NCBI RefSeq assembly: GCF_000185985.2
Contig: NC_014909.2
Location: 660,001 to 692,000 of the forward strand
DNA from: Candidatus Saccharimonadota bacterium
GTDB taxonomy: Bacteria > Pseudomonadota > Gammaproteobacteria > Enterobacterales > Enterobacteriaceae
Direction of reading: 5' to 3'
DNA: 32,000 bases
Shown: piece by piece, positions 1 to 32,000 of the stretch
Layout: every line of letters begins with the position of its first letter
Numbering within the stretch: the stretch's first letter is position 1
Translations under genes and position numbers: made by a program
The notes under the pieces: generated by a model
Told to the model about the DNA's origin: nothing
Databases searched by the model: none
What the model saw: only the letters and a program-made list of their open reading frames with translations

Positions 1-116
1 AAAACAATAAAAATATAAACACATCTTACGTGTATCACAAAAATTTATATATTAATATATACTCAAATAATCATTTATTTATACTCAAACTCAATTTACA
101 ATAATCACTACTATAT

Positions 117-923
117 TTAACAAAAATACATATCTTTTAAATAATGAGGCACTGCTTCATCTGCATTGCTTCCAATGACTTCTAAAAGTGGTAAAGAATC
201 TTTCAAACGTTTCTGAGCATTATACATTATACAACCTTTTCCAGTCATAGATAGCATCTCCTGATCATTCATTCCATCTCCAAACGATATACAATCCTTA
301 AGACGATATCCTAACAAATTCACTACTTGTTCTAATGCAAATCCTTTAGATATACCTCCCGGCATTACTTCTAAACACGTCGGAAAAGAAAAACTAACAT
401 TAACACGAGCCCCCCATCGCTCAGTTATTCTTTTTTCTAAAAAACATAACTCCTGACAATTTTCGCTAGTAAAATATATTTTACTAACATCACTACAAAA
501 AAATACCTTTTTTTCATATATTTCATTATATGAAACAAAATTTCTAAAAATAGATGTATTATTATATGGATATCTACTCACCACCCACGTTCCATCATGC
601 TTACAAACATTAGTAACTATTTTTAAATCATACTGGGTCATCTGTAATAAATCGTATATAATGTCTAAATCCAAATCATAAGAAGCAATTAACTTACTAT
701 CAGAATTATGAATTCTTGATCCATTTGCAGTGATGATATAATCATGAATATCTAAATAATTACGTATTGCTGTAACATTAACATAGTGTCTTCCTGTAGC
801 AAGAATAAAATGCACCCTAAAATTAGAAACTAACAACTTCAAAATTTTTCTAGTAAAATATGTTAATTGATTACTTGGAGTTAATAAAGTTCCATCTAAA
901 TCAGATACAACAACACAAAACAT
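117..923 (-). CDS. yigL: Cof-type HAD-IIB phosphatase (YigL-like sugar/pyridoxal phosphate phosphatase)
   Basis: ORF 117..947. MFCVVVSDLDGTLL (HAD motif I), ATGRH, GDGMND and C-terminal NADEAVPHYL align end to end with E. coli YigL as recalled. The homology-supported ATG is at 923, with GGAGG at 934-938 upstream on the minus strand; the ATG at 947 is a possible alternative. Confidence 0.8.
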   Translation of the reverse strand: MFCVVVSDLDGTLLTPSNQLTYFTRKILKLLVSNFRVHFILATGRHYVNVTAIRNYLDIHDYIITANGSRIHNSDSKLIASYDLDLDIIYDLLQMTQYDLKIVTNVCKHDGTWVVSRYPYNNTSIFRNFVSYNEIYEKKVFFCSDVSKIYFTSENCQELCFLEKRITERWGARVNVSFSFPTCLEVMPGGISKGFALEQVVNLLGYRLKDCISFGDGMNDQEMLSMTGKGCIMYNAQKRLKDSLPLLEVIGSNADEAVPHYLKDMYFC

Positions 924-1093
924 ACATTCCAAACCTCCATCTATCATTAATAATCTACATTAAAATATAACTCTCTTCTACATTAACATAAATTTAATAC
1001 AATACCGAAACAACAAATTATCTTCAATCTCTATGAATCAATTACATTCTCTAATATAAATCTAAAAAAATTATTTATCCTAAAACTGATATA

Positions 1094-2035
1094 TCACAAC
1101 CAATTTTTATACTTAAAATATAAATACGGCACTAATCCAGTTAAGATCATTAAAATTATTGCTATAGGATATCCGAATAACCACTTCAACTCCGGCATAA
1201 ACTCAAAATTCATCCCATAACTAGATGCTATTAAAGTAGGAGGCAAAAAAACAATTGAAAATATTTTTATTATACGATTCTGCTCTATATTAATTAATCC
1301 CATTACTGACTGTGTTAGAAAACTAACTTTTTGAAAAATAGATTCATTATATGACAATAATAAAATTATATCATTTAAAATTTCATTAGCGTATCGTTTT
1401 TGAGTCGTAGGTAATTTTGATTGACGTGCTAAAAACTTAATTGCTCTTTCAGTATCTAACAAATTTATTTGAATTTTCCAGCTCATACTTTCTAATTCAG
1501 CTAAATCAGATAATATACTATCATATTCATCAATTTGTTGACCTCCCATAACAACAAAACTTAATGTTTCTAAAGTAGAATAAATATTCTCTATTTTATC
1601 TGTTAAATCATCAATCTTTACCGAAAACAAACTTAATAATAACTCATATGCATTACCATCACCTAGCCAATGATCACTTAAAGATCGCTGATACGTACAA
1701 AATACTGGAAATCTTGATCCACGTAATGTGTATAAACGATCATTATGAATGATAAAAAATACAATTACATTACTTATTTGATTATGATCATCACATGAAA
1801 AAAAGAAAGAACTAATATATGTACCATCTTGATTACTACAAAAACGTTTACTTTCTATATCTTTTAATTTAAAAAAATTTACTTTATATTGTTCTAAAAT
1901 ATGTTGCACACAATAATTTTCATTATTATTCAACTTAATTATATCTACCCAAAGAATATCATTAATTGCATTAAACAAATCTTTTTCATCAATACGAAAT
2001 AAATAATTATTTTTCAATTGAAATACTTTAAGCAT
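1094..2035 (-). CDS. corA: Magnesium/cobalt transporter CorA
   Basis: ORF 1094..2068 (the track start is GTG). YGMNFEFMPEL (GMN motif) and the C-terminal YLYFKYKNWL are near-identical to E. coli CorA. The N-terminus MLKVFQLKNN aligns with E. coli MLSAFQLENN, so ATG at 2035 is preferred. Confidence 0.9.
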   Translation of the reverse strand: MLKVFQLKNNYLFRIDEKDLFNAINDILWVDIIKLNNNENYCVQHILEQYKVNFFKLKDIESKRFCSNQDGTYISSFFFSCDDHNQISNVIVFFIIHNDRLYTLRGSRFPVFCTYQRSLSDHWLGDGNAYELLLSLFSVKIDDLTDKIENIYSTLETLSFVVMGGQQIDEYDSILSDLAELESMSWKIQINLLDTERAIKFLARQSKLPTTQKRYANEILNDIILLLSYNESIFQKVSFLTQSVMGLINIEQNRIIKIFSIVFLPPTLIASSYGMNFEFMPELKWLFGYPIAIILMILTGLVPYLYFKYKNWL

Positions 2036-3057
2036 ATTCATACTATCATTTTTCATCATTATCAACACATATTTGAATTAAACTAAAATAATTAATAATT
2101 AAACAATAGGATCACAATGGCAGGTTTGTAATATACACTTATCATATGAAATAAATTAAAAAGCAAAATTACAACAAACACAATTAAAAAATAAAAATTA
2201 AAAGTATTACCATGCTAAATTCTACATTTCGTACATAAAATATACTATTAATAACACTCATTCTCTTCAATAAAACACTCTTAAATACTATCTATAATCA
2301 TATAGTACATTGTATTTTATTTAACTTTCATGTATTAATCAACAATATAAATTTTCTCATATTTTAATAAAATTTAACAAATACAAAATGAACATCTATT
2401 TTTTTATTGTATAAAATGCCTATTTAAATTTATTAAATCAAACTCAACTAAACAAAATCAAAACACAAATATAAATACTTATATTAAAATAATCTACTAA
2501 TCATTTTTATAAATTTTTATCATGTTGACTCAATCAATAATATTATTGTGAAATTTTATTTCAATTTTCTAAATCAAAAAAAATACCCACACATTTATAT
2601 TCCATAAAATAAATATTTGAACTATATAATTTTATTCTAATAATGATTGCATTATATTTATTGAGACTTAAAATGTATAAAACAAAAATCAACTTTCATC
2701 ATATCAAATCAATACAACTTATTATTCTTATTCTTAAGATACAGCTCAATCATTGAACTATACAAATTTTAACAAACATTTAAACACAAAAATGTAGCAA
2801 AATTAATTGATAAAAACATACAAACAAATACAGCATAATCATCTTAAATCTATACATACATCAAATAATTAACATTATAAAATACAAAAAGTATTCATTT
2901 ATTAAAAACTTACATATACTTATATTAATTCTTAGTTTTTTTTATTTATCAACCATATCTAATCATATCAATATGAATATCCAAAAAATACATTTTATTT
3001 CTTACGTACTTTTATTACATTCATATTCACTCAAAATTTATTTCTTCTATTATTTAT

Positions 3058-3774
3058 TTATAAAAAATATGCCAAAGACGTTAAATCTGAAATTACTAAA
3101 TGTGGCAATAACTTAGTATTAACAATTATACTACTTAAACTATACCTCTGCATCCAACAGGATTGCATCCCGGATAAAATTGCTCCCTGAATATCAGAAT
3201 ATAAATCATCCCCCACATGCAAAATATATTTACAAGACATACCAAAATACTTTGATGATAGTAAATACATATCCTTATATGGTTTAGCTCTACCATGTAT
3301 ACCTGCTCGTAAAACATCACTAAAATATCTTCTTAATCCACACATTATAAGATTCGAATTTCCATTAGTAATGGCTATTAAAGGCCATTTAGAACTCAAT
3401 GCTTTTAACGCTTGAATTGTATTAATAGAAACATCTATTTGATTTCTCCAGTATATAATCATCTCCATTGCACAATCAGCCCCTAATTGAGCATCATGCT
3501 TAGAAAGACCTGATTTTAATAAAATATTTTCTAAAGATTTCCATCTCCAACTATTAACATCATGATAGATCTCAGGATCTAATGATTTAACCATTTTTTT
3601 GGAAAAATAAAAATCTGATTTTCTTACATTATATAAAGCAGGATGATATCTTCTTAAAAAAAAAACTAACTTATCTTCAGCTCTACAAATAATCGGCTTA
3701 TTATCATATAAAGTATTATCTAAATCCAAAGTAATAGCATAAAAGGGTTTAATCGATCGACAAATCTGAATCAA
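3058..3774 (-). CDS. yigB: HAD-family phosphatase YigB (5-amino-6-(5-phospho-D-ribitylamino)uracil phosphatase, riboflavin pathway)
   Basis: 238 aa, the same length as E. coli YigB. LDLDNTLYDN, EIYHDVNSWRW, WPLIAITNGN, HVGDDL and LLPHLVISDLTSL align colinearly. There is no ATG at the N-terminus; the start codon is TTG at 3774. Confidence 0.8.
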   Translation of the reverse strand: MIQICRSIKPFYAITLDLDNTLYDNKPIICRAEDKLVFFLRRYHPALYNVRKSDFYFSKKMVKSLDPEIYHDVNSWRWKSLENILLKSGLSKHDAQLGADCAMEMIIYWRNQIDVSINTIQALKALSSKWPLIAITNGNSNLIMCGLRRYFSDVLRAGIHGRAKPYKDMYLLSSKYFGMSCKYILHVGDDLYSDIQGAILSGMQSCWMQRYSLSSIIVNTKLLPHLVISDLTSLAYFL

Positions 3775-3811
3775 TTTTTCAAAACATTCCTAATTAATAA
3801 TTAATATTATT

Positions 3812-4645
3812 TTACAAATGAATACATCCATCATAAACGTATGATGTAGACCCAATCATATACAATGGATATCCTATTCCTTTCCAAGACACAAATAAAC
3901 TTCCTCCTAATAAATGTACTTGTACCAAACGCTCTTCTCGTATTAATAACCCCTGTTGTATTCCAAAAGCAACAGCTGCACATGCAGCACTACCACACGC
4001 TTGAGTTTCTCCTACCCCTCGCTCATATACTCGAAGTTCAATATTTTCTGAATCAATAATTCTCATAAAACTAATATTAGATTTCTTAGGAAAACAATGA
4101 TGATCTTCCAAAGCAGGCCCTAATATATTTAAAGAAACTGATTCTATTGTTTCAACTAAAACAATGCAATGAGGATTACCAATTGATACTACTCCACACA
4201 ATATCGTTTGTGTAGGTAAAAATAAAATATAATTTTTTTGATACTGAGGAAAAATAAATGGTATCTTATCAGGCTCAAATATCGGTTCTCCCATATTAAC
4301 AGATATAAGATCATCGTCTATTATCGATACATACATATTGCCAAAACGCGTACTAATTCTAATATTTTCTTTATTAGTTAATTTTTTTATATATACAAAT
4401 CTAGCAACACAACGTATACCATTACCACACTGATACACTTCTGACCCATCTGCATTATAAATTCGGCAATGAAAATCAATAGAAGGATCATAAGGAGGTT
4501 CTACTATTAATAATTGATTAAACCCAATTCCTCTATATCTATTAGATAACCACTGTATCTTTTCAAAAGTAACATGCACTTTCTGAGTAATAGAATCAAC
4601 AACCATAAAATCATTTCCCAAGCCATGCATTTTTGAAAATCTCAT
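3812..4645 (-). CDS. dapF: Diaminopimelate epimerase
   Basis: 277 aa. [24 protein letters not shown] and [11 protein letters not shown] (both catalytic Cys motifs) and the C-terminal YDGCIHL match E. coli DapF. GAGGG Shine-Dalgarno lies upstream. Confidence 0.95.
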
Positions 4646-4866
4646 ATTCCCTCGTATAGCATCGACAAGTAAATATAATACAATCTACTAGAAACAATAG
4701 TATATAATAAAAACTATTGCTTCTTATATATCTAGAAAGTAATACTCACCACTCTAAATCTAATTATATGTTAGATACACTTCGTTATAAAGATAAAAAA
4801 CATACATTTCATATCATACATATATTACTACATATTTTTAATATATAAACCATTAGTATAATATAC

Positions 4867-4901
4867 TTATTATAATAAATTATAATAATTTATTATAATA
4901 A
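4867..4901. repeat. Perfect 35-nt palindrome (17-bp arms, 1-nt centre), A/T only
   Basis: TTATTATAATAAATTAT-A-ATAATTTATTATAATAA, checked base by base. c4866 and c4902 stop further extension. Located in the divergent dapF/hemC spacer. Confidence 0.9.
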
Positions 4902-5209
4902 CTACAAATAAAGTTTTATATGCAATATATCCCATCCCCTTATACACACTATATAGCACATGCCCTAATTTATTTTATTACACATATCTTTCTTGATTTA
5001 ACCAAATATAAAATAATCTAGCTATCTATTCAAATAAATAATTAATTATATTATTACTTTCATATATTATTAATTTTCCTTATACGTATTATTATAAAGC
5101 TATATTTTCACAAATAAAATTATAAAAATTAATTCGAATATATTTGTTATTTTACCGATAACTAATGAAAATATAGTATTTTAAAAGTCATTCATAATAT
5201 AATCTATTT

Positions 5210-6142
5210 ATGAATACTAAATTTTTAAGAATTGCCACAAGAAAAAGTCGATTAGCCATCTGTCAATCAGAATATGTTTGCAATGAATTAAAACGTTTTC
5301 ATCCAAACATAAAAATCAAGTTAGTACCTATCGTTACAACAGGGGATAAATTTTTTAATTCAACTACAAAAATAAAAATCAAAAAAGGGGCGTTTATTAA
5401 AGAATTAGAATATGCGTTAATTGAAAATCGAGCAGACATAGCCGTGCATTCTATGAAAGATATGACCGCATCATTACCTAACGAACTAATACTTCCAATA
5501 TTATGCAAACGTATCGATCCAAGAGATGCTTTTGTCAGTATAAAATATTCCAATATAGACATGTTACCATCAGGAAGTATAATAGGTACATCTAGCTTAA
5601 GAAGACAATGTCAAATTCAAGCCCGACGATCAGATTTAACATTACACAATCTCAGAGGGAATATAGACACAAGAATTAAGAAATTACATCAAGGAAAATA
5701 TGATGCAATAATTTTAGCAGTAGCTGGATTAAATAGATTACATTTAACCCAATATATTAAAACATACATCAATCCAAAAGATTTATTACCTGCCATGGGA
5801 CAAGGTGCAATAGCTATAGAATGCCGTAAAAAAGATATTGATACTTTATCTTTACTCTCTCCTTTATATCATCAAGAAACCTCTTTAAGAATTCAATCAG
5901 AACGAGCAGTCACTACTTATTTAGAAGGTTACTGTCAATTTCCAATCGCTAGTTATTCTGAAATTCACAATCACCAAATATGGCTAAGAGCTCTCATAGG
6001 CTTACCTGATGGTAGTAAAATTATTCGAACCGAAGGTAGAGCACCATTTGATCAAGCAGAAAAATTAGGTTTATTTCTTGCTAAAAAATTATTGAATCAA
6101 TTTAAAGAAACTACTCAACTTGATATTAATGCAATCAAATAA
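5210..6142 (+). CDS. hemC: Porphobilinogen deaminase (hydroxymethylbilane synthase)
   Basis: 310 aa. LRIATRKS, ADIAVHSMKD, GTSSLRRQCQ, YDAIILAVAGL and LEGYCQFPI are colinear with E. coli HemC. Confidence 0.95.
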   Translation: MNTKFLRIATRKSRLAICQSEYVCNELKRFHPNIKIKLVPIVTTGDKFFNSTTKIKIKKGAFIKELEYALIENRADIAVHSMKDMTASLPNELILPILCKRIDPRDAFVSIKYSNIDMLPSGSIIGTSSLRRQCQIQARRSDLTLHNLRGNIDTRIKKLHQGKYDAIILAVAGLNRLHLTQYIKTYINPKDLLPAMGQGAIAIECRKKDIDTLSLLSPLYHQETSLRIQSERAVTTYLEGYCQFPIASYSEIHNHQIWLRALIGLPDGSKIIRTEGRAPFDQAEKLGLFLAKKLLNQFKETTQLDINAIK

Positions 6143-6172
6143 ACTCAATAATAAAAATGGAGCAGTAATTTT

Positions 6173-6922
6173 ATGAACATTTTAGTAACACGTCCTTCAC
6201 CTAACGGAGAAGAATTAGTACACAAATTACTTGCTATTGGAAAGTTTGCTCATCATTTACCACTAATTTATTTTTCTTCTGGAAAAAACCTACCACTTAT
6301 AAAAAAATATTTGAATTTACTTGAGTCAGGAGATTTACTATTTTTTTTATCTCAACATGCAGTTAAATATGCCCATTTTCAATTACTAAAAACAGGAGGG
6401 CATTGGCCTTCTACAATAACATATTATTCTATTGGATCAAGAACTAGTTTAAAAATGTATATATTATCAGGCATATCATCTAAATATCCATACAACGAAG
6501 AAACTAGTGAAAACCTATTGCAATTTCCAGAATTAATACAAAACATATCTGGGCGTCGTGCTCTTATTTTAAAAGGAAATAACGGACGTACCCTGTTACA
6601 AAACACTCTTCAACAAAGAGGAGCATTAGTATTATCTTTCGAATGTTATACCAGAAATCCTATCAAATATAATGGGCAAGAACAACTTAATTTAATGCTT
6701 GCTCTAAATATTACTACTATAGTAGTAACTACTAAAGAAACGCTAAAACAATTATATTATTTAATTCCACAACACTACCGAGACACATGGTTGATACAAT
6801 GTCAACTAATAGTTGTAAGCATACGTTTATCGAAAATAGCAGAAAATTTAGGATGGAACAAAACAAATATTATTATAGCCAAGTCAGCAAATAACAACGC
6901 TATTTTTAATATTTTAAAATAA
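6173..6922 (+). CDS. hemD: Uroporphyrinogen-III synthase
   Basis: 249 aa. MNILVTRPSPNGEEL, LSQHAV, RALILKGNNGR and VVTTKETL are colinear with E. coli HemD. It lies 30 nt after hemC, with GGAG at 6158-6161. Confidence 0.9.
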   Translation: MNILVTRPSPNGEELVHKLLAIGKFAHHLPLIYFSSGKNLPLIKKYLNLLESGDLLFFLSQHAVKYAHFQLLKTGGHWPSTITYYSIGSRTSLKMYILSGISSKYPYNEETSENLLQFPELIQNISGRRALILKGNNGRTLLQNTLQQRGALVLSFECYTRNPIKYNGQEQLNLMLALNITTIVVTTKETLKQLYYLIPQHYRDTWLIQCQLIVVSIRLSKIAENLGWNKTNIIIAKSANNNAIFNILK

Positions 6923-7042
6923 AATTCAACATTTTTTACTTATATATAAATTTTAAAATAAATAAAATATAACGTTGAATTATAATACCTTTAATACCTA
7001 TGTATTAATAATACACTTTCCACATATCACACTTTATTATTT

Positions 7043-7116
7043 TCGGCGAGAGAGGATTTGAACCTCCGACCTACTGGTCCCAAACCAGACGCGCTACCAA
7101 ACTGCGCTACTCGCCG
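7043..7116 (-). tRNA. proM: tRNA-Pro (anticodon UGG)
   Basis: The reverse complement CGGCGAGTAGCGCAGTTTGGTAGCGCGTCTGGTTTGGGACCAGTAGGTCGGAGGTTCAAATCCTCTCTCGCCGA is near-identical to E. coli proM. 7-bp acceptor stem; anticodon loop TTTGGGA. No CCA encoded. Confidence 0.95.
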
Positions 7117-7210
7117 ATCTCTTAAGCTTTAAAATTATTTTATTTTGATACAATCTCTACAATAATATTTTTCTTATTTGCTATTATAAATAATAAATTT
7201 TTATTAAAAA

Positions 7211-7296
7211 TGCGAAGGAAGGGATTTGAACCCTTAAGTCTTGCTCAAGACATTAACCTCTGAAGTTAATGCGTCTTCCTATTTCGCCACCTTCGC
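7211..7296 (-). tRNA. leuT: tRNA-Leu (anticodon CAG), long variable arm
   Basis: The reverse complement GCGAAGGTGGCGAAATAGGAAGACGC...TTCAGAG...GGGTTCAAATCCCTTCCTTCGCA is similar to E. coli leuT. Acceptor GCGAAGG/CCTTCGC; anticodon loop TTCAGAG. No CCA encoded. Confidence 0.95.
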
Positions 7297-7372
7297 TCAT
7301 ATTTTAATTTTTAAAAAAATTAATTTATTACTACTTCTTTATTTTTCATCCACTTCATACAAATTTTACATG

Positions 7373-7446
7373 GGTGACTGATGGGACTCGAACCCACGAC
7401 TACTGGAACCACAATCCAGGGCTCTACCGACTGAGCTACAATCACC
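7373..7446 (-). tRNA. hisR: tRNA-His (anticodon GUG) with encoded G-1
   Basis: The reverse complement GGTGATTGTAGCTCAGTCGGTAGAGCCCTGGATTGTGGTTCCAGTAGTCGTGGGTTCGAGTCCCATCAGTCACC resembles E. coli hisR, including G-1 opposite C73. Only CA follows C73, so CCA is incomplete. Confidence 0.95.
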
Positions 7447-7550
7447 TTCTACTATCTTTATTTTAACGTTTATAATAATGTGTAATTAATAAAAAATATT
7501 ATAATTCTTTTATTGTATAATCTACCCCCGTTAATGCAATCTAAACAAAA

Positions 7551-7624
7551 TGCGTCCGACAGGATTTGAACCTGAAATCTTTGCCTTCGGAGGGCAATGC
7601 TCTATCCACTTAAGCCACGGACGC
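7551..7624 (-). tRNA. argX: tRNA-Arg (anticodon CCG)
   Basis: The reverse complement GCGTCCGTGGCTTAAGTGGATAGAGCATTGCCCTCCGAAGGCAAAGATTTCAGGTTCAAATCCTGTCGGACGCA is similar to E. coli argX. Anticodon loop CTCCGAA. The order Arg-His-Leu-Pro on the minus strand equals the E. coli argX-hisR-leuT-proM operon. Confidence 0.95.
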
Positions 7625-7834
7625 CTTTCTTAATTTTAAGATTGTCATTTTATCTGTCGTATAAAAATACAAATTGGTAAATAAACACTATAAATATGCT
7701 CTTAGTATTTTTAAGACACTACTACGACATTAAAAATATTGATTCATAACCTATATAATACCTAAAATTCATAACTTAATAAAACAATAATGATGGCTAT
7801 GAACAAATATAAAGAATTTCAACTGCTTAAACTA

Positions 7835-9094
7835 CTAACAACGTTTCATCATGTCAAAAAACTCATCATTAGTTTTAGTCATAGATAACTTATTCATCAT
7901 AAATTCCATAGCATCAATTTCCCCCATAGGATGAATTATCTTTCGTAAAATCCATATTTTCTGAAGTTCATCATGAGTAGTAAGCAATTCCTCTTTCCTT
8001 GTTCCAGATCTATTATAATCAATAGCAGGAAATACGCGTTTTTCTGCAATCTTTCTAGACAAATGTAATTCCATATTTCCTGTTCCCTTAAACTCCTCAT
8101 AAATTACTTCATCCATTTTAGATCCAGTGTCAATCAAAGCCGTAGCAATAATTGTTAAACTTCCTCCTTCTTCCATATTTCTAGCAGCTCCGAAAAAACG
8201 TTTAGGACGATGCAAAGCATTAGCATCAACTCCTCCTGTCAATACTTTTCCAGATGCAGGAACTATAGTATTATAAGCTCGTGCTAATCGAGTAATAGAA
8301 TCTAATAAAATAATCACATCTTTTCTATGTTCTACTAACCTTTTAGCTTTTTCAATAACCATTTCAGCTACCTGAACATGACGAGAAGCTGGCTCATCAA
8401 AAGTTGATGCAATAACTTCTCCATGCACCAAACGTTGCATTTCAGTTACCTCTTCAGGCCGTTCATCTATTAATAGTACTATAAGAACACAATCTGGATA
8501 ATTATGACTAATACTCTGTGCAATATTTTGTAATAACATAGTTTTCCCAGCTTTAGGAGGAGCTACTATTAACCCCCTTTGCCCTCTTCCAATAGGAGAA
8601 GCTAAATCTAATACTCTAGCTGTTAAATCTTCCGTTGACCCATTCCCTCTTTCCATACGAAGTCTGGAATTAGCATGTAAAGGAGTAAGATTTTCAAATA
8701 AAATCTTACTCCTAGCATTCTCTGGTTTATCATAATTTACATCATTTACTTTTAACAAAGCAAAATAACGTTCACCCTCTTTTGGGGGGCGTATTTTTCC
8801 AGAAATAGTATCTCCAGTTCTTAAATTAAAACGCCTAATTTGACTAGGAGAAACATAAATATCATCTGGTCCTGCTAAATATGAACTATCGCTAGAACGA
8901 AGAAACCCAAATCCATCTTGTAAAATTTCTAATACTCCATCTCCAAAAATATCTTCTCCAGTTTTAGCATGTTGCTTAAAAATCGCAAAAATAATATCTT
9001 GTTTTCTCATACGAGCCAAATTTTCTAGACCCATACCCTCTCCGAGCTTAACTAACTCAGACACTGGTATATTTTTCAACTTAGTAAGATTCAT
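7835..9094 (-). CDS. rho: Transcription termination factor Rho
   Basis: 419 aa, the same length as E. coli Rho and very highly conserved throughout (MNLTKLKN..., GFGFLR, Walker [14 protein letters not shown]). Confidence 0.98.
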
Positions 9095-9515
9095 AATCGT
9101 GGATTCTTAATTTAAGATAATGTTACTATTGATTTTAGATATGAATATCATACAATTTACACAAGTAATACTATTAATTTTAACATTACTTATTACATAT
9201 TTTACTAAATTCATTTTTATTTTATTATGAAATACGCGTCAAAAACCGCATTAAATGTGAACTCATCAACACACCTAGTGAACAAATTAAATTTTTACAA
9301 ACACTAAGATCGCTACCAACCACACTCAAATACCTATATACTCAATCATTATTATACACAATCAAGCTATATTTTACTTTTATCACCTACCATACATGAC
9401 ATGTATATACAATTTAATACTGTACAGTACACTATAAAACATTTTATCTTAATCTTCAATACACATCTATCATACTTGTAATAATTTTATCTAAAAATTA
9501 GAAATATAAATCAAA

Positions 9516-9860
9516 TTAATTAACGTACGTATTTATAAAATCACATAATTGTTGTTTAGACATTAAACCTACCTTAGTAGCTACAATTGTGTCATTTTTA
9601 ATAAGCAATAAAGTAGGAATACTTCTAATATTATATTTTTTAGTAACGATAGGATTACTATCTATATTTAATTTTGCTACCTTTATCTTCCCTCTAAATT
9701 CAACAGCTATTTCCTCAAGAATAGGAGCAAGCATCTTACAAGGATTACACCATTCTGCCCAAAAATCAATTAAAAATAAGAAATTATTTTTAACATTAAC
9801 AGAATCTGAAAAATATTCTGAAAAATTATCATCCGTTAAACACAATATATTTTGACTCAT
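9516..9860 (-). CDS. trxA: Thioredoxin 1 (active site WCNPC)
   Basis: 114 aa. [33 protein letters not shown] and ATKVG are colinear with E. coli TrxA. Syntenic position upstream of rho. Confidence 0.9.
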
Positions 9861-10036
9861 TTAATTTTATCCTATTATTTTATTTATCAACTTTATTACA
9901 TATAACACTATTACTACATAATATAAATATTCACAATTCTAAACTTCCAGTTATACAAATACAAACTATACACACTATATACCTTACCAATTTTGTTTGG
10001 TATCATAATCTACACAGATTTAATTATCGTTAAAAT

Positions 10037-10053
10037 TGATGATACATTCATCA
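10037..10053 (-). terminator. Weak hairpin plus T-tract 34 nt downstream of ilvC (possible intrinsic terminator)
   Basis: Minus strand reads TGATGA-ATGTA-TCATCA followed by ATTTTA. The stem is 6 bp with only 2 G:C pairs, so support is weak. Confidence 0.3.
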
Positions 10054-10087
10054 CCTATTATACAATTAATCAACCTTCATTCCTGGA

Positions 10088-11584
10088 CTAAAAAGACAAA
10101 CTTACCATTTTTTTCATATAACTCCTTAAATATACTCCAATTTTTTCAACAGGATGACTACGTATCGTTTCATTCACATCACGTAACACAACATTATCTA
10201 TAGACATAACCCAATGATTATTATCAACATCATTAACCATAATATTATCTAAATCTCCTTTTTTTAAATTGGGCATGAACTCTTTCTGCAAAATAGGAAT
10301 CACAGTATTGCTAAATACATAACAACCATATTCTGCAGTATCAGAAATTACCATATTCATTTCATATAATCTCTTTCTAGCAATAGTATTAGCTATCAAA
10401 GGCAATTCATGTAACGACTCATAATACGCAGATTCTGGTTTAATTCCAGATTCTATCATAATATCAAAAGATAACTCTATACCTGCTTTTAACATAGCAA
10501 CCATCAAAACTCCATGATCAAAATATATCTGCTCCGGAATTTTTTTGTCATATACAGGTGCTTGCTCAAACAATAATTTTTTAGTATTTTCACGCCAACT
10601 TAATAAATTACAATCTTTATTTGCCCAGTCTGCTATCATTTCTTTAGAAAAAAATCCAGTCAAAATATTTTCCATATGTTTTTCAAAAACTGGCCTCAAA
10701 ATTTTTTTTAATTGCTTAGATAATTCAAAAGCACGTAATTTCGAAAAATTTGATAATCTATCCATCATTAAAGTTATACCTCCTTGTTTTAGAGCTTCAG
10801 TTATTACTTCCCATCCATTCTGAACTAATTTTCCTGCATACGCTACATCTACACCACTCTCAACCATTCTATTAAAACACAAAATTGATCCAACTTGAAG
10901 CATGCCACATAAAATAGTTTGCTCTCCCATAAGATCCGATTTTACTTCCGCTACAAATGACGATTCTAATACTCCAGCCTTATGACTACCTAAAGCAAAG
11001 GCCCAAGCTTTTGCTAATTCTATACCTGAACCACTTAAATTATTCTCTTCATGTACAGCAATTAAACTAGGAACCCCAAAACCTCTTTCATATTCCCGTC
11101 GAACTTCTGTTCCTGGGCATTTTGGAGCTACCATAATCACTGTAATATCTCTGCGAATTTTTTTACCTATTTCTACAATATGAAATCCATGTGAATAACC
11201 TAACACCGATTTATATTTCATCAAAGGTTCTATTTGATTAATAACAAAATCATGATTTTTATCCGGTGTTAGATTGATAACTAAATCTGCTTCAGGAACA
11301 AGCTCAGTATAAGTACCTACAACAAAACCATGCCGCACCGCATTAATATAAGATTCTGTTTTATTAATAATAGACTCATAACGTAAGGCATACGCAACCT
11401 GCAATCCAGAATCACGCATATTTAAACCTTGATTTAATCCTTGAGACCCACAACCAATTATCACTATTTTTTTAAATTTCAATAATTGAATACCCTTGGA
11501 AAATTCATTTGTACTTATCAACCGACATTTTCCTAAATGCTTTAATTTCTGTATAAAACTTAATTTATTAAAATAATTACTCAT
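10088..11584 (-). CDS. ilvC: Ketol-acid reductoisomerase (class II, long form)
   Basis: 498 aa. [17 protein letters not shown] and the duplicated knotted-domain length are as in the E. coli 491-aa IlvC. Confidence 0.95.
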
Positions 11585-11635
11585 AACAATATAAACCTCT
11601 ATTAAGAATTCATCAAATTTATCATTAACTCTACT

Positions 11636-13168
11636 CTAGTTAATTCTTATAAACTGAAATACTGGATTAGTTGTAACATCACGGCAAACATATCCCAATT
11701 GCGATACATACTGATCAAATTTAGATTCTTGATTAGATAATTCAAAACCCGCTAAAACATGACCATAATCAGTACCATGATTACGATAATGAAACAAAGA
11801 AATATTCCAATGAGTGCCTAAAGTATTTAAAAATTTTAATAAAGCTCCAGGAGACTCTGGAAATTCAAAACTAAAAATTCGTTCATGTACAGAATGTAAT
11901 GCACGAACCCCTATCATATATCTTGCATGTAATTTAGCCATTTCATTATCAGATACATCTATCACAGAAAACCCATGACTAAGTATATTTCTTACTATAC
12001 AATTTCTTTCATAACGTCCATGTTTTAAACGAACTCCTATAAAAATACAAACCTCATTAGTTCCGCTATAACGATAATTAAATTCTGTCACTGATCTATT
12101 TTCCAAAATTTTAAAAAATTCTAAAAAACTACCTTTCTTTTCTGGAATAGTAACTACCATTAACGCTTCTCTTTCTTCTCCTAACTCACAACGCTCTGAA
12201 ATATATCTTAATTCATGAAAATTAATATTAGCACCTGATAAAATATGAGCTAATCTTTCTCCATGTATTTCATGTTGTTGAATATATTTTTTCATTCCAG
12301 CTAATGCTAATGCTCCTGCAGGTTCAGCAATAGCTCGAACATCCTCAAATAAATCCTTTATAGCTGCACAAATTTCATCATTATCCACAGTAATAACATC
12401 ATCAAGATAATTTTTACACAAACGAAATGTCTCATTTCCAACACATCGTACTGCCACGCCTTCTGCAAAAGATCCTACTGTATTTAAAGAGACAGGAACT
12501 CCAGCTAACAAAGCGGCACTTAAAGAAGCAGACTCCTCCGACTCAACACCTACTACTTTAATTTGAGGCATAAGATATTTAATCAAAACAGCAACTCCAG
12601 CAGCTAACCCACCCCCTCCTACAGGCACAAAGATACGATCTAAATGAGCATCCTGTTGCAATAGCTCCATTGCCAAAGTACCTTGTCCAGCGATAACAAG
12701 TGAATGATCAAAAGGAGGCACAAAAATTAAATGATTCTTTTTAGATAAACGTAAAGCTTCTATATGAGCTTCATCAAAATTTGAACCGAACAACAAAGGT
12801 TCCCCCCCCAAATGACGCACCGCATCAATTTTAATATCAGCAGTATTAATTGGCATTACAATTATAGAATCAATGCCTAAATATTTAGCAGAAAAAGCTA
12901 CACCTTGTGCATGATTTCCTGCTGATGCTGTAATTACTCCAGCAGACTTCTGTGCTTGTGTTAAACTTGAAATCATCGCATAAGCCCCCCTCAATTTAAA
13001 ACTATGCACCGGTTGCCTATCCTCACGTTTAACTAAAATCACATTTTTAAATCTTTGAGATAATTTATTCATTATCTGCAACGGAGTAACCTGCACTACT
13101 TCGTATACATGAGATCTTAAAGCAGTTTTAAGATACAACAAAGAGCTTCTTTCTCTAGAAGAAAACAT
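11636..13168 (-). CDS. ilvA: Biosynthetic threonine dehydratase (threonine deaminase) with C-terminal regulatory domains
   Basis: 510 aa. VILVKREDRQPVHSFKLRGAY (PLP lysine), GNHAQGVA, VPVGGGGLAAGVAV and FEFPESPGALLKFLNTLGTHWNISLFHYR are near-identical to E. coli IlvA. Confidence 0.97.
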   Translation of the reverse strand: MFSSRERSSLLYLKTALRSHVYEVVQVTPLQIMNKLSQRFKNVILVKREDRQPVHSFKLRGAYAMISSLTQAQKSAGVITASAGNHAQGVAFSAKYLGIDSIIVMPINTADIKIDAVRHLGGEPLLFGSNFDEAHIEALRLSKKNHLIFVPPFDHSLVIAGQGTLAMELLQQDAHLDRIFVPVGGGGLAAGVAVLIKYLMPQIKVVGVESEESASLSAALLAGVPVSLNTVGSFAEGVAVRCVGNETFRLCKNYLDDVITVDNDEICAAIKDLFEDVRAIAEPAGALALAGMKKYIQQHEIHGERLAHILSGANINFHELRYISERCELGEEREALMVVTIPEKKGSFLEFFKILENRSVTEFNYRYSGTNEVCIFIGVRLKHGRYERNCIVRNILSHGFSVIDVSDNEMAKLHARYMIGVRALHSVHERIFSFEFPESPGALLKFLNTLGTHWNISLFHYRNHGTDYGHVLAGFELSNQESKFDQYVSQLGYVCRDVTTNPVFQFIRIN

Positions 13169-13223
13169 TGATATTTATCGTCCATCATTGATCTTTTATT
13201 ATTATTATATTATTGTAAATACC

Positions 13224-15086
13224 TTATAATAATTGGGATTTATCACGAACAGCACCTTTATCAGCACTAGTAACTAATTTAGCATATGCTTTTAAAGACA
13301 TAGACACAACCCGATCTCTGTTTATTGGAGTCCACGATTTAATTCCACGATTAATTTCCAACTCATTTCTCCGGTCTAAAACATACTTCGATACCTCCAA
13401 TGTAATATTACGTTCATCAATATCAATATTAATTATATCTCCATCATATACCAACCCAATTAAACCTCCGGATGCTGCTTCCGGAGAGATATGTCCAATT
13501 GACAAACCTGAAGTTCCTCCTGAAAACCTTCCATCTGTAATTAATGCACAACACATATCTAAATTCATAGACTTCAAAAAAGAAGTAGGATATAACATTT
13601 CTTGCATCCCAGGACCTCCTTTTGGACCTTCATATCGAATCACTATTACATCACCTGGGCATATTTTACCCGTTAAAATAGCTTGTACAGATTCTTCTTG
13701 ACTTTCATACACTTTAGCAGGACCTCGAAACTTTCTTAAACTTATACTAACCCCCGCCGTTTTGACAAGACACCCTCCTTTGGCGATATTACCATACAAT
13801 ACAGCTAAGCCACCATCTTGACTATAAGCATAAGCTCGACTTCTAATACATCCAGAGCAACGATCTATATCTAACGCACTCCATCTTTTATTTTGACTAA
13901 ATGCCTTAGTCGTACGTATCCCGGCAGGAGCTGCAGCATACATTTTTTTTATTTTAAAATCATTACATGACAATATATCATATTGTAGTAATGTTTCTAA
14001 TAAAGATTTATTAAGTATATTATTGACATTTGTATTCAATAAACCACAACTATTCAATTCTCCAAGAATACCCATCACTCCTCCAGCTTTATGAAAGTCT
14101 TCTACATAATACTGTTTAGAATTTGGAGCTATTTTACATAAATAAGGTACTTTTTTAGATAATTGATCTATATCTTTCATAGTAAACTCTATTTCTCCTT
14201 CTTGAGCAGCGGCTAATAAATGCAACACAGTATTAGTAGATCCTCCCATAGCAATATCCAACATCATTGCATTCTCAAACGCCAACCTATTTGCTATATT
14301 ACGGGGTAAAACAGAATAATTATCCTCTTCATAGTATAAGTTAGCTAATTTCATAATATTCCTACCAGCATCTATAAACATTGTTCTACGATCACAATGT
14401 GTTGCTAATAATGACCCATTACCTGGTTGAGCTAATCCTAATGCTTCTGTTAAACAATTCATAGAATTTGCAGTAAACATTCCTGAACAAGAACCACATG
14501 TAGGACATGCCGCTAATTCAATACGTTCTTTATCCTCTGTAGTAACTTTCGGATCAGCTGAAGAAACTATAACATCAACTAAACTCAATTTATTAATAGT
14601 ATTATGACCATTACTCTCAGATAACCTAATTGATCCTGATTCCATTGGTCCTCCAGATACAAAAATAGTTGGAATATTTAACCTCAATGCTGCCATTAAC
14701 ATTCCAGGAGTAATTTTATCACAATTAGAAATACATACCATGGCATCAACACAATGAGCATTAATTACATATTCCACAGAATCAGCAATTAAATCTCTAG
14801 ATGGTAAAGAATATAACATTCCACTATGTCCCATAGCAATTCCATCATCAATAGCAATAGTATTAAATTCTTTTGCAACTCCACCATTCATATTAATTTC
14901 CTTAGCAACTATTTTCCCTACATCTCTTAAATGAATGTGCCCTGGAACAAATTGAGTAAATGAATTTACTACAGCAACAATAATTTTATTAAAATCCTCA
15001 GAAACCATACCCGTAGCGCGCCACAAAGCTCTAGCACCAGCCATATTCTGACCCTGGGTAGTAATAGATGAACGATATTTAGGCAT
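13224..15086 (-). CDS. ilvD: Dihydroxy-acid dehydratase
   Basis: 620 aa. [27 protein letters not shown] and [12 protein letters not shown] match E. coli IlvD. Confidence 0.97.
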
Positions 15087-15179
15087 ATTTTTCTCTCATT
15101 TACAATATTGAACTAATACTTGAAATAAAGCTTTCAAAACTACAATACACATTTATTTATAATAATTAAAGAACTATTA

Positions 15180-16103
15180 CTATACTTCCTCTAACCAATC
15201 CCATTCATCCTTCACTTCTCCAGTGAATAAACCAAAAAATAATTCTTGTAACTTCATGGTAATAGGCCCCTTAACTCCTCCTGATCCAATTTTAATCCCA
15301 TCAATACTACGTACTGGTGTAATTTCAGCAGCAGTACCAACCATAAAAACTTCATCTGCTATATACAAATACTCTCGAGGCAACATACACTCTCGTACTT
15401 CTAAGTTAATACTTGCTGCTAATTTAATAATCGAATCTCTTGTAATCCCGAGTAACACAGAAGAACTACATGAAGGAGTTAATATAATACCGTCTTTAAT
15501 TACAAACAAATTTTCACCAGACCCCTCTGAAATATAACCAAATATATTTAAACCAATACCTTCATGATAACCATGCCTATGAGCTTCATTACTAATCAAC
15601 ATAGATGATAAATAATTACCCCCAGCTTTAGCCATATATGGTATAGTATTTGCCGAAACTCTATTCCAAGAAGATACCATGGCATCTATCCCTAAATTTA
15701 AAGAATCTTTCCCTAAATAAGATTCCCAATAAAAAGCAATTATAACAAGATCAGTATCATATTGAATAATAGGATTAATTTCTATTCCCACATCTCCTAT
15801 AAAAAGTAAAGGACGAATATACGCATCAATTAAATTATTTTTTCGAATAACTATTTTACAAGCTTCTATTAATTCTTGCCTACTCCAAGAAATAGGCATA
15901 CGATAAATTTTTGCGGAATTAATCAATCTTTGAATATGATCTTTCAGACGAAAAATAACTGCCCCTTTATACGATTGGTAACAACGCATTCCTTCAAATA
16001 CTGAAGATCCATAATGTAATGCATGAGACAACACATGTATATTCGCCTTATCCCATGGCACCATTTTACCATTAAACCAAATAAAATTAGATTTTTTAAT
16101 CAT
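15180..16103 (-). CDS. ilvE: Branched-chain amino acid aminotransferase
   Basis: 307 aa. IWFNGKMV, HALHYGSSVFEG, KAGGNYLSS, EGSGENLF and GTAAEITPVRS are colinear with E. coli IlvE. Confidence 0.96.
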   Translation of the reverse strand: MIKKSNFIWFNGKMVPWDKANIHVLSHALHYGSSVFEGMRCYQSYKGAVIFRLKDHIQRLINSAKIYRMPISWSRQELIEACKIVIRKNNLIDAYIRPLLFIGDVGIEINPIIQYDTDLVIIAFYWESYLGKDSLNLGIDAMVSSWNRVSANTIPYMAKAGGNYLSSMLISNEAHRHGYHEGIGLNIFGYISEGSGENLFVIKDGIILTPSCSSSVLLGITRDSIIKLAASINLEVRECMLPREYLYIADEVFMVGTAAEITPVRSIDGIKIGSGGVKGPITMKLQELFFGLFTGEVKDEWDWLEEV

Positions 16104-16175
16104 ATATATAGATCTTCAAAATAAACATCATCATTGAAATTAAACTGATAAACTACTCACTAATATCACTATTAT

Positions 16176-16415
16176 TCATCTAACCTCAATATATTGGATA
16201 TCTACTAATTTATTTAATTGAGTACATAACAAATATATTGCCTTTTCACTGGAAACCGTTAAAAATAAAGTTATCTGTTTATTATTATCGATATTATACA
16301 CAATCGTATTTAATGCACACAACTCAAACCCTCGATGTCGAGTAACTCTAAGAATACGTTCCACTACTTCTGAACAAAACCTAGCTTGTATAAACAAAGA
16401 ATAATAAACAATCAT
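16176..16415 (-). CDS. ilvM: Acetolactate synthase II small (regulatory) subunit
   Basis: 79 aa. ERILRVTRHRGFELCALN and QLNKLVD align with E. coli IlvM (LERVLRVVRHRGFHVCSMN, QLNKLVD). Located between ilvG and ilvE. Confidence 0.85.
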   Translation of the reverse strand: MIVYYSLFIQARFCSEVVERILRVTRHRGFELCALNTIVYNIDNNKQITLFLTVSSEKAIYLLCTQLNKLVDIQYIEVR

Positions 16416-16456
16416 TATAATTTTTAAACTGCCAATTTATACTATACATATCTTAA

Positions 16457-18139
16457 TCATTCATTCCTAATTAACATAGAATCATTTGAAGCACCAGGAG
16501 GTACTAATGGCCAAACATTGGCACTCTCATCAATTAAAGCATGCAATAAGAAAGGCCCTGTATTTGAAAATAGCATATCAATCGCATCTAATATTTGAGA
16601 TCTCTGAGAAATATACACACCGCTAATATTAAATGCTTTAGCTAAAATAAGAAAATCTGGGTTATCATCTAAAATAGTTTCACTGTAACGTTTATCAAAA
16701 AATAATTCTTGCCATTGACGCACCATTCCTAATCGTTTATTATCCAATAAAATAATTTTTATGGGTAATTTCCTTCGTTTAATAGTAGCTAGTTCCTGTA
16801 CATTCATCATAAATGACCCATCACCTGAAACACATATTACCATATCATTAGGACGACCTATTTGCGCTCCAATTGCTGCAGGAGTACCAAACCCCATAGT
16901 CCCTAGACCTCCAGAAGTAATAAAATTTTCTGGTCGATTAAATTGCATATGCTGTGCAGCCCACATTTGATGTTGACCAACATCAGTAGTGATAATAGTA
17001 TCAACAGGAGCATTATCACTAATTGTTTTTAATAAAACTGGAGCAGAAATCTTATCATTCCCAGAATCATAAGACCACTTATATTTCGATTTCAATAATT
17101 TTACCTGTTCTTGCCACAATGCAATAGATAACGTTTGAGTTAACTCTAATAACAAATCATTTAAACTGCCCGATATACAAACATGTGCTGTACGCAACTT
17201 ATTAAACTCTGCTAAATCAATATCTAAATGAATTATTTTTGCTTTTGGAGCAAAAGTATTCAATTCTCCAGTAACTCTATCATCAAACCTTGCTCCGATT
17301 ACAATTAGTAAATCACATTGTTGTACTGCTAAATTAGCTGCTTGATTACCATGCATTCCTAACATACCTAAATAATAATCCTCAGTATAATCCGGAGCGC
17401 CCAATCCTTTTAATGTTACTACAGTAGGTATGCCAGTATTAGCAATAAATTTCCTTAATGATAAAACCGCTCCAGCCATTCCTACTCCACCGCCTACATA
17501 TATGACAGGACACTTTGATTGAGACATCAACACACGCGCTAAAGCAATATTATCTTTGTTTGTATAAATATGATGATTACAAACACTATGTTTATCGTTT
17601 TTTACAGAAGCTTGTGCAAAAGAAAAAATACCTCCTTCTCTACTAGACGACAATTGAATATCCTTAGGTATATCTATAAGCACTGGACCTTGTCTTCCAT
17701 ATAACGCAATTGAAAATGCTTCATCAATAATATCAGGCAATACATCTAAAGAATGCACCAAAAAACTATGTTTAGTGCATGCCAATGATAAACCTAAAAC
17801 ATCTATTTCTTGAAACGCATCGGTTCCAATGAACTTTAATCCAACTTGACCAGTGATAGCTATTATCGGAATTGAATCCAATAACGCATCAGCTAACCCA
17901 GTAATTAAATTAGTTGCCCCAGGCCCAGATGTAGCAAAACATACTCCAACTCTACCTGTAGCTCTAGCATATCCAATAGCTGCAATTATTGCGCCCTGTT
18001 CATGCCGACACAATAAATGCTTAATTTCAGAATCAAATAAAGCATCATACATTGGCATAATAGCCCCCCCCGGATAACCAAAAATTACATCTACCCCTCG
18101 TTGTTGTAACTCTTTAATTACCCACTGAGCCCCATTCAT
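16457..18139 (-). CDS. ilvG: Acetolactate synthase II large subunit (intact)
   Basis: 560 aa. [60 protein letters not shown] and [11 protein letters not shown] match full-length IlvG. Confidence 0.96.
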
Positions 18140-18442
18140 AATAATTGCTTCTCATCATCAATTATATTAAAACTGATATCATACAAAAATAAATAATCAT
18201 TAATATTTTATTTTTATTTTAATCCGACAATATCATACAGTATGTTATACTTGAGAAAAACAATGGAAATTATATACTGCGCAATAGTTTATGTGAATAA
18301 ACTATTATTTACATACATCAAAAAAAATTATATACTGTAAAATAATCACTTATATAAAAATTATAAAATCATTATTTTAAATAAACTAATTGATTATAAA
18401 TGGGCACAACTCATTATATAACACATATTCGTTTATCTAAAA

Positions 18443-18460
18443 CAGTGTATGCATCCACTG
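18443..18460. repeat. 18-nt near-perfect palindrome CAGTGTATGCATCCACTG (8 of 9 pairs)
   Basis: Read directly from the sequence. It is relatively G/C-rich inside an otherwise G-poor 843-bp spacer. On the minus strand it is followed by TTTTAG. Confidence 0.8.
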
Positions 18461-18982
18461 TAATTCTTCATTGATAACAAAACAATATATCAAAATCTTC
18501 CATTAAAATACCCCCATTACTTCATTATATACAATAATGAGATTATACAAAAAACAACATCTAACCTTTATTATTAATTTAAAACCTAATTCTAAAAAAT
18601 ACCATACATAATTACATCATAAACTACTAAAAATTTTTAAAATTGAATTACATACACTATTTATTCTTACATCTGTATAATAATTTTTATTATTACTTAT
18701 ACTCATTAAAATATATATAAACATTAATTATACTACAAAAATATATTTTTAATAAACCACCCACCCCTAAATTGTATTTACAATAATAAAATTCATAAGA
18801 TACCATTTACTTAATATATCAATAATTAATACTACTTATTTTTATTCTCTCTTATACATAAAATACATAATCTCACCGAGTCTGATATATATTGATATCT
18901 TAAAATACTTCACATAATTTAATTCTGTAAACAACAAAACTATATATTACTGATGAATACATAATTATAAAAACTCAATCAG

Positions 18983-19055
18983 CAGGGGTGAAGAGACTTG
19001 AACTCCCAACCCTCGGTTTTGGAGACCGATATTCTACCAATTGAACTACACCCCT
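18983..19055 (-). tRNA. trpT: tRNA-Trp (anticodon CCA)
   Basis: The reverse complement AGGGGTGTAGTTCAATTGGTAGAATATCGGTCTCCAAAACCGAGGGTTGGGAGTTCAAGTCTCTTCACCCCTG is near-identical to E. coli trpT. No CCA encoded. Confidence 0.95.
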
Positions 19056-19097
19056 GATACAAATCTTAAAACTAAATTACATTTCCCTACAAACAAA

Positions 19098-19171
19098 CGG
19101 TGCGAACGGGATTCGAACCCGCGACCCCCGGCGTGACAAGCCGATATTCTAACCATCTGAACTATCGCACC
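19098..19171 (-). tRNA. aspT: tRNA-Asp (anticodon GUC)
   Basis: The reverse complement GGTGCGATAGTTCAGATGGTTAGAATATCGGCTTGTCACGCCGGGGGTCGCGGGTTCGAATCCCGTTCGCACCG is similar to E. coli aspT. Anticodon loop CTGTCAC. No CCA encoded. Confidence 0.95.
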
Positions 19172-19372
19172 ACTCAATATCTTTTATATATTTATACACT
19201 ATGCTTGCTATCAACACAACTAAATCGTAATGTATAATACACGTGCCACATACATAACAAACTTATGCAAATACTCAACTACTTTTACAATATGCTGACA
19301 CTGTATTTACCTCTACTGTAAATACAATGGTGAGGACATAATATTATAAATCAACAATTTTAAAAACTACAA

Positions 19373-19445
19373 TGGAGCTAAGCGGAATTGAACCGCTAAC
19401 CTTCTGCGTGCAAAACAGACGCTCTGCCAATTGAGCTATAGCCCC
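19373..19445 (-). tRNA. alaT: tRNA-Ala (anticodon UGC), G3:U70 identity pair present
   Basis: The reverse complement GGGGCTATAGCTCAATTGGCAGAGCGTCTGTTTTGCACGCAGAAGGTTAGCGGTTCAATTCCGCTTAGCTCCA is similar to the E. coli rrn-spacer tRNA-Ala(UGC). No CCA encoded. Confidence 0.95.
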
Positions 19446-19686
19446 CCATACCTACCTCTCTCCCTTTCTCTCTTCTCAAAAGAGAAATAAAATATATACA
19501 TCATTTAATATGCAACAATACCATTATAAATAACCTTAAAATTATTACAGTAATTCGCAGTAAATTATAACAGTATAATGCTATACCTTTTTTAGTAATA
19601 GTCAAATGTTAAATAACAACATTACTATTACATTACACACTATATAATTTATACTATAAATACAAAAACTTCATTATTCAAGCATA

Positions 19687-19704
19687 TACCGATTTATATC
19701 GGTA
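19687..19704 (-). other. Stem-loop straddling the murI stop codon (TACCGAT-ATAA-ATCGGTA)
   Basis: Perfect 7-bp stem with 3 G:C pairs and a 4-nt loop containing the TAA stop. No U-tract follows, so it is not a classical intrinsic terminator. Confidence 0.3.
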
Positions 19705-20539
19705 ACATTTCTAAAGAAAAAAAATTATAATTGAACAGTAAAATAGACCGTAACTTTACAATATCTGCGGTATGCATAGTATAATATGCTTTATTTTGAT
19801 ATAACAACACATCAAAATAACATTTATTCTTCTTTTTAAGACATCGTGAATTTAACAAATATTTAATATGATTAATAAGTCGATTACTAGAATCTATTAA
19901 ACAACTATCCACTGGTAGTACTGATTGTAATTCCGACTTCAACCAAGAAAAATGAGTACATCCTAATACTATTGTGTCAGGAATTTTTTTTAAATTCAAC
20001 CAAGGATTTAGAATATCAATTAACTCCAATTTTGAAACTAAATTACCATAAACTTTCGATTCAGCTAATTCCACTAATCTAGAAGTTCCCAACAAAACTA
20101 TATTTTTTTTATATGCAAAACGTTTTATTGAATTAAAAATATATTTATTATTTACAGTACGACACGTCCCTAATATTCCTACTACCCCATTTTTAGTACA
20201 TTGACATGCCAATTGAATTTCAGGAACTACCCCTATAATAGGAAATCTAAAATTAATTTGTAATATACTTAATGCAACTACACTAATAGTATTACATGCA
20301 ATAACCACTAAATCAAATTTCAAAAATCTACATATCCTTTCTATGATTAAAATCACTCGTTGAATAATAAATTTTTCTGAGCAATTTCCATAAGGAAAAC
20401 ATTTATTATCAATTAAATATAAATAATTAACAAATGGAACTATTCTACGAACTGTTTCATAAAAAAATAAACCTCCTACTCCAGAATCTAAAATTAAAAC
20501 AGTCGAATACCTGTAAATAATATCTTGATTACTCATCAT
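19694..20539 (-). CDS. murI: Glutamate racemase
   Basis: 281 aa. LDSGVGGL, FPYGN, VIACNT, GVVPE and VLGCTHF (both catalytic Cys contexts) are colinear with E. coli MurI. Confidence 0.9.
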   Translation of the reverse strand: MMSNQDIIYRYSTVLILDSGVGGLFFYETVRRIVPFVNYLYLIDNKCFPYGNCSEKFIIQRVILIIERICRFLKFDLVVIACNTISVVALSILQINFRFPIIGVVPEIQLACQCTKNGVVGILGTCRTVNNKYIFNSIKRFAYKKNIVLLGTSRLVELAESKVYGNLVSKLELIDILNPWLNLKKIPDTIVLGCTHFSWLKSELQSVLPVDSCLIDSSNRLINHIKYLLNSRCLKKKNKCYFDVLLYQNKAYYTMHTADIVKLRSILLFNYNFFSLEMLPI

Positions 20540-20865
20540 AAAAATTAAAAAATTCTAAATACATCCAATTATATAATGTAATTTAGCATTATCAAACAAT
20601 ACATATCATTTATCACGCGATCACTTTCTATAAATAAATATAAGATATCTGTCTAATCCCATAGATTTTACAAATAAATACATTAATCCCTTTAATTTAA
20701 TAGTACATCTATTAAATAAAAATATACACCACTATTAATTATAGTTAATTAAATCTTGTTAAAACACCCCCTAATCATAATTATTTAATCTTCCCTTTCT
20801 GTATAAAACCTTATATACTGCAATAATAATATTATATTATATATAAACTATATACATATACAACA

Positions 20866-21828
<963 letters not shown>

Positions 21829-22152
21829 TCAAATTTATTTAAATACATGTAATCAAAGATATTTAATATATAAACTTATATATAAGCATTAAATTACATT
21901 CCAATACGTTTCTAAGGCATATTTTCATTTTAAATTACATATCTCACCATATTTATAATCATGAATTAATGAATTTAAATAATATATAAATCATCACTAT
22001 CTTGTATATAAAATATATACCCCAAAATTTAAATAACCACTACTAACTACAACATAGTCTATTACTTTATATTTATATAAAACCAAAAAATATTTATTTC
22101 TATATTATTATCGTACAGAATGGATTATCTTATACTTAGTGTAAGATAAATT

Positions 22153-23310
22153 TTATCGTATTGATCCAAGCGCTTGATTTAAATCATTAATAAGATCTAC
22201 GCTATCTTCTAATCCTACAGATATACGCAATAACATATTACTAATTCCTGCTTTTTTTCTTGAATCTTGTGACATAGCAGCATGAGTCATAGTAGCAGGA
22301 TGAGAAATCAAACTCTCAACTCCACCAAAAGATTCTGCTAACGTAAACAATTTTAACGATCTTAAAAATTTAATTAATGTATTTTCAGACCCATGTAATT
22401 CAAAACTCAATATTGACCCAAAGCCTCTTTGTTGCGCACAAGCTATTTCATACCCAGTATTACCTGGTAAACCTGGATAATATACAGATTTAATTTCGGC
22501 TTGGTTTAAAAGAAAATCTATAATATTCTTAGTGTTCTTCTGTTGTTGATAAATTCTTGGAACCAAGGTTCGAATTCCTCGCAACAGCTGATAGCTATCA
22601 AAAGCACTTCCAGTAATACCTAACGTATTTACCCACCAAAACAATCTTTCATAAAATTTAATATTATCAGTAATCACGACTCCTGATATTACATCTGAAT
22701 GACCATTCAAATATTTACTACAAGAATGTAATACTAAATCTGCTCCTAATTGTAATGGATTTTGTAAAATAGGAGTCATAAAAGTGTTATCCACAACACA
22801 AATAACACCATTTTTTTTTAAATTACATATAAAAGCAATATCTGTGACACGAAGCATTGGATTACTTGGAGTTTCAATTAAAATTAACTTAGGACTATAC
22901 TTACTAACACTCCTTAACACAGATTTCAAATCACACTGATTGATAAATCGAACTCTGCAAATTCCTTTTTGATCTAAAGATTCTAATAAACGATAAGTAC
23001 CCCCATAACAATCATAAGGAGCAATTAAAAAATCCCCCGGATTTAAAAAAGTCATACATATTAAAGAAATTGCAGACATTCCACTACTTGTGATTATTGC
23101 ATATTGTCCCTGTTCTAAATCAGCTAAGGCTTTCTGAGCCACATCTCGAGTAGGATTTCTACGTCTAGAATAATCATACATTCTAGGTTCATTAAAACCA
23201 GTAAAATTATAAATAGTTGAAAGAGTGATAGGAGAAACTACACATCCATGCTGCTCATCACTGTTTAATCCACTCCTGACACTAATCGTTGATTGATTTA
23301 TTTTATTCAT
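22153..23310 (-). CDS. metB: Cystathionine gamma-synthase (O-succinylhomoserine (thiol)-lyase)
   Basis: 385 aa. SVRSGLNSDEQHGCVV, YDYSRRRNPTRD, HSCSKYLNGHSD (PLP lysine) and ESFGGVESLISHPATMTHA are colinear with E. coli MetB. Confidence 0.95.
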   Translation of the reverse strand: MNKINQSTISVRSGLNSDEQHGCVVSPITLSTIYNFTGFNEPRMYDYSRRRNPTRDVAQKALADLEQGQYAIITSSGMSAISLICMTFLNPGDFLIAPYDCYGGTYRLLESLDQKGICRVRFINQCDLKSVLRSVSKYSPKLILIETPSNPMLRVTDIAFICNLKKNGVICVVDNTFMTPILQNPLQLGADLVLHSCSKYLNGHSDVISGVVITDNIKFYERLFWWVNTLGITGSAFDSYQLLRGIRTLVPRIYQQQKNTKNIIDFLLNQAEIKSVYYPGLPGNTGYEIACAQQRGFGSILSFELHGSENTLIKFLRSLKLFTLAESFGGVESLISHPATMTHAAMSQDSRKKAGISNMLLRISVGLEDSVDLINDLNQALGSIR

Positions 23311-23465
23311 ATAACAGAGTTATCATCATTATATACAACAAACTTATATGTAATAAACACAGCATATTTTAAGATACTATCTAAACAACACCGTAACTAT
23401 CTACATTTAATTATACATTAATATAATAATAACATAAACATAATAAACATTTATTTAATATCTTA

Positions 23466-23708
23466 TCATTTACTTTTATTAAACTTAGACAAGAAAGCAT
23501 TATCATTATTTTTATTAAAACGCTTATTAAACAAATTCACTCTCCCTCTTGTATCTATGACACGTTGAGTTCCAGTATAAAAAGGATGACACAAGCTACA
23601 CACATCTAAATGAATATTATTTTTTAAAGTAGACTTCACATTGATTATATTACCACACGAACAAGTTGCTTGTATTGAATTATACTGCGGATGAATATCT
23701 TTTTTCAT
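23466..23708 (-). CDS. rpmE: 50S ribosomal protein L31 (Zn-ribbon type), about 10-aa C-terminal extension
   Basis: [14 protein letters not shown] and [10 protein letters not shown] match E. coli L31. GAGGAG Shine-Dalgarno lies upstream. Confidence 0.95.
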
Positions 23709-24033
23709 TTTCTCCTCACTTTACTACTAAACCTTTTATATTAAAAATCTAAATTACAATAATAAAAATAACCTACTATTCTATTATAATTATCCTAACA
23801 ACTTTAATTTAGTAACACAGTAGCCACATAATAAAAGTGTCAAAATTAATCAATTCTCTACTTTAGCAATACCAATTACACATATAATTAATCTCAATAT
23901 TACCCCTTATTCGATTATAAAACACACACATCTAGCTTGATACAATAATAATATCTTCAATGTATATCACAAATCAATTTAATATCTCAAAATTTTTAAA
24001 AATCACGTAATATACAATATAAATTTAAATGAT

Positions 24034-24047
24034 ATCTGCATGCAGAT
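24034..24047. repeat. Perfect 14-bp palindrome ATCTGCATGCAGAT
   Basis: Read directly from the sequence. Located in the divergent rpmE/fpr spacer, 147 nt upstream of the fpr start. Confidence 0.85.
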
Positions 24048-24193
24048 TACAACACTAATTATTTTATCACAAAAAAGCACACTAACATTGATTTAACAAT
24101 AAAATTTGGTGTATATTGTATACACGATCGATCATATAAGAGTATTATATATGACAATGCGTTATATCTAAAATTTAATCTAGACATAAATAT

Positions 24194-24949
24194 ATGCCTA
24201 CATGGATTGATGGAAAAATTATTTCTATTACACACTGGACAAATAATCTATTTAGTATTGTGATAAATGCTAAAACTGATAAATTTATCGCAGGACAATT
24301 CTCTAAGATAGGATTAAAAATTAATAATAAGATAATACAACGCGCATACTCTTATATTAATTCTCCAAACAGTCCAAACTTAGAATTTTATATTAGTAAA
24401 GTAATCTCTGGAAAATTAACTACTTTACTATATTCTTTATCTTCTGAAGATACTATACTAATCTCTAAGGAGTCATACGGACAATTTACAATTAATACAA
24501 TTCCTATTTCTAATAATTATTATTTTCTATGGATGATTGCAACAGGAACAGGAATAAGCCCATATCTATCTATACTTGATAGTTTTGACAATAGACTCAA
24601 TCATTTTTCAAAAATTATATTAGTTCACGCAACTAAATACTCCAAAAATTTAAATTATTTGCATAAAATGCACACATTAAAAAAACTGTATAAAAAAAAA
24701 CTAATCATACAAACCATTCTTAGCCAAGAACAAACTTCTCATTCATTATATGGTCGAATACCGATTTTAATAGAGAATAATACTTTAGAAAAAAGCATAG
24801 GACTATACTTAAATAATAAAAGTCATATAATGCTTTGCGGAAACCCTCATATGATACTAGATACTAAAACAATACTATACAAAAAGTATGGAATAAAAAA
24901 CTGCCCCAAAAATAAGATAAAACGCATCACTCAAGAACGATACTGGTAA
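24194..24949 (+). CDS. fpr: Ferredoxin/flavodoxin-NADP+ reductase
   Basis: 251 aa. AGQFSKIGL, QRAYSYINSP, LEFYI, MIATGTGISPYLSIL, MLCGNPHM and the C-terminal ERYW are colinear with E. coli Fpr. Confidence 0.93.
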   Translation: MPTWIDGKIISITHWTNNLFSIVINAKTDKFIAGQFSKIGLKINNKIIQRAYSYINSPNSPNLEFYISKVISGKLTTLLYSLSSEDTILISKESYGQFTINTIPISNNYYFLWMIATGTGISPYLSILDSFDNRLNHFSKIILVHATKYSKNLNYLHKMHTLKKLYKKKLIIQTILSQEQTSHSLYGRIPILIENNTLEKSIGLYLNNKSHIMLCGNPHMILDTKTILYKKYGIKNCPKNKIKRITQERYW

Positions 24950-25221
24950 TAATATTTCAATCTTTTATATTCAGCAATATAATATAAATATCAATATTTT
25001 CCATCATTCTCAATCTTTAAATAAAATTTAATAATTGCTTCACTTAATCATTTTAATAAAACATAATAAACAAATATACTCTAATTTAAATTAACCCATA
25101 TCATTCTATTATTAGAAATCACCTTGATTTATAACAATTTTTTTACTATATTTAAATAAGAATATATATACAAAAATAATACGTCTATTTTTTTATTTTA
25201 AAGTAAAAAAGAGAAAACTGT

Positions 25222-26037
25222 ATGACATCCCCATTAATAATAGGTAATTGGAAACTAAATGGCACACGACAAAAAATACAAGAATCATTATCTATTTTAA
25301 CTAAAGAAAAAATAATTCAATATAAAAAACATATTGATGTAGCTATAGCTCCTCCTATAGTATATCTAAGTTTAGTTAATGATTACCTATTAAAAAATTG
25401 CACCTACTTTTCTAATCAAACTAAGCACAAATATATTGAATTATGCGCTCAAAATGTCGACATTAATTTATCAGGTGCATTCACTGGAGATATCTCAGCA
25501 GCAATGCTAAAAGATTTAGGAGTAAAATATGTCCTTATTGGACATTCTGAACGCAGAAAATATCACAAAGAAAATACTACATATATCGCAAAAAAAATCA
25601 CTACTGTAAAAAAAATAAAATTAATACCTATTTTATGTATTGGAGAAAACCAACAAGACTACGACTCTGGATCCACACAACTAACATGCGCTTATCAAAT
25701 TGACTCTGTAATTAACTTAACAGGAATACAGGCATTTAAAAATACAATTATTGCTTACGAGCCTATATGGGCAATCGGTAATGGAATAAATGTATGCCCA
25801 AAACATGTACAATCAATTCATGAATTTATACGACAACGCATTGCTCTACATGATACACACATAGCAAAACAAATATTAATACAATACGGCGGTTCCGTAA
25901 ATTTAAATAATGCTATTCAACTTCTTGAACAAAAAGACGTCAATGGATTATTAATTGGAGCTGCTTCTTTAAACATGAACACTTTTATTCAAATTATACA
26001 AACTATTGAACAATATCTTCAAAATAAACTTTACTAA
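25222..26037 (+). CDS. tpiA: Triosephosphate isomerase
   Basis: 271 aa. GNWKLNG, AQNVDINLSGAFTGDISAAMLKD, IGHSERR, AYEPIWAIGNG and IQYGGSV are colinear with E. coli TpiA, with an internal insertion near residues 25-60. Confidence 0.95.
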   Translation: MTSPLIIGNWKLNGTRQKIQESLSILTKEKIIQYKKHIDVAIAPPIVYLSLVNDYLLKNCTYFSNQTKHKYIELCAQNVDINLSGAFTGDISAAMLKDLGVKYVLIGHSERRKYHKENTTYIAKKITTVKKIKLIPILCIGENQQDYDSGSTQLTCAYQIDSVINLTGIQAFKNTIIAYEPIWAIGNGINVCPKHVQSIHEFIRQRIALHDTHIAKQILIQYGGSVNLNNAIQLLEQKDVNGLLIGAASLNMNTFIQIIQTIEQYLQNKLY

Positions 26038-26078
26038 TCTACTATCATAATTTAAATTGTGAACTATTTCCTATGTGA

Positions 26079-27044
26079 TTAAAATAATCTTTTTGCTGTC
26101 CTAAAAAAATCTTGTCGAAATGGTCGATGAACACATTGTTGTATAATACTACTAATATCATTATATACTAATTTTTCATTTTGAATTCCAATACAACACC
26201 CACTACATCCCTGTAATAACAATTCAACAGAATACACCCCCATTCTAGATCCTAAAATACGATCATACGCAACTGGTTTTCCCCCACGTTGAATATATCC
26301 TAAAACAGTGGCTCGAGTTTCCTTTCCGGTTTTTTTCTCAATATACTTTGCTAAATCAAATACATTACAAATATGCTCAGTAATAGCAACTATTGCATGT
26401 TTTTTACCCTTAGCAATATCAAATTTGACTTTATTAACTAAATCTTGCACTTCAAATTTTAATTCAGGTACAACAACAAATTCACAACCTCCTGCTATAG
26501 CTGCTGCTATAGTTAAATCTCCACAATAACGACCCATAACCTCCACAATAGAAACACGTTGATGTGAAGAAGAAGTATCCCGTAACCGATCAATTGCCTC
26601 AATAATTGTTTCTAAAGCTGTAAAATAACCAATAGTATAATCTGTTCCAGAAACATCATTATCAATAGTCCCAGGTAATCCAATACAAGGACATCCCATA
26701 TCACTTAACTTTTTTGCACCAATATAAGACCCATCCCCACCTATAATCACTAGAGCATCAAGATTACGTTTTTTAATGTTACGCACAACCTTTTCTCTAA
26801 TAGTATATTTTCTAAAATCCGGAAAACGAGAAGATCCAAGAAACGTACCACCTCTATTAATTATATCTGATACACTACAATGATTTAATAAAATCATACG
26901 ATTTTGGAATAATCCCAAATAACCATCATATATACCATAAACTTCTAAACCTTCAGACAACCCCGTACGAACGACTCCCCGAATAGCTGCATTCATCCCA
27001 GGAGAATCTCCACCACTTGTCAATACTCCTATTCTTTTTATCAT
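26079..27044 (-). CDS. pfkA: ATP-dependent 6-phosphofructokinase I
   Basis: ORF 26079..27053 (the track start is TTG). [26 protein letters not shown] equals the E. coli PfkA N-terminus, so ATG at 27044 is preferred. GLPGTIDND and MGRYCGDLT are conserved. Confidence 0.96.
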
Positions 27045-27368
27045 ATATACCAATTTTCAATTAATTATACTCAATCCCACCTTAATCACACTAAAACAAT
27101 GCTATATATACACATGAATATTTTCAAAAAATAACCTTTACACAAATTTTAATCTTAAAAACTACATATAAATATTATCCATACAATTCTAATAACAAAT
27201 AAATCTATTCCATTTTCATAAAAAATGAAAAAGTAAAAAATATAACAACATACCCATTCTTTTATTTTTTATAAAATAAGATCAATGCTCTACGTTTAAT
27301 AATTTACTTTAATAAAATAATTCTCCTTATAGGACATATCTAATTTTATAACTTTCACTGCTTATACA

Positions 27369-28106
27369 CTAACTAACTAATTGAGCAGATTTCCCAGTAA
27401 CTGTAGAATAAGGAGGGACTGAATGTAACACAATTGAACCAGCACCTATTTTTGCTCCACAACCTATTTCAATATTACCTAAAACAATGGCTCCAGCTCC
27501 AATTAATACATCTTGCTTTATTTTTGGATGACGATTCCCCTGAATTTTACCAGTACTACCTAATGTAACCGATTGCATTATAGAAACATTATTTTCTATT
27601 ACTGCTGTCTCTCCTATCACCACTCCAGTTGCATGATCCAACATAATTCCACGTCCAATCTTAGCAGCAGGATGAATATCAACATTAAAAATAACAGAAA
27701 TACAATTATAAAAATACATAGCTAACTCTTCACGATTATTATTCCATAACCAATGAATAATGCGATATGCTTGTAATGCATGAAATCCTTTAAAATATAA
27801 AAAAGGAGTAATATATTTTGATACAGATGGATCATTCAAACGAATTACATATACATCCCATGCCGCAGAAATAACAATATCATTATCATCTTCATATATA
27901 TTTTTCAACATACCAATTAAATCATTTTTTTTTATATCTACATTACTTAACTTTGTAGACAACATATAAACTAAGGCATCCTTAAAACTGTTATGTTTTA
28001 ATAAAAACATATATAAAAAATTCATCAATAAAGGTTCAGAATTCAACAATAATTTAGCTTCAAATATCATATTACTCCAAACCATATCTATTTTATTTAC
28101 AACCAT
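27369..28106 (-). CDS. cysE: Serine O-acetyltransferase, lacking about 27 C-terminal residues relative to E. coli CysE
   Basis: 245 aa. LYFKGFHALQAYRI, DIHPAAKIGRGIMLDHATGVVIGETAVIENNVSI and GNRHPKI match CysE. AAGGAGGTG Shine-Dalgarno lies upstream. The protein ends at ...GKSAQLVS, about E. coli position 246 of 273. Confidence 0.93.
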   Translation of the reverse strand: MVVNKIDMVWSNMIFEAKLLLNSEPLLMNFLYMFLLKHNSFKDALVYMLSTKLSNVDIKKNDLIGMLKNIYEDDNDIVISAAWDVYVIRLNDPSVSKYITPFLYFKGFHALQAYRIIHWLWNNNREELAMYFYNCISVIFNVDIHPAAKIGRGIMLDHATGVVIGETAVIENNVSIMQSVTLGSTGKIQGNRHPKIKQDVLIGAGAIVLGNIEIGCGAKIGAGSIVLHSVPPYSTVTGKSAQLVS

Positions 28107-28138
28107 ACACCTCCTTAAAAATAATAAATCAATATAAT

Positions 28139-29188
28139 TTAACTTGAAATTTCTATTTCATCAACATATGTTTGTCTCAACAATTCATAGACCGACTCAT
28201 AAATATTTTTATTTTCATATAAAATCTGATATATTTGATTGGTAATAGGCATAATAACCTTATGTTTAATAGATAACATGTGTATTGCTTTCGCACTATA
28301 CACCCCCTCTATTACCTGACCTATTTTTTTTCTAGCTTGATCAATATTTATCCCTTCCCCTAACAAGACACCAAAACGACGATTACGCGATTGATTATCA
28401 ATACAAGTCAATACCAAATCTCCTAATCCAGCTAATCCTGAAAATACGCTATCAGTAGCACCCATCGCAACTCCTAATCTAGACATTTCAGCTAAACCTC
28501 GAGTAATTAAAGCAGTTCTAGCATTAGCCCCAAACCCTAATCCATCAGATATGCCTACGCCAATTGCAATAACATTCTTTACAGCTCCTGCTACCTGAAC
28601 CCCAACAACATCAGTATTTCTATATACTCGAAGATTTTTAACAGAAAATAATAGTTTTTGAATATCATAACTAAAATCAACATCATTAGATGTCAAAGTT
28701 ATTGCAGTAGGCAAACCTATAGCAAGTTCTCGAGCAAAAGTTGGACCAGAAATTATAGCAAAAGAAACATTATTCCCCAAAACATCATCAACTACATCCT
28801 TTAATAATCGACCAGTATTAGGCTCCAAACCCTTAGAAGCAATAATAACACGAATTTTATCTGTCAAATTTATCTTTATCTTTAACAACACACAACTAAA
28901 AACGTAACTAGGAACAGCAATTAGAATGTTCTTAGAAACACTTAAGGCTATCGATAAAGACTTCTCTAAATATAACAAAGGAGGAAAAGGAATATTAGGT
29001 AAATTAATTGGATTAGATCGATTACTTTTAAGTATCTCAATATGTTTAGAATTATGTCCCCATAACACAACTGCATTACCACCTTTAGATAAAGCAACAG
29101 CTATCGCTGTTCCATATGCTCCAGCTCCAATCACAGTAATAGCAATTGGTTTTTGCGCTAAACTCAGGATACACAATGATCTAACCAA
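28139..29188 (-). CDS. gpsA: NAD(P)H-dependent glycerol-3-phosphate dehydrogenase
   Basis: 349 aa. VIGAGAYGTA, ISGPTFARE, GAVKNVIAIG, GFGANARTALITRGLAEM and GDLVLTCIDNQSRNRRFG match GpsA. There is no ATG near the N-terminus. The track start is TTG at 29188 (alternative TTG at 29176), so the exact start is uncertain. Confidence 0.92.
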   Translation of the reverse strand: MVRSLCILSLAQKPIAITVIGAGAYGTAIAVALSKGGNAVVLWGHNSKHIEILKSNRSNPINLPNIPFPPLLYLEKSLSIALSVSKNILIAVPSYVFSCVLLKIKINLTDKIRVIIASKGLEPNTGRLLKDVVDDVLGNNVSFAIISGPTFARELAIGLPTAITLTSNDVDFSYDIQKLLFSVKNLRVYRNTDVVGVQVAGAVKNVIAIGVGISDGLGFGANARTALITRGLAEMSRLGVAMGATDSVFSGLAGLGDLVLTCIDNQSRNRRFGVLLGEGINIDQARKKIGQVIEGVYSAKAIHMLSIKHKVIMPITNQIYQILYENKNIYESVYELLRQTYVDEIEISS

Positions 29189-29427
29189 CTTATAAAATAT
29201 GCAACTAATTGTAGTAAACTACCTTTTTTTTAAATAAAAACACTTCATTATAAAACTTCACCATAATCTATCTCAATTTACTAACTCATACTCCACAATA
29301 CAAAACATTTTAAAAAATAAAAATTCAGACTCTCCCTATTTTAAAATATACAAATTTTTTTTTAATAAAATCTCAAAAAATCTAGCTCAAAACAATCTTA
29401 TACTAAACATAACAAAAAACATCACTA

Positions 29428-29694
29428 TTATTTTAATACCAAATTCAAAGCCTCCTGATCATCATTAAACTTCAATAAATCATCCGACCCCCCAATATGC
29501 TTTCCATTAATAAAAATTTGGGGCACTGTGACACATCCTCCAGACCTAGTACGCATTTCTAAATAAGTAGCATCAGAAGAATCCCTGCCAACAAAAATTT
29601 CTTTAAAATTTAAAGACTTACTCTTTAAAAAAGATTTTGCTTTATCACAATAAGGACACCCTTTCCTTATATAAATTTCTATATTATAAGACAT
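29428..29694 (-). CDS. grxC: Glutaredoxin 3
   Basis: 88 aa. IEIYIRKGCPYCDKAK (CPYC active site), TVPQIFI and HIGGSDDL are colinear with E. coli GrxC. Confidence 0.93.
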   Translation of the reverse strand: MSYNIEIYIRKGCPYCDKAKSFLKSKSLNFKEIFVGRDSSDATYLEMRTRSGGCVTVPQIFINGKHIGGSDDLLKFNDDQEALNLVLK

Positions 29695-29699
29695 TTCTA

Positions 29700-30182
29700 T
29701 TATTCCCTTTTCTGATTAGCACCAATTTTATTTGTTTTTAAAAATAAAGGAAAATTCTCTTCCCAACTTAAAATACCCCCTTTCAATAAATACACCTCCA
29801 TATACCCCAATTTCTTTAAATGCCTTCTCAACGCAAATAATGACCATCCTCTACAAACATCATGTACAATAATTAACGGACTTCTTTTATTTTTAACCCA
29901 ATCACTCATTGAAAAAACAACACCATACTTTATATCCTCAATTTTTACATTAATACTATTTATAATATGACCAGATAAATATTCATTTGAACTTCTTATA
30001 TCTAAAACCACTGCATTCCTTTTATTAATCAAAAAAACAACTTTATCACAAGAAATTTCAAAATAACCAAACACATACCCTATAATAAAATTATATACCA
30101 CGATAAAAAAAAACACACACCACACAGAAACTAAAAATAAATGCCTCTCTGTAAATGCCACCAATTCTCTTAATAACATCAT
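29700..30182 (-). CDS. yibN: Membrane-anchored rhodanese-domain protein (YibN-like)
   Basis: ORF 29700..30191 (the track start is TTG). An N-terminal hydrophobic helix is followed by a rhodanese fold. AVVLDIRSSNEYLSGHIINSIN and LKGGILSW align with E. coli YibN. ATG at 30182 or 30179 is more likely. It lies 5 nt upstream of grxC, as in E. coli. Confidence 0.8.
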   Translation of the reverse strand: MMLLRELVAFTERHLFLVSVWCVFFFIVVYNFIIGYVFGYFEISCDKVVFLINKRNAVVLDIRSSNEYLSGHIINSINVKIEDIKYGVVFSMSDWVKNKRSPLIIVHDVCRGWSLFALRRHLKKLGYMEVYLLKGGILSWEENFPLFLKTNKIGANQKRE

Positions 30183-30577
30183 TAACAACAATTAATCATG
30201 ATTTTCTTACATCAACTCTTTAAAAACAAAAATAATTAAATATTTCCCTTTTTTACCGATTAATCATCCCCTATTCAAATAACAATCAAACTAACACACC
30301 TCAAGTTTAAACTCATATACTTTACAAACAACCAACCCATGCATAAGCTTTTATGCACTAAAACAAATTACCTCTCATACAATAGTAACACACATACATA
30401 TATTACTACCAAAATTATTAAAAGTAAACATTTTCTCTTATCTGATTTTCATACCTAAAATAGATAAAAGAAACAACGTACAATTTTCTATAATTCAATT
30501 GACAAACCCCTCCAATTCAAAGATACTACTCAGTATAATGGGAAGAGAGAAGAAAACTAATATATATATAACTATAA

Positions 30578-30657
30578 CATACCACAATCAAATAATATAT
30601 ACACACCTTCGTATGTGGCTGTAGCGTTTGTGTGTGCTACGATTGAGCTGTGGTATG
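30578..30657. other. Strand-composition switch point with nested inverted repeats (candidate replication origin core)
   Basis: Hand counts give G about 22 and C about 86 for 30181-30600, against G about 119 and C about 53 for 30601-31260. The outer inverted repeat is CATACCACAATC (30578-30589) versus GATTG[AGCTG]TGGTATG (30641-30657). The inner one is ACACAC (30601-30606) versus GTGTGT (30630-30635). Both are centred near 30618. (TA)5 lies at 30561-30570 and a polypurine tract at 30540-30556. Flanking genes are divergent. Confidence 0.45.
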
Positions 30658-31254
30658 ATGAATGAAAAAAAATAGTTTATATTTGTGCCCGGCCTTTATT
30701 ATTATTGTATGCTACCTTCACTATTTTTAGCGGTTAATGTTCTTTAGAGAAAATCTAAAAAGAAATTTGAAGAATAGATTTCTTGTATAGTTATAAGAAG
30801 GGTCGGTAATAAGTCTTGGGAAGTAAAGTTGGACTTTTTAGTGAAAGTAACAGTTATATATAAAATATATCATAGAATTATTGATCAGTAAAAATAAGAT
30901 ATTGTAAAGTGTATTTATTCTTAATGATGAAATTAAAAAATCAATGTTGGGATATACACTTATGGTGGTGTGATGATATTAGTATAGTATATATGTTTTA
31001 AAATTATTTTACTTTCCTTATTTATATAATTAAAATGGTAGAAAAGCATGTGGTATTGTTGTGGGGTCAGAAATAAAAAATCCATTAAATAAAGATACAA
31101 AGTAATGTATAGAGATGACTTATTGAAAATAAGAAATTGATCCGATATGTTCATTGTGTAAAAAATTAAAAATAATAATTTAATATGCACTAAAGGGCAT
31201 ATATTTAGTATATATCATATATTTTTTATGTAGAAAACTCAGAGATATTGAGAC

Positions 31255-32000
31255 ATGATTATAGTTACTGGAGGAGCTGGATTTGTTGGTAGAAATATTA
31301 TAAAAAAGTTGAATGAGGTAGAGAAAAAAGAAATATTAGTAGTCGATAATCTTAGTAATGGTAAAAAATATAGAAATTTAATGAATTTAGATATTTCAGA
31401 TTATTTAGATAAAGATTATTTTATAAATAAATTATTAGATAACCCTAGTTATTTTAAAAATATAGAAGTAGTATTCCATGAAGGTGCTTGTTCTAATACA
31501 AGGGAATGGAATGGTAAATATTTGATGAAAAATAATTATGAATATTCTAAATTACTTTTATTTTACTGTATAAAATATGAGATTCCTTTTATATATGCCT
31601 CTTCTGCTTCAGTGTATGGATCAAATATGTGCAATGTTTATTGTCGTAATAATAAAATTATTAATTCAATTGAGAATCCGGTTACTATGTATGGTTACTC
31701 TAAATTTTTATTTGATCGGTATGTACATAATATATTGCCTAAGGTAAAGTCTCAAGTATGTGGTTTACGATATTTTAATATATACGGTCCTCATGAATTT
31801 CATAAAGGCCGAATGGCAAGTGTTATTTTAAATATATATAAAAAAGTTAAAAATAAAGAAAGTCCTATTTTATTTGTTGGAAGTAAAAATTTTAAAAGAG
31901 ATTTTGTATACATAGATGATATAGTGAATGTGAATTTATGGATTTGGTATAATAAAATATCTGGTATTTTTGATTGTGGTACGGGTCACGCTAGGTCTTT
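31255..32000 (+). CDS. hldD: ADP-L-glycero-D-manno-heptose 6-epimerase (3' end beyond the window)
   Basis: Not in the ORF track because no stop occurs before the window end. My translation from ATG 31255 gives MIIVTGGAGFVGRNIIKKLNE...VVFHEGACS...YASSASVYG...MYGYSKFLFD...RYFNIYGP...FKRDFVYIDD. This is colinear with E. coli HldD/RfaD (MIIVTGGAGFIGSNIV..., YGYSKFLFD, FRYFNVYGP). Confidence 0.92.
   Translation, partial: MIIVTGGAGFVGRNIIKKLNEVEKKEILVVDNLSNGKKYRNLMNLDISDYLDKDYFINKLLDNPSYFKNIEVVFHEGACSNTREWNGKYLMKNNYEYSKLLLFYCIKYEIPFIYASSASVYGSNMCNVYCRNNKIINSIENPVTMYGYSKFLFDRYVHNILPKVKSQVCGLRYFNIYGPHEFHKGRMASVILNIYKKVKNKESPILFVGSKNFKRDFVYIDDIVNVNLWIWYNKISGIFDCGTGHARS

What the first reader, a model, noticed from the sequence alone, without database searches (positions are those of the whole stretch)
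30578..30657. Sharp origin-type polarity switch between yibN and hldD, on nested inverted repeats, with no DnaA-box cluster or canonical origin neighbours
Every non-coding stretch to the left has a G-poor, C- and A-rich plus strand. My hand counts for 30181-30600 are G about 22 and C about 86. From about 30611 rightwards the plus strand becomes G- and T-rich; for 30601-31260 I count G about 119 and C about 53. The change happens within about 10 nt, inside non-coding DNA, so it is not a codon effect. Leading strands are generally G>C and T>A, so this direction of change means forks diverge here, which is origin polarity and not terminus polarity. Gene orientation agrees: 21 of 25 CDSs and all 7 tRNAs to the left are on the minus strand, and hldD to the right is on the plus strand.

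The switch sits on concentric inverted repeats centred near 30618. The outer pair is CATACCACAATC versus GATTG[AGCTG]TGGTATG and the inner pair is ACACAC versus GTGTGT. These are preceded by a 17-nt polypurine tract (30540-30556) and (TA)5 (30561-30570).

The context is not a canonical gammaproteobacterial oriC. There is no dnaA, dnaN, mnmG/gidA, mioC or rpmH nearby. I saw no TTATCCACA-like 9-mer within 2 mismatches in 30192-31254, and only two GATC sites. If the genome lacks dnaA, as some insect endosymbionts do, this would be a candidate DnaA-independent origin.

One caveat applies to the repeats. Complementary composition on the two sides inflates chance inverted matches across the junction.
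Basis: partly seen in the sequence, partly recalled or inferred. Interest (0 to 1): 0.7.

Follow-up and report, generated by a model that had tools for sequence, protein, structure and literature searches.

The report
Known relocated replication origin, Blochmannia vafer
The sharp strand-composition flip between yibN and hldD is real and marks the putative DnaA-independent replication origin of the ant endosymbiont Blochmannia vafer, but this was already published in 2010-2011. What I add is only fine detail at the flip point.

Summary
The window is Candidatus Blochmannia vafer BVAF. The GC-skew switch is real. A maximum-likelihood change point falls at 30610/30611 inside the 1063-nt yibN-hldD spacer. 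All 20 intergenic stretches to the left, and even the plus-strand genes there, are C-rich on the plus strand. The polarity is that of an origin.

Williams & Wernegreen (BMC Genomics 2010; GBE 2011) already assigned the origin of B. vafer and B. floridanus to the skew shift in this same spacer. They noted the missing dnaA and the missing DnaA-box cluster, and proposed a ~31.5-kb relocation from mnmG. The core finding is therefore already known.

Comparison with ten other Blochmannia lineages supports relocation. Gene order is conserved, but only B. vafer and B. floridanus change sign here.

The nested inverted repeats are only weakly above chance (9-bp perfect stem, P=0.085; fold energy p≈0.008, post hoc).

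New details:
- The switch lies 0-75 nt downstream of a conserved hldD promoter block.
- It coincides with the most GC-rich intergenic 60-mer of the window (48% against a 21% mean).
- B. floridanus has a non-homologous GC-rich 34-bp palindrome at the same place.

The initiation mechanism remains unknown. The genus lacks dnaA, dnaC, priA and recA.

The parts
29700..30191 (-). yibN (rhodanese-domain protein), the last gene of the left replichore side
   Evidence: 100% identical to the B. vafer BVAF protein P0001. Rhodanese family hits. Plus-strand GC3 skew -0.95.
30192..31254 (.). yibN-hldD intergenic spacer (1063 nt) that contains the skew switch. It is 500-750 nt longer than in ten relatives.
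   Evidence: Left part 30192-30610 has G22/C88. Right part 30611-31254 has G118/C48.
30499..30541 (+). Conserved rightward promoter-like block: TTGACA-17 nt-GATACT (30499-30527) followed by TATAATGG (30534-30541). Presumed hldD promoter.
   Evidence: Best sigma-70-like match in the spacer, 10 of 12. The homologous block in B. floridanus is L011 9843-9891. The AATTGACA/AATTAACA block also aligns in no-switch lineages.
30540..30556 (+). 17-nt polypurine tract GGGAAGAGAGAAGAAAA, immediately downstream of the promoter block
   Evidence: Not conserved in B. floridanus.
30557..30610 (.). Last stretch with left-type composition (0 G, 12 C). Includes (TA)5 at 30561-30570 and the left arm of the inverted repeat.
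30610..30611 (.). Maximum-likelihood GC-skew change point, the inferred fork-divergence point
   Evidence: support 30607-30617 (whole window) or 30531-30615 (spacer only).
30578..30657 (.). Imperfect dyad. Outer perfect 9-bp stem 30578-30586/30649-30657, inner ACACAC/GTGTGT at 30601-30606/30630-30635, and a GTAGC/GCTAC hairpin at 30620-30626/30635-30641.
   Evidence: It is the most stable 80-nt window of the spacer, but only marginally beyond chance.
30602..30661 (.). GC island at 48% GC, the most GC-rich 60-nt intergenic stretch of the 32-kb window
   Evidence: intergenic mean 21%, sd 6%, 99th percentile 38%. The runner-up at 16329 is in fact ilvM coding sequence. The counterpart in B. floridanus is at 43% GC.
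31155..31163 (-). Single relaxed-consensus DnaA box (TTTTACACA), isolated and probably meaningless in a genome without dnaA
31255..32000 (+). hldD (ADP-glyceromanno-heptose 6-epimerase), 5' part. It is the first gene of the right side and now lies on the G-rich strand.
   Evidence: P0005, 100%. GC3 skew +0.42.

Best explanation
Position ~30,611 is the point from which the two replication forks of the Blochmannia vafer chromosome diverge. It is the DnaA-independent origin that moved from the ancestral mnmG site to the yibN-hldD spacer in the common ancestor of B. vafer and B. floridanus, about 31.5 kb away, as Williams & Wernegreen proposed.

**Shown.**
- The compositional switch has origin polarity and is resolved to about 10-80 nt.
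- It is absent from nine syntenic relatives.
- The genus lacks dnaA.

**Inferred, low confidence (~25%).** Initiation may be coupled to rightward transcription from the conserved hldD promoter that lies 75-110 nt upstream. In this model an RNA-DNA hybrid or a paused transcript forms at the GC-rich dyad element (30578-30661). RNase HI processes it and Pol I extends it, which starts the rightward leading strand. The displaced or extruded dyad then gives DnaB access for the leftward fork. How DnaB is loaded without DnaA, DnaC or PriA is not explained by anything seen here.
For: **Organism.** yibN and hldD are 100% identical to the B. vafer BVAF proteins.

**Switch.**
- change point at 30610/11.
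- Every intergenic stretch and every gene on the left, whatever its strand, is C-rich on the plus strand.
- hldD and the right part of the spacer are G-rich.

**Same switch in B. floridanus.** In L011 the 4-kb flanks read -0.46 | +0.14, with GC3 skew up to +0.85 on the right for 11 kb.

**No sign change in syntenic relatives.** L007, L009/L010, L014, L015, L017 and L018 are all C-rich on both sides. L008 and L016 are G-rich on both sides. B. chromaiodes is almost unskewed.

**Phylogeny.** vafer and floridanus are sisters in a 9-protein tree (87% bootstrap), which fits a single relocation.

**Transcription cannot be the cause.** The hldD leader of the no-switch lineage L007 is still C-rich (my count of about G10/C21, from the alignment), so transcription alone does not give the G-rich composition.

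**Literature.**
- Skew shift within the yibN-hldD spacer, no dnaA-box cluster, relocation of ~31.5 kb (PMC3017870; PMC3268670).
- dnaA is absent in Camponotus Blochmannia (PMC4389277).

**For the transcription-coupled sub-model.**
- A conserved promoter block sits just upstream of the switch in both species.
- The GC island and dyad sit at the switch in both switch-bearing species and are the top intergenic GC window of each locus. Nine of the no-switch lineages scored (L010 was not, being nearly identical to L009 here) have spacer maxima of 22-32%.
- rnhA, rnhB, dnaB and recBCD are listed in the ortholog table, while priA and dnaC are not.
- polA is seen in L011 and L014.
- topA was lost in the Camponotus clade.
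Against: **Limits of the data.**
- Only 1.4 kb of B. vafer sequence lies right of the switch in the window. I could not recompute the global minimum, so that point rests on the two papers.
- There is no experimental origin mapping for any Blochmannia.

**Against a role for the dyad or GC island.**
- The 9-bp stem has P=0.085.
- Long perfect palindromes are common in B. floridanus spacers, with 5 in 21 kb.
- B. chromaiodes, which has no switch here, has hairpins in the same leader with a better fold energy than B. vafer's (-16.2 against -10.7 kcal/mol).
- The vafer and floridanus elements are not alignable.
- The two species share one ancestral relocation event, so the correlation is effectively n=1.

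**Against the R-loop sub-model.**
- The polypurine tract is not conserved in B. floridanus.
- The known R-loop-primed chromosomal pathway (cSDR) needs RecA and PriA, both absent.
Confidence: 0.85

Rival explanations
1. The origin is real, but the inverted repeats and GC island have nothing to do with initiation. They would be an hldD leader element (attenuator, RNA structure or operator) or one of the many intergenic palindromes of Blochmannia, and lie at the switch by coincidence because the spacer is short.
For: - Palindromes are frequent in B. floridanus spacers.
- B. chromaiodes has leader hairpins without a switch.
- The vafer stem is not significant on its own.
- RNA fold z-scores are modest: -2.3 on the plus strand and -3.9 on the minus strand.
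- The element lies in the presumed 5' UTR of hldD.
Against: - In both switch-bearing species the element is the single most GC-rich intergenic 60-mer of the whole locus, in genomes under strong AT pressure.
- Nine no-switch lineages lack such an island in this spacer.
- The GC island taken alone has no unusual RNA structure (z=0.08), so leader folding does not explain its GC content.
Confidence: 0.45
2. The switch is a rearrangement scar, either a local inversion breakpoint or an inverted duplication, and not a fork-divergence point.
For: - The B. vafer spacer carries about 600 extra nt on the right.
- The left part shows weak inverted similarity to the right part (score 23 against 17.3±2.4, p≈0.02).
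Against: - Gene order and orientation around yibN|hldD are identical in 11 lineages.
- The hldD coding sequence itself carries the new skew.
- In B. floridanus the new polarity continues for 11 kb without extra spacer DNA.
- Published alignments report strictly conserved gene order among Camponotus Blochmannia.
Confidence: 0.03
3. The flip is caused by divergent transcription from the yibN and hldD promoters (transcription-coupled mutation bias), not by replication.
For: - The switch lies in a divergent promoter region, 0-75 nt downstream of the hldD promoter block.
- Part of the step size at this spacer in no-switch lineages does follow gene strand, for example -0.29 | -0.08 in L014.
Against: - Plus-strand genes on the left keep negative plus-strand GC3 skew.
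- All untranscribed spacers on the left are C-rich.
- Nine lineages with the same divergent genes and promoter show no sign change.
- The L007 hldD leader is C-rich.
Confidence: 0.03

Closest known systems
Published putative origin of Blochmannia vafer and B. floridanus (Williams & Wernegreen, BMC Genomics 2010, PMC3017870; Genome Biol Evol 2011, PMC3268670)
   Same: Same genome, same spacer (yibN-hldD) and same evidence (GC-skew shift, no dnaA, no dnaA-box cluster). Same conclusion: an origin relocated ~31.5 kb from mnmG in the vafer+floridanus ancestor.
   Different: In the passages I read, the papers located the shift with 1-kb sliding windows. They did not describe its position relative to the hldD promoter, the dyad or the GC island. 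Palindromes were counted genome-wide but not linked to the origin.
Gammaproteobacterial oriC (E. coli type, DnaA-dependent, next to mnmG/mioC)
   Same: Origin-type GC-skew polarity, location in an intergenic region, and bidirectional fork divergence inferred.
   Different: No dnaA gene, no DnaA-box cluster, only two GATC sites and no mnmG/mioC/dnaA/dnaN neighbours. The switch sits on the most GC-rich part of the spacer, not on an AT-rich unwinding element.
Transcript-primed origins: ColE1 RNA II/RNase H/Pol I, the mitochondrial LSP-CSBII-OH arrangement, and the phage T7 primary origin (established knowledge, recalled)
   Same: A promoter a short distance upstream, followed by a purine/G-rich or structured GC-rich segment, with the start of one leading strand downstream in the direction of transcription. 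RNase HI and Pol I are retained in the genus.
   Different: - No experimental evidence of priming.
- ColE1 relies on PriA-dependent primosome assembly, and priA is absent.
- The sequence elements are not conserved between the two Blochmannia species.
E. coli constitutive stable DNA replication (oriK sites in rnhA or topA mutants)
   Same: DnaA-independent chromosomal initiation linked to R-loops. The Camponotus Blochmannia have lost topA, a condition that favours R-loops in E. coli.
   Different: - cSDR requires RecA and PriA, and is unmasked by loss of RNase HI.
- Blochmannia lack recA and priA but keep rnhA.
- oriK sites are diffuse, whereas this switch is sharp.

Membership tests
DnaA-dependent bacterial oriC | Cluster of DnaA boxes (TTATCCACA / TTWTNCACA) | tested here: not met
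   The spacer has 4 hits with 2 mismatches, none with 1 or fewer, and one relaxed-consensus box at 31155(-). The window-wide count is at chance: 169 against 165±13.
DnaA-dependent bacterial oriC | dnaA gene present in the genome | not testable with these tools
   The whole genome is not available here. The literature reports dnaA missing in all four sequenced Camponotus Blochmannia, including B. vafer (PMC4389277; PMC3268670).
DnaA-dependent bacterial oriC | AT-rich unwinding element with 13-mer repeats, and GATC clustering | tested here: not met
   There are two GATC sites in 1063 nt. 13-mer-like matches occur only at 2 mismatches in AT-rich DNA. The switch lies on a local GC maximum.
DnaA-dependent bacterial oriC | Conserved neighbours (mnmG, mioC, dnaA, dnaN, rpmH) | tested here: not met
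   The flanking genes are yibN/grxC/gpsA/cysE on one side and hldD on the other. mnmG is ~31.5 kb away according to PMC3268670.
Chromosomal replication origin defined by compositional asymmetry | GC-skew sign change with origin polarity that is independent of gene strand | tested here: met
Chromosomal replication origin defined by compositional asymmetry | The switch is the global cumulative-skew minimum of the chromosome | not testable with these tools
   Only 32 kb is held, and the source genome could not be retrieved from the contig collections. It is reported as such in PMC3017870 and PMC3268670.
ColE1-type transcript-primed origin | Promoter upstream that directs transcription through the origin | tested here: inconclusive
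   There is a conserved TTGACA-17-GATACT block 83-112 nt upstream of the switch. This is a consensus match only. No transcript data exist.
ColE1-type transcript-primed origin | RNase H and DNA polymerase I available | tested here: met
   rnhA and rnhB are in the Blochmannia ortholog table. A Pol I gene is called in L011 and L014. This is shown for the genus, not directly for B. vafer.
ColE1-type transcript-primed origin | PriA-dependent primosome assembly site on the displaced strand | tested here: not met
   priA has no entry in the ortholog table and is reported absent in B. floridanus (PMC2671203).
E. coli cSDR / iSDR (DnaA-independent stable DNA replication) | Dependence on RecA and PriA | tested here: not met
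   recA was lost ancestrally and priA is absent. Wu et al. 2006 rule out these pathways for species that lack dnaA.

The most novel reading that the evidence does not exclude
After losing DnaA, and with no DnaC, PriA or RecA, Blochmannia start chromosome replication at promoter-proximal, GC-rich dyad elements by a transcription-coupled mechanism. Because such sites are easy to create, the origin is evolutionarily mobile.

Under this reading, the 30578-30661 element just downstream of the hldD promoter would be the replicator. The B. floridanus 34-bp palindrome would be its functional equivalent, replaced in sequence. The three skew states at this one syntenic locus among 11 lineages would record repeated origin hopping.
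Probability: 0.15. Interest if true: 0.75.

Novelty: already known. Interest (0 to 1): 0.35.

Why it matters
How bacteria replicate without DnaA is a real open question. Several insect endosymbionts, some cyanobacteria and plastids do so, and Blochmannia are an extreme case because they also lack DnaC, PriA and RecA.

The strong mutational skew of this genome lets the fork-divergence point be read from sequence to within tens of nucleotides. That gives a concrete ~150-bp target (promoter block plus GC-rich dyad, 30499-30661) for read-depth, nascent-strand or R-loop mapping.

The existence and location of the origin itself are not new, so the finding mainly confirms published work.

Tried and rejected
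1. **Retrieving the source genome or more of it.** The genome-contig scan with hldD returned no Blochmannia. Exact look-ups of grxC and yibN from the window were not on record. I therefore could not recompute global skew.
2. **Rfam scan of the spacer.** It gave only a spurious sub-threshold hit, and ARAGORN finds no tRNA there. There is no known RNA family.
3. **Iteron idea.** TGTGGTATG occurs exactly only as the two repeat arms. With 1 mismatch it is at chance in the window and absent from the B. floridanus spacer. Rejected.
4. **Homology between the vafer and floridanus GC-rich elements.** Local alignment scores fall within the shuffle range.
5. **Origin of the extra ~600 nt in B. vafer.** Sensitive blastn against all the loci I held gave only AT-rich noise, and the six-frame ORFs are short.
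6. **Large inverted duplication across the switch.** Marginal only (p≈0.02).
7. **PriA-recognised hairpin model and RecA/PriA-dependent stable replication.** Rejected because these genes are absent.
8. **Gil et al. 2003 (PMC170928).** The paper is not held.

Full report
**Identity of the window.** The yibN product is 100% identical to the rhodanese-like protein of Candidatus Blochmannia vafer str. BVAF (722,585-bp genome). The partial hldD is 100% identical to that strain's epimerase. The gene order, from NCBIfam scans, ORFs and tRNAs, is: yigL, corA, yigB, dapF, hemC(+), hemD(+), four tRNAs, rho, trxA, ilvC, ilvA, ilvD, ilvE, ilvM, ilvG, three tRNAs, murI, metF, metB, rpmE, fpr(+), tpiA(+), pfkA, cysE, gpsA, grxC, yibN, then the spacer, then hldD(+).

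- One-kb windows have plus-strand GC skew of -0.10 to -0.60 over 30 kb and +0.34 to +0.37 after the spacer.
- A two-state likelihood change point falls between 30610 and 30611. The 2-lnL support is 30607-30617 when the whole window sets the background. It is 30531-30615 when only the spacer is used, because the polypurine tract at 30540-30556 is G-rich.
- Positions 30557-30610 hold no G at all.
- The skew follows the replication strand and not the gene strand. All 20 intergenic stretches on the left are C-rich (-0.26 to -0.80). The four plus-strand genes on the left also have negative plus-strand GC3 skew. hldD has +0.42.
- With the gene-rich, tRNA-bearing strand being the G-rich one, the polarity is that of an origin.

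Two sub-claims are wrong in detail. First, there are four TTATCCACA-like 9-mers with two mismatches in the spacer, and one relaxed TTWTNCACA match at 31155(-). All are at chance density and there is no cluster. Second, the right side is not T-rich, because the AT skew only falls from +0.18 to +0.01.

[quoted passage not shown] Their 2011 paper (PMC3268670) repeats this. [quoted passage not shown] Only these two papers in the held library mention Blochmannia together with yibN.

**Comparative test of the relocation.** I retrieved the syntenic locus from B. floridanus (L011), B. chromaiodes (L012, L013) and eight unnamed Blochmannia contigs assembled from ant sequencing runs (L007-L010, L014-L018). 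Every locus has the divergent yibN|hldD pair with the same neighbours, so no inversion is involved. In window orientation the 4-kb flanking skews are as follows.

| Lineage | Left / right skew | State |
|---|---|---|
| B. vafer | -0.43 / +0.39 | sign change |
| B. floridanus | -0.46 / +0.14 (GC3 up to +0.85 for 11 kb on the right) | sign change |
| L007, L009/L010, L015, L017, L018 | negative on both sides | no switch |
| L014 | negative left, about 0 right | intermediate |
| L008, L016 | positive on both sides | no switch, opposite polarity |
| B. chromaiodes | nearly unskewed | no switch |

A 9-protein NJ tree places vafer and floridanus as sisters (87% bootstrap). The negative-skew lineages form one clade (100%). 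L008 and L016 group with B. chromaiodes (100%). This fits a single relocation, as published. The leader of hldD in the no-switch lineage L007 is still C-rich, so transcription does not create the G-rich right side. The uniformly positive L008/L016 state suggests a further change of replication direction in another lineage, which I could not follow up.

**Fine structure at the switch.**

*Promoter block.* AATTGACA-17 nt-(G/A)ATACT...TATAATGG is shared by B. vafer (30496-30541) and B. floridanus (L011 9840-9891). Its -35 part also aligns in no-switch lineages. It is most simply the hldD promoter. In both switch-bearing species the change point lies 0-75 nt downstream of it.

The outer pair is a perfect 9-bp stem, and that 9-mer occurs nowhere else in the window. 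The 80-nt segment is the most stable in the spacer. Under shuffles that keep the side-specific composition, however, P(stem of at least 9 bp)=0.085. The fold-energy excess is z≈-3 (p≈0.008) for a window chosen after the fact. RNA z-scores are -2.3 and -3.9.

*B. floridanus palindrome.* B. floridanus carries a perfect 34-bp-stem palindrome (-38.7 kcal/mol) centred at L011 9931.5, inside the support interval of its switch. Long perfect palindromes are common in that genome's spacers, with five in 21 kb. B. chromaiodes also has leader hairpins without a switch.

*GC island.* This is the more striking feature. Window 30602-30661 is 48% GC, the highest of all 60-nt intergenic windows in 32 kb (mean 21%, 99th percentile 38%). 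The runner-up outside this spacer is actually ilvM coding sequence. The B. floridanus palindrome core is likewise the top intergenic window of its locus (43% against a 16% mean). Nine no-switch lineages reach only 22-32% in this spacer. The two islands are not alignable. In genomes under strong AT pressure this suggests constraint on a GC-rich dyad at that position. Because the two species share one ancestral event, the correlation is effectively a single observation.

**Mechanism.**

*Shown:* a fork-divergence signature in a genome without DnaA.

*From the literature:*
- Blochmannia also lack recA.
- priA and dnaC have no entries in the ortholog table. They are reported absent in B. floridanus, together with dnaT, fis and topA.
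- rnhA, rnhB, dnaB and recBCD are retained.
- A Pol I gene is present in L011 and L014.
- The known DnaA-independent pathways of E. coli, which depend on RecA and PriA, are therefore excluded, as Wu et al. 2006 already noted.

*My best guess, explicitly an inference (~25%):* initiation is transcription-coupled from the hldD promoter. The GC-rich dyad would act as a pause, hybrid or extrusion site, and RNase HI and Pol I would create the first leading strand. This resembles ColE1, mitochondrial LSP-CSBII-OH or phage T7 origins. Loss of topA would favour R-loops. The polypurine tract right after the promoter fits this model in B. vafer but is not conserved in B. floridanus. DnaB loading remains unexplained.

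**Rivals.**
- An inversion or duplication scar is contradicted by conserved synteny and by the skew of the hldD coding sequence. A weak inverted similarity across the switch (p≈0.02) is not enough to support it.
- Purely transcriptional skew is contradicted by the plus-strand genes on the left and by the nine no-switch lineages.
- The live rival concerns only the sub-claim. The dyad and GC island may be an hldD leader element that is unrelated to initiation.

**Verdict.** The modest added value has three parts:
- nucleotide-scale placement of the switch;
- its position next to a conserved promoter and on a GC-rich dyad shared in kind, though not in sequence, with B. floridanus;
- evidence from new lineages that the direction of replication through this locus differs among Blochmannia.

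Noticed in passing
L016:1-20939 and L008:1-12823 (syntenic metF...yibN|hldD...waa loci of unnamed Blochmannia): Both loci are G-rich on the window-equivalent plus strand on both sides of the spacer, for genes of either strand (GC3 +0.25 to +0.69). This is opposite to the negative-skew no-switch relatives. The region is therefore replicated in the other direction in this lineage (sister to B. chromaiodes), which implies a third origin position or a large rearrangement.
   Followed up: partly
L014:1-20954: This lineage groups with L017 in the no-switch clade, although its gene content resembles B. floridanus. It looks intermediate: left of the spacer GC3 skew is about -0.4, and right of it about 0. 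The state could be transitional or reflect mixed origin usage. It has no GC island or dyad in its spacer.
   Followed up: partly
window:30662-31254: B. vafer has about 600 nt of extra non-coding DNA between the conserved hldD promoter block and the hldD start, compared with ten relatives (spacers of 314-562 nt against 1063 nt). It is unusually GC-rich for intergenic DNA and has no detectable homolog or ORF. If the conserved promoter is used, the hldD leader is about 720 nt long.
   Followed up: partly
L011:2627-2688, 14621-14693, 17211-17272, 18237-18288: B. floridanus intergenic spacers carry many long perfect palindromes (26-35-bp arms, 0-4-nt loops), some between convergent genes. The equivalent B. 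vafer window has none of that quality.
   Followed up: no
window:16176-16415 (-): A 79-aa ORF between ilvE and ilvG is probably ilvM. It was missed by an 80-aa ORF cut-off. It explains the second-highest GC window among the apparent intergenic DNA.
   Followed up: partly
window:2069-3057, 4646-5209, 18140-18981: These are large gene-free gaps (989, 564 and 842 nt). By E. coli gene order they fall where uvrD, cyaY/cyaA and rRNA-operon parts would lie, so they are probably eroded remains of lost genes.
   Followed up: no
window:29189-29427; compare L007:10780-11229, L012:8196-8651, L016:8390-8842: secB is missing between grxC and gpsA in B. vafer, B. floridanus and several unnamed lineages, but present in L007, L008, L012/L013 and L016. 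This indicates repeated loss.
   Followed up: no
window:1-32000: Exact matches to the relaxed DnaA-box consensus TTWTNCACA are about twice as frequent as expected over the whole window (12 against 5.9±2.3; 2 of 100 shuffles reach 12). Nearly all lie outside the spacer, in a genome without dnaA.
   Followed up: no
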